Shown: positions 1 through 64,000 of the stretch, one piece after another
Position numbering within the stretch: the first letter of the stretch is position 1
Layout of the letters: every line of letters starts with the position of its first letter
Assembly (NCBI GenBank): GCA_963805855.1
Contig: CAWDVW010000002.1
Location: 512,001 to 576,000, forward strand
Source of the DNA: Candidatus Dadabacteria bacterium
GTDB taxonomy: Bacteria > Desulfobacterota_D > UBA1144 > Nemesobacterales > CSP1-2
Length of the DNA: 64,000 bases
Direction: 5' to 3'
Made by a program: the position numbers and the translations under genes
Notes under the pieces: model-generated
The model's database searches: none
Told to the model about the DNA's origin: nothing
The model's input: the letters and a program-made list of their open reading frames with translations, nothing else

Positions 1-455
1 TCATGCAAACTTAGCAGCCTGTAATCAACCAATTTCTTTACCTCATTTAAGCCAGTGAATTTTCTCGGTGTAGGATACTCCCTGCCGAAACCATAAAATC
101 CAATCGTGAGTGCCCCGATTGTAGGGTCAAAAGCCCCTTCGGTTTCCCTGGCTACCTCAATAGAAATCTCGAGGACCTCTTTCAACTCATTACTAATATC
201 GACGGGATTTTTGCCTGCATAACGGTTAATTCGAGAAAGTTCGCTTTTCTGATCATAGTCAGACATCAAACCCTCTAAATACCTCATCTTTGAAAATGCA
301 TTATCTATGTCATCGTTCGTTCCATCGTATAATACGATTCTGGCGTGTGTTCCCATAAGAAATTGAACCCTGTCAAGCGGTCTCTCGCTGAAACAGCTGG
401 ATAGCATGCCCAGATAGAAGCATAGCGATAGAAATATTCGAATTCTCTTTAACAT
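1..455 (-). CDS. apbE: FAD:protein FMN transferase (ApbE family lipoprotein), 3'-truncated by window edge
   Basis: Manual translation from ATG at 455: MLKRIRIFLSLCFYLGMLSSCFSERPLDRVQFLMGT...SELSRIN...EGAFDPTIG. Shows a lipoprotein signal and the ApbE motifs MGT, SELSxIN and GAFDPT. Missing from the ORF track because it runs off the edge. Confidence 0.9.
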   Translation of the reverse strand, partial: MLKRIRIFLSLCFYLGMLSSCFSERPLDRVQFLMGTHARIVLYDGTNDDIDNAFSKMRYLEGLMSDYDQKSELSRINRYAGKNPVDISNELKEVLEISIEVARETEGAFDPTIGALTIGFYGFGREYPTPRKFTGLNEVKKLVDYRLLSLH

Positions 456-584
456 TTTAATACTATTTAATTTAGGTCTGCTTTGTATACCGCGGCGTCC
501 TAGTTAATAATAAAGCATGGCTTGACTTTTTAATGCAAAAATGTAATGTAAAGTTTGAATTTAATTATATATGGGAGAAGCTAA

Positions 585-758
585 ATGGTCATTTTCTCAT
601 GGTTAAATACAAAGGACGACGAATGGGATAAAGAGGACGAAGAGGACTTCGACGAAGATGAGGAAGAGATCTGGGACGAAGATGACGAAGATTTAGACAT
701 TGAAGAGGAATGGGAAGAGGAAGAGGAAGAAAATGACGATCAAAAAACCATAAATTGA
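585..758 (+). CDS. 57-aa extremely acidic small protein
   Basis: GGGAG RBS at 573-577, ATG at 585, TGA at 756-758. Translation MVIFSWLNTKDDEWDKEDEEDFDEDEEEIWDEDDEDLDIEEEWEEEEEENDDQKTIN uses mixed D/E codons. Confidence 0.6.
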   Translation: MVIFSWLNTKDDEWDKEDEEDFDEDEEEIWDEDDEDLDIEEEWEEEEEENDDQKTIN

Positions 759-922
759 TAAATCTTTAATTAAAGATAGTTACACCGAAAATTAAAACAC
801 CTGCATATATCCACATTTATCCACCTTTTTCTTGATCAATATCCTCTTGTTTCAAAACCGCTATTAGAATAGCCAAATTTTACTTGAGTATTATAAAATA
901 ATCTGAATTTTCCTTTTTAGCA

Positions 923-1008
923 TGCCCGGGGCCGGGGTCGAACCGGCACGGGCCGTAAAGCCCATTGGATTTTAAGTCCAATGCGTCTGCCTATTCCGCC
1001 ACCCGGGC
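923..1008 (-). tRNA. tRNA-Leu(TAA)
   Basis: Reverse complement GCCCGGGTGGCGGAATAGGCAGACGC-ATTGGA-CTTAAAA-TCCAAT, long variable arm, GGTTCGACCC T-loop. CCA is not encoded. Confidence 0.95.
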
Positions 1009-1078
1009 TAATTCATGTAATGCATGATTCTAAATTAGAGTAAAAAATAATTGTTGAACCCCGATTAAATCTTTATAG

Positions 1079-1153
1079 TGGAGGCGGCGCCCGGATTCGA
1101 ACCGGGGCATTGCGGTTTTGCAGACCGCTGCCTTACCACTTGGCTACGCCGCC
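1079..1153 (-). tRNA. tRNA-Cys(GCA)
   Basis: Reverse complement GGCGGCGTAGCCAAGTGGTAAGGCAGCGGT-CTGCAAA-ACCGC...GGTTCGAATCC...GCCGCCTCCA. Confidence 0.95.
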
Positions 1154-1171
1154 CTGATCAATGATTGCGAT

Positions 1172-1200
1172 AGTATGAATAATATTTATCGGCTTTTCAA
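1172..1200 (-). promoter_or_regulatory. Putative sigma70 promoter for tRNA-Cys/Leu
   Basis: TTGAAA-17 bp-CATACT on the minus strand, about 20 bp upstream of tRNA-Cys. Confidence 0.5.
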
Positions 1201-1378
1201 GTTGGATATTAAAAGTGACATTAAACAAAGGGTGATGTACTCTAATTAATCAATGGTTTTAATTTTGAAATAAGTTACTATATAAGACTAAAGCAATTGA
1301 GAAAGATTTAGTAAATAATTCGACTCGGCCAAAAAATAACTGACGTTTGCGGATTCGTTGATCTGATTGAGAAAGAAT

Positions 1379-1709
1379 ATGAAACGAAATGTCGTAGTTA
1401 CCTTCCTTAACATCGTGCTGGGGTCGCTTCTTTTTGCGGTCGTCGCCGTATACAGCGTCGCCCAAGGCCAGCCGACCGCGGGCACGGGCTACCCCATCAC
1501 CATTGGCGTGGGCCAATCGGTAAGCATCTGCAAGACTGGCACCGTCATCTGTCCGGTAAGGTCCCCCATCTGCGACGATCTCTCCGTCGCTACAGTGCAG
1601 GGCGGAAAAGACGGCCTTGAGATTGTTGGCGTAAAACCGGGTAGCGACTCTTTGCTCCGTGGTGTCAGCAACCGCGTTGCGGACGATCTACACCATCACT
1701 GTTCGCTGA
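1379..1709 (+). CDS. Small secreted Cys-containing beta-rich protein, probable +1 frameshift near 1643
   Basis: Signal-peptide-like N-terminus with Cys residues. Removing one base at GGTAGCGACT gives ...VKPGTTLCSVVSATALRTIYTITVR* ending at 1709, a more plausible Ig-like terminus than the tracked ORF ending at 1756. Confidence 0.5.
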
Positions 1710-1984
1710 TATGCATCGGATGGCTTGACATGGGGTTTTCCCTTGTGACAGAATAAAAAAGTAAAAACCTACGTGCCTTAAATCTGCTTAAAAAGATTAT
1801 GGACGAAAAGAGAAAGTCCTTGCCCGTGGATTCAAAAGTATCGAAAGAACCGGCAAATCTTGTCATTCAAGACTGGCGCGGCGGAATCGATTCCGAAGGC
1901 ATAAACCATGCAGTCCCGAGACGGTGTTTCGGCTTCGACCATGTGATTGATCCCACAGGGTCCGGACCATACGCGGACATGCCG

Positions 1985-2077
1985 AGCGTGGCACGCTCCG
2001 GGAAGCTTTCGGGCGATCACGCCATCCCGGAATACCTAGCCACGATCTTGGAGGTGGAACCATGCCCCGTGCCGTAA
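1985..2077 (+). pseudogene. C-terminal relic of glycogen/starch phosphorylase (GlgP-like)
   Basis: [30 protein letters not shown] resembles the phosphorylase C-terminus (NVAxSGKFSSDRTIxEYAxxIW...PCPV). It lies directly upstream of pgm. Confidence 0.6.
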
Positions 2078-2100
2078 CAAGCAAATCCAACAATAAGGCA

Positions 2101-3747
2101 ATGATCTCACCTCTCGCAGGACGACCAGCCCCCAAGGAGATGCTGGTGGATCCCGCGCGTCTCGAACGTGAGTATTTTGAGCATCGGCCCGACCTCAATG
2201 ACCCGAACCAGATGGTCAGCTTCGGGACCAGCGGACACCGGGGCTCATCCCTCCGCGGCACCTTCACCGAGGCCCACATCCTGGCCATCACACAGGCTAT
2301 CTGCGACTACCGTCGAAGTCAGGGGACCGATGGCCCAATTTACATGGGGAAAGACACACATGCGCTCTCGGCACCTGCGCAGCGCACAGCACTCGAGGTC
2401 CTGGCGGCAAACGGTGTAGATACCATTATCCAGCGAAATGATGGAGTGACTCCTACGCCTGTGATATCACGTGCCATACTGGCATACAACCGTGACCGCA
2501 AGAAGCGCCTTGCTGACGGCATCGTTATCACTCCGTCACACAACCCGCCTGATGATGGCGGCTTCAAGTACAACCCGACTAACGGCGGCCCTGCCGACAC
2601 GGACGTCACCACGTGGGTAGAGGATCGGGCAAACGAACTATTGAAACGTGGAAACGCAGGCGTAAAGCGGATCCCATTTACCGCTGCCATGAAGGCGCCA
2701 AACACGCATGAGGACGACTTCATTATCCCCTATGTCAACGACCTTCGGAACGTCATCGACATTGAGGTAATTAGCGCCGCGGGCCTGAAATTGGGCGTGG
2801 ACCCGCTGGGCGGAGCCACGGTTCCCTATTGGGAGCCTATCAACTCCATCTACCAGCTCGATATAACGGTCGTGAACCCCGTTATTGACCCTACGTTCTC
2901 GTTCATGACGGTCGACCACGACGGCGCGATCCGGATGGACTGCTCTAGCCCCTACGCCATGGCCCGGCTCGTCGACCTTAAAGATCAGTACCGCGTCGCA
3001 TTCGCCAACGACCCAGACGCAGACCGGCACGGGATAGTCACACCTTCTGCGGGGTTGATGAACCCTAACCATTACCTGGCCGTAGCCATCCGGTACCTGC
3101 TGAACCACCGACCCCACTGGCCGCCCCACGCATTTGTAGGCAAGACGCTTGTCAGCAGTACTATGATTGACAAGGTCGTCGAAAAACTTGGCCGCCGAGT
3201 GTCGGAGGTGCCGGTGGGCTTCAAGTGGTTTGCGCCCGGGCTCTTCGATGGCTCCTATTGCTTCGGCGGAGAAGAGAGCGCCGGAGCGAGCTTCCTGAGA
3301 CAGAATGGCACTGTTTGGACAACCGACAAGGACGGGCTCATCATGGACCTTCTGGCAGCCGAGATCACCGCCCGAACGGAGAGCGACCCGGGCGAGCACT
3401 ACCGAGATCTCACGTCAGAGTTCGGTACTCCGTACTACACGCGAATCGATGCCCCTGCGACGCCCGAGCAGAAGGAGAGGCTTCGGAAGCTGTCGCCCCA
3501 GGATGTCAAGGAGTCAGTCCTGGCTGGCGAAGCAATCACGGCCAAGCTGACCCGGGCGCCGGGTAACAAGGCGCCAATCGGGGGTCTGAAAGTGGTAGCG
3601 GCCAGCGGCTGGTTTGCCGCCCGCCCCTCCGGTACCGAAAACATCTACAAAATTTACGCTGAAAGCTTCAAAGACGAGACTCACCTGAACGCTATTGTGA
3701 AGGAAGCTAAAAAGATCGTGAGTCAGGCACTGGAGGGAATATCATGA
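2101..3747 (+). CDS. pgm: Phosphoglucomutase (alpha-D-glucose-1,6-bisphosphate-dependent)
   Basis: Motifs [27 protein letters not shown] and RPSGTE. Likely start MISPLAG at 2101. Confidence 0.95.
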
Positions 3748-4026
3748 TCTCACAAGCCCGATTAGTCTTACAGGCCTCCATGGCGTGCATCGTGCGCGCG
3801 GACGACGGCTATGCGAGCAACTTTACGGGTTCGGCAGCCGGAGCCGCATTCATAGGCTTGTCCGCGAGATACGCGAATTTCCAAATGCCTCCGCATCGCT
3901 CGAGGGCAGGAAGGTTACGTAAGGAGAAAGCGACAATCATGAAAAGACTGCGAGGAGAGACAAACCAAGCAGTGAGCTAAACTCAAAGGATAGAATAAAC
4001 TGGATTAAAAAAAGGAGGGAGTAATT

Positions 4027-5043
4027 ATGCAACTCGGAATGATTGGTCTTGGAAGGATGGGTGCAAACATGGTGCGACGACTTCTCAAGAGAGGCCATAA
4101 GTGTGTGGTCTTCGACAGAGGACCGAAGGCGGTCAAGGAGCTAGGTAAGGAGGGAGCAGTGGGAACCTCGTCGTTCCAGGATCTTGTTAAGAAGCTAGAG
4201 AAGCCCCGCGCGATATGGCTGATGATACCTGCCGCAGTCGTGGATAATGCCATCGGCGATCTCCTGCCCCATCTCGAGAAAGGAGACATGCTCATCGACG
4301 GTGGAAATTCTTATTACGTGGATGATATCCGGCGCGCGAAGGAACTCGCGCCAAAGGGAATCCACTACGTGGACGTGGGGACGAGCGGCGGGGTCTGGGG
4401 ACTGGAACGGGGTTATTGCATGATGATCGGTGGTGAACCGCGAATCGTCAGGCATCTCGATCCAATTTTCGCAACGCTGGCGCCCGGCATAGGCGACATA
4501 CCGCGGACGCCCGGGCGCGAGAAGGTCGGCGGCACTGCCGAGCAGGGTTACCTTCACTGTGGTCCGAATGGCGCGGGCCACTTTGTGAAGATGGTGCACA
4601 ACGGAATCGAGTACGGCATCATGGCAGCATACGCCGAGGGATTGGGTGTGCTGAAGTCCGCTAATGTTGGTAAGCGAAAGGATGAGATCGATGCTGAGAC
4701 GACGCCATTGCGCGATCCCGAGCACTACCAATACGACCTCAATCTGCCTGACGTCGCCGAGGTGTGGCGCCGCGGAAGTGTGATCGCATCATGGCTGCTG
4801 GACCTCACGGCAACGGCTCTGCTCGAAGACCCGGCTCTTTCGGGCTTTGCGGGACGAGTCTCAGACTCAGGCGAGGGACGATGGACGATCAAGGCTGCAA
4901 TCGATGAGGCGGTACCAGTCCCTGTTCTTGCCACGGCACTCTATGAGCGATTCAGCTCGCGAGGCGAAGCAGAGTTTCAGAACAGAATGCTTTCGGCGAT
5001 GCGTTACGAATTCGGCGGACACCTGGAAAAATCAAAGAAATAA
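4027..5043 (+). CDS. gnd: Decarboxylating 6-phosphogluconate dehydrogenase (short GntZ/YqeC type)
   Basis: Motifs [31 protein letters not shown] and DSGEGRW. Strong AGGAGG RBS. Confidence 0.95.
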
Positions 5044-5053
5044 GGACGAAACC

Positions 5054-6430
5054 ATGGACGTGCCCCATTCGGATGCGCTTGTCTTCTTCGGTGCGACAGG
5101 CGACCTGGCCTACAAGAAAATCTTTCCGGCGCTGCACGCGATGGCGAAGCGCGGCCACATCAACGTGCCGGTCATAGGCGTGGCCAAGTCTGGCTGGAGT
5201 CTCGACCAACTCCGGGCCCGGTCTCGCGACAGTATAGAGAAACACGGGGGTATCGATCCCCCGGCTTTTGACAACCTTAGCGGCTTGCTCCGCTATGTCG
5301 ACGGGGACTACAAGGATCCTGCTACATTTCAGGCCATCCGTAAGGAGCTGGGCTCCGCTGAGCGGCCGGCTCACTACCTCGCCATCCCCCCTACACTATT
5401 TGGGTTGGTCGTTGAACAACTAGCGAAGGCAGATTGCACCGATGGCGCCCGGGTCATCATTGAAAAGCCCTTTGGCCGGGATCTCGCCTCGGCGCAGAAC
5501 CTCAACCGGATCCTGCTCGGAACCTTCAAAGAGAAAGCCATCTTCCGCATCGACCATTATCTTGGCAAGCGCCCGGTCCACAACATGCTTTTCTTTCGCT
5601 TTGCAAATGCATTCCTGGAACCGTTCTGGAACCGCTACCACGTTGAGAGTGTACAGATCACCATGGCGGAAAGCTTCGGGGTTCAGGGACGGGGTGCATT
5701 CTATGATGAGGCCGGTGCTATCCGGGACGTCGTCGAGAATCATCTATTCCAGGTTCTAGCAAACCTGACGATGGAGCCCCCAGTCAGGACCGACAGCGAA
5801 TCGATTCGGGATGAAAAGGTCAAGGTCTTGCGGGCGATCCCGCCGCTGGATCCAACGAACCTTGTCCGCGGACAGTTCCGCGGGTATCTAGACGAGAAGG
5901 GTGTGGCATCAGACTCGCGGGTTGAGACCTTTGCAGCACTGAAACTCGAGATCGATTCGTGGCGCTGGAGAGGGACTCCATTCTACATCCGGGCGGGAAA
6001 GTGCCTGCCCGTCACTTGCACGGAAATCCTCGTCCGGCTGCGACAGCCTCCCACTATGTATCAAAGCTTCAACCTGAGACCGAACTACTGCCGCTTTCGG
6101 ATCAGTCCTGACATAACGTTTGCCCTAGGTATTAACGTAATGGGCCCGGGGGCGGAAACGACCGCCGAACCAGTGGAAATAGTGGGGAACCGCCACCCCC
6201 GCGCGGAGGAGATGGATGCCTATGAAAGGTTGCTCGGGGATGCGATGGCGGGAGACGCAACTCTCTTTGCTCGGGAGGATTACGTAGAAGAGGCATGGCG
6301 AATAGTCGAGCCAGTACTGAAGACCAGTACTCCGGTCTTCGAGTATGACCCCGATAGCTGGGGCCCCAGGGAGGTTGATGAAATTGTTTTGCCTCCCGGA
6401 GGCTGGCAAAATCCGCAAGTTACAGCATGA
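5054..6430 (+). CDS. zwf: Glucose-6-phosphate 1-dehydrogenase
   Basis: Motifs [20 protein letters not shown] and RAGK. Start at ATG 5054, just after the gnd stop. Confidence 0.95.
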
Positions 6431-6483
6431 TACAGGCTTAAGTGGAAGATTCGCAATCAGGATACTAATTGCAGACAGGATAA

Positions 6484-6630
6484 GGGGTCGCACCAGTACG
6501 GGATCATTGCCATTTCTCGACACTCCGAGGTAAGCACTTCTTTTTGGAGATATAATGAGTCCAATAGACTTATAGAATCCCGACCCCGACCGGATATTGA
6601 GCATTCTAACCGCGGGGTCTAACCTTGAAA
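6484..6630. repeat. Cluster of GGGGTC/GACCCC motifs upstream of the transposase homolog (REP-like end motifs)
   Basis: GGGGTC at 6484 and 6614, GACCCC at 6582. Confidence 0.4.
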
Positions 6631-6652
6631 TAATTGATTCATTAAATATACT
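6625..6652 (+). promoter_or_regulatory. Putative sigma70 promoter giving a leaderless transcript
   Basis: TTGAAA-16 bp-TATACT ending 6 nt before ATG 6659. No RBS visible. Confidence 0.4.
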
Positions 6653-6658
6653 TTAATT

Positions 6659-7510
6659 ATGGCACGACCAATACGTATCGAATACCCTGGCGCAGTTTAC
6701 TACATCACTAGCAGAGGCAATGCAAACCGACCAATCTTTAGAGACGACCAGGATCGGAAAGACTTTCTTGAGTTGTTGGGTTTATTGGTTGATCGTTTCA
6801 AATGGCGTTGCCACGCTTACTGCTTGATGAATAATCATTACCACCTTCTAGTTGAAACCCCAAAGGCCAATCTGTCACAAGGAATGCGTCAATTAAATGG
6901 TATATACACTCAGAATTTTAATCGGAGGCATCGACGAGCGGGTCATGTTTTTCAGGGAAGGTTTAAGGGTATATTAATTGACAAGAAAAATTATCTCCTT
7001 GACCTCGCCACCCACATCGTCTTGAATTCAGTTCGCTTGAGAGTGGTGAAAACTCCCGTGAATTACAAATGGAGCAGTTACAAAGCAACCGCCGGTATTG
7101 TCAAAGCACCTTCATTTTTAACTACAGAGTGGATACTTTCACGGTTTGGAAAGCAATTGAAGACCGCTCATGAAAAATACAGGTCTCATGTTAAGCAGGC
7201 GATCAAAAAGCCAAAGCCATGGGGTAGAGTAAGAAGACAGGTTCTCCTTGGGGATGAAAAATTCGTATCGGGCCTTGAGCCTTACCTTAAGGGAGTAAAG
7301 AAGAAAGAGAAATTGACACAGAAAAAGAAGGTCGCAAAACGTCCCTCCTTGAGAAAATTATTCGACAAAGTTGGTAGTAAATCCAAGGAGGCGAGGGACC
7401 GTATTATAAGAGATGCTCACCTGAAATATGGACATACGTTAGCAGATATTGGAAAGCGTCTCGGACTACACTACAGTACAATAAGTAAGATAGTAAATGA
7501 AACAAAATAA
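6659..7510 (+). mobile_element. REP-associated/IS200-like Y1 (HUH) transposase homolog with C-terminal HTH
   Basis: MARPIRIEYPGAVY.ITSRGN, HUH motif NHYHL, GHVFQGRF, YKWSSY, and C-terminal HTH TLADIGKRLGLHYSTISK. The catalytic Tyr position reads His. Confidence 0.85.
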
Positions 7511-7547
7511 ATATCTATTTTTTCAACCTAAACGAAACAGCAGCGGG

Positions 7548-8339
7548 TTAAAATGCCATCTCTCCGCTTAAGAATGTGACAGCCTTTCCTAGAAGTAAAA
7601 CTCGCTTACCACTTATAGTAACGCGCATGAACCCTCCGCGCGGTGAGGCTTGATAGGCAAAGAACTCATTTTTATTTAACCTTTCCTTCCAGAAGGGCGC
7701 TAGGCAACAGTGAGCCGAACCCGTAACATGATCCTCATCAATTCCAGCTGACGGCGCGAAGAACCTTGACACAAAATCATAATCACCGGACTTGGCAACG
7801 CTTGTTACGATCAATCCCCTAACCGGCATCTTTTTAATAAGAGATAAGTCAGGTCTCAATTCTCTTAAGGTCTTCTCAGATTTGACTTCGACCAAATAAT
7901 CAAATCTGTTTTTACCAACATATGCAGGAAAAACACCCAACGCCTTCGCAATAAAATTGGGAGTAGTTACCTTTTTTGCAGGCTCGGAGGGAAAATCGAG
8001 CTCGATCCAATCATTTTTTCTTTTTGCGGTAAGTAATCCGCTATTCGTAAAAAAGCGTGCCGACCTATTAGGCTTTAGATAACCACGTTCCCATAGAACA
8101 TGTGCGCTGGCAAGTGTGGCATGGCCGCAGAGATCAATTTCAACAACAGGTGAGAACCATCTGAGCCTGAATCCTTCACCCTCCTTTTGTAAAAATGCAG
8201 TCTCTGCAAGATTTAACTCCCTCGCAACATTCTGCAACCACTTATCATTTTTGGGCTCAGATAAAATGCAGACTCCTGCGGGATTTCCTGAGAACAGTTT
8301 GTCTGTAAACGCATTCACCTGAAAAATAGGCAAGACCAT
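7548..8339 (-). CDS. PhzF family isomerase
   Basis: Motifs GNPAGV, ETAF, DLCGHATLA and EDHVTGSAHC. Confidence 0.9.
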   Translation of the reverse strand: MVLPIFQVNAFTDKLFSGNPAGVCILSEPKNDKWLQNVARELNLAETAFLQKEGEGFRLRWFSPVVEIDLCGHATLASAHVLWERGYLKPNRSARFFTNSGLLTAKRKNDWIELDFPSEPAKKVTTPNFIAKALGVFPAYVGKNRFDYLVEVKSEKTLRELRPDLSLIKKMPVRGLIVTSVAKSGDYDFVSRFFAPSAGIDEDHVTGSAHCCLAPFWKERLNKNEFFAYQASPRGGFMRVTISGKRVLLLGKAVTFLSGEMAF

Positions 8340-8379
8340 TTGAATTCATCTACTAATATGAAAAGGAAAACATAAATAC

Positions 8380-9582
8380 TCAATTGATTTTGACGGGTCG
8401 GGTTTTAGTTTTCAAAACCTTAATTGCATCCTGAATCCCGGCTAGTGTGAGAGGGTACATTCGTTTCTCCATAAACTCCCTTAGCATTTGAATAGATTGC
8501 GTGTATCTCCAATAGTCCACCGGGACTGGGTTTAGCCAGACCATGCGGGGATATTGATTTTTAAGCCTTGTCAACCAGGTAAAGCCGGCCTCATCATTGT
8601 TATGCTCAACGCTTCCATTTGCATACAGCAACTCATATGGAGACATGGACGCATCGCTAACCAAAATGACCATATAATCATTGTTGTATTTATGCAGAAC
8701 CTCAAAGGTGGGAATTCGCTCATCCCAGCGCCTGGTATTATCCCTCCAGACCGATTCATATAAGCAATTATGAAAATAGAAATACTCCAGGTGCTTGAAT
8801 TCGTATTTTGCTGCTGAGAAAAGCTGGGCGCAAATCTCAATGTGATCATCCATTGACCCGCCTACGTCGAGAAATAATAAAACCTTTACATTATTCTTTC
8901 TGGATGGGATCATTTCTAATTCAAGCACACCTGCATTTTTAGAAGTTTTTTCGATGGTTTTATCCAGATCAAGCTCCTCTTCCCTGCCCTCTCGTGTGAG
9001 TAAACGCAATTTTTTTAAAGCCATCTTCATATTTCGTGTATTGAGCTCAACACTGTCATCGAGGTTTTTAAACTCTCTTTTATCCCAAACCTTCACTGCA
9101 CGACGGTTCCTGCTTTCAGTCTGTCCGATTCTGATGCCTTCGGGATTATAGCCATAAGCTCCAAAAGGAGACGTCCCACCCGTTCCAATCCATTTGCTCC
9201 CGCCCGCATGCCTATTTTTCTGCTCGTTCATAAGCTCCTTAAGACGCTCCATCAATTTATCCAACCCACCCATTGCTTTAATCAACGCCATATCTTCCTC
9301 GGTTAATATCCCCTCCATACCCCTTCTGAGCCATTCTTCGGGGATCTTCATAAATTGCTCGTTGTCAATCGTCTCTATGCCCCTGAAATACCTTCCGAAT
9401 AGGACATCGAAACGATCTATATGCTGTTCATGCTTGATTAAGATAGAACGACTCAGGTAATAAAAGTCATCTACGTTATATTCTACTATTTCGCTGTCTA
9501 ACGCCTCGAGAAGGGTTAGGTATTCATTTATTGTAACCGGCAAGCCGTCGTTCTTCAGCAGCAGGAAAAAGTCTAAAAACAT
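8380..9582 (-). CDS. VWA domain protein (CoxE-like), MoxR partner
   Basis: GGSKWIGTGGTSPFG, MIDAS-like LDVGGSM, YFHNC. Downstream of the MoxR ATPase. Confidence 0.85.
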   Translation of the reverse strand: MFLDFFLLLKNDGLPVTINEYLTLLEALDSEIVEYNVDDFYYLSRSILIKHEQHIDRFDVLFGRYFRGIETIDNEQFMKIPEEWLRRGMEGILTEEDMALIKAMGGLDKLMERLKELMNEQKNRHAGGSKWIGTGGTSPFGAYGYNPEGIRIGQTESRNRRAVKVWDKREFKNLDDSVELNTRNMKMALKKLRLLTREGREEELDLDKTIEKTSKNAGVLELEMIPSRKNNVKVLLFLDVGGSMDDHIEICAQLFSAAKYEFKHLEYFYFHNCLYESVWRDNTRRWDERIPTFEVLHKYNNDYMVILVSDASMSPYELLYANGSVEHNNDEAGFTWLTRLKNQYPRMVWLNPVPVDYWRYTQSIQMLREFMEKRMYPLTLAGIQDAIKVLKTKTRPVKIN

Positions 9583-9619
9583 CTTCTATAATTTGCTTCT
9601 AATTTAAAAATTATAAAAA

Positions 9620-10456
9620 CTATCTTCTGAATCGATACCCCATATTTCCAAATAGTTCATGATCTTGCTCATTCTTGAGCAGGGAACCGGAATAGGGTGG
9701 CATTCCCCTAGTTAGATCAATAGAAGACAACTCCTTTGATGTAATTTTTCCGAAAATTAGCAGCTTCAACCAGTCAATCAATTCACTTGTGGATGGCCGT
9801 TTCTTTAATCCGGGGATGTCTCTGATTTCATAAAAAAGCTTTAGGGCGCTATCGACCAGTTTATTTTCCAGACCGGGATAATGAACATTTACAATCGCTG
9901 TTAAGGTTTCTTTATCTGGAAAACTAATATAGTGAAAAAAGCACCTCCTTAGAAAAGCATCTGGGAGTTCCTTTTCATTGTTCGACGTTATCACAATAAT
10001 AGGTCGGTGCTTGGCTACTACCGTAAGTTGCAATTCATAACAATAGAATTCCATCCTGTCCAGCTCTAAAAGCAAATCATTTGGGAATTCTATATCCGCC
10101 TTGTCGATCTCGTCAATCAATAAAACCACTTGGTCCTCGGCTTCAAACGCCTCCCAAAGTTTTCCCTTCTTTATATAGTTGGCGATGTTTTCTACGCCCT
10201 CGTAACCCAATTGCGAGTCTCGCAGCCTCGATACAGCGTCATATTCATAAAGGCCCTGCTGGGCGTCTGAAGTCGATTTTATATGCCATGAAATGAGATT
10301 CTTTTTTAATGCCTTTGCAACCTCGAACGCTAGAAGCGTCTTGCCAGTACCCGGCTCACCCTTTATCAATAATGGTCTCTGCAGTGTTATAGCAGCATTC
10401 ACCGACAAGTCCAATTCCCTGGTTGAAATGTATGTATCAGTACCCTGAAATTTCAT
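9620..10456 (-). CDS. MoxR family AAA+ ATPase
   Basis: Walker A GEPGTGKT, Walker B LLIDEIDKA, and ELPDAFLRRC. Confidence 0.9.
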   Translation of the reverse strand: MKFQGTDTYISTRELDLSVNAAITLQRPLLIKGEPGTGKTLLAFEVAKALKKNLISWHIKSTSDAQQGLYEYDAVSRLRDSQLGYEGVENIANYIKKGKLWEAFEAEDQVVLLIDEIDKADIEFPNDLLLELDRMEFYCYELQLTVVAKHRPIIVITSNNEKELPDAFLRRCFFHYISFPDKETLTAIVNVHYPGLENKLVDSALKLFYEIRDIPGLKKRPSTSELIDWLKLLIFGKITSKELSSIDLTRGMPPYSGSLLKNEQDHELFGNMGYRFRR

Positions 10457-10582
10457 CTAAGCGCTTTTCCTCTTTCTTTATAAAAGTATTTTTAATAAAA
10501 CCGACATGAGTATGTTTGAAAATGTAAATTATACTGTCGAATATAACTATAATCAAATGCCGGACTCTGAACATATCGAAAA

Positions 10583-10609
10583 TAGAGACGCAAAATTTTG
10601 CGTCTCTAC
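10583..10609. repeat. GTAG-type REP-like perfect palindrome
   Basis: TAGAGACGCAAAATTTTGCGTCTCTA. The reverse strand starts GTAG. Confidence 0.65.
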
Positions 10610-10638
10610 ATGAAAAAAAAGAAACATTCAGTCCTGGA

Positions 10639-10791
10639 CCCTTCGAACTCACTCAGGGGTCTGGATGCACGGGTGAAAACGCGAACCCCAACACGGTATC
10701 ATGATCTTATTTCAAACCGTTCATCCTGAGCTCCGTCGAAGGATGCCAAGCCCGGCGTAGTTTCACATTTCGACACGCTCAGTGTGAACGG
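10639..10791. repeat. CTGAG...TCGAAG family palindromic repeats
   Basis: CCGTTCATCCTGAGCTCCGTCGAAGG at 10717 is inverted against TTCGACACGCTCAGTGTGAACGG ending at 10791. Related copies at 10639, 34282, 34422 and 37292. Confidence 0.6.
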
Positions 10792-10836
10792 CTGTTCCAA
10801 AACTGTTTCATCCTGAATACCGAGTTTATCCGGCGC

Positions 10837-10913
10837 CACAGGCAGGAGATTCGTGTCCCGGAATCCGATGGGATAATTTTCTTGGTTTCCGGGGTTGGAA
10901 AACCTCGGCTGTC
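10837..10913. repeat. 77-bp paired GATAG-type REP element (degenerate copy)
   Basis: Aligns to the reverse complement of 15228-15304, with the same 28-nt internal spacer length. Confidence 0.65.
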
Positions 10914-10931
10914 CGCCACGGTATGTTGGCC

Positions 10932-11399
10932 TTATCCACCTTTCGCCAAAAGCCCAGATATAGCCTCCGAGATTAGCTTCTGAACCTCGCCTTTATGTTC
11001 CTCACTCGAATACTTTTGCCGGGGCCAGAAAAATCCCCTCAGGCCGTCACCCTTATTCCTGGGAACAATGTGAATGTGAAGGTGGGGTACGCTTTGGCTG
11101 ACACGGTTATTCACAGCCACAAAAGTGCCTTGAGATTGCATTCCTTGCTCAACGGCTTTTGACAGTAATTGTACATTTGTAAAAAATACCCCGATTAAAT
11201 CTTCCGGCAGGTCTCCGAGTGTGATGTAATGCACCTTGGGAATCAGAAGCACATGCCCCGGAAAAAGTGGGCGATGGTCCAGTATTCCGACTGAAATGTC
11301 ATCGTCAAAAACTACAAACGAATCGAGATCGCCTCTTACAATCCTGCAGAACTTGCATTTCTCAGCTGAACCCACAGATGCCAGTTCCATTTGCTTCAC
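10932..11399 (-). CDS. HIT family hydrolase
   Basis: CKFC, HVLLIPK and the histidine triad HLHIH. Confidence 0.9.
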   Translation of the reverse strand: MKQMELASVGSAEKCKFCRIVRGDLDSFVVFDDDISVGILDHRPLFPGHVLLIPKVHYITLGDLPEDLIGVFFTNVQLLSKAVEQGMQSQGTFVAVNNRVSQSVPHLHIHIVPRNKGDGLRGFFWPRQKYSSEEHKGEVQKLISEAISGLLAKGG

Positions 11400-11444
11400 T
11401 ACAGTTAATTCTCCAGTTCAGTACCATGTTAGATAATTTCGATT

Positions 11445-11795
11445 TTATAACTTCCTTTCTAAATATTCCTTTAATGCTATAGCATTATTAAATCGAGTTT
11501 CTTTAGTGCCGTATATTAACGTAATTTGCCCTTTCTTTGCAGACTCAATTAAGTCAGCGACCAATTCAGAATTATTGTGCAGTTCAGAAAAATATCGTGA
11601 TTTAAACTTGTCCCACTTCTTAGGATCATGGTTAAACCATTTTCTCAGTTCGTTGCTGGGTCCAATATCCTTAAACCAAATATCAATTGATGCGTCCTTC
11701 TTTGAAACACCACGGGGCCATAGACGATCGACTAGAACCCTTAAGCCATCCTCTTTTGAAGCTTTGTCATATATCCTCTTTAATTTAATCCTCAT
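11445..11795 (-). CDS. DUF488/YeaO family protein
   Basis: MRIKLKRIY, RVLVDRLWPRG and PSNELRKWF. The ORF track's extension to 11843 is only a translated repeat. Confidence 0.85.
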   Translation of the reverse strand: MRIKLKRIYDKASKEDGLRVLVDRLWPRGVSKKDASIDIWFKDIGPSNELRKWFNHDPKKWDKFKSRYFSELHNNSELVADLIESAKKGQITLIYGTKETRFNNAIALKEYLERKL

Positions 11796-11805
11796 AACAC
11801 AACTG

Positions 11806-11849
11806 AAAAAAATGGGGACTGTACCGTCGTGGACTGTCCCCATTTTTTT
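11806..11849. repeat. A7-TGGGGAC...GTCCCCA-T7 palindromic repeat (terminator-like)
   Basis: Near-identical copy (2 mismatches) at 29462-29503. Confidence 0.75.
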
Positions 11850-11856
11850 GCAATAG

Positions 11857-12741
11857 CTAGTTAAACACTAACGTTCGGTTATCATGAATCAGGATCTTTC
11901 GTTCGAGGTGGTAAGAGATCGCCCGCGAGAGAACCAACTTCTCAAGGTCACGCCCCTTTCTGATCATATCTTCAACCGAGTCCTTGTGACTGACCCGGAC
12001 TACATCCTGTTCTATAATCGGACCTGAATCCAAATCAGCAGTTACATAATGACTGGTAGCTCCGATAATCTTCACGCCACGCTCATGAGCCGAATGATAA
12101 GGCTTTGCGCCTGGAAACGCAGGTAGAAATGAATGATGTATATTAATTATCCTATTCTCAAACTTTGATACAAAACCTTCCGATAGGATCTGCATATATC
12201 GAGCAAGAACCATAAAGTCGATCTTATACTTTTTCAAAGCTATCAGTTGTTTTGCTTCCTGTTCAATCTTGTTTTCTTTGTCAATTGGAAACACTTGATA
12301 ATCGATCCCAAAATTATTGGCGACCGATTCCAAGTCGGGATGATTGCTTATGATCAGAGGCACTTCGACGGCCCATTCATTCGATTGATATCTTGATAAA
12401 ATATCATACAAACAGTGTGGTAGCTTAGATACAAATATAGCCATGCGTGGCGTTTCATCCGAGAAGTAGAGCCTCCACTTCATTTCAAACCTTTGTGCAA
12501 CCAGAGTGTCGAAATATTCTCCGATTTTCTCTCTAGGAATTGCAAAACCCTTTAGGTCCCACTCAACCCTCATGAAAAAGACCTGCTTCTCGGAATCGAC
12601 ATGTTGGTCGAGAGTGAGAATATTTCCGTTATTTTTAAATATAAATTCCGTCACCGATGCAACAAGCCCTTTCCTATCCGGACAATCAATTAAAAGGATA
12701 ACGGAGCGAGGTCTATTCATTTCCTTATTTACATTCGGCAT
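11857..12741 (-). CDS. purU: Formyltetrahydrofolate deformylase
   Basis: CPDRKGLVA ACT domain, LARYMQILS, INIHHSFLP and GATSHYVT. Confidence 0.95.
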   Translation of the reverse strand: MPNVNKEMNRPRSVILLIDCPDRKGLVASVTEFIFKNNGNILTLDQHVDSEKQVFFMRVEWDLKGFAIPREKIGEYFDTLVAQRFEMKWRLYFSDETPRMAIFVSKLPHCLYDILSRYQSNEWAVEVPLIISNHPDLESVANNFGIDYQVFPIDKENKIEQEAKQLIALKKYKIDFMVLARYMQILSEGFVSKFENRIINIHHSFLPAFPGAKPYHSAHERGVKIIGATSHYVTADLDSGPIIEQDVVRVSHKDSVEDMIRKGRDLEKLVLSRAISYHLERKILIHDNRTLVFN

Positions 12742-12969
12742 AGAGCTTCGTCAGCAATAAGTTGTTTTTGTACATTCAAATATATAATTTTTTATCACTT
12801 AATAAAAGGTTTATTTAGGAATTACAATCTGAATGGATTAAAAAACTTGGTAAGGAAAAGGCTTGCTAAAAAGATTCATTCCTGACCTATTATTCTTAAT
12901 AAAAATAAATATTACATTATTCAATCTTCTTGGGAGTCTTAAGAACCCATGTCTAGAGCTCACTCACCC

Positions 12970-14853
12970 TCATTTTTTCTCCAGAACAAGGTTAAATACA
13001 GATGAATCGATTTCTACCATATGCCTAAACCTCTCATGGACAGCGATATGAATCCTGTCCCCGTAACGCGAAAGCCGATTCAATAGGCCATGCAGATGTT
13101 GACGCTGGGTTTCGTGGAACTCTTCAATGTTTAGAGTAATTGAGGAAGACGTGTTTTTTAGGAACTGTTCAAGGTGAGGAGCAGCATTTACAAAGAAATC
13201 ACCGTCCATCAGGCCCTTTATTGAAATCGAAAGGTTCGACGCGGCATTTCTCACCTTTTTCAGCGACACCTCAAGGGCGCCACGGGTAAGATAGCCCTCA
13301 AATGCATTTTCCAGCGCACCTTTATAACCATCAGTCAAGCTATGGGCGCTTTCAAATTCTTTAACAAAATGGCGATCTATATAACTTCTCATACTAATTC
13401 CCACGACCCAATCCTGAATAACAACCGAAAATTGACTGGGTTTAGTGAACGGAAATGATCGAATGAAATGGTAGATTCGGGAGAGACCCCCTGCCATAAT
13501 GCCTCTTATCATGAACTTAGTTAACGAGCCCAACTGATTTCCGAGCGGATACTGATTTCTGTATAATGGGTCGTTGAGGTAGCGCGTTTTATTCTTAATC
13601 TTATCGGCTATGCAACGGTCATCCAACAATCGATAAAATAGATCGTGGTAGCCATTAACCAGCTCATCATAGCTCATATTCTTGGGTATGACGTTCGTGG
13701 CTAGCTTCGTGTGATCTATATATTTGTCGTCGTTTTCAAGAACGAGCCTTCCGTCCTTCTTTAACCTATCAAAGAGCGGAGTTTTGGGGATAGCCATCAG
13801 TAGACCGACCATAGAAGATTGAATCCCTGATTTAGTTATAAAGTTATACTGGAGGTCGAAGGTCTTAATTGTGTCATTATCGAACCCAATGATGAATCCA
13901 GCAAGAACCTCTATTCCATAAGAATATATTTTCCTTACAGAGGTCAACATATCGGCACGAGTATTCTGGAATTTAAGGGTTTCCTTCAAACTATTTTCAT
14001 CGGGAGATTCGATACCGGTAAAAACCCATCCAAAATTAGCCTCACGAAAGAGAGTCAGAAGCTCATCATCCTGCGCAATGTTTAAGGATACTTCCGTTCC
14101 AAATGAGAAATTATAGTCATGCTCTTTTTGATAATCCCTTAAATCAGCGGTAAGCTTTGTCGCAACGGGCTTATTTCCTATAAAGTTATCGTCAACAAAG
14201 AATACATTTTTGACATTAAATCCCCTTAGCTCATCCAGCTCCCTGCGCACCTGTTCTAAAGACTTAGTCCTGGGTTTTCGTCCGAACATGATAATTATGT
14301 CGCAGAACTCACATCTGAACGGACAACCCCTTGAAAACTGCAGACTAACGGCCTGATATTTTTCCAATTTCAACAGATCGAATCTTGGCACCGGAGAATC
14401 TTCCAGAGAAACCTCTCCAGTTTCATGGTACAACTTTTTTGGATTACCATTTTCAAAATCTCTGCAAAACTGCCTCCAAATATACTCCGCCTCACCGGAT
14501 ATAACAGAATCGGCCAGATTCTCATACTCTTCGGGACATAATGAAGCATAACTCCCTCCGGCGACCGCATAATATCCTTGTTTTCTATAAAAGGTAAGTA
14601 ATTCCCTCTGTCTACTGAACTGTATCGCCATCCCACATATCCCGACAATATCGGCATCCGGCTTAAGTGGTATCGTCTCAATATTTTCATCAACTATTTC
14701 AATTTCCCAATCCTGAGGCGTCAACGCGGCAATAGTAGCTAATCCGAGAGGAGGATTTATAGTCCTTATCTGCTTCGGCATTATATTGTCCACAGCCCAC
14801 TTAAAGCTCCAAAAGCTCTCGGCGAACTTTGGATTTATGAGTAGTAATTTCAT
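12970..14853 (-). CDS. B12-binding radical SAM enzyme (DUF4070/HpnP-like) with C-terminal extension
   Basis: N-terminal SFWSF...PPLGL B12 domain, RGCPFRCEFC (CxxxCxxC) and DDNFIGN. Confidence 0.85.
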   Translation of the reverse strand: MKLLLINPKFAESFWSFKWAVDNIMPKQIRTINPPLGLATIAALTPQDWEIEIVDENIETIPLKPDADIVGICGMAIQFSRQRELLTFYRKQGYYAVAGGSYASLCPEEYENLADSVISGEAEYIWRQFCRDFENGNPKKLYHETGEVSLEDSPVPRFDLLKLEKYQAVSLQFSRGCPFRCEFCDIIIMFGRKPRTKSLEQVRRELDELRGFNVKNVFFVDDNFIGNKPVATKLTADLRDYQKEHDYNFSFGTEVSLNIAQDDELLTLFREANFGWVFTGIESPDENSLKETLKFQNTRADMLTSVRKIYSYGIEVLAGFIIGFDNDTIKTFDLQYNFITKSGIQSSMVGLLMAIPKTPLFDRLKKDGRLVLENDDKYIDHTKLATNVIPKNMSYDELVNGYHDLFYRLLDDRCIADKIKNKTRYLNDPLYRNQYPLGNQLGSLTKFMIRGIMAGGLSRIYHFIRSFPFTKPSQFSVVIQDWVVGISMRSYIDRHFVKEFESAHSLTDGYKGALENAFEGYLTRGALEVSLKKVRNAASNLSISIKGLMDGDFFVNAAPHLEQFLKNTSSSITLNIEEFHETQRQHLHGLLNRLSRYGDRIHIAVHERFRHMVEIDSSVFNLVLEKK

Positions 14854-15227
14854 AGAATTATTTCTCCCCCTTGTGTTACAATGAATCGGGCTGTTCTATT
14901 TATGCCCCAAGTACAACATATTAGTACATTTTGTCCATAGAATCAAATCTTAGTCTAAATCGTTGAGAAAATGATTACAATTCCAATTTCCGACCGGACT
15001 TGTAGGAATTTATCAAGATGAGTAAATATATGGGCAGGTTATAAAGATTGAAAACAATATAATATTAGCAGTGGCTGGATTTAAACAATGGAAATCTCCG
15101 ACGATAAGGCCCGATATGCTGCAATTCCATCTGTTTTTGTTCTCGTTATAATGGTATCCGTCGGTCCATTTGGAGATATCATTCAAGGCTCAGCATCATT
15201 TGTTTTTAATGCGTTCTGAAAACCCTC

Positions 15228-15304
15228 GATAGCCGAGATTTTCAAACCTCGGATTTAAAGAAAGTCATGTCACTAGAAGGCGGGACAAGAATGTCCCGGC
15301 TATC
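15228..15304. repeat. 77-bp paired GATAG-type REP element
   Basis: GATAGCCGAGATTTTCAAACCTCGG...CGGGACAAGAATGTCCCGGCTATC, with terminal inverted GATAGCCG/CGGCTATC. Confidence 0.75.
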
Positions 15305-15382
15305 CCGTGTCGTGTCGATATGATTTTTCCACCTATGTAGTTTTCGATTGCTGATTCGTAGAATCCCAACAGACAATTAATC

Positions 15383-15871
15383 TCAAGACCAGGGCTCCCT
15401 GTAGTAATAAACGAAGTTAGCGACTTTTGGTCTCTCTGTCCAGCCTAGTTTTTTGTAGAATCCCCTCTTATACGAAGGTTTGTCCTTACCGTTTGTGACC
15501 ATCAACCTCATGCACCCTCGTTTCTTTCCTTCCTGCATGATCTTTTTCACCAGCAATTTCCCTGCGCCCTTTCCACTGGCCATAGGACTTACAAACACAT
15601 CGGATATATAACCCTCAAAGCTTCCTAACATGATAAACGGAACCCAATGGACACTCGTAAAACCTACGACCATACCCTCTTCAGCAACCGCTACTAGTAC
15701 CATATGGCCGTCTTGATCTTTAACCGCATGCCGAATCAACTCTTCTATTGGCCGTGAAACTTCGTCAATATTCAAGGCATTCCTCTTTTCAGACCAGCCT
15801 ATTTCCCGTAGTATCCTTGCCATATCTTCCGCATCCTCAACCCTAGCCGCTCTTATTACGATTTTTGACAT
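15383..15871 (-). CDS. GNAT family N-acetyltransferase
   Basis: VFVSPMASGKGAGKLL acetyl-CoA motif and FYKKLGW. Confidence 0.85.
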   Translation of the reverse strand: MSKIVIRAARVEDAEDMARILREIGWSEKRNALNIDEVSRPIEELIRHAVKDQDGHMVLVAVAEEGMVVGFTSVHWVPFIMLGSFEGYISDVFVSPMASGKGAGKLLVKKIMQEGKKRGCMRLMVTNGKDKPSYKRGFYKKLGWTERPKVANFVYYYREPWS

Positions 15872-15973
15872 ATTCTAACCAGCCTCCTGCAAAGAAACCA
15901 CCAAGTGTGGTCCCAATTGTGCTATGTGTTATGTTAATTGTAGACATCTATTATATTCAAGGAGAGTCGCAAT

Positions 15974-16579
15974 ATGAAAAAGCCTGCACGGACAAACCAT
16001 CAGATTCACGATCTACTAACCCACCGGTGGAGCCCTAGGGCCTTTTCAGACCGAATGGTAGAGGAGAAAAAAATACTAGCTATGCTAGAAGCGGCCAGGT
16101 GGGCGCCTTCAAGTTTTAATGAACAACCGTGGAGTTTTATAATTGCTACTAAGGACGATCCAGAGGAGTATGAACGGCTTCTGAACTGCCTGACGGAAGG
16201 AAATATTCGATGGGCGAAATTTGCACCACTATTGATGATTAGTGTCGCCAAGTTAATTTTTGAACGAGATGGAAAACCTAACCGACACGCATTTCATGAC
16301 GTCGGATTAGCCGTCGGCAATCTTGTCATACAAGCTAGACACCTGGGATTACATGTGCACCAGATGGCGGGTATACATGTGGACAAAATACGTGAGACGT
16401 ATAAAGTTCCTGAGACACACGAGCCAGTTGCGGCCATTGCCATTGGATACTATGGTGAATTGGACCAACTGACGGAAGACCTCAGGAAACGCGAACTGGC
16501 GGAACGGGCGCGAAAACCCTTGGAGCAGTTCGTATTCTCAGGGCAATGGGACAGGCCGCATGATTTGGTCAAAAAATAA
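15974..16579 (+). CDS. Nitroreductase family protein
   Basis: RWSPRAF, ARWAPSSFNEQPW and HQMAG. Confidence 0.9.
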   Translation: MKKPARTNHQIHDLLTHRWSPRAFSDRMVEEKKILAMLEAARWAPSSFNEQPWSFIIATKDDPEEYERLLNCLTEGNIRWAKFAPLLMISVAKLIFERDGKPNRHAFHDVGLAVGNLVIQARHLGLHVHQMAGIHVDKIRETYKVPETHEPVAAIAIGYYGELDQLTEDLRKRELAERARKPLEQFVFSGQWDRPHDLVKK

Positions 16580-16693
16580 TAATCCGCCCGATAACACAAT
16601 CTATACTCGTTGAAGAAATCAAAAATAGCATTTAACCTGTAGCAATTTTCAAACATTTAATCAGCACAACTCAAGTAAAACGGGAGGATACCA

Positions 16694-17122
16694 ATGAGTA
16701 TAAAAGAACTATTACTCGGAGGAGCTAAAATTAATAACACCTATGCAAATTTTGGACTGTTGATCTTAAGACTCTATGCAGGGCTAGTCCTCGCGTCGCA
16801 GCATGGTATCCGAAAGATTCCACCCCAAGAAAAATTTATACAGGGGGTCGGTGAATTAGGGTTCCCGCTCCCAGAGTTTTTTGCCTGGGCGGCGGGCTGC
16901 GCCGAATTCTTTGGTGGAATCCTGCTGGCAGTGGGACTGCTCACACGTCCCGCAGCTTTCTTCATTTTGCTCACTATGCTTACAGCCGTATTCGGAAGAC
17001 ATGCCGCAGATCCATTTAACATAAAGGAACTGGCGTTAACTTACGGATTTATAGCCCTTTGCTTCTTACTTTCAGGTTCAGGCCGATACGGCATCGATGC
17101 CATAATTCAACGCCGCAGATAA
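16694..17122 (+). CDS. DoxX family membrane protein
   Basis: LLILRL, HGxxK, EFFGG..L..GLLTR and G.GRYGID. Confidence 0.85.
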   Translation: MSIKELLLGGAKINNTYANFGLLILRLYAGLVLASQHGIRKIPPQEKFIQGVGELGFPLPEFFAWAAGCAEFFGGILLAVGLLTRPAAFFILLTMLTAVFGRHAADPFNIKELALTYGFIALCFLLSGSGRYGIDAIIQRRR

Positions 17123-17237
17123 AACAGCAGACTTGGTGGTTAATTACGCTTTCGCTTTTTGGATTTTTCATGTAAGACGGGGAAAACACGATGTGAAATT
17201 GACCTATTTTAACGGATATGCTACCAACATTTTATAA

Positions 17238-18185
17238 ATGGAGGATCTGAATTTGACCGACGAACATAGAAAAGAAGAGCCTAAAAAAGAATTGATATTC
17301 CCACCACTTCCTATTGAGGAGTGGGAAGAAACCAAGAATACGCTACATTTATATTTACAAATAATTGGCAAGATACGCCTCAAATTATTTCCTAAGCTAA
17401 ATCACTGGTGGCATGTCACCCTATACCTTTCCCCTCGCGGTCTTACAACGAGACCTATTCCCTATGGCGATCTCATTTTTGAGATAGAGCTCGACTTGAT
17501 CGATCACAAGTTGAGTGTTCGCTCAAGTGATGGAAGGGAAAAATCATTTCCTCTTAACAATCTTTCGGTATCACAGTTTTATGAAAAAGTTTTTTCTTCT
17601 CTGTCAGAACTTGGTATCGAGGTTAAAATCAATGCATTACCCTATGACGTTCCGTTTAGCACCGAGCCCTTTGCTGCAGACACAAAGCACTCCACGTATG
17701 ATAAAGCATATGCAAATAGATACTGGCGTATTCTTTTGCAGGTCTATTCTATATTTCAGGAATTTCGGGGTAGGTTTATTGGAAAAAGCACCCCCGTTCA
17801 CCTATACTGGCATCATGCAGACCTTGCGGTAACGAGATTTTCGGGTAGGCGTGGACCCGAAAGAAAAGAGGGAACCCAGGCTGACAGGGAAGCTTATTCA
17901 CATGAGGTAATAAGTTTTGGTTTTTGGGCAGGAGACGACAAGGTTAGAGCGCCAGCATTTTACTCTTACACGTATCCAGAACCCGAGAACCTTGCTCAGG
18001 AACCCTTAAGCCCAAAAGAGGCTTTCTGGAATACGGAAGGCGGTAATTCCATGGCAGTTATTATGTATGATGACGTGCGTAAAAAGGATGAGCCCCGAAA
18101 AGCATTGTTAGATTTTCTGGAAAGTGCCTACCAAGCGGGCGCGAAACGCGCAAACTGGAATATAGAGGAATTTGAATTAAAGTAA
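17238..18185 (+). CDS. DUF5996-like conserved protein
   Basis: TLHLYLQIIGKIRL, NHWWHV, RFSGR, EAYSHEV and GFWAG..PAFYSYTYPEP. Confidence 0.75.
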   Translation: MEDLNLTDEHRKEEPKKELIFPPLPIEEWEETKNTLHLYLQIIGKIRLKLFPKLNHWWHVTLYLSPRGLTTRPIPYGDLIFEIELDLIDHKLSVRSSDGREKSFPLNNLSVSQFYEKVFSSLSELGIEVKINALPYDVPFSTEPFAADTKHSTYDKAYANRYWRILLQVYSIFQEFRGRFIGKSTPVHLYWHHADLAVTRFSGRRGPERKEGTQADREAYSHEVISFGFWAGDDKVRAPAFYSYTYPEPENLAQEPLSPKEAFWNTEGGNSMAVIMYDDVRKKDEPRKALLDFLESAYQAGAKRANWNIEEFELK

Positions 18186-18324
18186 CGGTAGAAAAGCAGC
18201 GCAGTCGCTCTGCCAATGCCCTCGCCACCTCCTGTTATAATAGCGGTTTTGTTTCTTAGTCTCATCGATATGATCTCCCCCAATTGGCTAATATTTCCCA
18301 TACTTCAGGGTTCCAATGAAGATC

Positions 18325-19425
18325 TTATATAGCCGCACCCTTTCTATTTGTTAGAATGGACCTTATCGTAACTATAATTAGGGTCAAAATTGTAAGAGGA
18401 ATTGCAAAAACCAGCATCACGAAACTGAATATAGGCAGTATATCATGATGCTTTGAACCAATGATCAAGTAGGCTACATAAGCTAAATAGTAACCGAAAA
18501 ATAAGAACCCCTCCCAGCGAGCAATAACATTTCCGGTAAAAAATATCGGTAGGCAGGCAACTGCAACAGCTATCATAACCGGAATGTCAAAGTGAAGAGC
18601 CGAAGAAGACACATTAACTCCCCCAGGTGCGAATACGGCCGATAAACCCAGAACAGCAAGAATATTAAAAATATTGCTACCCACCACATTTCCCACGGCG
18701 ATATCCCTTTCACCGCGAATAGCAGCGACAATGGAAGTGGCAACCTCGGGCAATGACGTCCCCGCTGCAACCAAGGTTAAGCCGATAACAAATTCACTAA
18801 CTCCAAAATTCCTTGCAAGGGATACAGCCCCATTCAAGAACCAGCGTGAACCAATTATCAGTAACAGCAAGCCACCTGCGATTAAAACGATATTTATTGC
18901 CGAGCTACCACCGATCTTCTTTTGATCATGAGTTCCATACTCTCGTATATATTCCTGCTGAACAAACTCCGTCTCCTCCTTTCTACCCTGGAAAATCAGA
19001 AAGCCAGTGTAGCTCACAACCCCCAAGAACATGATGATTCCCTCGATACTACTAATCTTTCCACTGAATGAAAAAATCAAAGTTAATATTGAAACCAAAA
19101 TCATAATGGGGACATCCAACCTAACCAGTTGTTGAGATACCGTTAGTGGAGCAATCATCGCTGATATTCCCAATATAAAAAGCACGTTGAAGATATTGCT
19201 TCCGACTATATTCCCTAGGGCGATATCTGACTGTCCTATAATTGAAGACTGAAGGCTAACAACGAGCTCCGGTGAGCTTGTTCCAAACGCAACAATCGTA
19301 AGACCAATAACGAGCGGAGATACGCCCATCAGAGCGGCAAGCCTTGATGCCCCGCGAACCAAAGACTCTGCTCCCAATATCAATAGCCCAAGCCCAATAA
19401 CAAACAGCATAATTGTTGTCACCAT
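18325..19425 (-). CDS. Calcium/sodium antiporter (YrbG/CaCA family)
   Basis: Two alpha repeats: GTSSPE...GNIVGSNIFN and GTSLPE...GNVVGSNIFN. Confidence 0.9.
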   Translation of the reverse strand: MVTTIMLFVIGLGLLILGAESLVRGASRLAALMGVSPLVIGLTIVAFGTSSPELVVSLQSSIIGQSDIALGNIVGSNIFNVLFILGISAMIAPLTVSQQLVRLDVPIMILVSILTLIFSFSGKISSIEGIIMFLGVVSYTGFLIFQGRKEETEFVQQEYIREYGTHDQKKIGGSSAINIVLIAGGLLLLIIGSRWFLNGAVSLARNFGVSEFVIGLTLVAAGTSLPEVATSIVAAIRGERDIAVGNVVGSNIFNILAVLGLSAVFAPGGVNVSSSALHFDIPVMIAVAVACLPIFFTGNVIARWEGFLFFGYYLAYVAYLIIGSKHHDILPIFSFVMLVFAIPLTILTLIIVTIRSILTNRKGAAI

Positions 19426-19560
19426 GAAATCTATTACTCCTCAGCAACGAGACCCAATAAGACTCTAGAGTGTATATCAGATTAACCTTATAACCCGTTG
19501 AATAATAACAAAATCCATCGAACGTCAGAAAAAAGAGTTTTTATGCCGATGAACGTCAAA

Positions 19561-20145
19561 TTAGAAAGTCCTGTATCCGTTATTTTTGCTTCGCCAGAGG
19601 CGAATGAAAATGACAATGTGCGAGTAGATTATGATCGGCACAATAAATGTCGGCAGGAGGCTCAGTGGAAGCTTTGTAAGCGCTACCATAGAATCGGGAT
19701 CCGCCATTGCCAATCTACCCGCGGTTTGAACGACGAATAAAATATCAATGAATCCAAGCAGATTCCAAATCAAGTAAATCATCCAACCAACAAATCCGAT
19801 CAAGGGCGAAAAAATTACAACCACTAAGGCTGCGGTCGCCACAAGGATATCACCCCAGCCTCCAGGAACTGCAAAATCATATGGTAGGACCCCACTGGAG
19901 TAAAGAATTAGAAAATAAATCCCGACAAGGCGAGTTAGATGAAACAGCAAAAGTACTCGGATGTCGATACTTAAGGACCAATTGCGAAAGACGTTGGTTT
20001 TCCAGAATAAGAGTAGCAATAAAATTACAAGACAAAAAAGTACTGCCTGGGGAAATGGAGGAGGAATCGAAGCGAGAAGTTTGGTTGCGCCTATAATCAA
20101 GGCTAATAAGAACCAGGCGAAAGTAAAAAGGATAATTCCAAGCAT
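19561..20145 (-). CDS. Hypothetical integral membrane protein
   Basis: Multiple hydrophobic helices; FAVPGGWGDIL, WNLLGFID and PLSLLPTFIVP. Confidence 0.7.
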   Translation of the reverse strand: MLGIILFTFAWFLLALIIGATKLLASIPPPFPQAVLFCLVILLLLLFWKTNVFRNWSLSIDIRVLLLFHLTRLVGIYFLILYSSGVLPYDFAVPGGWGDILVATAALVVVIFSPLIGFVGWMIYLIWNLLGFIDILFVVQTAGRLAMADPDSMVALTKLPLSLLPTFIVPIIIYSHIVIFIRLWRSKNNGYRTF

Positions 20146-20239
20146 GTGTCTAAGGCCACCGTCTGAATAAGGAACCCTACAATGTATTTTCTTATCCTAG
20201 AATTTTTGGTCAAACCTGGGAGGGGTTCCCTTTACCTGC

Positions 20240-20909
20240 CTAAACAAGTGTTCTGGCCCCTCTTCTTTTCGCCTCTTCTTCATCCACCGATATCTCCCTG
20301 GATTTGGGAACGTTCTTTCCTCGTTCGACCGCCGGCCGTTTCGCTATTTTTTCGACCCACCGCTTCAGATTTGGCAGGTCTTCAATATCCACTCCGGACC
20401 AATTATGGATATAGACCCATGGCCATGTTGCAATATCCGCGATAGAGTACTCATCCGCCAAGAAATTCATGATCCTGAAGGCGGGTATCTAGAACTTTGT
20501 ATATGCGTTTTGTTTCCCTCTGGTAGCGCTTGATGGCATATTCAATTTTCTCGGGAGCGTATCTATAAAACACGTTTGCCTGACCCTGCATCGGACCTAT
20601 ACCGGCCATCTGAAACATAAGCCATTGAATGACTAATGAGCGCCCCTTCTTGTCAGCGGGCAATAATTTCCCAGACTTTTCCGCAAGATATATTAGGATC
20701 GCGCCAGATTCAAAAACGACAAAATCATCTTCATCATGGTCGACAATCGTTGGAATTCTCCCGTTCGGATTCAGCTTTAAGTAATCTGGATTTCTCTGCT
20801 CCAATTTATGGAGCTTTATGTGTATAACATCATATGGGACCCCAACCTCCTCAAGCATTATTGACACCTTTCTTCCATTAGGAGTTGCAGCCGTATAGAG
20901 ATCTATCAT
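20240..20909 (-). CDS. Glutathione S-transferase (YfcG/YghU-like), split by a +1 frameshift near 20457
   Basis: TPNG, NPNGRIP and FESGAIL in the first ORF, then [12 protein letters not shown] in the overlapping second ORF. Confidence 0.85.
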
Positions 20910-21258
20910 GTTCCCTCCAGGATGATAATAAATTCATTAACATAAATAGTATATTCACTGCGACGCGATGCAAATCTATTTCTCCTTTCTCATAAGGGAA
21001 AGATCGCAGACATCAGAAATTGACTGTTTTTCAAACATTGAGAGTGAGAATTGGAAAAGCCCCCCCCGGATACCAATTTCATGGACATGTGAGGCTCATT
21101 ATGGAAAAGAGGCTTGTTGAATTCCGGACTTGAAGAGGGGACTCAGGGATGATTGCTGCTCAAACATTTGACGAATGAATACCAAATCGCAGCCAAAGAC
21201 CCCATCACACAAGAAACGAGATGTGAAATAATTGATTTGGGAACTTAACTACTGACTT

Positions 21259-21759
21259 TTACGAAGCCGGAGAAGAGCTATTTGCCATTTCCCTGTCCAA
21301 AATAAGAAGCGCCGAGCTGTCATCTCCAGCCATTTTCAGATCGTCAACGATATCCCGAGCGCTTTTCTCCTCTTCAACCTGCTCCTTAATAAACCACTGC
21401 AATTCAACAGTTGTCGCATGATCTCCTTCATTCACGGCTTGGTCGTAAAGCTTGTTGATCATGCTCGTAACCTCTCTTTCATGTTCGAGAACCTGTTGAA
21501 ACATCTTTAAAAGCGAATTATATTTCGCCTGCGGCTGCCCAATTGCCTTTAAAACTATCTTGCCATCACGATCTATCACATAGTCGAAAAGCCGCATAGC
21601 ATGATCTAGCTCCTCTTTACTCTGACGCCTGAGCCAGGATGCAAATCCCCTCATGTTTATCGACTCGCAAAAGACACTCATTGAAAGGTAACTATATGAC
21701 GAGAAGTACTCATTATTTATCTGGTTATTCAAACCATCCTGCATTTCTTTACTTAACAT
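21259..21759 (-). CDS. Non-heme ferritin
   Basis: LNNQINNEY, EELDHA, HEREVT and WFIKEQVEEE ferroxidase residues. Confidence 0.9.
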   Translation of the reverse strand: MLSKEMQDGLNNQINNEYFSSYSYLSMSVFCESINMRGFASWLRRQSKEELDHAMRLFDYVIDRDGKIVLKAIGQPQAKYNSLLKMFQQVLEHEREVTSMINKLYDQAVNEGDHATTVELQWFIKEQVEEEKSARDIVDDLKMAGDDSSALLILDREMANSSSPAS

Positions 21760-21977
21760 CTTTAACCTCCATGTAATTTATTAACGCAAACTGAACTGCG
21801 ACTGAGAATCAACTCTGTACTTAGCTCCGAAATTAATAATAAGTATTTCATTAAAATAGACTAAAATCAAGTAAATACCAGATGATAGTTATTACCATCT
21901 GGTGAAGTACGAGTCGAATCGTCATTAGCATCACTAATATGGAATGGGCTTTCGAATCCTTGGAAATATCTAACGTA

Positions 21978-22025
21978 TTGACAAAATGCTTTTAGAACGA
22001 TATTATCATACTAACTGGTTGGTAT
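21978..22025 (+). promoter_or_regulatory. sigma70 promoter with overlapping TetR-type operator
   Basis: TTGACA-17-TATTAT at 21978-22006, followed by the imperfect palindrome ATACTAACTGGTTGGTAT at 22008-22025. Confidence 0.65.
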
Positions 22026-22036
22026 CTTTTCAGAGA

Positions 22037-22662
22037 ATGAAAGAAAAAAGTAACATCAAAGAGCGGTTCATCAAAGCTGCTATAGATCTTATCTGTGCGC
22101 GTAGCTACAACACAGTGGGTGTCCAGGAATTATGTGACAATGTCGGGGTGACTAAGGGAAGTTTCTATCACTATTTCCCATCAAAGCGTGATCTTACACT
22201 GGCGGCTATAGATGAAATTTGGGCAATCATACCAACGGAATTTTCTAGAGCCTGTGTTCAGCTCGGATTTACCCATTTTGGAGAAGTTTCATCGACTCCT
22301 AGACTCAGTTTGTGATTACTATGATTCAGAGAAAAAAATTACCGGGAGAATGGCAGGCTGCAAATTGGGAAACATGTCCTTGGAGCTGAGCACACAGGAT
22401 GAAGTTTATAAGGAAAAGGCTAGACTTCGTGTTCAAACAATGGATCATGTACCTAAACAGCGTCCTCGAGGAGGCAGTCGTTGGTGGAGAGTTACCGGAT
22501 AATACAGATACTCACGCCTCCGCACAGTCTATCCTGGCTTATTTAGAAGGTCTTGTGCTCCTGGGAAAGACCTTTAATGATCCAAGTTTTATGAGACAGC
22601 ACGACTGGGGTATTCCCAAGTTAATTCTGTATAAATCAGAACATGCCGATGATGTGGGTTAA
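22037..22662 (+). CDS. TetR/NemR-like transcriptional regulator, two +1 frameshifts
   Basis: HTH GVTKGSFYHYFPSK in frame 1, GCKLGNMSLEL in frame 2, and ILAYLEGLVL in frame 3. Confidence 0.8.
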
Positions 22663-22693
22663 GATGCGTAGGAATATATTTTTCCTTCTTTAC

Positions 22694-22711
22694 ATTCCGA
22701 CTGGTCGGTAT
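22694..22711. promoter_or_regulatory. Second TetR-type operator upstream of the peroxiredoxin-like gene
   Basis: ATTCCGACTGGTCGGTAT, similar to 22008-22025. Confidence 0.55.
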
Positions 22712-22856
22712 CATCGCGAGATCTGAGTCTGAGATTCTAGGAAGGAAATTGTTAAAGTGTCATGGATGAAATATATGTATGCAAGAGTGATCGCTGGTGA
22801 TTTTGAATAAAAAATTTCCTATGTTTGCAAACCTAAATAAATAACGGAGGTGTAAG

Positions 22857-23514
22857 ATGAATTTACAAAGATGAGCTACAGGAGGTTTTCAATAGGGCTT
22901 CCCAAAAGTTTCCGCCAGATGTATTAGACACCATGCTTGGCACGACGCGCAGGCTAGTGGAAAGCGGAATTGCCGAAAAGTCTCTTAGGGTTGGAGATAA
23001 AGCCCCTAATTTTGATTTGCCAAACGCTAGTGGTGAGGCAGTAAGACTCAAGGAATTGCTTGACAAGGGTCCGGTCGTTCTAAACTTTTACCGTGGTGGC
23101 TGGTGCCCGTATTGCAATCTTGAATTGAACGCGTACCAAAGGCGCCTTCCAGAGATCAATCAGTTAGGAGCATCGCTTGTGGCAATTTCACCGCAAACTC
23201 CCGACAACTCATTATCCACTGCTGAAAAGAACGAATTGAAATTTCAAGTGTTAAGCGATGTCGGCAACAAAGTAGCAGATCAATTTGGACTGGTTTTTAA
23301 AGTGCCTACCGAACTCCAGGAACTATACAACAAGTTCGGTATTGTGTTGCCAAAATTCAACGGAGACGAATCCTGGGAACTTCCAATGCCCGGAACATAC
23401 GTCATAGATAAAGACGGTTCGGTGTCATATGCGTTTGCAAATGCCGATTACACAAAACGAGCAGAGCCTGATGAAGTAATAGCTAAGCTCGAAGAGATAA
23501 GCAATAAAGAATAG
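22857..23514 (+). CDS. AhpC/TSA peroxiredoxin-like protein, +1 frameshift near 22866
   Basis: FYRGGWCPYC and VLSDVGN. A GGAGG RBS precedes ATG 22857, which is one base out of frame with the tracked ORF starting at 22933. Confidence 0.85.
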
Positions 23515-23876
23515 GCCACCGAAAGGGTCTTATATAGTACTTCGTTAAGGTGGAATTTATGACTGCCAGCATGGTTTCAATTGATGGTGGCCCAGCCCCA
23601 ACATAAATCGTATTCGCTTATTATTGCCATTGCACATTGCATGATGGCTGAGGCCAATTCAACAAGTTCACAGGTGATGCAACCCATAGAGTCTGATACA
23701 TCAAGATTTTAGCTGAGAATTATTGGGGAGCCACACCAGATGGGTTCTTCATCCTTCTCACGGGCTGCGTTTTCGCAGAACGGTAGCCTTGAGACGCTAT
23801 GGAATCAAGGAGCGAAATATGGAGTCAAACCGTCACCCGTAGAGGTTAAAGTCAATAGAACAAGGGAGGGAAAATC

Positions 23877-23990
23877 ATGGAATTTAGAGAAGTTGTTGGC
23901 AATAGGAGATCAATAAGAAGCTACGCTGATAGGCCCGTCGAAATGGAAAAAATCCAGGTTATACTCGAAGCGGCTCGCCTTGCACCTTGG
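23877..23990 (+). pseudogene. N-terminal fragment of a nitroreductase
   Basis: MEFREVVGNRRSIRSY...ILEAARLAP, after which homology ends. GGGAGG RBS. Confidence 0.65.
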
Positions 23991-24134
23991 GTACTGCCTC
24001 CCCTTTGTCAAGCCCGGTTTAAATTGGAAAACATGAAGAATTCCATTCTTCTGACTAAATCAGATATTCGTACCTTGACATTACATTGCAAAGTCTAGTA
24101 GAGTTTTATTAAAGATGAGTACAGGAGGAGAAAT

Positions 24135-24545
24135 ATGAGATTTATTTCAAGTTCAACAATATTCCTTTTAGTTCTTGCTATATTTTTGTCAATAATTAGC
24201 ACTAACCTTAATATTGCAGTAGCGGATGATTCGTTGGATGGCAAATCTTTTTTAGTCGAACTGTCTGAAACGAAAAAAAATGAAGTTACTAAAGATGAGT
24301 TGATTTTTAAGGATGGGACTTTCTTCTCTGTCGAGTGTGACCAGTACGGCTTTGGTCCCGCGTCGTATGAATCGAAGTCAAAAGGCGACACTATTTTGTT
24401 CGAATCCACACTCGTAAGTGATACAGAAGGAAAATCGGAATGGGAAGGTTCGGTTCAAGGTGACAAAATTACCGGAACGTCTATATGGTCAAAGGAAGGT
24501 CAGGACCCGATTATATATACCTACGAAGGTAATATGAAGAAATAG
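24135..24545 (+). CDS. Secreted hypothetical beta-rich protein
   Basis: AGGAGG RBS, signal peptide, and DELIFKDGTFFS...WEGSVQGDKITGT. Confidence 0.7.
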   Translation: MRFISSSTIFLLVLAIFLSIISTNLNIAVADDSLDGKSFLVELSETKKNEVTKDELIFKDGTFFSVECDQYGFGPASYESKSKGDTILFESTLVSDTEGKSEWEGSVQGDKITGTSIWSKEGQDPIIYTYEGNMKK

Positions 24546-24922
24546 CTTTGTAGTCCTCATAAGTGCGGCTCGTTTCCACTGTGCTTTTAGGATTTCACCT
24601 GCTTAATTCCGCGAGTTCTTAATGGGAAGCAGTATACAAATGGTATGATGCATGAGTTATATAATTACTGTTGATCCTTGTACTGGTCCCCTCTTGTAGA
24701 CTCGCTTTAAGTTGAAATTAGGACGTGCTAAGCACTTACTGGATATTATTCTCAGCTACTCACGCGTTATGCTAAATAAGTCTTATCTGTTCTTAGAGTA
24801 TAGACTTATTTTAGGTAGCTCAGGACACCGCGCCGTCTACTCATCCGCGATTCGCAAATGTTCCTCGCTAGCGACATGTCGGGACGGGCTTAATCGGGGG
24901 ATCCACTGTTCGATTTTTTATT

Positions 24923-24957
24923 TTCTTTGTCTTGATACAAAGAAGCAAAAATCAAGG
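24923..24957. repeat. 35-nt repeat with an exact inverted copy at 54368-54402
   Basis: TTCTTTGTCTTGATACAAAGAAGCAAAAATCAAGG. Confidence 0.75.
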
Positions 24958-25215
24958 GCTGATAAAAAATTAGGAATTGATCTACCCTTTTGTAAAGTAA
25001 AGCAGCCTTTGTCAGGCCTTGCCATGAGACCAGATATGCGCCGAGATTAAACAACCTCTTGAAGTCCGATAAATCGCATACGGAAACTACGGTTTGAAAA
25101 ATCGTTATTGCTCACGGTTTACTTAAATGAAAACCCTCCATATAATAAGTAGTTAGACGCTATCACGCGATCGGAGTCATTTCAATCTGCCGAACCATCA
25201 CGAAAGGAGATGAGC

Positions 25216-25639
25216 ATGTCAACGGATCACAAAGAAACATCAAGGCAACTTCTCGAGTTGTGGGGTGACAACGACGTTGCACAAATCAGACGACTACTTC
25301 GCTGAGAATTACGTAAACCACCAAATGCCCGACGCCGCGAGGCGGCACGTCTGTTATCTCGCTGGAAGAATGGAAGTCCTTGGTGGCTGACTTCCACCAA
25401 GGATTCTCCAATGTGAAGATGGAGGTTCTCGCTGCAGGTTGCCGAAGGTAACTACGTCTGTTCGCGGTGGCGAATGACGGCCGAGCACACGGGCGAAGTT
25501 TCGAGAGTTTGCAGCGACCGGCAAAACAACCACTTGGACCGGGACCCACACCGATCGCTACGAAGGTGGCAAGCTTGTCGAGAGTTGGGTCGATTGGGAC
25601 AAGTACAGCTTTCTTGAAGGCTTGGGATTGCTACCCTAG
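25216..25639 (+). CDS. SnoaL-like/ester cyclase (NTF2 fold), multiply frameshifted
   Basis: AAGGAG RBS. Fragments across frames: MSTDHKETSRQLLELW, DYFAENYVNH, DFHQGFSNVKMEV, AEGNYVCSRWRMTAEHTG and TGKTTTWTG..RYEGGKLVESWVDWD. Confidence 0.7.
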
Positions 25640-25729
25640 CGGTGAAACCGGCAGAGCCTGGCCCTTTAGGTGTCATCGAGTGTATCAGAGATATTGCCAC
25701 CAGAGAACGACACATAATGTTCACTTATT

Positions 25730-26206
25730 ATGATGATAAAAGAACAAGGAATTCGGCTCGAGTTCTCAGACGGACGTCAAACCCTGAGCTCACTAACTGA
25801 AATCAACAAAGCCTTTCAGGAAATAGGCTCACGAATTTGGCCTCTCGACCTCAGGGCCGAACCCCACGACATCAAAAAACTCCTTAATAAGCCAACCCTG
25901 ACAACGGAGGAGTCGGATAGGCTTTTGAATCACTTCCTTTTGTCCCGTGAGCGCCTCCTTGAAATCATCATTAGTGCAGGCAGGGAGGCTCACGTGCCAG
26001 GCGGCGGCTTCGTGAATCACCACCGTTCCCCAAATGGAGAGATACTTTCGCTTTACGTAGATTGTCCTGGAGAAGACACCGGTTGGATATTGACATACGA
26101 CGGCGGGTATCCGCACGTCGGGAGCATCAGCGGCGCCCAGCCCGGGACTAAGGCACTTGTGCAGGTCATCGGACCAGAGACTTGGGTAATGAGATATGAT
26201 GTGTGA
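25730..26206 (+). CDS. Hypothetical protein
   Basis: 158-aa ORF with a natural-looking composition. No family recognised. Confidence 0.5.
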   Translation: MMIKEQGIRLEFSDGRQTLSSLTEINKAFQEIGSRIWPLDLRAEPHDIKKLLNKPTLTTEESDRLLNHFLLSRERLLEIIISAGREAHVPGGGFVNHHRSPNGEILSLYVDCPGEDTGWILTYDGGYPHVGSISGAQPGTKALVQVIGPETWVMRYDV

Positions 26207-26357
26207 TTCACCGAAGCTCTTCTCATCTGAAATTCACAAGAAGTAATTCTGATCAATTTTATGTGGCTTTAACTGATCCCAGCTTGTGAACAACAAGGAC
26301 GCGTAGAAATTACAAATTGGAAATGTATTCTCACTTTAATCGTACTGAATTTCTTAT

Positions 26358-27944
26358 TTAGCTACCGGCTAATTCTAATCCTCGCTCGTTCAAAATTACC
26401 TGCGCTGCATTTCTTCCAGGCATGAACGATATTCCGGGTCCGGGGTAACTTCCTGAACCGCAAAGATAAACATTATCTAGAGGGGTCTTATACTGTCCCA
26501 ATTCAGGAATGGGCCGCATCGTGCCACTCTGATATGGTAATAATGCGCCATGAATCCAGGTCCCATGAACAGCGCTACTGACCTTGTTTTCCTGATCAAT
26601 AGGGGAGTGCACCACTCGTCTCAAAATGGATTTTTTCAGATTCTTAATATAGCCGCGATTAAGTATGTCGATAATGCGGTCGGCAAAAGCCTCTTTAACC
26701 TCAGCCCAATTTCTTGCGTTTATGATTCCCGCAGCGTCGCCCCGAATTTCATAGGGAACAGTATGTACCAATATTTTGATCAGCCCCTTACCCTTGGGTG
26801 CTCGCCCTGGATCGATGACGGATTCATTACATATCACCAAGAATGGTTCTTTCGGGAGTAAACCGGCCCGACATTCGGCTGCCGTACGACTTGCGTAATC
26901 AAGAGTTGGTTGGCTTGCATGAACATAAGCAGCAGAAGCAGCACTTTTACCAGCTATATAATCCAGGGGACTATTTAGCGAAATATACATGACAATATTT
27001 GATAATCCCCAGTCATAATTTTTCATCTTCTCCACGATAGTTTTTCCAACGGATCTTTCCCCCAACAGCTCAACAATCAAAGTTCTGGGATCAATACTGG
27101 ACGCGATGACTTCATTTACATTTATAATGTCACCATCTCCCAAGGTAACCCCCATAGCTCGATTACCTTCGGTCAAAATTTTCTTGACACCGGCCTCGGT
27201 AATTATCTCACCACCCGCATCAGAGAATGAAGCAGACAACGCTTTGATTAGGTTGGACATACCACGCTTTATAGCCTTATTGCCATAATCCTGGACGATG
27301 CAATCAAATAACCACGCGAGTTTGCCTCCACCGACGTCGTCCGGGGACATACCAGTATGAAGAGCAAATGACCCCAGAAAACACTTTATCTTCTCGGATT
27401 CAAAGTTCTCGTCACAAAAACTCCTCAAGGTTTGCATGTCAAATCTATATTCTTCCAGACCATTTGTTTTGTTTTCCAAATATGTAATATAAGCCGAGAG
27501 CTTATCAGGCGGTGAATTCAATGCCTTGATAATGTCTTCTTTAGAATCAAGCCATTTTCGATAAAGCGATCTCCATTTTGATGCATCGAACTTAGACAGT
27601 TTCGAAAGAACGTCACAAGTATCTTCAAAATTACGACTCATATGGAGCGAGTCACCATCTGGAAAAGCGTGAGCAAAGGGGATATCCGGTGTAATAAATT
27701 CTAAACCATAATCTAAAAGGTTTAACTCATTTGCAGCTGGCGATAAGCTCGCAAACTGATAACCAAAAGCGTGCACATCAGAACGAAACCCCGGCTGCGT
27801 AATTTCTTCCGTGATTGACATTCCTCCGATCATGCTATTCTTTTCCACAATCACTGTTCTAAAGCCCGCTTTTGCAAGATAACACGCACACGCTAAACCA
27901 TTATGACCCGCGCCGATTACAAGTGCATCATATTCTTTTGCCAT
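26358..27944 (-). CDS. Phytoene desaturase-like FAD-dependent oxidoreductase
   Basis: GAGHNGL Rossmann motif and YLCGSGSYPGPG...PGRNAA. Start MAKEYD at 27944. Confidence 0.85.
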   Translation of the reverse strand: MAKEYDALVIGAGHNGLACACYLAKAGFRTVIVEKNSMIGGMSITEEITQPGFRSDVHAFGYQFASLSPAANELNLLDYGLEFITPDIPFAHAFPDGDSLHMSRNFEDTCDVLSKLSKFDASKWRSLYRKWLDSKEDIIKALNSPPDKLSAYITYLENKTNGLEEYRFDMQTLRSFCDENFESEKIKCFLGSFALHTGMSPDDVGGGKLAWLFDCIVQDYGNKAIKRGMSNLIKALSASFSDAGGEIITEAGVKKILTEGNRAMGVTLGDGDIINVNEVIASSIDPRTLIVELLGERSVGKTIVEKMKNYDWGLSNIVMYISLNSPLDYIAGKSAASAAYVHASQPTLDYASRTAAECRAGLLPKEPFLVICNESVIDPGRAPKGKGLIKILVHTVPYEIRGDAAGIINARNWAEVKEAFADRIIDILNRGYIKNLKKSILRRVVHSPIDQENKVSSAVHGTWIHGALLPYQSGTMRPIPELGQYKTPLDNVYLCGSGSYPGPGISFMPGRNAAQVILNERGLELAGS

Positions 27945-28183
27945 TAAACGACTCCATATCAGTTCTCGCTCTCTACGGAATTCGCGAATTCGAGAACATT
28001 TACCTTTGTCAGTGTCGCGGAATTCCGAATCAAAAAAAGCTATATTCAAAATGATTTTCTGTCAAAGCCCTGGTTAATTTATTTCAAATCTCTTATAATC
28101 GTGTTCTTCGGTTTGTGACTATTGTAACAACCATATTTTGTTTATAATCTTAGAAAATAAAAAAGGATTTGAATTCTTAAAAT

Positions 28184-29317
28184 ATGAAGATTTTGATATC
28201 GTTACTTTTGACATCATTCTTGATTAACAATCTTTACGTCCCTACTGGCAACACTGAAGAACACATTAAGCATAATAATACGAATCAGGATCCTGCATCT
28301 GTTACAAAAGTGCTTTTAAACCATCGCATAAGTAATTCCGCTCCGATCGAACTTGGCAAAGTAAACTGGCTGCGTAATTTCGATGAGGCAGTTAAGCAGT
28401 CTCAACATCAAAACAAGCCGCTCCTAGTTTTATTCCAGGAGGTCCCAGGGTGCAACACAGCTTCGGGGTACGGAAAAATTGTTCTGAGCGAGCCACTCAT
28501 TGTAGAAGCGGTGGAATCTCTGTTTGTTCCGATTGCCATCTACAACAATATTGGGGGACACGACTCGAAGGTACTTACATCCTTTGGTGAGCCATCCTGG
28601 AATAACCCCGTTGTTAGAATAATGACACCTGATCGGAAAGAACTCGCACCAAGGTTAAGTGGGGATTACTCAAAGCTGGGTCTGGTCACCTTAATGATTC
28701 GCGCACTTGAAAACGATAATCAGATTGTCCCTAATTATTTAAGGCTTCTGAAGGAGGAACTTAACGCACGTGTAAGTGGGATGGACAAGGCTGTATTTGC
28801 AATGAGCTGCTTCTGGTCGGGTGAGGAGACTCTCGGAAGGATCGAAGGCGTAATTTCCACAAATCCTGGATTTATGAAGGGGCACGAGGTAGTAGAAGTG
28901 CAATATAATCCTGATCTAATTTCATATAATGACCTTCTTAACAGAGCAAGACATGGCCAGGTTGCCGACCATGTATTCGTGAATGACGGAAACCAAAAAA
29001 ATGTAGCAGAAAAGGTGGTGGGAAAATCTTCTGTTTCCGATATCACCGATTTTAGACCCGACAGTGATCCTAAGCATTACCTATCACAAACTATCTATAA
29101 ATATATTCCGATGACTTCGCTTCAGGCATCGCGTGTAAACGCGGCAATAGGGAGTGACGCATCTCCCGATAATTATCTATCACCCAGGCAGCTTGAGCTT
29201 TTGAAATATGTTAAGAACCATCCAGAAATTAAGTGGCAAAGCACCGTTGACCTGGATTTTCCTGATGCGTGGGAATCAGCAATGACTCTGATGAATAGAA
29301 AGGTTGGAATGAAATGA
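28184..29317 (+). CDS. Exported thioredoxin-like (VPG[U/C]xxT-type) protein fused to an MsrA-like domain
   Basis: Signal peptide, LFQEVPGCNT and EPSWNNPVVR, followed by MsrA-like AMSCFWSGE and EVVEVQYNP. Confidence 0.7.
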   Translation: MKILISLLLTSFLINNLYVPTGNTEEHIKHNNTNQDPASVTKVLLNHRISNSAPIELGKVNWLRNFDEAVKQSQHQNKPLLVLFQEVPGCNTASGYGKIVLSEPLIVEAVESLFVPIAIYNNIGGHDSKVLTSFGEPSWNNPVVRIMTPDRKELAPRLSGDYSKLGLVTLMIRALENDNQIVPNYLRLLKEELNARVSGMDKAVFAMSCFWSGEETLGRIEGVISTNPGFMKGHEVVEVQYNPDLISYNDLLNRARHGQVADHVFVNDGNQKNVAEKVVGKSSVSDITDFRPDSDPKHYLSQTIYKYIPMTSLQASRVNAAIGSDASPDNYLSPRQLELLKYVKNHPEIKWQSTVDLDFPDAWESAMTLMNRKVGMK

Positions 29318-29434
29318 AACTCTCCGTAGGTTATCAACATAGAAACGAAACGCACTTTCTTTAATTCCGAGTAATCCCGATTAGTGCCGAATGAAACCAA
29401 GTAATTAAGCTTTTAGGAAGGAGATCGCTTCGTT

Positions 29435-30088
29435 CTACTCGCGATGACAAAAAACCGCCTCAAAAAAATGGGGACTGTACCTTCGAGGACTGTCCCCATT
29501 TTTACGTAGGCTTTCAACGTAGGAAATTAATTCAGGGAAGAAATTCTCAAAATGAGCTTGAAGTTCCCCAAAGTTTAATTTCACCTCTTCTATTGCACCA
29601 TGCAGGTTATTTCCCCTGTTAAACCTTCTCTCCATTCTCTTGGATATCCTGTCCAACGTAACTCCAATTGCATCCAGATATCGATAAGAACCAAGCCAGT
29701 CCTCTTCAATCATCCTAGGAACCGCGAACTTCAGATCCCCAGGGAGAAGCCTCCTATACCTCTTCAGGATTGAGTATGAATTGCCAATGAACGTATCCAG
29801 ATCCAGTTTGGAATATGACGACCAGTTCTTTGCCAGAAAGTGATCAAAAACAACATCAATTATGATTCCGGCAAATCTTCGTCTCTCCGAGCTGAATAGC
29901 TTTCTACCTTTCAAAACCATGTCATGGGCATCGGTAAAAGCGTCGACTTTGCGGTGAGTGTTGATCGCCGCGAGGATTCCCCTAGGGTATTGATCAACCA
30001 GAGGTCCCTTAACGAAATCCGCAATAATACTCCCAAGTATAGAATCCTCTGCGTCCTCTGAGAGATAAAGATGTGCCAGATAATTCAT
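29435..30088 (-). CDS. acpH: ACP phosphodiesterase (AcpH/DUF479)
   Basis: MNYLAHLYL, DFVKG, HRKVDAFTD and DVVFDHFLA. The C-terminus runs through a palindromic repeat. Confidence 0.85.
   Translation of the reverse strand: MNYLAHLYLSEDAEDSILGSIIADFVKGPLVDQYPRGILAAINTHRKVDAFTDAHDMVLKGRKLFSSERRRFAGIIIDVVFDHFLAKNWSSYSKLDLDTFIGNSYSILKRYRRLLPGDLKFAVPRMIEEDWLGSYRYLDAIGVTLDRISKRMERRFNRGNNLHGAIEEVKLNFGELQAHFENFFPELISYVESLRKNGDSPRRYSPHFFEAVFCHRE
29462..29503. repeat. TGGGGAC...GTCCCCA repeat inside the acpH 3' end
   Basis: Copy of 11806-11849, translated as KNGDSPRRYSPHFF. Confidence 0.75.
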
Positions 30089-30125
30089 AATATGCTTTAC
30101 ACACTAATAACCAGCGATAATAACA

Positions 30126-31427
30126 TCATTGTGAACATTCGGTAAAATTATCAACTATCACGCAGGATATGACTTCTTCTCCCTCTACATTTCTAATAGA
30201 TACATTCCAGCCGTCCTCAAATTGTTCCATAGTTACAAAGCCAAAATCATCGAGGTTTACTCCCTCGTTTACCGTAGTGCCAGCGATTTCCAGCCCGGCC
30301 AGTGGTACGCTGATGGGTTGATCCAGCTCTGTCCCGCTAAAGCCGACCACGAACTGAGGAGGCGTGTCACCAACAAAATTCAACATTTCAAAAAAATGAA
30401 TATGGCCCGATAACACGAGATTTATCCCCGGCTTAAGCGAGCTTCCTGTAGACTCTTGAAGAGTCGCATTTATACGAAAAAGGTCACCGTCGAATTCCCC
30501 AATTCCCCAGACCGGGTGATGAGTTACGAGCCAGGCATTATTTCCGGCAATCTCACTCAGAGCATCAATCTGCGCTGAATAAACATCCACTAGATCCTGA
30601 GGCGCATCATCATCCTGAGCGCTCGCAGAATCGAGCATTAAAAGTTGAACTAATCCTATGTCTATAGAATATGGCGGCGTAAATTCCTCACATTCCGGGA
30701 ATGGAGGATTGGGATCAAGAAATCGGAACCACCCTTTTCCAGCGCGTGTACACATCTCATGGTTACCCCGCGTGAAGACCCAGGGTGCAGATTTTAACAA
30801 TGAGGAAGCAGGTGAAAAGAAGTCGGCGTCCCAGGTTTCCCAGTTGTCTCCGAACGGCGAGCCCGCACAACCCATATTCCCTGCCGGACATGGTGATTCA
30901 CGATACAGATAATCGCCAACATGTATAACGAGGTCCGGGCCCCACTCGGCTGCGCTCTCGGCTATTTTTTCAAACGGCCAGGCTTCTGGGTCATTACAGG
31001 CCTGAACATCGTCACCCTTAATCCTGCATCCAGCATCACCAATAACCACCAAGCGCTTAGGATTTTGCTTGGGCAATTTCAGTCTTCGATCCGCGATTGA
31101 TGCGGAAGTTGTTCCAGATGGGATGATAGTCTCGCATACCAGGACAGGGAAGTCCTTTTCAGATGGTTCTTCTCGAACCTCCATCTGCTGCAACAAACCA
31201 TCCAATCTTATGTCTGGGCACGTTGGGTTTTCCGTAATAACACGAGCAAATACCTCTCCCGAAGGTCCCATCTGAACCCACATGGATTGAATCCCACTAC
31301 TTGATGACCCAGAATGGTCATCACATGCGAGAGTAAATAAACTAAGAGCGGATAGAAGATAGAAAAACAGAATCGGTGATCGAGACTGAATATTTAACCC
31401 AGGCCAGAATTTAGATCGCGTGTCCAC
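30126..31427 (-). CDS. Calcineurin-like metallophosphoesterase, probable lipoprotein
   Basis: GDAG, HVGDYLY, RGNHE, HHP and GHIH, plus an LAC lipobox. Confidence 0.85.
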   Translation of the reverse strand: MDTRSKFWPGLNIQSRSPILFFYLLSALSLFTLACDDHSGSSSSGIQSMWVQMGPSGEVFARVITENPTCPDIRLDGLLQQMEVREEPSEKDFPVLVCETIIPSGTTSASIADRRLKLPKQNPKRLVVIGDAGCRIKGDDVQACNDPEAWPFEKIAESAAEWGPDLVIHVGDYLYRESPCPAGNMGCAGSPFGDNWETWDADFFSPASSLLKSAPWVFTRGNHEMCTRAGKGWFRFLDPNPPFPECEEFTPPYSIDIGLVQLLMLDSASAQDDDAPQDLVDVYSAQIDALSEIAGNNAWLVTHHPVWGIGEFDGDLFRINATLQESTGSSLKPGINLVLSGHIHFFEMLNFVGDTPPQFVVGFSGTELDQPISVPLAGLEIAGTTVNEGVNLDDFGFVTMEQFEDGWNVSIRNVEGEEVISCVIVDNFTECSQ

Positions 31428-31486
31428 TATTTATCTACCTAACCCTCTGGTATTGATTACTATCATTCCCATTTTATCAGAAAAAG

Positions 31487-31918
31487 TTATTCTATCCCAA
31501 CCAGCTCGACATCAAATACAAGAGTCGCATTTTCAGGGATCACCGGTGGAAACCCTCTGGCGCCATAGCCAAGCTCCGGTGGGATTATTAATTGCCGCTT
31601 TCCACCAACCTTCATGTCTGCAATTCCTTCGTCCCATCCTTTAATTACTTGACCAGTACCCAGAACGAACTCAATAGGCTCACCTCTTTTGATTGAGCTG
31701 TCAAAGACCGTACCGTCTTTCAATTTCCCGGTATAATGTACCTTTACCTTTTGACCAGTTTTCGGCATTGAGCCATTTCCTTCTTCAATCACGATATATT
31801 CCAGACCGGATTCAGTTTTATGCACCTTGGGTTTCTCCTCCTCTCCTGCAAAGGTTGATTTACATACTATGAAAAATGACAGGTATACAAGAGCCAATGG
31901 TAAAACAATTCTTATCAT
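31487..31918 (-). CDS. FKBP-type peptidyl-prolyl isomerase, exported
   Basis: [21 protein letters not shown] and [13 protein letters not shown]. Confidence 0.95.
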
Positions 31919-31997
31919 TGTCGCCTCCGATTCTCGCTAATTTGGGTTGATAGGATAAACAGTTTGTTTTAATAAAGCAAAGATTGGAAGTTTTAAT

Positions 31998-32076
31998 GCG
32001 GGGTAGGAAAACCCCGCCTATCGGTATTTGGGAATAATTCTACACGCGATCGATAGTCGGGACTTTCCAGTCCCGA
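31998..32076. repeat. Back-to-back pair of GATAG-type REPs
   Basis: GCGGGGTAGGAAAACCCCGCCTATC, 29 nt, then GATAGTCGGGACTTTCCAGTCCCGA. Confidence 0.7.
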
Positions 32077-32188
32077 TCCAACTGCGGCAAGAAACCACTC
32101 ATAAAATCCCTCTACTTCTCCCTTTAAAAAAGGGAGACTTTATACGGCTTCCTGCTTTTATAGAGGTGGGGTGAGGGCTTTTTATTCA

Positions 32189-32758
32189 TTACTTTGGGCT
32201 TATCTCATACCAGATGGCTGAAATATATCCGGCGGCATCCGGCTTATTGATCTCTTTCACAATTGTAGGTTCACCACCTGTGCATTTCCACTCATAGATC
32301 GTTGAGCGCCCTGAAGCATACGCAGGTATGAAGTCAGAATCCGGATTCGATTTGCACCATTCCTTCATTCCTTGATTGGGTTCACGTGACGTATCTGCCT
32401 TTTCAGTGCACGGCAGATTTGCCCCAACGTTGCAGGCATATACCCTCCCATCCATGCAGCGCCAGTAAGTGCCTCTTTCGAACACGTCTGACGGAGCGCC
32501 CTCAGGTGTCCCAAAAGCCTTCTTTAACCCGACTACGATCGCCTCAGGCATCTTCGGCCCGACATACCTTGAATCAGGCGAGTCAATTGTACCAACCACC
32601 TTGCAGTAGGCAAAAGGATTTTTATACGTGGCCTCTTCCTCAGAACCTGATTTCGAGACATTAGATTCATCATCCCCCTTCTCGCCTTTGCATGATAATT
32701 GGATGAACGATATGAGCACAAGTGAAGCAATAATTACAATAGCACCTTTGGTAATCAT
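32189..32758 (-). CDS. Cys-rich hypothetical lipoprotein
   Basis: LSC lipobox, WRCMDGRVYACNVGANLPC and FIPAY..GR.TIYEWKC. Confidence 0.7.
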   Translation of the reverse strand: MITKGAIVIIASLVLISFIQLSCKGEKGDDESNVSKSGSEEEATYKNPFAYCKVVGTIDSPDSRYVGPKMPEAIVVGLKKAFGTPEGAPSDVFERGTYWRCMDGRVYACNVGANLPCTEKADTSREPNQGMKEWCKSNPDSDFIPAYASGRSTIYEWKCTGGEPTIVKEINKPDAAGYISAIWYEISPK

Positions 32759-32985
32759 ATTATCTCCTCGTTATAAAGTTTGAGTAGGCTATTCGTCATA
32801 TAATAGCATTAACTATCTCATTTTAAAATGAAACATGTTTGGCCAAACCTACCGAAATGTCTGCGAATAAAGGACACCGATATCATAATTCACCCTTGGA
32901 CCTTTTAAACGATTGTTGCTTGTACAGAAGAAGTCATTAAAATAAAGGTCGCGTTAAAGTCAACATAACTAGACCCTTTCGCCCT

Positions 32986-34149
32986 ATGATGCCGCTTCTA
33001 TTGATCGTCAGTGTTTTAACAATACTTCTGACTATATTCTTGCTAAAACTACTCCAAATAATTAGATACCACGATGAAATACCCCATGTGGAAAGTTTAG
33101 ATGGGAATGCACCAATGGTATCCATTATCGTTCCCATGAGAAATGAAGAAAGGAATGCAAGGCAATGTATTGAGACCCTTATGTCTCAAAAATATCGAAA
33201 TTTTGAGGTAATTGTTGTAGACGATAGATCGGAGGACAACACACTCACAATACTCAAGGAGTTCGCCTCGAAACACAGCGACTTTAAGCTCATTGAGGGT
33301 GCGCCAACCCCGGAGGGATGGATCGGGAAAAACCACGCACTCTGGCAGGGCGTGAGAGAAGCAAAGGGCGACTGGATCCTTTTTGTTGATGCAGACACGA
33401 TTTCCGAGGACTACATGCTTCCCTCGACAATCAAATTCGTAGAAGACAACGGTGTAGACATGCTTTCACTCTCCCCTTTTCAGATATTGGAAACATTCTG
33501 GGAACGAGTGGTCCAGCCTGTTATTTTCTCCTCCCTCTACTATGCTTTTCCGCAGAAGAAGATAAATGATCCCAAGAGTAAGTTAGCGGCGGCAATCGGT
33601 CAATTTATATTGATAAAGCGATCGGTGTATGGGGACACCGGCGGACACTCTTCCATAAAAAATAAGATTGTCGAGGACTTTGCCCTGGCAAAACTCGTAA
33701 AAGGTTCCGGTTATCGGCTATGCGTGATGAGAGGTATAAACCTCATTAGAACCCGAATGTACACAAATTTTAACGAACTCTGGGAGGGATGGACAAAAAA
33801 TCTCTTCTTCGGACTAAACAAGAGATGGAGAAATCTTATATTTCTTGTATCTGTTCTACTTTCCTGGGGCATCATTCCTCCCGTCCTCTTTATCTGGTCC
33901 ATATTCATCACAGTTTGGGGACAATCGTTATCATTTGTCCATCTGGCAATCGCTTTTGAAAGCACCTTTTTACTGGCCTTAGTCATATACACAGCCTGGC
34001 AGACTAACCGGCTCTTTTCTATCCCCTGGTTTTACTCTCTAACCGTTCCATTGGGTGCGGCGGTATACGTAGGAATGCTACTGTGTTCCGCCTACAAGGT
34101 GGCGAGTGGCGAAGGAGTTTCCTGGAAAGAGCGGGTATACAGGCTCTAA
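32986..34149 (+). CDS. Family 2 glycosyltransferase (HpnB/CrtQ-like)
   Basis: IVPMRNEE, DDRSED, GWIGK, FVDAD, VEDFALA and RMY...WEGWTKN, with C-terminal TM helices. Confidence 0.85.
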   Translation: MMPLLLIVSVLTILLTIFLLKLLQIIRYHDEIPHVESLDGNAPMVSIIVPMRNEERNARQCIETLMSQKYRNFEVIVVDDRSEDNTLTILKEFASKHSDFKLIEGAPTPEGWIGKNHALWQGVREAKGDWILFVDADTISEDYMLPSTIKFVEDNGVDMLSLSPFQILETFWERVVQPVIFSSLYYAFPQKKINDPKSKLAAAIGQFILIKRSVYGDTGGHSSIKNKIVEDFALAKLVKGSGYRLCVMRGINLIRTRMYTNFNELWEGWTKNLFFGLNKRWRNLIFLVSVLLSWGIIPPVLFIWSIFITVWGQSLSFVHLAIAFESTFLLALVIYTAWQTNRLFSIPWFYSLTVPLGAAVYVGMLLCSAYKVASGEGVSWKERVYRL

Positions 34150-34597
34150 ATAAAATTACTACGATTTCATGAGAGTTTTGTGCTCATAAGTCCTTTTCAA
34201 ATTGAAAAGGACTTAAATGGCATTCCAAACACGATGCAGGATCCAAGATGCACGATTCATGATGCAGGCGAATCAATTTATCCGTTCGCACTGAGTCTAT
34301 CGAAGTGTGAACACCTTGAGTATTCTTTAAATGTAGTGGCGATCTTCCTTCGACACGCCGGACTCAGACTGGTGGCTACCCGTATTAAATGAGCGATAAT
34401 ATCACTGGGTAGGTCACGAGTCCCTTCGGTGTTGCTCAGGGCAGGCTTGCTCGTGACATTCGGCAGCGTTCTGACCTGACTTGCTCTCCGGAGTTCTCTC
34501 CCCTTTAGATGAAGCGGGACGTGGGCGGAGTCTGTTCTAAGAAGCTTCGCCAGAATATAACTAGGAATAATGGTAATCTCTTTCCCACGGTTGTATA

Positions 34598-35713
34598 ATG
34601 GAACAAAAGCCTTCAACCATGAAAAAGCTCCTCGAGTTAATAACACCGGCAAAGAAGCTACATACCGTGATATTCTTCGTCACTTCACGCTGTAATGCCC
34701 GCTGCAGGACCTGTTTCTACTGGGAGGAGCTGAATCAGAAAGGTGACCTGACATTCGAAGAGATAGAAAGATTGTCGGAAACAATGCCCCCGTTTCAGGA
34801 CCTCTTGCTCAGCGGTGGCGAGCCGTCACTTAGAAAGGAACTCCCTGAGATAGTAAATCTGTTTTACAAAAATAATGGGATAGGAAGGATATACTTCCCA
34901 ACGAACGGGCTTAAGCCGGAACGCATGAGAGACCTTACTGAGAGAATCCTGGAAGAAAATGGGCATCTTGAGATCTATCTCAACAATTCGATCGACGGCC
35001 TTCCTGAAACAAACGACAGGATCCGAAGCGTCCCGGGAAACTTCAAGAAATCCCTTGAGACGATAAAACTCCTCAGGACCTTGAAGCCGACATTCGGCCA
35101 CAGGCTTCAGATAAATGTTAATTCCGTGATCTGCGCAGAAAATTACCGCGAGCTAGCTGATCTTGGCGTATATTTCTTAGAAAATGAAAGGCTCGACTAT
35201 CACTTCTTTCAGATAATACGCGGTGATCCCCTCGATAAGACCCTGAAATTAGTCCCTGCAGATGAACTCAGAAATCTCTACAGAGATATAACAGAAATTC
35301 AGCACATATATTCCGAAAGACAGGCCGAGGATCGTGGAAGGGCAGAAGGGTTCATAAGAAAATCAGTGTATAAAGGAATTTTTAATTTTCATCACCAGAC
35401 CCAGTTTAATAACTACACAAATAATACTCACTGGCCCATGCCCTGCACCGCCGCCGAGACGGCGATGGTCATCGATTATGATGGAAATATAAGGGCCTGT
35501 GAATTGCGCGGGTCTTTAGGGAACCTAAGGGATTATGAGTGTGATTTTGAGGCATTCTGGAATTCAAAAATTAGAGAGCATGAAATTAGCTCCATCGCAG
35601 AGGATAAATGCTTCTGCACACATATTTGTTTCTTACACGACAGCATGAGGTTTTCTAATCGGGTAAGGTTCTGGGAGCTTCCAAAAAGCTACCTTACAAG
35701 ACACACCTGGTGA
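34598..35713 (+). CDS. Radical SAM/SPASM domain protein
   Basis: CNARCRTC, SGGEP, and C-terminal C...CE...CFCTHIC. Confidence 0.85.
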   Translation: MEQKPSTMKKLLELITPAKKLHTVIFFVTSRCNARCRTCFYWEELNQKGDLTFEEIERLSETMPPFQDLLLSGGEPSLRKELPEIVNLFYKNNGIGRIYFPTNGLKPERMRDLTERILEENGHLEIYLNNSIDGLPETNDRIRSVPGNFKKSLETIKLLRTLKPTFGHRLQINVNSVICAENYRELADLGVYFLENERLDYHFFQIIRGDPLDKTLKLVPADELRNLYRDITEIQHIYSERQAEDRGRAEGFIRKSVYKGIFNFHHQTQFNNYTNNTHWPMPCTAAETAMVIDYDGNIRACELRGSLGNLRDYECDFEAFWNSKIREHEISSIAEDKCFCTHICFLHDSMRFSNRVRFWELPKSYLTRHTW

Positions 35714-35785
35714 TTCTCCTAGATCGACGGAGAATAGATGCCTAAAGTCCATCACCAAATATTATTTGAGCCCTTTATAGGGTTT

Positions 35786-35890
35786 TGTCATTCCCGCGGA
35801 TTACCCGACAAAGGCATTCGAGTACAAGCGTAAGGGGGAATCCAGCTCGAATCTGATTTGGATCTCCGCTCAAGGCACGTCAGGATCACA
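35786..35890. repeat. TGTCATTCCCGCG-type palindromic element (degenerate)
   Basis: TGTCATTCCCGCG...GGGAATCCAG...TGGATCTCCGC. Related to 37159-37252. Confidence 0.55.
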
Positions 35891-36006
35891 TTGACAAGGA
35901 ACATAGAGCACTACATTCCTTAGATACAAAAGATATAATCTTAATTTGGTGTCGGTTCCGAAAATGGGCATTATGGACTCATGAAGGCGTCAGTCCTTAC
36001 ATCGAA

Positions 36007-36031
36007 GCGGGGTTGGAAAACCCCGCCTATC
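36007..36031 (-). repeat. Single GATAG-type REP
   Basis: Reverse complement GATAGGCGGGGTTTTCCAACCCCGC, 17 nt after the mutarotase stop. Confidence 0.75.
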
Positions 36032-36048
36032 TTGATTCATGGACGCGA

Positions 36049-36957
36049 TTACTCAGGCTCGATACTAATGTTTGCTCTTAGAATATGCTCCGAACTAGGC
36101 GCCACTGTTATTAGATCTTCTCCTGCATTTGTGGTTTCAACGCACACAAACCTCCTATAATCCTGATCTCCCAGATCCTTCATTTGACGGGCTTTAGCAA
36201 GCCAGGGATTCCAGATTACCGTCGATTTGCTTCCCCCTTTCTTGATTCTTATGTTCCTCTTGAAACCCGGATCATGAACGACGCAATCATTCGCAGCATC
36301 AAGATAGATTCGGTCGGTCTCTTCCATTATCTCGACTCGCCCTTCTTGATACTTCTCTTTAAAACTATCCACCTTATCTATGTAATTACAGCCCTCGAGA
36401 CCCTGAACGTAAATCTTATCGATTTCGCTAACGTGATAGTATGAGTGAAAAGCCTGACTGATCGTAAAATCTTCCTCTCCGGTATTCCTAGCAATCATAT
36501 CCAGATGTAACTCATTTCTAACCGTCATTATAAATTCCAGATCAAACGCATGGGGCCATAGCGACCGCGTATACTGACTATCACTTAACCCAAGGCTAAT
36601 CCTTGATGCTTCTCCCTCAACTTCTGTGCCCCTAACATTCCAATTAGATATGCGTGCGAAGCCATGGGCTGGTTTACCTTTCTCTGTAGGGTGATCTGCA
36701 AACCACGGCCAGCTTATGGGGATGCCACCACGTATTGCTATGCCAGGCTCGAATCGAGAAAGTCCGCTAAGAAATAAAACTTCCTCCCGACCCTTAGGTT
36801 TAAACGAGGTGACATGCGCGCCGTGCAGAAACACTGTCGCAGCAGCATGTCCACTATTTATCTCGGCCATAGTCGAACCACCAGGCCCGCCTTTAAATGC
36901 AATTTTGCCCGGAATCCCAAATCGCTTATTAAGATCGTCTATCGAATCCATTTCCAT
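36049..36957 (-). CDS. D-hexose-6-phosphate mutarotase (YeaD/aldose 1-epimerase family)
   Basis: AIRGGIP, HGFAR, HSYY, DRIY, WNPW and FVCVE. Confidence 0.9.
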   Translation of the reverse strand: MEMDSIDDLNKRFGIPGKIAFKGGPGGSTMAEINSGHAAATVFLHGAHVTSFKPKGREEVLFLSGLSRFEPGIAIRGGIPISWPWFADHPTEKGKPAHGFARISNWNVRGTEVEGEASRISLGLSDSQYTRSLWPHAFDLEFIMTVRNELHLDMIARNTGEEDFTISQAFHSYYHVSEIDKIYVQGLEGCNYIDKVDSFKEKYQEGRVEIMEETDRIYLDAANDCVVHDPGFKRNIRIKKGGSKSTVIWNPWLAKARQMKDLGDQDYRRFVCVETTNAGEDLITVAPSSEHILRANISIEPE

Positions 36958-37158
36958 CTATTATATTCGAAAATTGGATTAATACTGTTACCGGCTCATA
37001 GGTTCAAACAGTTTTTATATAGCAACATACAACACTGCAGCAAGCTGAGGTGAATTCGCGAGTTGAATCGGCATTCCAAAAATTGCGTTTAGAAAATCAA
37101 AAACAAGACGTGAAAAAAAATTTGCGGGTTGTGGTTGAATTAAATTCTATTGTTGTTC

Positions 37159-37252
37159 TGTCATCCCCGAAATCAGTAATCGGGGATCCATTCCCGCCAC
37201 AAACGTGCGGGGACAGGATATGGATTCCCGCTAACAATCCGCGGGAATGACA
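37159..37252. repeat. TGTCAT...ATGACA-bounded palindromic element
   Basis: TGTCATCCCCG...CGGGGATCCA and TGGATTCCCGC...GCGGGAATGACA. Confidence 0.65.
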
Positions 37253-37495
37253 AGATACAAGGTATAAGATTGCTTCAATCTCGGAGTCTATCGTTCGCCT
37301 GAGCTCACGATCATATCCTGAGTGCATCGAGGGGCAAATTTTGCAAGGAATTGAGGATTGGGTGCCGTCGCGCCTCTAGCGGAAACCCTGTAGCTACCGG
37401 AAATTATCAAGCCAAGTCGCCTAATCCGCGATTCGAAGTAGACAGAATCAACCATATGTAGTTAAAATAAACTCGTTCCAAGGAGTATAATCGTA

Positions 37496-38497
37496 ATGTA
37501 TGTACAAAAGGGAAAGGTCAGGATGCCCGATCTCAATAGCGCTAAGTGGATAAATTCAAGGGAGATTGCCAAGGAAGACCTGGCAGGAAGGGTGGTACTG
37601 ATAGATTTCTGGGATTATACATGTGTCAATTGCATTAGGACACTTCCATACATCAGAGAATGGTATAGAAGATACCATGATAAAGGGCTGGAGATTATTG
37701 GTGTGCACGCCCCTGAATTTACATTTTCAAAGACCGAGGGGAATGTAAGAAAGGGCATAGAGGAGTTTGAAATTAAGTACCCTGTCGTCATGGATAACGA
37801 TTACAAGATCTGGCAGGCGTTCGCCAACCGTTACTGGCCTTCAAAGTATCTCATCGATAAGAACGGCTATTTCCGGTATGCACACTTCGGTGAGGGGAAT
37901 TATATCGAAACAGAGCTTGCAATACAGCTTCTCCTTAAAGAGATCGATCCTGATGTCGATCTTCCGGATCCTATGAAGCCGGTGCGAGATATGGACACCC
38001 CGGGTGTTCACTGCTACAGGGTCAGCCCTGAACTATATTTTGGTCACAGCCGCGGAAAACTCGGAAATACAGAAGAAGTGGAAAAAGACAAAGCGCAGGA
38101 ATTTAAAAAGCCGGACATAACACAGGAAGATACAATATACGTTGAAGGCAGATGGATTAGTTCCCCTGAATATATGGCACCTGCCCTAAATGATTCGTCG
38201 AAGAAGGCTCACGTATATTTAAAATACACCTCTTCGGAGGTAAACCTCGTGATCAATCCCGAAAAGGAAAAGGACTTCAAGGTTGTTATTATGCAAGATA
38301 ATAACTATCTCGATCGCGAGGATGCCGGTGACGACGTGGAGTTTGAATCCAATGGCGAAAGCTATATCGTTGTGCGTGATCCAAAAATGTATAACCTGAT
38401 AAAAAATAAAGACGTCGGGTCACATCTCCTTCAGCTTTCAACCAATTCCAATGGATTTTCAGCTTATGCGTTTACATTCATAAGCTGTGTGATCTGA
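37496..38497 (+). CDS. DipZ-like thioredoxin/redoxin domain protein
   Basis: DFWDYTCVNC, GVHAPEF, NRYWP, FGEGNY and AYAFTF. Confidence 0.85.
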   Translation: MYVQKGKVRMPDLNSAKWINSREIAKEDLAGRVVLIDFWDYTCVNCIRTLPYIREWYRRYHDKGLEIIGVHAPEFTFSKTEGNVRKGIEEFEIKYPVVMDNDYKIWQAFANRYWPSKYLIDKNGYFRYAHFGEGNYIETELAIQLLLKEIDPDVDLPDPMKPVRDMDTPGVHCYRVSPELYFGHSRGKLGNTEEVEKDKAQEFKKPDITQEDTIYVEGRWISSPEYMAPALNDSSKKAHVYLKYTSSEVNLVINPEKEKDFKVVIMQDNNYLDREDAGDDVEFESNGESYIVVRDPKMYNLIKNKDVGSHLLQLSTNSNGFSAYAFTFISCVI

Positions 38498-38514
38498 GGA
38501 ACGCCCTTGCGCAT

Positions 38515-38923
38515 TCATTCTACGACTGGAATAGCCCCCAATACTTCCAGAGCCCCTGCATATATCCGGCCCGGGGGTTTGTCCAAATGTGATCCCGTCC
38601 TTCAGATAAGTCTTCTTGCTTCGAGGAGGCACCGTGACTGGTAGAACGCCCACACCCTCCGAAATCTGTCTACCATAGTATCTAGAAGACGTGGAATAAT
38701 ATCTCAGTCTGATCAACACATCCTTATAAGTTACATCACTTGTATTCTCAATAGTAACGCTTTTTATGATTCCTACCCCGAAAGTTGAATAGAACGACCA
38801 GTCGGAAATGTTGATGTACCATTCCGGATTATCTACCATGGGTTTTAACTTTACCTGATCGTCTGCCCTGACAACTGAAACAATCGTTAAAAGAACGAGC
38901 AAGGTATTTAATTTTACACTCAC
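38515..38923 (-). CDS. Secreted hypothetical protein, probable +1 frameshift near 38571
   Basis: Signal peptide and IENTSDVTYKD. Removing one base gives ...PGRIYAGALEVLGAIPVVE* ending at 38515 and removes the overlap with the convergent gene. Confidence 0.55.
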
Positions 38924-39085
38924 GATTTGCCAATGAATTATCTGTCCTCAAAAATGTATCGAGAATTCGCTCTAAACACAATGGTCAGTAATACTGTATG
39001 CTACCTCGAAACATCTAACAAACGATGTCCTATATATCTTAAGCAAGTTTGTTAGACTCGAGCAATTTTGGAATAAATAAAGAAG

Positions 39086-39562
39086 ATGCGACAGGTATTC
39101 GCCATTAAAACTCTATTTCTGATAGTGTTTGTTTCTTCTCTCGCTTGCGCTAGCAGGCCCGTGGAGGAGAACCATTTTGAAATTGTCAAAAGTGCTAAAG
39201 CAGATGAAAAGAGCTATGGTATATGGTATTTCGTAACAAAGGTGGAAAAGGATAGAAAATTCAGGGTGTACGTCGCGAAAGAGAGCATTTCGATAGAGAA
39301 TGATGAAAGGCGATCGTGGAGCAAGCTCCTATTTGATCAGGATCAAACTGATGAGGACGGTATCAAATACAAAGAGGTTTTTATCCATTCAACCGTGAAT
39401 TGCGCTAACAGAACATATTCATATAAGTCAGCCCGCTTCTATAACTCGCTGGGTGAGTTAGTTTCCAGTGAAAACATTTCTCAAGCACCTGCGCCCATAA
39501 TAGCTGATACCGTCAGCGATCACGTCGCAAGATTTGTTTGTGCTTATTCAAAAGACGAATGA
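39086..39562 (+). CDS. Hypothetical lipoprotein (surface-adhesin-E-like)
   Basis: LAC lipobox and a VNC...FYNSLGELV...FVC pattern. Confidence 0.6.
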   Translation: MRQVFAIKTLFLIVFVSSLACASRPVEENHFEIVKSAKADEKSYGIWYFVTKVEKDRKFRVYVAKESISIENDERRSWSKLLFDQDQTDEDGIKYKEVFIHSTVNCANRTYSYKSARFYNSLGELVSSENISQAPAPIIADTVSDHVARFVCAYSKDE

Positions 39563-39578
39563 AGTTGCGGGGTGTTTA

Positions 39579-40211
39579 TCACAAATTCCTCCTAGGAATA
39601 CACAGTGGGGGATCGGGCCTCCATTTCTTGATCAACCCATCAGCCGCACTAGTTTGCTCCGGTGTCATTTCGGGATTGATTTTTTCGAGCAACTTCTTGG
39701 CCTGATTCTCTTCGCGAGGAGAACCCGACTCGCTTGCCAAGGCCAACCACTTATAGGCCATTACTAAATCCTTATTTACTCCACATCCTTGTCCACATTG
39801 AAATACCGAGTACGGTATCTCACCATGTGCATACATCACCCCTAGCGCATTTTGAGCCTGAGGCTGTCCCCGGTTAGCCGCCTTAGTCCACAACTCCCTC
39901 GCCTTTTCATAGCTATTACTGACAGCCCTCCCCTCAAAGTAGAGCAAACCAAAGCTGAATTCCGCATCGCAATCCCCATCCTTCGCAAGTGGTTCCCAGT
40001 ATTTACGTGCAATGTCATACTCACCATACTCGTACCATCGAAGGCCGATTATGTATGGGTCTTTTTCCGTAAAATCTCGCACCGGATTCGGCAGCTGGCT
40101 CTTTATCTGTTTCATATCCTGGCACGCCGCGAAAAAAATAATCACAACGATAATAAAAAACTCGACGACATGAACATTTAAGGTTTTCACATCAAGAATT
40201 AACTGAGCCAA
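39579..40211 (-). CDS. Sel1-repeat lipoprotein
   Basis: AEFSFGLLYFEG, AQNALGVMYAHG and AYKWL Sel1 repeats. Start uncertain. Confidence 0.8.
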   Translation of the reverse strand: MAQLILDVKTLNVHVVEFFIIVVIIFFAACQDMKQIKSQLPNPVRDFTEKDPYIIGLRWYEYGEYDIARKYWEPLAKDGDCDAEFSFGLLYFEGRAVSNSYEKARELWTKAANRGQPQAQNALGVMYAHGEIPYSVFQCGQGCGVNKDLVMAYKWLALASESGSPREENQAKKLLEKINPEMTPEQTSAADGLIKKWRPDPPLCIPRRNL

Positions 40212-40331
40212 ACAAGGATTTACAGGTTTTGTTATCTGCCAGTCCGCGAGTTCAAAGATCCAAGGGCCTTAGAGAATCCTTCGATCAACCCTGCCTGAAT
40301 CAATGCGGACAAAGTCGTCACTTTTTTTCAT

Positions 40332-41162
40332 TTACGTCAGAATCATACCCTTCTGCTTTGTTGCATCCGCTTCCAGCTCCGGTATCTGCAAATAATTATT
40401 ATGTCTTAAGGATTGACGAACACGACTCAAAAGCTCTTTTCTGCTGATACGTCCCCCTGTGTCTCTCATGTGCATGCAGAAATTATAAGTGAATGCTCCA
40501 TTATACGCTCCGTTGATATACGCATCCGCAGATGTCTGGTTATCTTTACAACCAGCCCATAGCACCTGATGTTCTGTACTCCTGCCCTTTGACTTAAAAC
40601 CCTTTGTGGGCTTCAACTCTTCTTCCTCACCTTCCACGCGACACTCTATGTCTACAGGCGGGGGCAGGTACCTCGCTAATGTGGGATGTTCAGGACCGAG
40701 CTCGGGAGGCTGTCCGAGACTGTTTTCCCGTAATCCAGTGCCTGAATGGCAGGAATCAAGAAACACCTCTAATAGGACATTTTTGGGTAGTTTTTTAAAA
40801 ATAGCATTCAGATCGTCGTCAGTAATGTAGCATCCATCCCAATCCATGTCCCACGGGCAGATTAATTCGTCCATGTGGTCAAGAAGCTCATCCCCGTCCC
40901 TGTCGCGTATCTGAGAACCATGTCCCGAAAAATGAAATACAAGAAAGTCACCGGATTTCGCATTCTTTACCATCCACTTAAGCCTGTAAATAATGTTTTC
41001 CTTTGTCGCTCTGTCATCAACCAAAACACGAATATCCCTGTTGGAAAATCCCAAATATGTCTTGAGTATATTACGCATATTCGTGACATCGTTCAGGCAA
41101 CCGTTCAGATCATTAATTCCCTTATAATCATTTATACCGACCAATAGAGACCTCTTCGCCAT
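40332..41162 (-). CDS. Caspase-family (C14) metacaspase-like peptidase
   Basis: GINDY, LNGCLND, FHFSGHG (His), LDSCHSG (Cys), QTSAD and GAFT. Confidence 0.9.
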   Translation of the reverse strand: MAKRSLLVGINDYKGINDLNGCLNDVTNMRNILKTYLGFSNRDIRVLVDDRATKENIIYRLKWMVKNAKSGDFLVFHFSGHGSQIRDRDGDELLDHMDELICPWDMDWDGCYITDDDLNAIFKKLPKNVLLEVFLDSCHSGTGLRENSLGQPPELGPEHPTLARYLPPPVDIECRVEGEEEELKPTKGFKSKGRSTEHQVLWAGCKDNQTSADAYINGAYNGAFTYNFCMHMRDTGGRISRKELLSRVRQSLRHNNYLQIPELEADATKQKGMILT

Positions 41163-41698
41163 AACACGCCTCCTTTTGATTTAACGTATTTCGATTAATC
41201 CACAATATAAATTCAATCGATTTTAAATACAATACTTACGGCGAACAATTAAAAAAACAAATCTATATACATTAGACAAAATAAACTGCTAGATAATCAC
41301 AATAATTTTATAAGGCCCAAGTTTAAAGTGGGAGCCGGCTGACTTATTTTTATTATTAATCGTAGAGCTATTAACAAGGTTTCGTCTTGTAACCCCTCAT
41401 TTTGCCCCTGCCAGTCGAGTGACGAATGAGTAAATTTCGAGCAAATTTATTAATTCTTCGACTCTGTCCTCGGATTACGAGACATTTACAGTGACGACAG
41501 TTCATTCCGTCATTGATATCGGAAGCCCATGTAGCAAGTAACAGGGAATTCGCGAGTTAATTATGTAGTTGAAAATTCTATAATCTGATGAATATCTTTC
41601 AAAATACATTAACGAATTTCTGTTAGCCCCATTTGAATCACGATGACATTTCAACAATAATTACATGATCTGGATAAATTAGTTAGTTATGCAGACTT

Positions 41699-42799
41699 AT
41701 GCCCAAATTTAACAGAGTCACCAAATCAGAAGGTCTCGCTCTCAAAGAGGTATTCGACGCACTGCCCGACGGAATCATAGTCCTCGATAAGTCATTTTCA
41801 ATAGTGGATATAAACGATGCTGCGGAGAACATCTTTAACATCTCGAGAAAGAAGGCATATCAAAAATCCATCGCCACCTACCTTCCCGAAGAAATAGAAG
41901 AGACCGCAAAAAAAGCGCTGGCCGAAGAAAGGACGATTATGGTAGAGGAAATTAGCCCAGTAGTAAGAGGAGGGGAAAGAATCCTGATTCAGGCATCTGC
42001 CTCACCTATATTTTCTGAAGACGGAGAAATAAAGTGTCTAATCATTCAGGTAAGGGACCTGTCGGGATCGAACTTTCTTAGCAAGAGAAGCCGCCAGCAA
42101 GCATCGAGTTCCAATTTCGAAGGTTTTATTACCGGGCTCGCGCATGAGCTCAAGAATCCGTTGAGCGGGATCAGAGGAGCTGCGCAGATACTAGCGAGTG
42201 AGACAATGAATGAAGAAACTATTAAGTGCGCCGACATAATCATAAAAGAAGCCGACAGACTACGCGATCTTATTGACAAGTTCAAGCGCCTCGAACCCTT
42301 CGCGAAGGACGCCTTTGAGTTGGTAAACATCCATGAGCTCCTTTCAGACATCACATTTCTTGAATCTAAATCCAGTTCTAACCAGGAAATAAATTTTATT
42401 CAGAATTTCGATGTGGCCATACCGCCGATCCTGGGAGATGAAAACTCACTGAAGCAGGCTTTTTTAAACATAATAAAGAACGCAAAGGAAGCGAATCCTG
42501 AAAACGCCATCATAGAGATTTCCACAAGGTGGATCACCGACTACAAATTCAGGAACGAAAATGTCATCTTGGTGGAGATAAGAGATAATGGTGAAGGGAT
42601 ACCAAAGGAGAATCTGGAAAAAATCTTTTCCCCCTTTTATACTACTAAGAAAAAGGGATCTGGTCTTGGCCTGTTTCTTGCATACCAAATCATAGCAAAG
42701 CATGGAGGCGCAATATTTGTTGAGAGTGAGTTAAAGAAGGGAACCAGATTTCAAGTGCACCTCCCTTTTACCCAAGTGAAAACCTTAAATAAGAAATAA
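41699..42799 (+). CDS. ntrB: Nitrogen regulation sensor kinase NtrB-like
   Basis: PAS domain, LAHELKNPLSGIRGAAQ, DNGEG and GSGLGL. Near ntrC and glnB-glnA. Confidence 0.8.
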   Translation: MPKFNRVTKSEGLALKEVFDALPDGIIVLDKSFSIVDINDAAENIFNISRKKAYQKSIATYLPEEIEETAKKALAEERTIMVEEISPVVRGGERILIQASASPIFSEDGEIKCLIIQVRDLSGSNFLSKRSRQQASSSNFEGFITGLAHELKNPLSGIRGAAQILASETMNEETIKCADIIIKEADRLRDLIDKFKRLEPFAKDAFELVNIHELLSDITFLESKSSSNQEINFIQNFDVAIPPILGDENSLKQAFLNIIKNAKEANPENAIIEISTRWITDYKFRNENVILVEIRDNGEGIPKENLEKIFSPFYTTKKKGSGLGLFLAYQIIAKHGGAIFVESELKKGTRFQVHLPFTQVKTLNKK

Positions 42800-42849
42800 A
42801 AGACATTATCGTGATCCCCGATTGATTGAGTGGATTACGGACTGATGAG

Positions 42850-44292
42850 ATGAAAAAAAAGATTTTGGTAGTCGATGACGAGGAAAGTGTAAGGTGGGTA
42901 ATCGGTAAATGCCTTGAGAAGGCCGGTTACACAGTGGACTACGGAGCGAACGGGTCACAGGCTCTTGAAAAGGTGTCATCTGAATACTTCTCTCTGATAA
43001 TACTCGATATAACGATGCCTGACATAAGTGGACTCGAGGTACTCCATGACATAAGATCGAGGGGTATAGAGGTTCCGGTAATCATCATCACAGCTCAAAA
43101 TACGGTTAAAAACGCGATTGATGCCATGAAAGAAGGGGCATTCGATTACATTGCAAAGCCATTTGATTTGGATGAAGTAAGACTCACCGTCGACAGGGCC
43201 ATAAATAGCTATGAAAATGCGAGAAAGGTTGATTCTCTGACGGCAACATTGAACGAAGCAATGGAAATACATCAGGGTATAGTCGGAAAATCTCCGTCGA
43301 TGCTCAAGATCTATAAAACAATAGGGCGCATAGCGGGAAAAGATCTAACGGTGCTTATCGAGGGCGAGAGTGGCACGGGAAAGGAGCTTATAGCCAGAGC
43401 CATACATATCAACAGTCCCCGAAAAGACGAAAAACTGGTATCGGTGAATCTCGCGGCCCTGCCAAAAGATCTTATTGAAAGTGAACTCTTTGGATATGAG
43501 AAAGGGGCTTTCACAGGGGCATCAATAAGAAAACAGGGCAGATTTGATGAGGCTGCCGGCGGAACCCTTCACCTCGATGAAATAGGTGACATGCCATTTG
43601 AACTTCAGACAAAGCTTCTAAGGGTTCTGGAAGAGAAGAAATTCTACCGGCTAGGCAGTGAGAAACCCGTCGAGGTAAATGTAAGAGTTATTTTATCCAC
43701 AAACAAAAGATTAGAAGAAGAAGTGGAGAAAGGCACCTTCAGAAGGGATCTTTATTACAGGATAAATGCCATAACTATAGTGGTTCCTCCGCTAAGGAAA
43801 AGGAAAGAGGATATCCCACTTCTGGTGGATTACTTTAATGAGAAGTATTCAATTGACCTCGGCATTTATAAAAAAGCATTCTCCGTCGGAGCAAAAAAGA
43901 TATTGCTTGAATACAGTTGGCCGGGAAATGTAAGAGAATTAGAAAACACAGTCAAGAGGGTTATTGTTCTCTCATCAGAGAACATGATTACATCGGATGT
44001 CCTCCTCGATGCTGCTCCTTACTTAAGGGGGGAAAAGAAAGAGACAGACGAACTCTTTGGTGAATATATTAAATCCAAGCTCGAAGTCTTTTTGTACAAT
44101 AATCAAGAGGAAGCCTCAGGTGCGATATACGATCTGGTAATTCAAAAGATTGAGAAACCGCTTATCGAAGAAGTGTTACGGATAGCCAAAGGAAACAAGA
44201 AAAGGGCTGCGGCGATACTTGGAATTAACAGAAATACGCTATCGAAAAAGATAGAGGAGCATGACATACAATATGAAGACACCCTCCTGTAA
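42850..44292 (+). CDS. ntrC: Sigma54-dependent response regulator NtrC-like
   Basis: Receiver domain, GESGTGKE, GAFTGA, WPGNVRELEN and Fis-HTH LGINRNTL. Confidence 0.85.
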   Translation: MKKKILVVDDEESVRWVIGKCLEKAGYTVDYGANGSQALEKVSSEYFSLIILDITMPDISGLEVLHDIRSRGIEVPVIIITAQNTVKNAIDAMKEGAFDYIAKPFDLDEVRLTVDRAINSYENARKVDSLTATLNEAMEIHQGIVGKSPSMLKIYKTIGRIAGKDLTVLIEGESGTGKELIARAIHINSPRKDEKLVSVNLAALPKDLIESELFGYEKGAFTGASIRKQGRFDEAAGGTLHLDEIGDMPFELQTKLLRVLEEKKFYRLGSEKPVEVNVRVILSTNKRLEEEVEKGTFRRDLYYRINAITIVVPPLRKRKEDIPLLVDYFNEKYSIDLGIYKKAFSVGAKKILLEYSWPGNVRELENTVKRVIVLSSENMITSDVLLDAAPYLRGEKKETDELFGEYIKSKLEVFLYNNQEEASGAIYDLVIQKIEKPLIEEVLRIAKGNKKRAAAILGINRNTLSKKIEEHDIQYEDTLL

Positions 44293-44294
44293 CA

Positions 44295-44966
44295 TCAACC
44301 CGTTTTCTTTGAGACCCCAAGTTTATTCAGCCCCTCTTTAGCGGCTGATTGCTCGGCCTCCTTTTTGTTGCTTCCCATCCCCTCGCCCAGAACCCTCCTC
44401 ATTATCTTTACCTCAACGTGGAAACACTTCTTATGCGGCGGGCCCTCTTCGTGGACAACTCTATATCGAGGAATTTGCTTGTACTTCTTTTGTGCTATCT
44501 CCTGTAGTTTAGTCTTATAATCAGTGAAAATATCTTTCTCATCGATCGAATTTTTTATGAGCTTGGATATAACCCTAAAAACCTTTCTATATCCACCGTC
44601 TAAATAAATTGCGCCTATTATCGCCTCGAAGGCCCCGGAAAGATTTGACTCCCTGTCCCTACCACCGGTTCTCTCTTCCCCCTTTCCTAGAATGATTTGC
44701 TTATCGATACCCAGTTCCCTCGTAAATTTCGCAAAGTTCACTCTGCTTACTATTGCACTCCTCTGTTTGGAAAGTTTACCCTCGGAAGCGCTTGGATGGT
44801 GGTCATACAACAGGCGCGCTACTACCAACCCCAAGACAGCATCCCCCAAAAATTCCAGCCTCTCGTTGCTCTCGATTGAAAACTCGTTAGCATAAGAACT
44901 GTGCGTCAGTGCGGTTTTAAGAAGCGCTCGATCTTTAAACTTATACCCTAGACTCTTTTCTACCAT
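44295..44966 (-). CDS. rnc: Ribonuclease III
   Basis: NERLEFLGDAVL, FEAIIGAIYLD and dsRBD KKEAEQSAA. Confidence 0.95.
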   Translation of the reverse strand: MVEKSLGYKFKDRALLKTALTHSSYANEFSIESNERLEFLGDAVLGLVVARLLYDHHPSASEGKLSKQRSAIVSRVNFAKFTRELGIDKQIILGKGEERTGGRDRESNLSGAFEAIIGAIYLDGGYRKVFRVISKLIKNSIDEKDIFTDYKTKLQEIAQKKYKQIPRYRVVHEEGPPHKKCFHVEVKIMRRVLGEGMGSNKKEAEQSAAKEGLNKLGVSKKTG

Positions 44967-45138
44967 GGGCAAAAAACCCTATCATAATGAGGTAAAAAAT
45001 CAACCGAAACTTCCAGTCGCAAGCACCTTCAAAATATACGATCGGTTCGCATAAGTCTATATGAGATTCGGCGTAATATTCATAGTCGATTATAAAATCC
45101 AATTTTGTAATTTTCAATGTTTATTTTTTAAAACCGCG

Positions 45139-45155
45139 TGCCTCTTTTTTAAGCA
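45139..45155. promoter_or_regulatory. Putative NtrC binding site
   Basis: TGC-N11-GCA (TGCCTCTTTTTTAAGCA), about 60 bp upstream of the sigma54 motif. Confidence 0.5.
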
Positions 45156-45216
45156 TGATTTTGCTACACAACGAAAAAAACGACCCTATTTTCCGATTGA
45201 TTTGCCTTCTGTGAAG

Positions 45217-45232
45217 TGGTATGTTGTTTGCT
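45217..45232 (+). promoter_or_regulatory. sigma54 -24/-12 promoter of glnB-glnA
   Basis: TGGTAT-GTTGT-TTGCT (GG-N10-GC). Confidence 0.7.
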
Positions 45233-45238
45233 TATTAG

Positions 45239-45601
<363 letters not shown>

Positions 45602-45649
45602 AGTTAAAGCCAACAAAAGCAGACTTTTATAAATGGAGGACGAAGACTA

Positions 45650-47125
45650 ATGCCCACAAAAAAGAAAGAATCTAAGAGTAAAGGCAAAGGAGGTATAAAT
45701 GATATGTTTCCTGAAAAGCCAGGAGATGTTATAAAATTGGTGAAAGACCAGAATATAGAGATAGTGGACTTGCGATTTCTTGATTTCCTTGGGACTTGGC
45801 AGCATTTTAGCGTGCCAGCTCATGAGCTGGATAGTAACGCATTTTCAGACGGACTCGGTTTTGACGGTTCAAGCATCCGGGGATGGCAATCGATTCATGC
45901 AAGCGATATGCTGGTTGTGCCAGACCCAAAAACAGGAAGAGTCGATCCGTTCCTGACGGTTCCAACTCTTACCATACTATGCGACGTTGTTGACCCGATA
46001 ACGCGTGAGCCTTATTCTCGCGATCCCAGAAATATTGCAAAAAAAGCAACTGCGTACATGAAAAGCACCGGGGTAGCAGACACCGCCTATTTCGGCCCTG
46101 AGCTGGAATTTTTCATACTGGACAATATACAGTACGAGCAGACTGCCAATTCGGGTTTCTACTTCCTGGACTCAGTGGAAGGGATTTGGAACTCTGCAAG
46201 AGATGAAAATCCGAACCTCGGTTATAAACCAAGGCACAAAGAGGGTTATTTCCCAACCCCGCCAAGTGATAATTTTCAGGATGTCAGATCGGAAATGGTA
46301 AGGACACTTGAACAGCTTGGCGTCATAGTTGAGGCCCATCACCATGAAGTGTCAACAGCAGGACAGGCAGAAATTGATATGCGATTTTCTCCTATCGTGG
46401 AAATGGGAGACAGGATGATGTGGTATAAATACGTATGCAGAAACGTTGCAATGAAACACGGTAAGACCGTCACATTTATGCCTAAACCAGTTTTTGGGGA
46501 CAACGGCTCTGGTATGCATACACATCAGTCCCTCTGGAAAAATGGGGAACCTCTTTTCGCCGGAAACAGTTATGCAGGATTGAGTGAACTGGCAATGAAT
46601 TATATCGGGGGAATCCTAAAACACGCACCGACTATTTGCGCCTTTGCCAATCCTACGACAAACTCATACAGGAGACTGGTGCCCGGATTTGAAGCGCCTG
46701 TAAACCTAGCATATTCGGCAAGAAACCGAAGCGCAGGGGTCAGAATACCCATGTATTCGCCAAGTCCTAAGTCCAAAAGGATCGAAGTGAGGTTTCCAGA
46801 TCCGGCATGTAACGGCTACCTGACATTCTCTGTTATGCTCATGGCAGGTCTTGATGGGATTGAAAAGAAAATCAATCCCGGTGAGCCACTGGATAAAGAC
46901 ATTTATGCACTGGGGCCCGAAGAGCTGGCGGGTATCCCATCAGTTCCGGGTTCCCTTGAGGAAGCACTTAAAGCACTTGAGAATGACCACGAGTTTCTAC
47001 TTAAAGGCGATGTATTCACAGAGGATGTGGTTGAGACCTGGATCGACTACAAGACTGAGAATGAGGTTAATCCCGTAAAGCTCAGACCTGTTCCGTATGA
47101 GTTTGTACTCTATTTCGATGTATAA
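45650..47125 (+). CDS. glnA: Glutamine synthetase type I
   Basis: [34 protein letters not shown] and RIEVRFPD. Confidence 0.97.
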
Positions 47126-47165
47126 AACAGTGCTACCAAAGTAAATACCAGAGATTAAACGTTAT

Positions 47166-47204
47166 AAAAGGCGGCTGGCACTAAGAAAGCTATGCCGCCT
47201 TTTT
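47166..47204. terminator. Bidirectional intrinsic terminator between glnA and nuoL
   Basis: AAAAGGCGGC...GCCGCCTTTTT. Confidence 0.7.
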
Positions 47205-47225
47205 ATTAATTAGAACCCCTCAGGC

Positions 47226-49199
47226 TCAGCCAGCAGAAATTACGATATAGACAATTATGGCTAGTGCGCCTATCGCCATCGCTGCCGCGTAGAACCTAAG
47301 CATGCCTGTTTGCGCAAATCTCAAGACAGAAGCAGTCCTGATAACAACGCCCGAAATTCCGTTTACAGCACCATCAATTATATTCACATCAAACCTAGCG
47401 GCGCTCTCTGAAATGCTGTTAAAAGGTCTTACAAAAATAGTATCGTATGTTTCATCTACAAACCACTTTGCATAGGAAAACCTATAGACGGTAGATACTA
47501 TATTACTCCTCATAAGACTCTGTACTGAAGCGGGATTTATTATATATAAGTAAATGGCAATCATAGCCCCAACAACCGCGGCAATTATTGATAATAATGT
47601 TGCACTCCAATGTCCCAGAAAATCATGCAGCGATGAGCCTATGTCTGTTAAATAAAGCGAGGGCGACAAGAAATCCTCGAAAATGTTTGAATGCGAGATG
47701 CCAACTACCTTGGCCATGAAATCAGGGACCCCTATATACCCGCCAAATATAGAAAGTAACGCAAGAACCAGAAGGGGAATTGTCATCGTGTACGGGGACT
47801 CATGAATATGACTCCTGATTGATTGAGAGACACGGGTGCTGCCCTCGAATGTGAGCAGATACAATCGAATCATGTATAATGCCGTTAAACCTACGGTGAA
47901 GAGTGCAATAAACCAGTGCACTATATAGCCTCTTTCGATCAAAGAAGCAAGAATCCCATCCTTACTATAAAACCCCGATAGGAGAGGAATTCCGGATATT
48001 GCAAGAGTACCAATAAGAAAGGTGTATGAAGTAAATGGAATGTACTTTCTCAACCCACCCATTTTCCTGACGTCCTGTTCGCCGGCAAGAGAATGAATTA
48101 CGCTACCTGAGCCCAAAAACAGCAAGGCCTTAAAAAATGCATGCATCACAAGATGAAAAATACCGGCAGCATAAGCCCCAACCCCAATTGCCATAAACAT
48201 GTAACCGAGCTGACTTATTGTCGAATAGGCGAGCACCTTCTTAATATCATTCTGAGTAATAGCGATAGAAGCTGCAAGCAATGCAGTAAAAGCGGCTATC
48301 GAGACCACCAGCATCTGAGCGGTAGGCGACTGTGTATAAAACGCACTACACCTTGCCATCATGTACGCACCAGCAGTAACCATCGTGGCAGCATGTATTA
48401 ATGCGCTAACAGGTGTAGGACCCGCCATGGCATCTGGGAGCCAGACATAGAGTGGGAACTGAGCAGATTTGCCAACCGCACCAATGAATAGAAGAAGTGC
48501 GATAACGGTAATTAGGACACCGGGAATGGCATTGATGAAAACGGGATCCACGGCTTTGCCGAAAACATCGGAAAAATTCGTCGACCCAAATACATAAAAA
48601 ACCAAGAATATACCGATTATGAATCCAAAGTCCCCTATTCTGTTTACAATAAAAGCCTTTTTACCAGCACGTGCCTTCTCATAATCTTCATACCAGAATC
48701 CTATCAGAAGATAGGATGCTAATCCCACACCCTCCCAACCCACAAACAAGAGCGGGAAATTGTTACCCAACACCAATACCAGCATAAAGAAAACAAAGCT
48801 ATTAAGATAAGTGAAATACCTCGAATAAGAGCGGTCATCGTGCATATACCCGATAGAATAGACATGTATTAAGAAGCTTACCCAGGATACTACAAGAGCC
48901 ATGACACATGAAAGGGGATCAAACAGAAACTCAATACTTACCGAAAAATCTCCTGAAGGAATCCATAAATATAGCTCCTGAACTAGTTGTCTATCCGAAG
49001 GGGACAGCCCTAGAAGACGAAGGAATAAGATCGAAGACAGTATTGCAGAGATAAAGATTACACCACATCCCAGAAAGCTGACAATCCTATTTTCTGTCTG
49101 TTCGTCCCCTCGAATAACCTTTTTCCAGAATCCGGAAGCAAACACTAAACCATTAATCGCTGCACCTATTAAAGGTGCTAGTATTATCCAAACAAGCAC
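47226..49199 (-). CDS. nuoL: NADH-quinone oxidoreductase subunit L
   Basis: GWEGVG, NRIGD, KSAQFPL..WLPDAMAGPTPVSALIHAATMV and HAFFKALLFL. Confidence 0.95.
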   Translation of the reverse strand: MLVWIILAPLIGAAINGLVFASGFWKKVIRGDEQTENRIVSFLGCGVIFISAILSSILFLRLLGLSPSDRQLVQELYLWIPSGDFSVSIEFLFDPLSCVMALVVSWVSFLIHVYSIGYMHDDRSYSRYFTYLNSFVFFMLVLVLGNNFPLLFVGWEGVGLASYLLIGFWYEDYEKARAGKKAFIVNRIGDFGFIIGIFLVFYVFGSTNFSDVFGKAVDPVFINAIPGVLITVIALLLFIGAVGKSAQFPLYVWLPDAMAGPTPVSALIHAATMVTAGAYMMARCSAFYTQSPTAQMLVVSIAAFTALLAASIAITQNDIKKVLAYSTISQLGYMFMAIGVGAYAAGIFHLVMHAFFKALLFLGSGSVIHSLAGEQDVRKMGGLRKYIPFTSYTFLIGTLAISGIPLLSGFYSKDGILASLIERGYIVHWFIALFTVGLTALYMIRLYLLTFEGSTRVSQSIRSHIHESPYTMTIPLLVLALLSIFGGYIGVPDFMAKVVGISHSNIFEDFLSPSLYLTDIGSSLHDFLGHWSATLLSIIAAVVGAMIAIYLYIINPASVQSLMRSNIVSTVYRFSYAKWFVDETYDTIFVRPFNSISESAARFDVNIIDGAVNGISGVVIRTASVLRFAQTGMLRFYAAAMAIGALAIIVYIVISAG

Positions 49200-49242
49200 G
49201 CTCTATTTACTCCTGTCCTTGAATGTTAACTTCATCAATGAT

Positions 49243-49548
49243 TTACCCTTTAAGCATTTTTAGAATATCGATATTAAGGCTCTCACGGTGCGTGTAAACC
49301 GAAACAACAAGGGCCAACCCTACAGCCACTTCAGCCGCAGCAACGGTTATTGACATTATCATGAATACCTGACCCGTCATGTCTCCGAGCACCTTCGAAA
49401 AGGCAACAAATGCAAGGTTTGCAGAATTGAGCATCAACTCTATCGACATGAGCACTATGATTATATTCTTCCGTGTGATGACACCAAAAGTGCCTATAAC
49501 AAATAGTATTGAGCTAAGGACAAGGTAGTGTTCAACGCCAGTTGTCAC
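49243..49548 (-). CDS. nuoK: NADH-quinone oxidoreductase subunit K
   Basis: MSIELMLNS and AAAEVAVGLAL. Confidence 0.95.
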   Translation of the reverse strand: MTTGVEHYLVLSSILFVIGTFGVITRKNIIIVLMSIELMLNSANLAFVAFSKVLGDMTGQVFMIMSITVAAAEVAVGLALVVSVYTHRESLNIDILKMLKG

Positions 49549-49549
49549 A

Positions 49550-50059
49550 CTAATTGAACCTCCTTTTGGCTATCGCCACCACCCCTATTATGGCAACTAC
49601 GATCAAGACCGATGTGAGCTCGAAGGGTAGAATGTAATCCTTGAATAAAACAGTCCCGACACCTTCCACTGTTCCAAACCGGTTATTCGAAATTGCTTCG
49701 GCGCCATTCAAAGCTAAGCCCTTGTTGAATGCTAGACTCGTTAAATAACCGACCACGACAAGTATCACCAATAAGACACCAAACCTGATAGGACTGTTTT
49801 GATAATCGAACCTGAGCGAGTCCTCATGGAGGTTTAGATACATCACGGTAAAGATAAAAAGCACTATTATCGCCCCGGCATAGACAAGGATCTGAATTGC
49901 GGCAATAAACTCAGCAAGGAGTAAGATAAAGAGCACCGCGGTGGAGAAAAGCGTAAGAACCAGTGACAGAGCACAAACCACGGGATTCCCGTGCGTAATA
50001 ACAAGAAGAGCCCCCGCCACGGATGCAGCGGCAAAAATGTAGAAAAGTATCGATTCCAA
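49550..50059 (-). CDS. nuoJ: NADH-quinone oxidoreductase subunit J
   Basis: QILVYAGAI and LFKDYILPFE. Confidence 0.92.
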   Translation of the reverse strand: MESILFYIFAAASVAGALLVITHGNPVVCALSLVLTLFSTAVLFILLLAEFIAAIQILVYAGAIIVLFIFTVMYLNLHEDSLRFDYQNSPIRFGVLLVILVVVGYLTSLAFNKGLALNGAEAISNNRFGTVEGVGTVLFKDYILPFELTSVLIVVAIIGVVAIAKRRFN

Positions 50060-50342
50060 CTCAGCTTCGCCTCTGTGAATTAGTTAGACGAATGGTATCT
50101 GATAATGGGAAAAATTCAACCTCAAAAAATGTGGATATAGTGCCTAAACTTACTGCCGGAAAAATAAAATATTATAATGTCGTAATTTGACGGCCGATCC
50201 AGGATCAATGGATCGAGAGATAAATTTTGAATTGAAAATTTAATGAGAATCACATATATTTGATTCGCTTTCACCGGTATTTCTTTGAAATTTAATTTTC
50301 ATAATTGACTATCATCTTTGATTGAACTAAGGAGGCCCAAAT

Positions 50343-51104
50343 ATGAGACTCAAAGGCAAAACCGCTTTGATAACTGGTGGAGGTGAGGGAATTGGTAAAG
50401 CTACAGCCCTACTTTTTTGTAGAGAAGGGGCGAAGGTTGGGATTACTGGAAGAACCAAAAAGAAATTAGACCAGGTTGTAAGGGAGGCGAGAGGTAAAGG
50501 GGAAATTGTGGCTTTTTCCGGAGATGTATCGTCAGAAGCACACGTCAAAGATACAGTAAATAAGTTCCTAAAAAGATTTAAAAAAATTGACATACTGTTT
50601 AACAATGCCGGTGTGCTCGAAGCCGGAAATGTTTTGACGACCTCCGTGGATTCGTGGGACAAGACAATTGTCATAAACATCAAAGGTATGTTTTTGATGT
50701 CAAAATATGTAACACCACATATGATTAGAGATGGAGGAGGTTCAATAATAAATAACGCCTCGGTTTTAGGATTCATAGGTTGCGAAAATACTCTCGCGTA
50801 CAGCGCATCAAAAGGGGCTGTTATGCAGTTCACAAGAAGCATGGCGCTGGACCATGTAAAGCAGGGAATCAGGGTAAACACAATTTGCCCTGGTTTTATA
50901 AAAACTAAGATGAATGAAGATTTTATTGGGAACCCTCCTGATGCACAAAAACAACTGGATGAAGTAGCAGCAAAATTAGTACCGATGGGAATGCGCGGAG
51001 AGCCCATGGACATAGCATACGGCATCCTTTATCTTGCATCTGATGAGGCGAAATACGTCACGGGATCAAGCCTTGTTATCGACGGCGGTTGGACTGTTTA
51101 TTAA
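50343..51104 (+). CDS. SDR family oxidoreductase
   Basis: TGGGEGIG, NNAG and YSASK. Confidence 0.9.
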   Translation: MRLKGKTALITGGGEGIGKATALLFCREGAKVGITGRTKKKLDQVVREARGKGEIVAFSGDVSSEAHVKDTVNKFLKRFKKIDILFNNAGVLEAGNVLTTSVDSWDKTIVINIKGMFLMSKYVTPHMIRDGGGSIINNASVLGFIGCENTLAYSASKGAVMQFTRSMALDHVKQGIRVNTICPGFIKTKMNEDFIGNPPDAQKQLDEVAAKLVPMGMRGEPMDIAYGILYLASDEAKYVTGSSLVIDGGWTVY

Positions 51105-51136
51105 AACTAATTTTATTCCTAACGAACAAATGTCGG

Positions 51137-51802
51137 CTATCTGCTTTTTACCACACCTATTTTCTCGCATAACTGTTCAACGGGGCATTCGGTGCACTTT
51201 GGAGAAATGGGTCGGCAAACAGTTTGTCCAAAGGCGACCAGGAGGCTGTTATAATCTATCCAGTATTTTCTTGGAAGCTTTTCCCTTAAGACCATTTCGG
51301 TTTCAAAAGGCGTCTTTGTTTCTATAAACCCCCATCGATTCGAAATCCTGTGGACATGCGTGTCAACGCAAACTCCAGGTTTTCCGTATCCCAGGGTCAC
51401 AACCAGGTTAGCAGTCTTTCTTCCGACACCTTTTAGCTTGAGAAGCTCATCGATCTCATCGGGAACCCTGGAATCATATTTTTCAATCAGAGTCTTGCAA
51501 ACGTCTCTTATAATCTTTGCCTTGGTCCTATAGAATCCCACGGGGTAAATTGCCTTTTCAATCTGCCTTGAACTAATCGCAAGCATATCCGATGGGTTAT
51601 TAGCCATCTTAAATAATCTTCCAGAAGCGCTACTAGTAGTCTCATCCTTTGTTCTAAGGCTGAGAATAGTCGATATCAAAACCTTAAATGGATCACGACT
51701 TCTCTCAGCCGTATGTGTAACGGAGGGCATTTTCCACCTTTTGTATTCTCTTTTTAAGATGGCAATAATCTTAGGAATATCTCGTGTTTTAAATCTTCCC
51801 AT
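51137..51802 (-). CDS. nth: Endonuclease III
   Basis: HhH LKGVGRKTANLV, VDTHV and the 4Fe-4S motif CRPISPKCTECPVEQLC. Confidence 0.92.
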   Translation of the reverse strand: MGRFKTRDIPKIIAILKREYKRWKMPSVTHTAERSRDPFKVLISTILSLRTKDETTSSASGRLFKMANNPSDMLAISSRQIEKAIYPVGFYRTKAKIIRDVCKTLIEKYDSRVPDEIDELLKLKGVGRKTANLVVTLGYGKPGVCVDTHVHRISNRWGFIETKTPFETEMVLREKLPRKYWIDYNSLLVAFGQTVCRPISPKCTECPVEQLCEKIGVVKSR

Positions 51803-51913
51803 TTTCCGACTGATCAATTTTTGTTTTGACGAAATACAGAACCATACATAAAAGTTGTGATATGAAAATTTACTGCAATCAAAGTTTGGCGATACTAGCG
51901 GCTTCTTACCCGT

Positions 51914-52705
51914 TTATTTGCACTCATGAGTGGACTCCTTCGCCAATTTTATAGCGCTATCTAGTCCTTTTTGGAAATAATCAAAATGCTCATCTAAAAA
52001 ATCGAGATATGCTTTTCTCTTTGTTATTAGTTCTTCTATACTTTCTGGCTTATCGGGCCTATATTTTTCAAGTATTAACATGAAATATTGTGTGAATGAC
52101 CCAATTATATGGTCAACAACGTTTCTCAAACCCTCACTATACTTGGCTTCAATCTCTTTCAGTTTGGTATCGTTTAGTTGCTTAAGAGACTTGAAATTTT
52201 CATTGCTTACAATGTCCGGCCCTTTATTTTGTATCGCCCTAATGACGGATTGGAAATCTAATTTTTTTATTTTCAATTCAAAGGCTAAATACAAAAAGTG
52301 GGCTAATCTATCCCAAGCACTAGCTAACAATCGAATCCCATAATCAATATTGTACCAAAACATAAAATCATCATAAGTTTGTTGATTCGTATGCTTAAAA
52401 TCACATGTAAGCGGTAAAAAATATTCAGCTGATGAAATAGAAACCGCAATAGTCAAGCGAATGTGTCTTATCTCCTCATAAACGTAATCAATTCTATACT
52501 TTTCAGTTACTTCAAATGGGTGCTGACCCGATAATTGAGGAAGTGGCTTACCCTCAGCTAGGTATACCACTTTCTCTAATTCTGCTTGTTTATCTCTCGT
52601 TTTTTGTATTGCTTCAAAATAAGACTGTGTAAAATTAGTCGAATCAGAGAGTAACCCCGGATATTTTTGCTCTAGTATGTTGAAAATAGCACTACTGTAT
52701 TTCAT
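51914..52705 (-). CDS. Putative HEPN-domain protein (Cthe_2314-like)
   Basis: Helical AT-rich ORF with SAWDRLAHFL and the RxxxxH motif RNVVDH. Start overlaps the upstream stop by 4 bp. Confidence 0.55.
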   Translation of the reverse strand: MKYSSAIFNILEQKYPGLLSDSTNFTQSYFEAIQKTRDKQAELEKVVYLAEGKPLPQLSGQHPFEVTEKYRIDYVYEEIRHIRLTIAVSISSAEYFLPLTCDFKHTNQQTYDDFMFWYNIDYGIRLLASAWDRLAHFLYLAFELKIKKLDFQSVIRAIQNKGPDIVSNENFKSLKQLNDTKLKEIEAKYSEGLRNVVDHIIGSFTQYFMLILEKYRPDKPESIEELITKRKAYLDFLDEHFDYFQKGLDSAIKLAKESTHECK

Positions 52706-53703
52706 TTATTCCTAATATTAATTAGGTTGACAATAACCTTAATTATTGTTTCTTTCTCTTCGGGTTTACTGACCGCAATCATGAGTGTAAGAGCGACTAA
52801 TGCATTATCTGCAATACGCTTTGTACCATCATCTCTGTAAAGCAAGCCATTTTTTTCTAAGAACCAAATAAAGATAAAGGCGGCTATTCTCTTATTGCCA
52901 TCAACAAAAGAATGGTTTTTTACAATAAAATAAAGCAAATTAGCCGCTTTTTCTTCGATACTGGGATAGAGTTCGCGGCCATCAAAGGTTTGGTATATAG
53001 TGTCCAAAGAACTTCTGAAGGATTGATCTTTCTCTTTGCCAAATAGTTCGGATGCGCTGTAAGTTCCTCTTAGTCTATTTATTGCCTGGATCGCCTCTTC
53101 ATATTTAATACTGAATCTTTCTCTTCTTTCCGTATCCTTAATTTCCAGTTTTTGATGATCATATTTGTCTAATACGTCGAAGGCATAACTATAATCGTTA
53201 ATTAAATTTATGAGTGCTAAGGCCTCATCTGAACTCTAGTGCTTTTTGATCTGAAACAGTTCCTATAAGTCTTATTGTATTTTTTAAGTCTTCTAATTGA
53301 CTTTCCTTTTCTCTCAGCCGTCTTTCGTTTAATGAATAGCCCTTAACGAGATGGTCTCTTAACACATTTGTTGTCCAGATTCGAAATTGAGTACCTCGTT
53401 GGGATTTTACTCTGTAACCTACGGAAATTATTACATCTAAGTTGTAATGAATCTATATCTCTCTTTATTGTTCTTCCACCTTCTCTTTGAACTGTTGCAA
53501 ATTTTGCAACAGTTGAACTTTGATCTAATTCTCCCTCCGCAAATATATTGCGAACATGTCTAGATACCACGGACTTATACTCTTTGAAATAACTCGACCA
53601 TCTGGCTAAGAGAAAGCCATGCAGTATCTTGCTGGAGATTAACTTCAAGCTTCGTTTCCCCATCTTCGGTTTGATATATAACTACCTCAGATTTATTTTC
53701 CAT
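52702..53703 (-). CDS. RhuM-Fic/DOC fusion protein, three +1 frameshifts
   Basis: MENKSEVVIYQTEDG, WLSLSQMVELF, SRHVRNIFAEGEL, YNLDVIISVGYRVKS.RGTQFRIW and the Fic motif HSFVDGNKRIA. About 332 aa after removing three single-base insertions. Confidence 0.85.
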
Positions 53704-53719
53704 GGTTGAATATTCTTTC

Positions 53720-53851
53720 AACTATCGAAAAATACGCGACAGTTGAGTTTATTTCAGTTATTGCAAAATTTGCAACAGTTGGATCTTTCCGAGTTGTTCG
53801 ATATCTTCGAACAGTTCAATTCGTTCACTTGTCTGGAAATTCCGGACAACT
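53720..53851. repeat. Array of four 25-nt variant palindromes (period 36/36/35 bp) homologous to the intragenic palindrome at 53490-53514
   Basis: AACTATCGAAAAATACGCGACAGTT, AGTTATTGCAAAATTTGCAACAGTT, AGTTGTTCGATATCTTCGAACAGTT and ACTTGTCTGGAAATTCCGGACAACT. Confidence 0.8.
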
Positions 53852-54268
53852 CATTTTGTTGAGATATTTTTCCTAACTTCCTATTTTGGGATAAGCGTCA
53901 AAAGTTATTCAAATATTATAATATTTGAGCGTGCTTTGTGCTAGTTTTTGAAATTTAGCGTCCCTATTGGATACAGTCCTGCAAAATCTGTCGCTGTATC
54001 TCCCTTCTATTATAGAAGCAGTTTCTCTTGAGAAGTATATTTAGAGCTTAATGTTTTACTCGTCCGTGAACTATTACATATAAGATGTATGATTCGGAAC
54101 GAAACAAAATTACAAGAAGTAAGTGAACGTAATGGCCTTATCGTTTTTGATATAATTGGCACCAATACCAAAACATTCCTTAGTGACAATTCGACCAGGT
54201 TATTTGATACATTAAAAAGGGATTATTTGGCCTTCCAAAAATTGCGTCAAGAAAATGAAAATTGCGAT

Positions 54269-54402
54269 TGTCATTTCGACCACAAGGAGAAATCTTTCCT
54301 TTCTCTTTGTTTCCTGACTTAACTACTAGATCTCTCACATCCGTTCGAGATGACAGCGTTTGGACAGCCTTGATTTTTGCTTCTTTGTATCAAGACAAAG
54401 AA
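54269..54402. repeat. TGTCAT...ATGACA element plus inverted copy of the 35-nt repeat
   Basis: TGTCATTTCGA...GAGAAATCT / AGATCTCTC...TCGAGATGACA at 54269-54355, then 54368-54402. Confidence 0.65.
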
Positions 54403-54446
54403 GTCAAAAAGAAGAGTAAGATAAATAGACAAAAAACGATGTCAAT

Positions 54447-55652
54447 TTATTGATAGGCTTCGATCATACTCTTAAGGATCGTTCCGGAAGATGAATTCTT
54501 AATCTTCTCAAGTGCGCTTTTCTCAATCTGCCTTATCCGTTCCCTAGTGAGGCTGAATCTTTTCCCAACCTCGTCCAGCGTTAAGGCGTTTTCATACCCA
54601 ATCCCAAATCTCATTTTAACCACCTCTCGTTCCCTGGTATTCAGCTCTGAGAGGGCGGCCTCTAGGCTTTTTGGGAGCGATGCAGCCGTAATTAGAGAAT
54701 CCGCAGGTACTGATTTTGGATCTGCAAAGACATCGATAAAGCTCATGTTTTGCCCTTGGAGGGTTGTGTCGAGGCTCAATACCTTATCGTTATCCCCAAG
54801 AACCCAGCTAATATTCGCCTCAGACATCTTCGCTTTATCGGCCACCTCCTTATTCAGAGGCCGTCTCCCCATCTCTTTCGCAAGATCATTCCGTATTCTC
54901 CTGATCTTACTTGATTTTTCAAGCACATACGCAGGCACGCGTACGGTTTTTCCGTGAGTAAATGAAGCCCTTAAAATAGATTGGGTTATCCACCAACTGG
55001 CATATGTAGAGAACCTGTAGCCTCTCTTGTAATCAAATTTCTCGACAGCCTTTATCAACCCCAAATTTCCCTCTTGCAGAAGATCCAAATAGGGTATCCC
55101 CCTTCCAATATATTTTCTGGCGATGCTTGCAACGAGCCTCAAATTGGATTTGATAAATCGGTTTCTCAGCTCCGTCGCCTTTAGATTATTTGCTTCCAGA
55201 AGGTTGAAGAGTCTTTCCAGACGTTTAGCTAATTTCTCATTTTCATCTATCCTGCTTCTATTATTCAGCATATTACGTAATTCACGTATAGCCCGGTCTC
55301 CATTATTACCGAGTCTTCGGCCTATAATCCCCTCGATTGTCTTAAGAATCTTCTCCGACCTTGATTCACATCTTTCGATTTTTGAGGCAATTTCAATCTC
55401 CTCACTAGGTTTGAGGAGTGGTTCTAAACCGACTTCTTTAAAATATGAATTAACTAACCTCAAATCCTGATCCTGAACCTGTTTCTTACTGGTTGTGCTT
55501 TCGCTTTCCGAAATTCCATCGGTTCCCTGATGAGAAATCTCCTCATTCCCATCATCGGAATCCACATCTGAAGGCAACCCGGCGACAGTCTCAGTGTCCA
55601 CCGTGCTGTAATCAACTGTTAAATAGTAATTTTTTGTCTTTTCCATAATCAT
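54447..55652 (-). CDS. RpoD/RpoS-family sigma70 factor (alternative group 1/2-like)
   Basis: NLRLVASIA, DLLQEGNLGL.KAVEKFD, FSTYASWWI and TLDEVG..FSLTRERIRQIE. Confidence 0.9.
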   Translation of the reverse strand: MIMEKTKNYYLTVDYSTVDTETVAGLPSDVDSDDGNEEISHQGTDGISESESTTSKKQVQDQDLRLVNSYFKEVGLEPLLKPSEEIEIASKIERCESRSEKILKTIEGIIGRRLGNNGDRAIRELRNMLNNRSRIDENEKLAKRLERLFNLLEANNLKATELRNRFIKSNLRLVASIARKYIGRGIPYLDLLQEGNLGLIKAVEKFDYKRGYRFSTYASWWITQSILRASFTHGKTVRVPAYVLEKSSKIRRIRNDLAKEMGRRPLNKEVADKAKMSEANISWVLGDNDKVLSLDTTLQGQNMSFIDVFADPKSVPADSLITAASLPKSLEAALSELNTREREVVKMRFGIGYENALTLDEVGKRFSLTRERIRQIEKSALEKIKNSSSGTILKSMIEAYQ

Positions 55653-55978
55653 CTTCTCTCTAATGACTTATGATGTAATATTGAGGTATTGGATGCAGGA
55701 ATATTGAAAACCCTTCTAGCTTCATTAAACCATAAAAATTTCTTAAAGTTTCAATTACACGTCTTTAGAACCTGAATTAATCTTTCAATTTTATGACTGA
55801 ATTACTGTTCTCTAGGCTGAACGCTAATGAAGATATTGTGAGGATCAACACTACTAGATAGGAAAACTCTTTTGTTTTTAACCGGTTAGCAACACCGGAC
55901 TAACCCGTGACCGCGATCAAGATGACACAATCTTGGGTATCGGGTTCCAATTCAGCGTGGAATTATTAGATGAATATA

Positions 55979-56737
55979 TTACTGGATGGTGGTCCTTTCC
56001 GGATCACCAGAAGCTTTACGCCTTATATCATCCCATTTTTGGGTTAACATATTAAGCCTCGAATCAGCATCCGCGATCTTCCCCCCTCTCAAGAGTGTTA
56101 ATACCTCCCACAGATCCTTCACCGAATTCTCATTACGTATTGTATAAGGATGAATGAAAGAACATAGTTCTCCATAATTAAGAACCACAGATCCGGAAGG
56201 GTCAAATCCGGATAGAAGTGAATAGACCTTCCTCATACCTGCCCTAATATCGGCCAATTTATTTGATAATTGAGAACTTGACTCGTGCTTGTCTATGACA
56301 GAGCCTATAACCTTTTCTGCTTCTTTCAGTCTCCCGAGGCCTGCGTCAAGTTTAGTATCGTAGCTTATCGCATTGAATCCCCAATGTGTATAGAGGATTT
56401 TTCGCTCCTCTTCCCGAAATATAACAAACCAGTGAAGTGGGATAATATTTTCAGAAACGAAGATATGCGACTGACCCTTCGACCCTAAAGGCGCAATATA
56501 ATATCTCCCACTTTCGTCCTTCATGAAAAAACAATCTTCTATCTGGTCCTCCAACATATCAAGATTTGATGAAATTGCCTTTCTGAAGCTCTCGTACTCA
56601 TTTCCAAACCAAACCCCGAAAGGTGACGTCGGTCCGCCCCAATACTTTTCGTAAAAATCTATGTATGAAAGCCAGTAGTCGCTTTTATCTCCAAAATTCT
56701 CGACAGCTTCATACAGTATCAATGTGCTGTTTGCCAT
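55979..56737 (-). CDS. Conserved hypothetical protein
   Basis: About 250-aa ORF with IPLHWF, VLNYGEL and ENSVKDL motifs. Likely start MANSTL. Confidence 0.65.
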   Translation of the reverse strand: MANSTLILYEAVENFGDKSDYWLSYIDFYEKYWGGPTSPFGVWFGNEYESFRKAISSNLDMLEDQIEDCFFMKDESGRYYIAPLGSKGQSHIFVSENIIPLHWFVIFREEERKILYTHWGFNAISYDTKLDAGLGRLKEAEKVIGSVIDKHESSSQLSNKLADIRAGMRKVYSLLSGFDPSGSVVLNYGELCSFIHPYTIRNENSVKDLWEVLTLLRGGKIADADSRLNMLTQKWDDIRRKASGDPERTTIQ

Positions 56738-56896
56738 CGATATTAATATATCAAATCTCACAGAAAAACATAATATCTATGCCAAAATATATGTTTAATA
56801 CAGTTATCCTTCAAACAGGACAATTCCAGAAGCCGGCCGATCGTGAATGAAAGAAACCAATTGACAAGCACTTAACAAAAGTCGTAATATCATGGG

Positions 56897-57616
56897 GTGG
56901 CCGAATTGACTCTCGAGAAATTGATTAAAAAGGCAAAAAGGAAAAAGATTGACTTGGGGCCGGACCCAGCAAAGACGATAAGGGTTTGCGTGAAGCTCGG
57001 GCTTATTTCAAAACCCAAGAGACGGATTTCAAGAATAAACAACGGCAAAAAAACCACATATTATTACCCCGACAATACTCTAGATAAATTAGAACATATA
57101 AAGGCCCTCAAATCAGAAGGCATCTCTCTGGAAGAGATCAGAGAAAGCTTTGCCCTTGTGTACGTTCAAACCGCTCTTCATGATCTTATCCGCCAGGCTG
57201 ATGATGAAAAAATCGGACAACTTGCTCAAATAATCGGAAGCAAGGATAAGGAACTAGAGGCCATAGTACAGGCGCCGCTTATCTATGTAATAGAGGGTAT
57301 GTCCCAGGAAGAAGCAAAAAAGATTCTTACCCTATTCTGCGGAGTAGGTTTTTATGCGCTTCTGGAGGCCGAGGAGGAATTGGAAAAACTGAAGTTTAAC
57401 GAAGCCAGGAAAGCACTATCCAAAGCGATTTTTTATAATTCTATCGCAGTATTAAGACTGGCACGCACTACAGGTGACACAAAGCTGGAAGCTTCAGCCA
57501 CAGATGTTTATGAAAAGGTTGTTCTTGAACCAATCAGAAAGGCGACTGAGAATGTTAGGAAAGAATTCAAAAAATCGATCGATAAGTATCTGAGGGAAAA
57601 GGGGTTAAAGATTTAA
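56897..57616 (+). CDS. MerR-like HTH domain protein
   Basis: TIR..VKLGLISKPKR...YYYPDNTLDKLEHIKALKSEGISLEEIRE. TTGACA at 56861 upstream. Confidence 0.65.
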   Translation: MAELTLEKLIKKAKRKKIDLGPDPAKTIRVCVKLGLISKPKRRISRINNGKKTTYYYPDNTLDKLEHIKALKSEGISLEEIRESFALVYVQTALHDLIRQADDEKIGQLAQIIGSKDKELEAIVQAPLIYVIEGMSQEEAKKILTLFCGVGFYALLEAEEELEKLKFNEARKALSKAIFYNSIAVLRLARTTGDTKLEASATDVYEKVVLEPIRKATENVRKEFKKSIDKYLREKGLKI

Positions 57617-57658
57617 CCCACCGGAATAGAGAAGGATTTTCCCAATTACCATGTAAAC

Positions 57659-57910
57659 TTACAACCGCTTACCGATGCACTCCGCTATGCTATCTATGTT
57701 TTCAAGAAGGCTCTGATTAATATCTTCCTCGTCAATACTTATTTTAAACTCGGATTCCAATGCCACAATCAGTTCCAAAGTGGCTACCGAATCAACACCA
57801 ACACCCAGCTCTATTAGAGGGGTATCATCCTTAATTTCTGACGGATCAACTTCGGATAACATTTTTTCAATCAATACTTTCCTGATTCTACTATTTACAG
57901 TCTCTTTCAT
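57659..57910 (-). CDS. Acyl/peptidyl carrier protein
   Basis: Acidic 83-aa protein with the phosphopantetheine motif GVDSV..LEL...LESEF. Confidence 0.85.
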   Translation of the reverse strand: MKETVNSRIRKVLIEKMLSEVDPSEIKDDTPLIELGVGVDSVATLELIVALESEFKISIDEEDINQSLLENIDSIAECIGKRL

Positions 57911-57959
57911 TGTATCAAGCCTTAAAAGCTACCATCAAACACTCTTACTTGGAATACAC

Positions 57960-59432
57960 CTACTTTAACAACTCAATAACCACTTTACCCGTCGGGCCCC
58001 TAGGTATCGTTTGTCTGAATTCAATTTTGCTTGGAATCTTAAAATCAGCAATTTTGCCCCGACAAAATTCATAAATCTCCTTGGCTGTTAAATCGGCCTT
58101 TGGAACTATTACCGCCTTTACCACCTCATTCCCCTCACTATCACTCACACCGAAAACCACCACTTCCTTTACCTTCGAATGGCCTGAAATTTGATGTTCA
58201 ACCTCCCTTGGATTCACCTTATTTCCACTGATATTTATAAACATCTTTTTTCTGCCCACAATTCTGATATATCCATCTTTATCCATAGTTCCCAAATCAC
58301 CGGTATGATAATATCCATTCCTAAACACGCTCATTGTATCCTGCGGAAGGTTCTTATAACCACTAATCATTGAACTACTCTTAACAGCTATTTCCCCCTC
58401 CTCGCCCGCTCCAACTACCGAACCATCTTCCCTAACAATCTGAACGTCCACATTTTTTACCGGTCTCCCAACTGAATCAAAGTTAACTTCAATATCCTGC
58501 GATAGATTTATGGCAATCACACCTGTCTCGGTTGACCCATACAGTTGCCTTGGATAAATTCCAAATTTTTCATGGAATCGATAGAAAACTTCTTTTGATA
58601 GTGGAGAACCGGCGGAAATGACCAATTTGAGAGACGAAAAATCTCTGGGCTTTGGAAGATAGGTTTTCGCTAATACATCGAGCATAAACGGGACTGCCGG
58701 GAAAATAGTTATTGCTTCACCTTCGATCATATCAATGACCCTATTCCTGTTGAAAGAGCTCAAAACATAAAGGGTAGCACCAACCTTTATACCACTGATA
58801 AAATTTCCAAGCGCGTACGTATGCGAAAGTGGAACGACGAATAGTATCTTATCATCCTCTGCCCAACCGACGGTCTGAGTATGATTTTCAGCAAGAGCAT
58901 TAAGATTCAGATGACTCCTTGCCACACACTTGGGTTTAGCGGTGGTACCGGTTGAATAGAGATAAATTGCCTCATCATCGGGTATTAGGTCATGTTTGAT
59001 CTTACTTGAAACTCCATTACTGCAATATGAATAGTCTGTTATGGCCCCTCTTATGACCAATACGGATGCGCCGGCCTCATCGGCAGATTTTTCGGCCATA
59101 GGTCTTAACGTTTCTTCAGTAAGTATAATGCGCGGGGCAGAGTCTGAGATATAATATTCAAGTTCTGTTTCCTTATAGGCGGTATTTAAGGGAACTGAAA
59201 TAGCACCAATTTCAAGCACACTAAAGAAGCTAGTTATGAACTCAAGCGAGTTAGGTAGTAAAATCGCAACCCTGTCACCATGACCAACCCCCTTTGATAC
59301 AAGAAACGAGCTTAGATCTTGTACCATAGATAAAAGGGTCCCATAGGTAATCCTTTTTTGTCCGTCTACAACCGCAATTCCTTCGGAATTCGCCTTTGCT
59401 GAATGTTTAAACAAATCTGGAACTACTTTCAT
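57960..59432 (-). CDS. Class I adenylate-forming enzyme (acyl-CoA/acyl-ACP ligase)
   Basis: YSTGTTAKPK, YGSTETG, YHTGDLG, GRKK and PRGPTGKV. Confidence 0.9.
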   Translation of the reverse strand: MKVVPDLFKHSAKANSEGIAVVDGQKRITYGTLLSMVQDLSSFLVSKGVGHGDRVAILLPNSLEFITSFFSVLEIGAISVPLNTAYKETELEYYISDSAPRIILTEETLRPMAEKSADEAGASVLVIRGAITDYSYCSNGVSSKIKHDLIPDDEAIYLYSTGTTAKPKCVARSHLNLNALAENHTQTVGWAEDDKILFVVPLSHTYALGNFISGIKVGATLYVLSSFNRNRVIDMIEGEAITIFPAVPFMLDVLAKTYLPKPRDFSSLKLVISAGSPLSKEVFYRFHEKFGIYPRQLYGSTETGVIAINLSQDIEVNFDSVGRPVKNVDVQIVREDGSVVGAGEEGEIAVKSSSMISGYKNLPQDTMSVFRNGYYHTGDLGTMDKDGYIRIVGRKKMFINISGNKVNPREVEHQISGHSKVKEVVVFGVSDSEGNEVVKAVIVPKADLTAKEIYEFCRGKIADFKIPSKIEFRQTIPRGPTGKVVIELLK

Positions 59433-59447
59433 TCTGAATTTCCTATT

Positions 59448-60485
59448 CTAGGGATACATACATGGAATAGTTAAACCCTCTTCTTCTGGATAACCAAACA
59501 TGATGTTCATGTTTTGTATTGCCTGTCCGGCTGCCCCTTTCCCCAGGTTATCAAGTGCTGTAATGGTTATGCATACATCATCTTGAAATCCAATCCCGAT
59601 ATCACAAAAATTCGTAAACCTCACGTTCTTTAAAGAAGGGTATTTCCCCAAACTACATAATCGTATGAAAGAGCTTTCCGCATAGTATGCGAGATACACG
59701 TTCCATAAACGCTCCAAATCCATGGGCTCTATAAGCTCAGAGTAAATCGTCGTTAGGATTCCACGGTTAACCGGAATCCTATGGGGAACAAATGTTAGGC
59801 TTACCGGGCTTCCACTCAAAACTGAGAGCTGTTTTTCCATTTCGGGCTTTTGATCATTTTTATCGATACCAAAAGCTACAACGGTTTCATTTGCTTCCGA
59901 GAAATGACGCTCAAGAACAGGCGCTCGACCGCCACCAGCAAGACCCACCTTGGAATCGATTCTTATTGAACCATCCTCTAAGAGTGCATTAACCACGGCG
60001 GGTGCCAATCCGTATAGGACGCTGGTTGAATAGCAACCGGGGTTTGCAACGAGAATAGCATCTCTTATCTTGCCTTTATAAATTTCCGGAAGGCCATACA
60101 CGGCACTCTGTAGCAAATCTTTACATGAATGATCTACCTTGTATAAGATCTTGTAGTCCTCGTAATCACTAAACCTGAAATCAGGACTCAAATCTATTAC
60201 CCGGGTGCCGTTCCGGATTAACCTTTCGACAAAATGCATCGATTTTCCGCCCGGAAGGCAACTAAAGGCCAAGTCAACATTCTCGAAGGATTTAAGCTTA
60301 GAAATACTCGAACATCTTATATCGATGAATTTGTTGAATTGAGGGAAAACTTCATAGATTTTCTTGCCTGAAAATTTCTCAGATGTCAGCCAGACTATCT
60401 CAACATTTGGATGACGAATCAAAAGCCTGATTAGTTCTGCTCCGGTATAACCTGTGGCTCCCAAAATTCCAACTCTGGTCGTCAT
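59448..60485 (-). CDS. argC: ArgC-like N-acetyl-gamma-glutamyl-phosphate reductase (divergent)
   Basis: GATGYTG, DLSPDFR, YGLPE, NPGCY and DNLGKGAAGQA. The canonical SGAG and HRH motifs are altered. Confidence 0.75.
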   Translation of the reverse strand: MTTRVGILGATGYTGAELIRLLIRHPNVEIVWLTSEKFSGKKIYEVFPQFNKFIDIRCSSISKLKSFENVDLAFSCLPGGKSMHFVERLIRNGTRVIDLSPDFRFSDYEDYKILYKVDHSCKDLLQSAVYGLPEIYKGKIRDAILVANPGCYSTSVLYGLAPAVVNALLEDGSIRIDSKVGLAGGGRAPVLERHFSEANETVVAFGIDKNDQKPEMEKQLSVLSGSPVSLTFVPHRIPVNRGILTTIYSELIEPMDLERLWNVYLAYYAESSFIRLCSLGKYPSLKNVRFTNFCDIGIGFQDDVCITITALDNLGKGAAGQAIQNMNIMFGYPEEEGLTIPCMYP

Positions 60486-60648
60486 CGATTCTGAGTTTGA
60501 CTAAATTTCGTAAAAATGCAAACGTATTTAGTAGTATGATTCATTCAACTAACATACAGAATATCAATAAGTGTGCCCACATTTACTAGCTTGACACATT
60601 TTCAAGGGCAATGATAATATTTCACGAGATTATTCAAGGAGGATAAGA

Positions 60649-61455
60649 ATGATTAAACAGTTAGGCAATTCGTATCTATTATCGATCTTAACGTTACTTT
60701 TTCTCGTATCTTTTGTGGGCTGTGAAAACGACGAAAGTAAGAAGATCGTAATCAAAGGAAACGTAGATAACACATCCGCGACCGTTGAAGCGATAGTGAA
60801 CGGACAGGTAGTGGACAGCGTTGACACAAATGTAAATGGCAATTACCGAGTAAGGGTTTCCAACAACGCTAACAGTGTTCAACTACGTTTTGTCACCGAC
60901 ACCTTTAATGTCGCTAGAGTGATTCAGCTTACGCCTGACAGCCAGGTGATCTTTGATGTATCCATCGACCCAGGGGTGATCACGATAAATAACTGGCAGG
61001 TTATTCAAGAGCGTTTGAAATTGTCTGGAAACGATACGATCACATATAATGAACCTGATGCCGATTTTTCAATCAATGGATCAGGTAAGGATTGCATACG
61101 ATTGAAAGGAAGCAGTGTGCTTGATATCTCAGCCAGAAACATAACAGTCGTCGATTGCGGGGAAGGTATTATCACCGAGGGCTCGTCCACATTGACGTTT
61201 GACACAGTAGAAGATATCAACATAACCGCGAGAAGCAACGGGATCAGGTCAAGAAATGATAGCTCCGTATTCCTCTCGTCGGACAACGGAATTTTCATCA
61301 GCTCAAATACAGACAACGGTATAAGGTCAGGCGGAACTTCAGAGGTAATACTCGACCCACAGGTAACCTGTACGATTTTTGGCTCAAGTAATGCAATAAA
61401 CGAGGGCTCTAGCGCACTCATAGATCCGGATGGCTGTGTTTTGATAAGTGGGTAA
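60649..61455 (+). CDS. Lipoprotein with a beta-rich, beta-helix-like C-terminal region
   Basis: VGC lipobox, repeated GI/NGI turns, AGGAGG RBS. Confidence 0.7.
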   Translation: MIKQLGNSYLLSILTLLFLVSFVGCENDESKKIVIKGNVDNTSATVEAIVNGQVVDSVDTNVNGNYRVRVSNNANSVQLRFVTDTFNVARVIQLTPDSQVIFDVSIDPGVITINNWQVIQERLKLSGNDTITYNEPDADFSINGSGKDCIRLKGSSVLDISARNITVVDCGEGIITEGSSTLTFDTVEDINITARSNGIRSRNDSSVFLSSDNGIFISSNTDNGIRSGGTSEVILDPQVTCTIFGSSNAINEGSSALIDPDGCVLISG

Positions 61456-61465
61456 ATGCGACGAC

Positions 61466-61487
61466 GATAGGCGGGGCTTTCTAACCC
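61466..61487 (+). repeat. Partial GATAG-type REP
   Basis: GATAGGCGGGGCTTTCTAACCC, 10 nt after the stop. Confidence 0.55.
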
Positions 61488-61648
61488 ATTAATTAGCTTT
61501 AATTGCGGAAGTCGTCCTTCACTGGGGGGTTTTTCTCATTAACAAATTCTACCTTTCTGAGGCCTCCTCCTTAATACCTCTTTTGGGCAGATGTGATTTC
61601 AAATTATGGATTGAAAATCCATATATTAGTGTGCTATTGTTTGCTTAA

Positions 61649-62845
61649 GTGAATACATCCGGGGGCATTAAAAAAAAGCTGGAAACGGGATCCAGAATTA
61701 ATATCTGGAAGCAGGATCCTACGGTGCGAGAACCCGGGGTAAGAACCACCTTTGTCCACAACAACGTATATGCCGGACCAAGCGATTCTCAGATAGCTAT
61801 TAAAGGTTTCCCCCCTATTTTGCCTGATATAAATGGAGATTTCCTCTTTCCCCCGCCGGAACAGTATATTGTGGAGGATTTATATAATCTGCCCGGAATA
61901 AGCGAAGAGGAGCAAAGATTTGATGCGGCTCATACTTATGCGGTTGTACGCAAGGTATTAACAATGTACCAGCGCGTATTGGGACGGGAATTAAAATGGG
62001 TGTGGAATAGTGAAAGTAATGTCGAGCCGCTTAGCATTTATCCACATGCTAATGTAGGAAGAGCTGCATTCTATGACAGGAGCTTGAAGTCACTTAACTT
62101 TCAATATTTCTACGTACTTGGAAAACAGCCTGTTTTCACCTGCAGGTCTATGGACGTTGTCTCGCACGAAACGGGTCATGCGATATTTGATTCATTAAAA
62201 CCATCTTGGAATGTCTTAGAAGAGGGAAGGGGGCTTTCTCTGGCGATAGCCGCATTACAGGAGTCTTTATCCGATCTAACCTCTATTTTCTTTATACTGT
62301 CTCAATTGGATCTTGTCGAATACATAATCGCACAGACAAAGGCTAACCTTCGCTATGAAGATAACATACTGGCAACCTGGGGTGAAGAACTTGGGGCGAT
62401 ACCTGGATACGGGGCCGTCAGAAACGCTGTTAATAATCTAAAATTAAGCGAAGCCGGCACAGAGATACATAAAATCTCCCAGGTTTTTACCGGCGCTGTT
62501 TACGATATGCTTTCAGAAATGCTTAATGCTGAAAGGGAGCCAGATATTCGTGACGATGCAGAAGCGTTGTATCAGGTAAGTCAGTATATGCTGCATCTAT
62601 TGGTTCAATCTGTTCTCCTTTCGCCCGATAGAAAGGCTTCTTTCGCAGATGTTGCCAATGAAATGATAAAAATAACAGAAGGAACCGGACGATTAGGCCA
62701 TGCAGAAATTGTTCGGAATAATTTTATATACAGGGACATCTTGACCGATACCGGGGTAGCAAGTCCTTTCGATGATTTTTCAGATATTTTTCCAGATCTC
62801 AGAGGGTGTTGCGGTACTTTGAACGGAGCAGTGGTGTCAAAATAA
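61649..62845 (+). CDS. Gluzincin zinc metallopeptidase (M4/M36-like)
   Basis: DVVSHETGH, downstream ESLSD and EIH..SQVFTGA. Confidence 0.75.
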   Translation: MNTSGGIKKKLETGSRINIWKQDPTVREPGVRTTFVHNNVYAGPSDSQIAIKGFPPILPDINGDFLFPPPEQYIVEDLYNLPGISEEEQRFDAAHTYAVVRKVLTMYQRVLGRELKWVWNSESNVEPLSIYPHANVGRAAFYDRSLKSLNFQYFYVLGKQPVFTCRSMDVVSHETGHAIFDSLKPSWNVLEEGRGLSLAIAALQESLSDLTSIFFILSQLDLVEYIIAQTKANLRYEDNILATWGEELGAIPGYGAVRNAVNNLKLSEAGTEIHKISQVFTGAVYDMLSEMLNAEREPDIRDDAEALYQVSQYMLHLLVQSVLLSPDRKASFADVANEMIKITEGTGRLGHAEIVRNNFIYRDILTDTGVASPFDDFSDIFPDLRGCCGTLNGAVVSK

Positions 62846-62922
62846 TCAAGGTACGCAGATACGCACGAGCACTGAAAGATGCTATTCTTGTCAATCCCGG
62901 AAACCGCAATAATCTCAGCCAC

Positions 62923-64000
62923 TCAATCATTTCCAACCCTCTCTGGTTTGATGGCGTTTCTGTCGGAGTCTCCATCAAAGAAGGGAGGTGGGAGAAGAGG
63001 AAGTTTTTCCTTTTTAGAGGTTTGACGTTGAAGCTCTATCTCCGACACCAGTATACTCGGAGAAACAGTTGACACCGGAACGTACCCAGACTCTGCCCCG
63101 CAAAAGCCATTGAATACCGCATAGTCATCCCCTGTAGCTATTATCTTATTAATGGAAACGAGGGGCGTTCCAACGATTTCGACGTCCCTAACAAGCGTCT
63201 CCTTGCCAGTCTCGGGGTCAACCTTATAAACAACCACCGGTGTCGCGCTGAATGCCTGAAAGTCATAGGTTGAAGTATTTGTCTCTCCCCCAGTCATTTT
63301 CTCGATGATAAGACCAAACGGCTTTTTTTGACGCTTTACCTCTTCCATGAGCATCCTCTTTAGTTCCTCCTTTGGATACTCCTTTTTGGATTTAACTATA
63401 GTATTGCTCATCCTGGCCATGGGTGCTCTTCTGTATGCCGCCCTCCCATGCCCATTGGACTTTTCAAAACCATTTATCGGTGTTCGGGAAAGAAGAAAAT
63501 TCTTTAAAATACCGTTCTCGACCAGCGCCACCGTTTGACCGGGAACCCCCTCGTCGTCGACAGGATAATAACCAAGAAGGCGAGTTCCATTGAAGCTCTT
63601 TAATTCAGGATCATCAACGATCGACAGAAAAGGGGGAATTATCTTTTCTCCAACCTTATCTTTAAAGGTTTGACCCTCTTTGTCATTGATCTGCCGCTCA
63701 CCCTCGAGCCTGTGACCAACGGCTTCATGGAATACAATTCCCGCAGCCTCGGGCTCTAATATCGCGGGCACATTTACCGGCGAAAGCACATCAGCGGTTT
63801 TCATATCGAGCGTTTCTTTCACTAAGTCCCTCATAATAGACTTCAATTGATCCACCGAAGGAATTTCCTGTAGGGAAAAATAATACAGGTTTGTATAATT
63901 TTCAATTACTCTCCCGTCATCCGCCCTTGTCGTAGCATCAGCATCTATCGAATACAGTATCTCGTCCCCTACATCTCGGCTGCCCTCGGAATTGACGAAA
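62923..64000 (-). CDS. TldD/PmbA family metalloprotease, 5'-truncated by window edge
   Basis: FHEAVGHRLEG, DDEGV, SNGHGR, RMSN and GFCGAESG. Confidence 0.85.
   Translation of the reverse strand, partial: FVNSEGSRDVGDEILYSIDADATTRADDGRVIENYTNLYYFSLQEIPSVDQLKSIMRDLVKETLDMKTADVLSPVNVPAILEPEAAGIVFHEAVGHRLEGERQINDKEGQTFKDKVGEKIIPPFLSIVDDPELKSFNGTRLLGYYPVDDEGVPGQTVALVENGILKNFLLSRTPINGFEKSNGHGRAAYRRAPMARMSNTIVKSKKEYPKEELKRMLMEEVKRQKKPFGLIIEKMTGGETNTSTYDFQAFSATPVVVYKVDPETGKETLVRDVEIVGTPLVSINKIIATGDDYAVFNGFCGAESGYVPVSTVSPSILVSEIELQRQTSKKEKLPLLPPPFFDGDSDRNAIKPERVGND

Follow-up and report, generated by a model that had tools for sequence, protein, structure and literature searches.

A 25-nt palindrome is embedded, as a DNA-type dyad under selection, within the coding sequences of RhuM-Fic/RhuM proteins and of one family of phage-associated Bro-N proteins. 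It makes up the codons directly after the presumed recognition helix, such that the sequence of the palindrome dictates the eight amino acids encoded there. Tentatively, i.e., with a likelihood we put somewhat short of even, we read it as an intragenic, portable operator that the protein's own N-terminal domain would bind, accompanied by extra or relic operator copies. The example studied here lies within a 64,000-nt stretch of a Candidatus Dadabacteria genome (the window).

The RhuM-Doc gene and its coding palindrome

The gene encodes a putative N-terminal Bro-N-like DNA-binding region, followed by the start of a RhuM domain and a C-terminal Fic/Doc part. The respective features are, in window coordinates:

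52702..53703, minus strand: RhuM-Doc (RhuM-Fic) gene, ATG at 53703
53541..53576, minus strand: codons for KSVVSRHVRNIF (from the translation), presumed recognition helix, 'SR' class before the conserved His
53490..53514, no strand: coding palindrome, perfect 12+1+12, AACTGTTGCAAA-T-TTTGCAACAGTT on the plus strand
51914..52705, minus strand: downstream HEPN (Cthe_2314-like) gene, PF18730 with E 4.3e-6

The gene shows the RhuM-then-Fic/Doc order of PADLOC PDC-S23, i.e., PF13310 (53270-53494, 75.9 bits) together with PF02661 (52705-53223, E 1e-12) and an HxFxDGNKR-type motif, here HSFVDGNKR. A query piece of 74 aa is 87% identical to full-length homologs, and the homologs P0002 and P0004 match PDC-S23 (E 1e-141 and 1e-145) as well as NCBIfam DOC_P1. 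The family is a candidate Doc-type toxin and defence gene. Since the ATG of the HEPN gene overlaps the RhuM-Doc stop codon (ATGA), both genes are probably co-transcribed. In this assembly, the RhuM-Doc gene carries three +1 frame breaks (at about 53579, 53449 and 53237), which the initial annotation did not mention. Contigs of the runs X1 and X2 (three sites) and X5 (two sites), which may include the source sample, have one base fewer at these positions.

We presume KSVVSRHVRNIF to be the recognition helix from the pattern of its sequence and from a weak profile similarity to Bro-N. For the N-terminal 120 residues, a candidate Bro-N/KilA-N-like DNA-binding domain, hhalign relates A1 to A5 (PF02498 members) with a probability of 44% (E 2.4e-4, residues 3-123 versus 14-152). 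A Pfam search of the RhuM-Fic proteins gave no Bro-N match, and a sequence search found no solved relative.

The palindrome is as initially described, i.e., it is perfect over 53490-53514 and encodes (S)TVAKFATV on the minus (coding) strand, with the inner core GTTGCA. Two perfect 12+1+12 palindromes, this one included, are found in the whole genome (3,114,175 bases), and 20 further sites reach 11/12 pairs. With a covariance model (R1) derived from 73 coding palindromes, the coding copy reaches 37 bits (E 1e-7), and its DNA folds with -10.6 kcal/mol (z -4.1). A whole-genome search for further copies of the element yielded none besides the coding copy and the upstream unit U2 described below; an Rfam search (E≤1) gave no family on the element. 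The exact 25 nt are also present in the loci L018, L089, L103 and L115 and in unit b upstream of L120.

Palindromy across the RhuM-Fic family and a Bro-N family

Each of the 156 RhuM-Fic loci mapped in two collections has a palindrome at the matching 25-nt position, and these palindromes comprise many different sequences. Among the genome loci, 74/76 show at least 9/12 pairs no more than 3 nt from the motif, and the remaining two have their palindrome 5-8 nt from it. All 80 metagenome loci reach at least 8/12 pairs and 66 of them at least 10, compared to 1/1520 control windows from the same genes that reach 10 pairs. Although divergence is saturated, the coding copies of 134/156 loci keep 10-12/12 pairs and pay for it with amino-acid changes; one subfamily maintains the palindrome in another codon register. 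The initial annotation had rightly stated that this segment varies between RhuM homologs in just such a way, which is explained by the family-wide nucleotide palindrome.

With regard to third codon positions, complementarity among 78 distinct palindromes amounts to 100% for b7-b19, 98.7% for b10-b16 and b1-b25, and 75.6% for b4-b22, while synonymous recoding yields 27-35%. Changes on both sides are observed for 13/14 pairs. The covariation score is 0.686 versus 0.205 in shuffles (0/500 reach 0.686), and in slid controls 27-39% of the cells pair. G-U pairs are almost absent from the stem (about 8 in roughly 860 paired cells), which identifies the family palindrome as a DNA-type dyad. That is, covariation is present but neither its G-U-tolerant form nor a curated family match, as known for structured RNAs, was found. 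Mismatches within the palindromes comprise 7 G-T versus 18-20 A-C; as a strand test this asymmetry is uninformative because it is biased by codon constraints.

A Bro-N family (PADLOC PDC-S13) carries a palindrome at a near-equivalent site, i.e., 37/37 distinct mapped sequences show at least 9/12 pairs versus 4/370 in the control. Literature queries on RhuM and palindromes as well as a broader one returned nothing relevant. For Bro-N and palindromes, the portions of the literature covered hold nothing on a coding palindrome, and the baculovirus papers among them treat hr palindromes as a genome feature.

Recognition helix, core and arms

Loci of the same presumed recognition-helix class do not differ in the inner hexamers of their palindromes, the two being about 10 bp apart. 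Per helix class, the information content is highest at -7..-3 and +3..+7 (1.6-2.0 bits), whereas the five A/T-rich central bases are less constrained and the outer arms weaker. This is the anatomy expected of a dyad operator, i.e., conserved half-sites about one helical turn apart around a variable centre.

Given the dipeptide before the conserved His, the core entropy drops from 3.53 to 0.84 bits, whereas the downstream tail class lowers it to 2.71 bits only. The core GTTGCA, for example, is paired with 'SR' in 32/32 distinct homologs. Helix and core are only about 45 nt apart, so that their association could be plain linkage. For both outer arms, on the other hand, entropy is reduced from 2.01 to 0.42 bits by the downstream tail class. 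They track the wing segment downstream, and this segment is exchanged among genes that are similar elsewhere: in 12/38 locus pairs the wing is less than 45% identical though both flanks are at least 72% identical, and the identity between L063 and L072 spans the palindrome and breaks in its 3' arm. Since both outer arms follow the tail class, the left one is re-matched after such an exchange.

The upstream array

Four 25-nt units precede the gene:

53720..53744, no strand: U1, nearest to the ATG, decayed GTCGCA-class core, 8/12 pairs
53756..53780, no strand: U2, inner core GTTGCA, the same as in the coding copy 266 bp away
53792..53816, no strand: U3, core GTTCGA, the class of alleles encoding TVR(K/N)(Y/F)RTV
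53827..53851, no strand: U4, core GTCCGG, near the CCGG/TCGG cores of (T/V)IR(K/N)FRI(V/T) alleles

Their positions and their period of 36/36/35 are in agreement with the initial annotation, and so are the peptides it read from both strands (e.g., VIAKFATV, TVRRYRTT). The possible fifth, decayed unit that it placed at 53854 is not supported, as it is not palindromic and shows no model match. TRF reports a period of 36 over 53705-53781 only. R1 scores U2 with 22.7 bits (E 0.002 in the window), which is the second-best site genome-wide, while U3 and U4 obtain 14.5 and 14.0 bits (window E 0.46 and 0.66) and U1 is not found in the window at E≤10. Thus, among the four units U2 is the only one that is significant standing alone. 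What speaks for U1, U3 and U4 is that they cluster in phase next to the gene, that they are conserved in a sister species, and that they share 21-23/25 positions with the coding palindromes of other alleles (U3: 22/25 with the coding copy of L108).

All units form 8-10/12 pairs. The outer arms of U2 are mismatched (left AACTGT, right ATAACT), and U1 and U3 fold with -6.2 kcal/mol each. Mean column identity across the units is 69% in a 12-row alignment that includes the coding copy and the units of the sister species (G006) and of L120. A search for AACTGT-N13-ACAGTT with at most 2 mismatches found 4 matches versus 1.93 expected, which is not significant (12/100 shuffles reach 4).

The sister species has the array in common with the window. 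Its U1 is better kept (21.6 bits), its U2 scores 33.7 bits, and its U4 is nearly unchanged with one central base different. Units decay independently, and differently, in the two species. Array identity between them is 82%, while nth reaches 84% and the sigma gene 91%, i.e., the array diverges about as fast as its neighbours and therefore shows no sign of present constraint. No sigma-70-like promoter overlapping the array was found on the strand of the gene. With a possible promoter at 54250-54222 on one side and the ATG on the other, the array is perhaps transcribed. We considered a decayed remnant of an older RhuM gene at 54050-54100 but dropped it, as this 170-nt stretch is also conserved upstream of another species' hsdM-like gene.

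Whether variant arrays recur upstream of homologs had been put forward as a check, and they do so for a minority of loci. We rejected arrays as a general feature, since family-type copies are missing upstream of most of the 160 loci. Copies with the gene's own core on the promoter side, 266-320 bp from the coding copy, are found in the window (U2) and in L125, L035 and L231. L120 is preceded by five units with one 36-nt spacing and 24-25/25 identity to coding copies of other alleles; heterologous palindrome pile-ups are also located upstream of L106, L143, L147, L149/L150, L157 and P0003. Where present, upstream copies mostly belong to foreign classes. Family-type or other strong palindromes are 3-fold enriched within 300 nt upstream (0.48 versus 0.157 per kb). 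Screening 151 genomes with the model (E≤0.3) revealed single sites only and no arrays; a match is present in 45/151 genomes, a tally that takes in the unpublished genome G113, on which nothing else rests.

A proposed operator for the protein's own domain

The initial annotation offered two readings, namely a silent-cassette store or an array of operators whose binding protein recognises palindromes resembling its own coding segment. The latter fits the data best because of the Watson-Crick-only pairing, the inner half-sites that are invariant per helix class, the helix-core association and the own-core upstream copies in several loci; support for the former is partial. The palindrome would be the cognate operator to which the protein's N-terminal Bro-N-like/winged-helix domain binds as a dimer, with the recognition helix reading the inner hexamers about 10 bp apart. 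As the site is located within the DNA encoding its reader, both would be inherited as one module, and the Doc-type toxin/defence gene would keep its negative autoregulation wherever it lands, be it via a roadblock or via a loop to a copy near the promoter. Toxins that autoregulate through palindromic operators are established. U1-U4 would represent further sites in the gene leader, i.e., U2 of the own class and U1, U3 and U4 of foreign classes. The foreign units may have arisen as RhuM alleles recombined at the palindrome or close to it, and they could either still work (cross-regulation) or be relics.

Some observations speak against an operator. Palindromy extends over all 10-12 pairs, which is more than a helix-turn-helix normally contacts, most loci have no upstream copies and the existing ones are mostly of foreign classes, and the array shows neither an overlapping sigma-70-like promoter nor a sign of present constraint.

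Alternative explanations

That the palindrome acts in cis as a structure, independent of its sequence, is rather unlikely in our view. Here, a DNA cruciform, single-strand hairpin or mRNA hairpin would affect transcription, translation or decay of the toxin message, and the units would be leader hairpins. Compensatory changes (seen at 13/14 pairs) and a loose centre (5 nt) are expected of a stem-loop, and the folding energies (-10.6 kcal/mol with z -4.1 for the coding copy, -6.2 for U1 and U3) as well as an array that may be transcribed, between the possible promoter at 54250-54222 and the ATG, are compatible with it. However, true mismatches outnumber G-U pairs, and on the sense strand there are more A-C than G-T mismatches. 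Furthermore, the stem, including its wobble bases, is nearly invariant per helix class across distant lineages without compensated drift, the stems are A/T-rich and only moderately stable, and Rfam gives no match.

The palindrome could also serve as a recombination handle, with the units being silent donor cassettes or exchange footprints that swap the wing in frame and thereby diversify the recognition surface of a defence protein. We consider this unlikely. What stands of this part of the initial annotation is the swapped wing (12/38 well-flanked locus pairs with wings <45% identical, the identity break of L063/L072 in the 3' arm and the re-matched left outer arm) and the heterologous upstream pile-ups that recur in a minority of loci (L120 and others), along with the 3-fold upstream enrichment of palindromes. 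Switching, a recombinase and flank homology do not bear out. The contigs of X1, X2, X4 and X5 show no joint, no inversion and no replaced allele, noting that contigs drop rare variants; the replacement or inversion of the coding copy that the initial annotation had suggested to look for is thus not seen in these four runs. In line with its remark on recombinases and reverse transcriptases, neither of these, nor an integrase, is found within about 10 kb (ORFs of at least 130 aa; 14 neighbouring proteins scanned). Units and gene are homologous only over the palindrome and about 5-11 nt to either side, which is less than RecA-type conversion requires, the units are decaying in both sister species, and most loci have no array. 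In summary, the mosaic structure of alleles is present, but neither joints nor a recombinase or long homology, as in silent-cassette or programmed-inversion systems, were found, and we see no evidence of ongoing cassette switching.

An extension of the operator reading is decidedly speculative. Helix and palindrome would form a self-contained lock-and-key module and the upstream arrays working panels of heterologous operators, through which phage or mobile Bro-N/RhuM-type proteins might switch the resident Doc toxin and so trigger abortive infection. A genome search for a reader of the three foreign operator classes identified no second RhuM and no Bro-N gene.

It is very improbable that the palindrome has no function and is kept perfect by template-switch correction during replication, with the arrays as local duplication debris. 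Such correction of quasi-palindromes is an established mutational process; it yields coupled arm changes with Watson-Crick-only pairing and could explain the re-matching of the left outer arm. Yet the non-coding U1-U4 are imperfect (8-10/12) and drift independently in two species, while the coding copies remain at 10-12/12 in 134/156 loci despite saturated divergence and amino-acid cost. Only 2 perfect palindromes of this size exist in the genome, therefore such palindromes generally are not retained. The existence of discrete sequence types that are widely shared favours sequence-specific selection.

Finally, we give hardly any credence to a ToxI-like type III RNA antitoxin array that is processed to 36-nt RNAs neutralising the Doc toxin: a period of 36 immediately upstream of a toxin gene is shared with ToxIN, whose ToxI has 5.5 repeats of 36 nt, but here the units are divergent rather than near-identical, the toxin is of the Fic/Doc family and no ToxN/AbiQ-type endoribonuclease, the element also occurs within coding sequence, and arrays are missing from most homologs. 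A CRISPR array was rejected, as the repeats differ, the spacers are alike and no cas domains are nearby, and so was an integron attC array (units of 25 nt versus at least 55 nt for attC; no integrase domains nearby).

Comparison with known systems

Intragenic auxiliary operators are known from lac O2 inside lacZ and gal OI inside galE, and hipBA has four autoregulatory operators before its toxin-antitoxin genes. Common to these and the RhuM palindrome is a dyad of about 17-25 bp with half-sites about one turn apart and a loose A/T-rich centre. As for lac and gal, one site is within a coding region, sometimes with a second one near the promoter a few hundred bp away; as for hipBA, an array of four palindromes precedes a toxin gene. 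In contrast to all three, the RhuM palindrome lies within the codons of the DNA-binding domain of its putative reader, it is found family-wide with changing sequence and forces the amino acids of a strand, and most members have no promoter-side copy.

In Borrelia vlsE/vls and Neisseria pilE/pilS, silent cassette arrays feed segmental gene conversion. Partial, unexpressed in-frame copies of a hypervariable segment upstream, and an expressed segment that is mosaic between strains, are shared with these systems. The RhuM units, however, measure 25-36 nt with almost no flanking homology, their arrays are uncommon and in decay, the segment that varies is palindromic, and contigs show no switching.

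Rickettsia palindromic elements sit inside genes, while REP/BIME form intergenic arrays; in-frame translated palindromes and intergenic clusters of imperfect palindromes, respectively, resemble what we observe. Unlike them, the RhuM palindrome is no insertion but takes a homologous position in every member, and it is single-copy per gene without copies elsewhere in the genome. Baculovirus bro genes adjoin hr regions of repeated imperfect palindromes, i.e., Bro-N-domain genes next to imperfect-palindrome arrays are seen there too, in unrelated viruses and hosts and with different palindrome lengths.

Implications

Few unexplained genes are as common in defence islands and phages as those of RhuM and Bro-N proteins. 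A RhuM-domain gene is now reported to be active in E. coli and protective against T7, T5 and T4, with about 1000-fold protection against T7 and T5 (bioRxiv 10.1101/2024.09.26.614923). A nucleotide element that overrides codon and even amino-acid choice in two families offers a handle on their control. If it is the proteins' own operator, it would be a compact way to keep toxin autoregulation attached through horizontal transfer and mosaic recombination, and it would supply ready-made cognate protein-site pairs of many specificities. For sequence analysis it is a warning, since the 'hypervariable, covarying' peptide is here shaped by DNA symmetry and not by protein structure.

As a side observation, metagenome assemblies break at the shared palindrome.

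The RhuM-Fic gene, its palindrome and the upstream units

The window features considered here are:

53703 to 52702, minus strand: RhuM-Fic (RhuM-Doc) gene, ATG to stop, with PF13310 at 53270-53494 and PF02661 at 52705-53223, the latter including HSFVDGNKR
51914-52705: HEPN Cthe_2314-like gene, next downstream of RhuM-Fic, whose own ATG overlaps the RhuM-Fic stop
53490-53514: coding copy, a perfect 12+1+12 palindrome encoding TVAKFATV
53720-53744: upstream unit U1, GTCGCA-class core, clear in the sister species G006
53756-53780: U2, inner core GTTGCA, i.e., the gene's own
53792-53816: U3, core GTTCGA
53827-53851: U4, CCGG-type core

The RhuM-Fic gene carries three +1 frame breaks in this assembly (near 53579, 53449 and 53237). 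Contigs from public salt-marsh metagenome runs that are 99+% identical have one base fewer at each break (X1 and X2 at 53237/53449/53579; X5 at 53449 and 53579, with no cover at 53237); these runs possibly include the source sample and possibly stem from one campaign, such that they are not independent of each other. Because these contigs miss one base per break, an intact form probably exists and the breaks are likely assembly indels or a strain-specific difference. By coordinate arithmetic, the frame without the three extra bases spans about 332 codons. Full-length homologs (327-340 aa) are very common, i.e., 7999 of 8000 scored candidates reach E≤0.001; the best shows 87% identity over the 74-aa query, and the homologs match PADLOC PDC-S23 and NCBIfam DOC_P1. 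The surrounding genes are of housekeeping type (RNase III, glnA, nuo subunits, nth, a sigma-70 factor, asd). The initial annotation had seen no obvious recombinase or reverse transcriptase, and neither is found among the 14 neighbouring proteins scanned.

The initial annotation had also reported the perfect palindrome with its peptide and four upstream units, which we recover at the same positions with a spacing of 36/36/35 nt; its possible fifth unit finds no support. We scored these sites with R1, a covariance model derived from 73 coding palindromes. The coding copy (37 bits, E 1e-7) and U2 (22.7 bits, E 0.002) are the two best sites genome-wide, U3 (14.5 bits, E 0.46) and U4 (14.0 bits, E 0.66) score lower, and U1 has no match at E≤10. 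In each unit, the palindrome is followed by about 11 nt of 3' flank; these flanks are alike between units and resemble that of the coding copy. The loose end pattern of the units is not significant taken alone. The coding copy is one of two perfect 25-nt palindromes in the 3.11 Mb genome; the other lies at window 34189-34213 (AGTCCTTTTCAAATTGAAAAGGACT; R1 17.5 bits).

Public-run contigs tend to stop at the palindrome (window 53481-53517), and in the same samples its 31-mers also occur next to different flanks, of which one reads as another RhuM gene (ELQRNS-TVAKFATV-QVEGNRK). The shared palindrome breaks metagenome assembly graphs.

Conservation of the palindrome across the RhuM-Fic family

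The motif codons are palindromic and variable in both locus sets examined, with widely differing sequences (cores include TGCAAA, TCAAGGA, CCGAGGA, TCCGGAA, TTCGAAA and GTTCCAT). Within the genome collection (80 loci, 4 unmapped, in three of which R1 later located the site), 74/76 mapped loci reach 9 or more of 12 complementary pairs no further than 3 nt from the motif, 68 reach 10 or more, and the two poor loci have the palindrome displaced by 5-8 nt. Control windows of the same genes reach 10 pairs in 1/1520 cases. For the independent metagenome set, at least 8 pairs are found in 80/80 loci, at least 9 in 79 and at least 10 in 66. In the NVQKMHIA subfamily the palindrome is one base out of register. 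The variation of the segment between homologs, stated in the initial annotation, is real: the eight motif residues covary exactly as an in-register nucleotide palindrome predicts (TV..TV, VV..TT, TI..IV, VI..IT; A..A, R..R, K..L; K/N-F, E/D-S).

Among 73 sequences, 84.7% of the cells are complementary, compared to 58.6% in shuffles and 27-39% with the partner slid, and 13/14 pairs show changes on both sides. The covariation score is 0.686 versus 0.205 and is reached by 0/500 shuffles. Since the alignment takes the best palindrome within 3 nt as its centre, pairing is slightly favoured. For 78 distinct palindromes, third-base/third-base complementarity is 100%, 98.7%, 98.7% and 75.6%, while synonymous recoding of the same peptides yields an expectation of 27-35%. 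The constraint thus acts on the nucleotides and not on the protein.

RhuM, often found as a fusion with DOC, was predicted to serve as a toxin domain in restriction-modification and PrrC neighbourhoods (PMC3710099), and RhuM genes are reported to be enriched beside targets of programmed inversions (PMC9881135). In the presence of a RhuM-domain gene (PDC-S05), plating dropped about 1000-fold for T7 and T5 and about 10-fold for T4 (bioRxiv 10.1101/2024.09.26.614923). No description of an embedded palindrome in such genes was found in the literature searched. The initial observation is confirmed and extended to a family-wide cis-element that is apparently undescribed.

In one RhuM-Fic subgroup, the EKTLEIFSNVV codons contain another palindrome (AACACTTGAAATATTTTCAAATGTT type), about 225 nt 3' of the first:

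L052: 540-564
L103: 1562-1586
L113: 2645-2669
L115: 2209-2233

Furthermore, three overlapping family-type palindromes with 21-nt spacing, jointly a near-palindrome of about 67 nt, are located just 3' of the RhuM-Fic gene of L123 (2286-2352).

A palindrome in the Bro-N family

In locus L008, the gene adjoining RhuM-Fic encodes a Bro-N protein (PF02498; PADLOC PDC-S13) with a perfect palindrome in the codons before the DGK turn. Here, we sampled 80 relatives from viral contigs (9 unmapped), of which the remainder comprises 37 distinct palindromes. All 37 have at least 9/12 pairs and 34 at least 10, which 1/370 controls reach. The Bro-N palindrome also coincides with the protein's most variable stretch; its codon register differs from that of RhuM. 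A weak profile alignment (probability 44%, E 2.4e-4) of RhuM-Fic residues 3-123 to Bro-N 14-152, with the DGK turns aligned, places both palindromes about three codons apart or less. A DNA-type dyad is under strong selection in the codons after the presumed recognition helix in two defence-associated DNA-binding protein families. These two families are sometimes neighbours: in at least two loci, RhuM-Fic is directly preceded by a Bro-N-family palindrome or a whole Bro-N (PDC-S13) gene (L112, about 205 nt before the RhuM-Fic start; L008, 2016-2040).

Relation of the dyad to the presumed recognition helix

The dipeptide preceding the conserved His in the presumed recognition helix served to class 142 distinct sequences, with 6 skipped. 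Given the helix class, the entropy of the inner core (hexamer) drops from 3.53 to 0.84 bits, and given the class of the downstream wing to 2.71 bits. For the outer-arm triplets it drops from 2.01 to 0.42 bits given the downstream class and to 1.07 bits given the helix. The inner core therefore travels with the upstream helix and both outer arms with the downstream segment, which in turn implies that exchange is followed by re-matching of the left arm to the right one. Core and helix pair closely (GTTGCA with 'SR' 32/32, ACCGAG with 'GL' 9/9, GTCAAG with 'SL' 7/7), an association that could come from linkage alone, given a distance of about 45 nt.

Within helix classes, information is maximal at -7..-3 and +3..+7 (1.6-2.0 bits), lower in the A/T-rich centre and lower still in the outer arms; beyond position 12 it is low. 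Such a profile is the geometry of a dyad operator that is read by a dimer on one helix face. We tentatively favour that the dyad is a putative operator of the protein's own N-terminal domain. Reader and site would then move jointly, which would render the autoregulation of the Doc-type toxin independent of the promoter. A role by structure only, i.e., as hairpin or cruciform or as RNA hairpin, is rather doubtful; G-U pairs are almost absent, A-C outnumbers G-T among the mismatches, and no Rfam family matches the palindrome.

Mosaic alleles and upstream copies

Alleles are mosaic around the dyad, and palindrome-centred fragments occasionally stack upstream. A recognisable anchor is present in 142/156 loci. 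Of 38 locus pairs with at least 72% identity in both the N- and the C-terminal flank, 12 stay below 45% identity in the wing (motif to YNLD), and these divergent wings belong to different classes (xxDGK, QxEGxR, TQHG, xSDKP, others). Between L063 and L072, identity continues through the palindrome and is lost in the 3' arm; between L087 and L098, a block of about 270 nt comprising helix, palindrome and wing is exchanged. The window gene differs in the same way from its closest homolog (P0002).

The cores of U1, U3 and U4 pair with other helix classes in other genomes, and units are 21-23/25 identical to coding palindromes of other alleles. Neither a second RhuM gene nor a Bro-N gene is found in the genome (93.8% completeness). 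Variant arrays upstream of homologs, for which the initial annotation had proposed to look, do recur, if in a minority of loci; a model search in 151 genomes of one class yields single sites only. L120 has five units, one spacing being 36 nt, before a gene of yet another type:

NMQKMHIA
TVAKFATV, 25/25; 36 nt 100% identical to L103
TTEFFSVV, 24/25
TISKMEIV, 24/25; 88 nt of RhuM-like coding sequence follow
VCKDFLHT

At least one heterologous fragment occurs in L106, L129, L143, L147, L149/L150, L157, L092 and with protein P0003. Upstream copies with the gene's own core are found in L125, L035, L231 and as U2 of the window, 266-320 bp away from the coding palindrome. The density of strong palindromes triples in the 300 nt upstream, with 21 in 43.65 kb compared to 104 in the other 661.9 kb of the loci. 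About half of these 21 are of family type.

The initial annotation had offered a silent-cassette array or an operator array. A cassette-exchange system appears less likely than an operator. Under the operator reading, own-class upstream copies might add looping or roadblock sites, and foreign-class copies might be remnants of allele exchange or act in cross-regulation. Arm chimeras (left AACTGT, right ACAACT) occur in U2 and U3 of the window and in L106 and almost never in coding copies, which fits recombination inside the palindrome, unrepaired where selection is weak. That the palindrome is a neutral, self-correcting quasi-palindrome is quite improbable. A ToxI-like RNA antitoxin is hardly credible.

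The array region in related species

Synteny is retained in the sister species G006, with the sigma gene followed by the array, a RhuM remnant of about 35 codons and nth. Window-G006 identity amounts to 82% in the array region, compared to 84% in nth and 91% in the sigma gene, and parts of the array also occur on two further diverged contigs (about 88-89% identical). In G006, U2 scores 33.7 and U1 21.6 bits with R1; compared to the window, U1 and U2 are better palindromes and U3 is worse. In this stretch of G006 (L005 1877-2548), the start of the remnant is joined to the 'LVQGYSL' region, and an ORF of 171 aa that matches DUF6040 below threshold stands in place of the Doc and HEPN genes. Since G006 combines a remnant with such a replacing ORF, the nth-sigma interval is a variable islet.

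A stretch of about 170 nt that lies upstream of the array (window 54033-54199) is conserved in G006 and recurs at 76% in a third species (G005; L006 1501-1670), where it precedes a gene for a type I hsdM-like methylase. This stretch may represent a leader or promoter piece common to defence islets. A weak, sub-threshold match to Rfam 'gltS' (26 bits, E 0.53) is located at 54137-54188.
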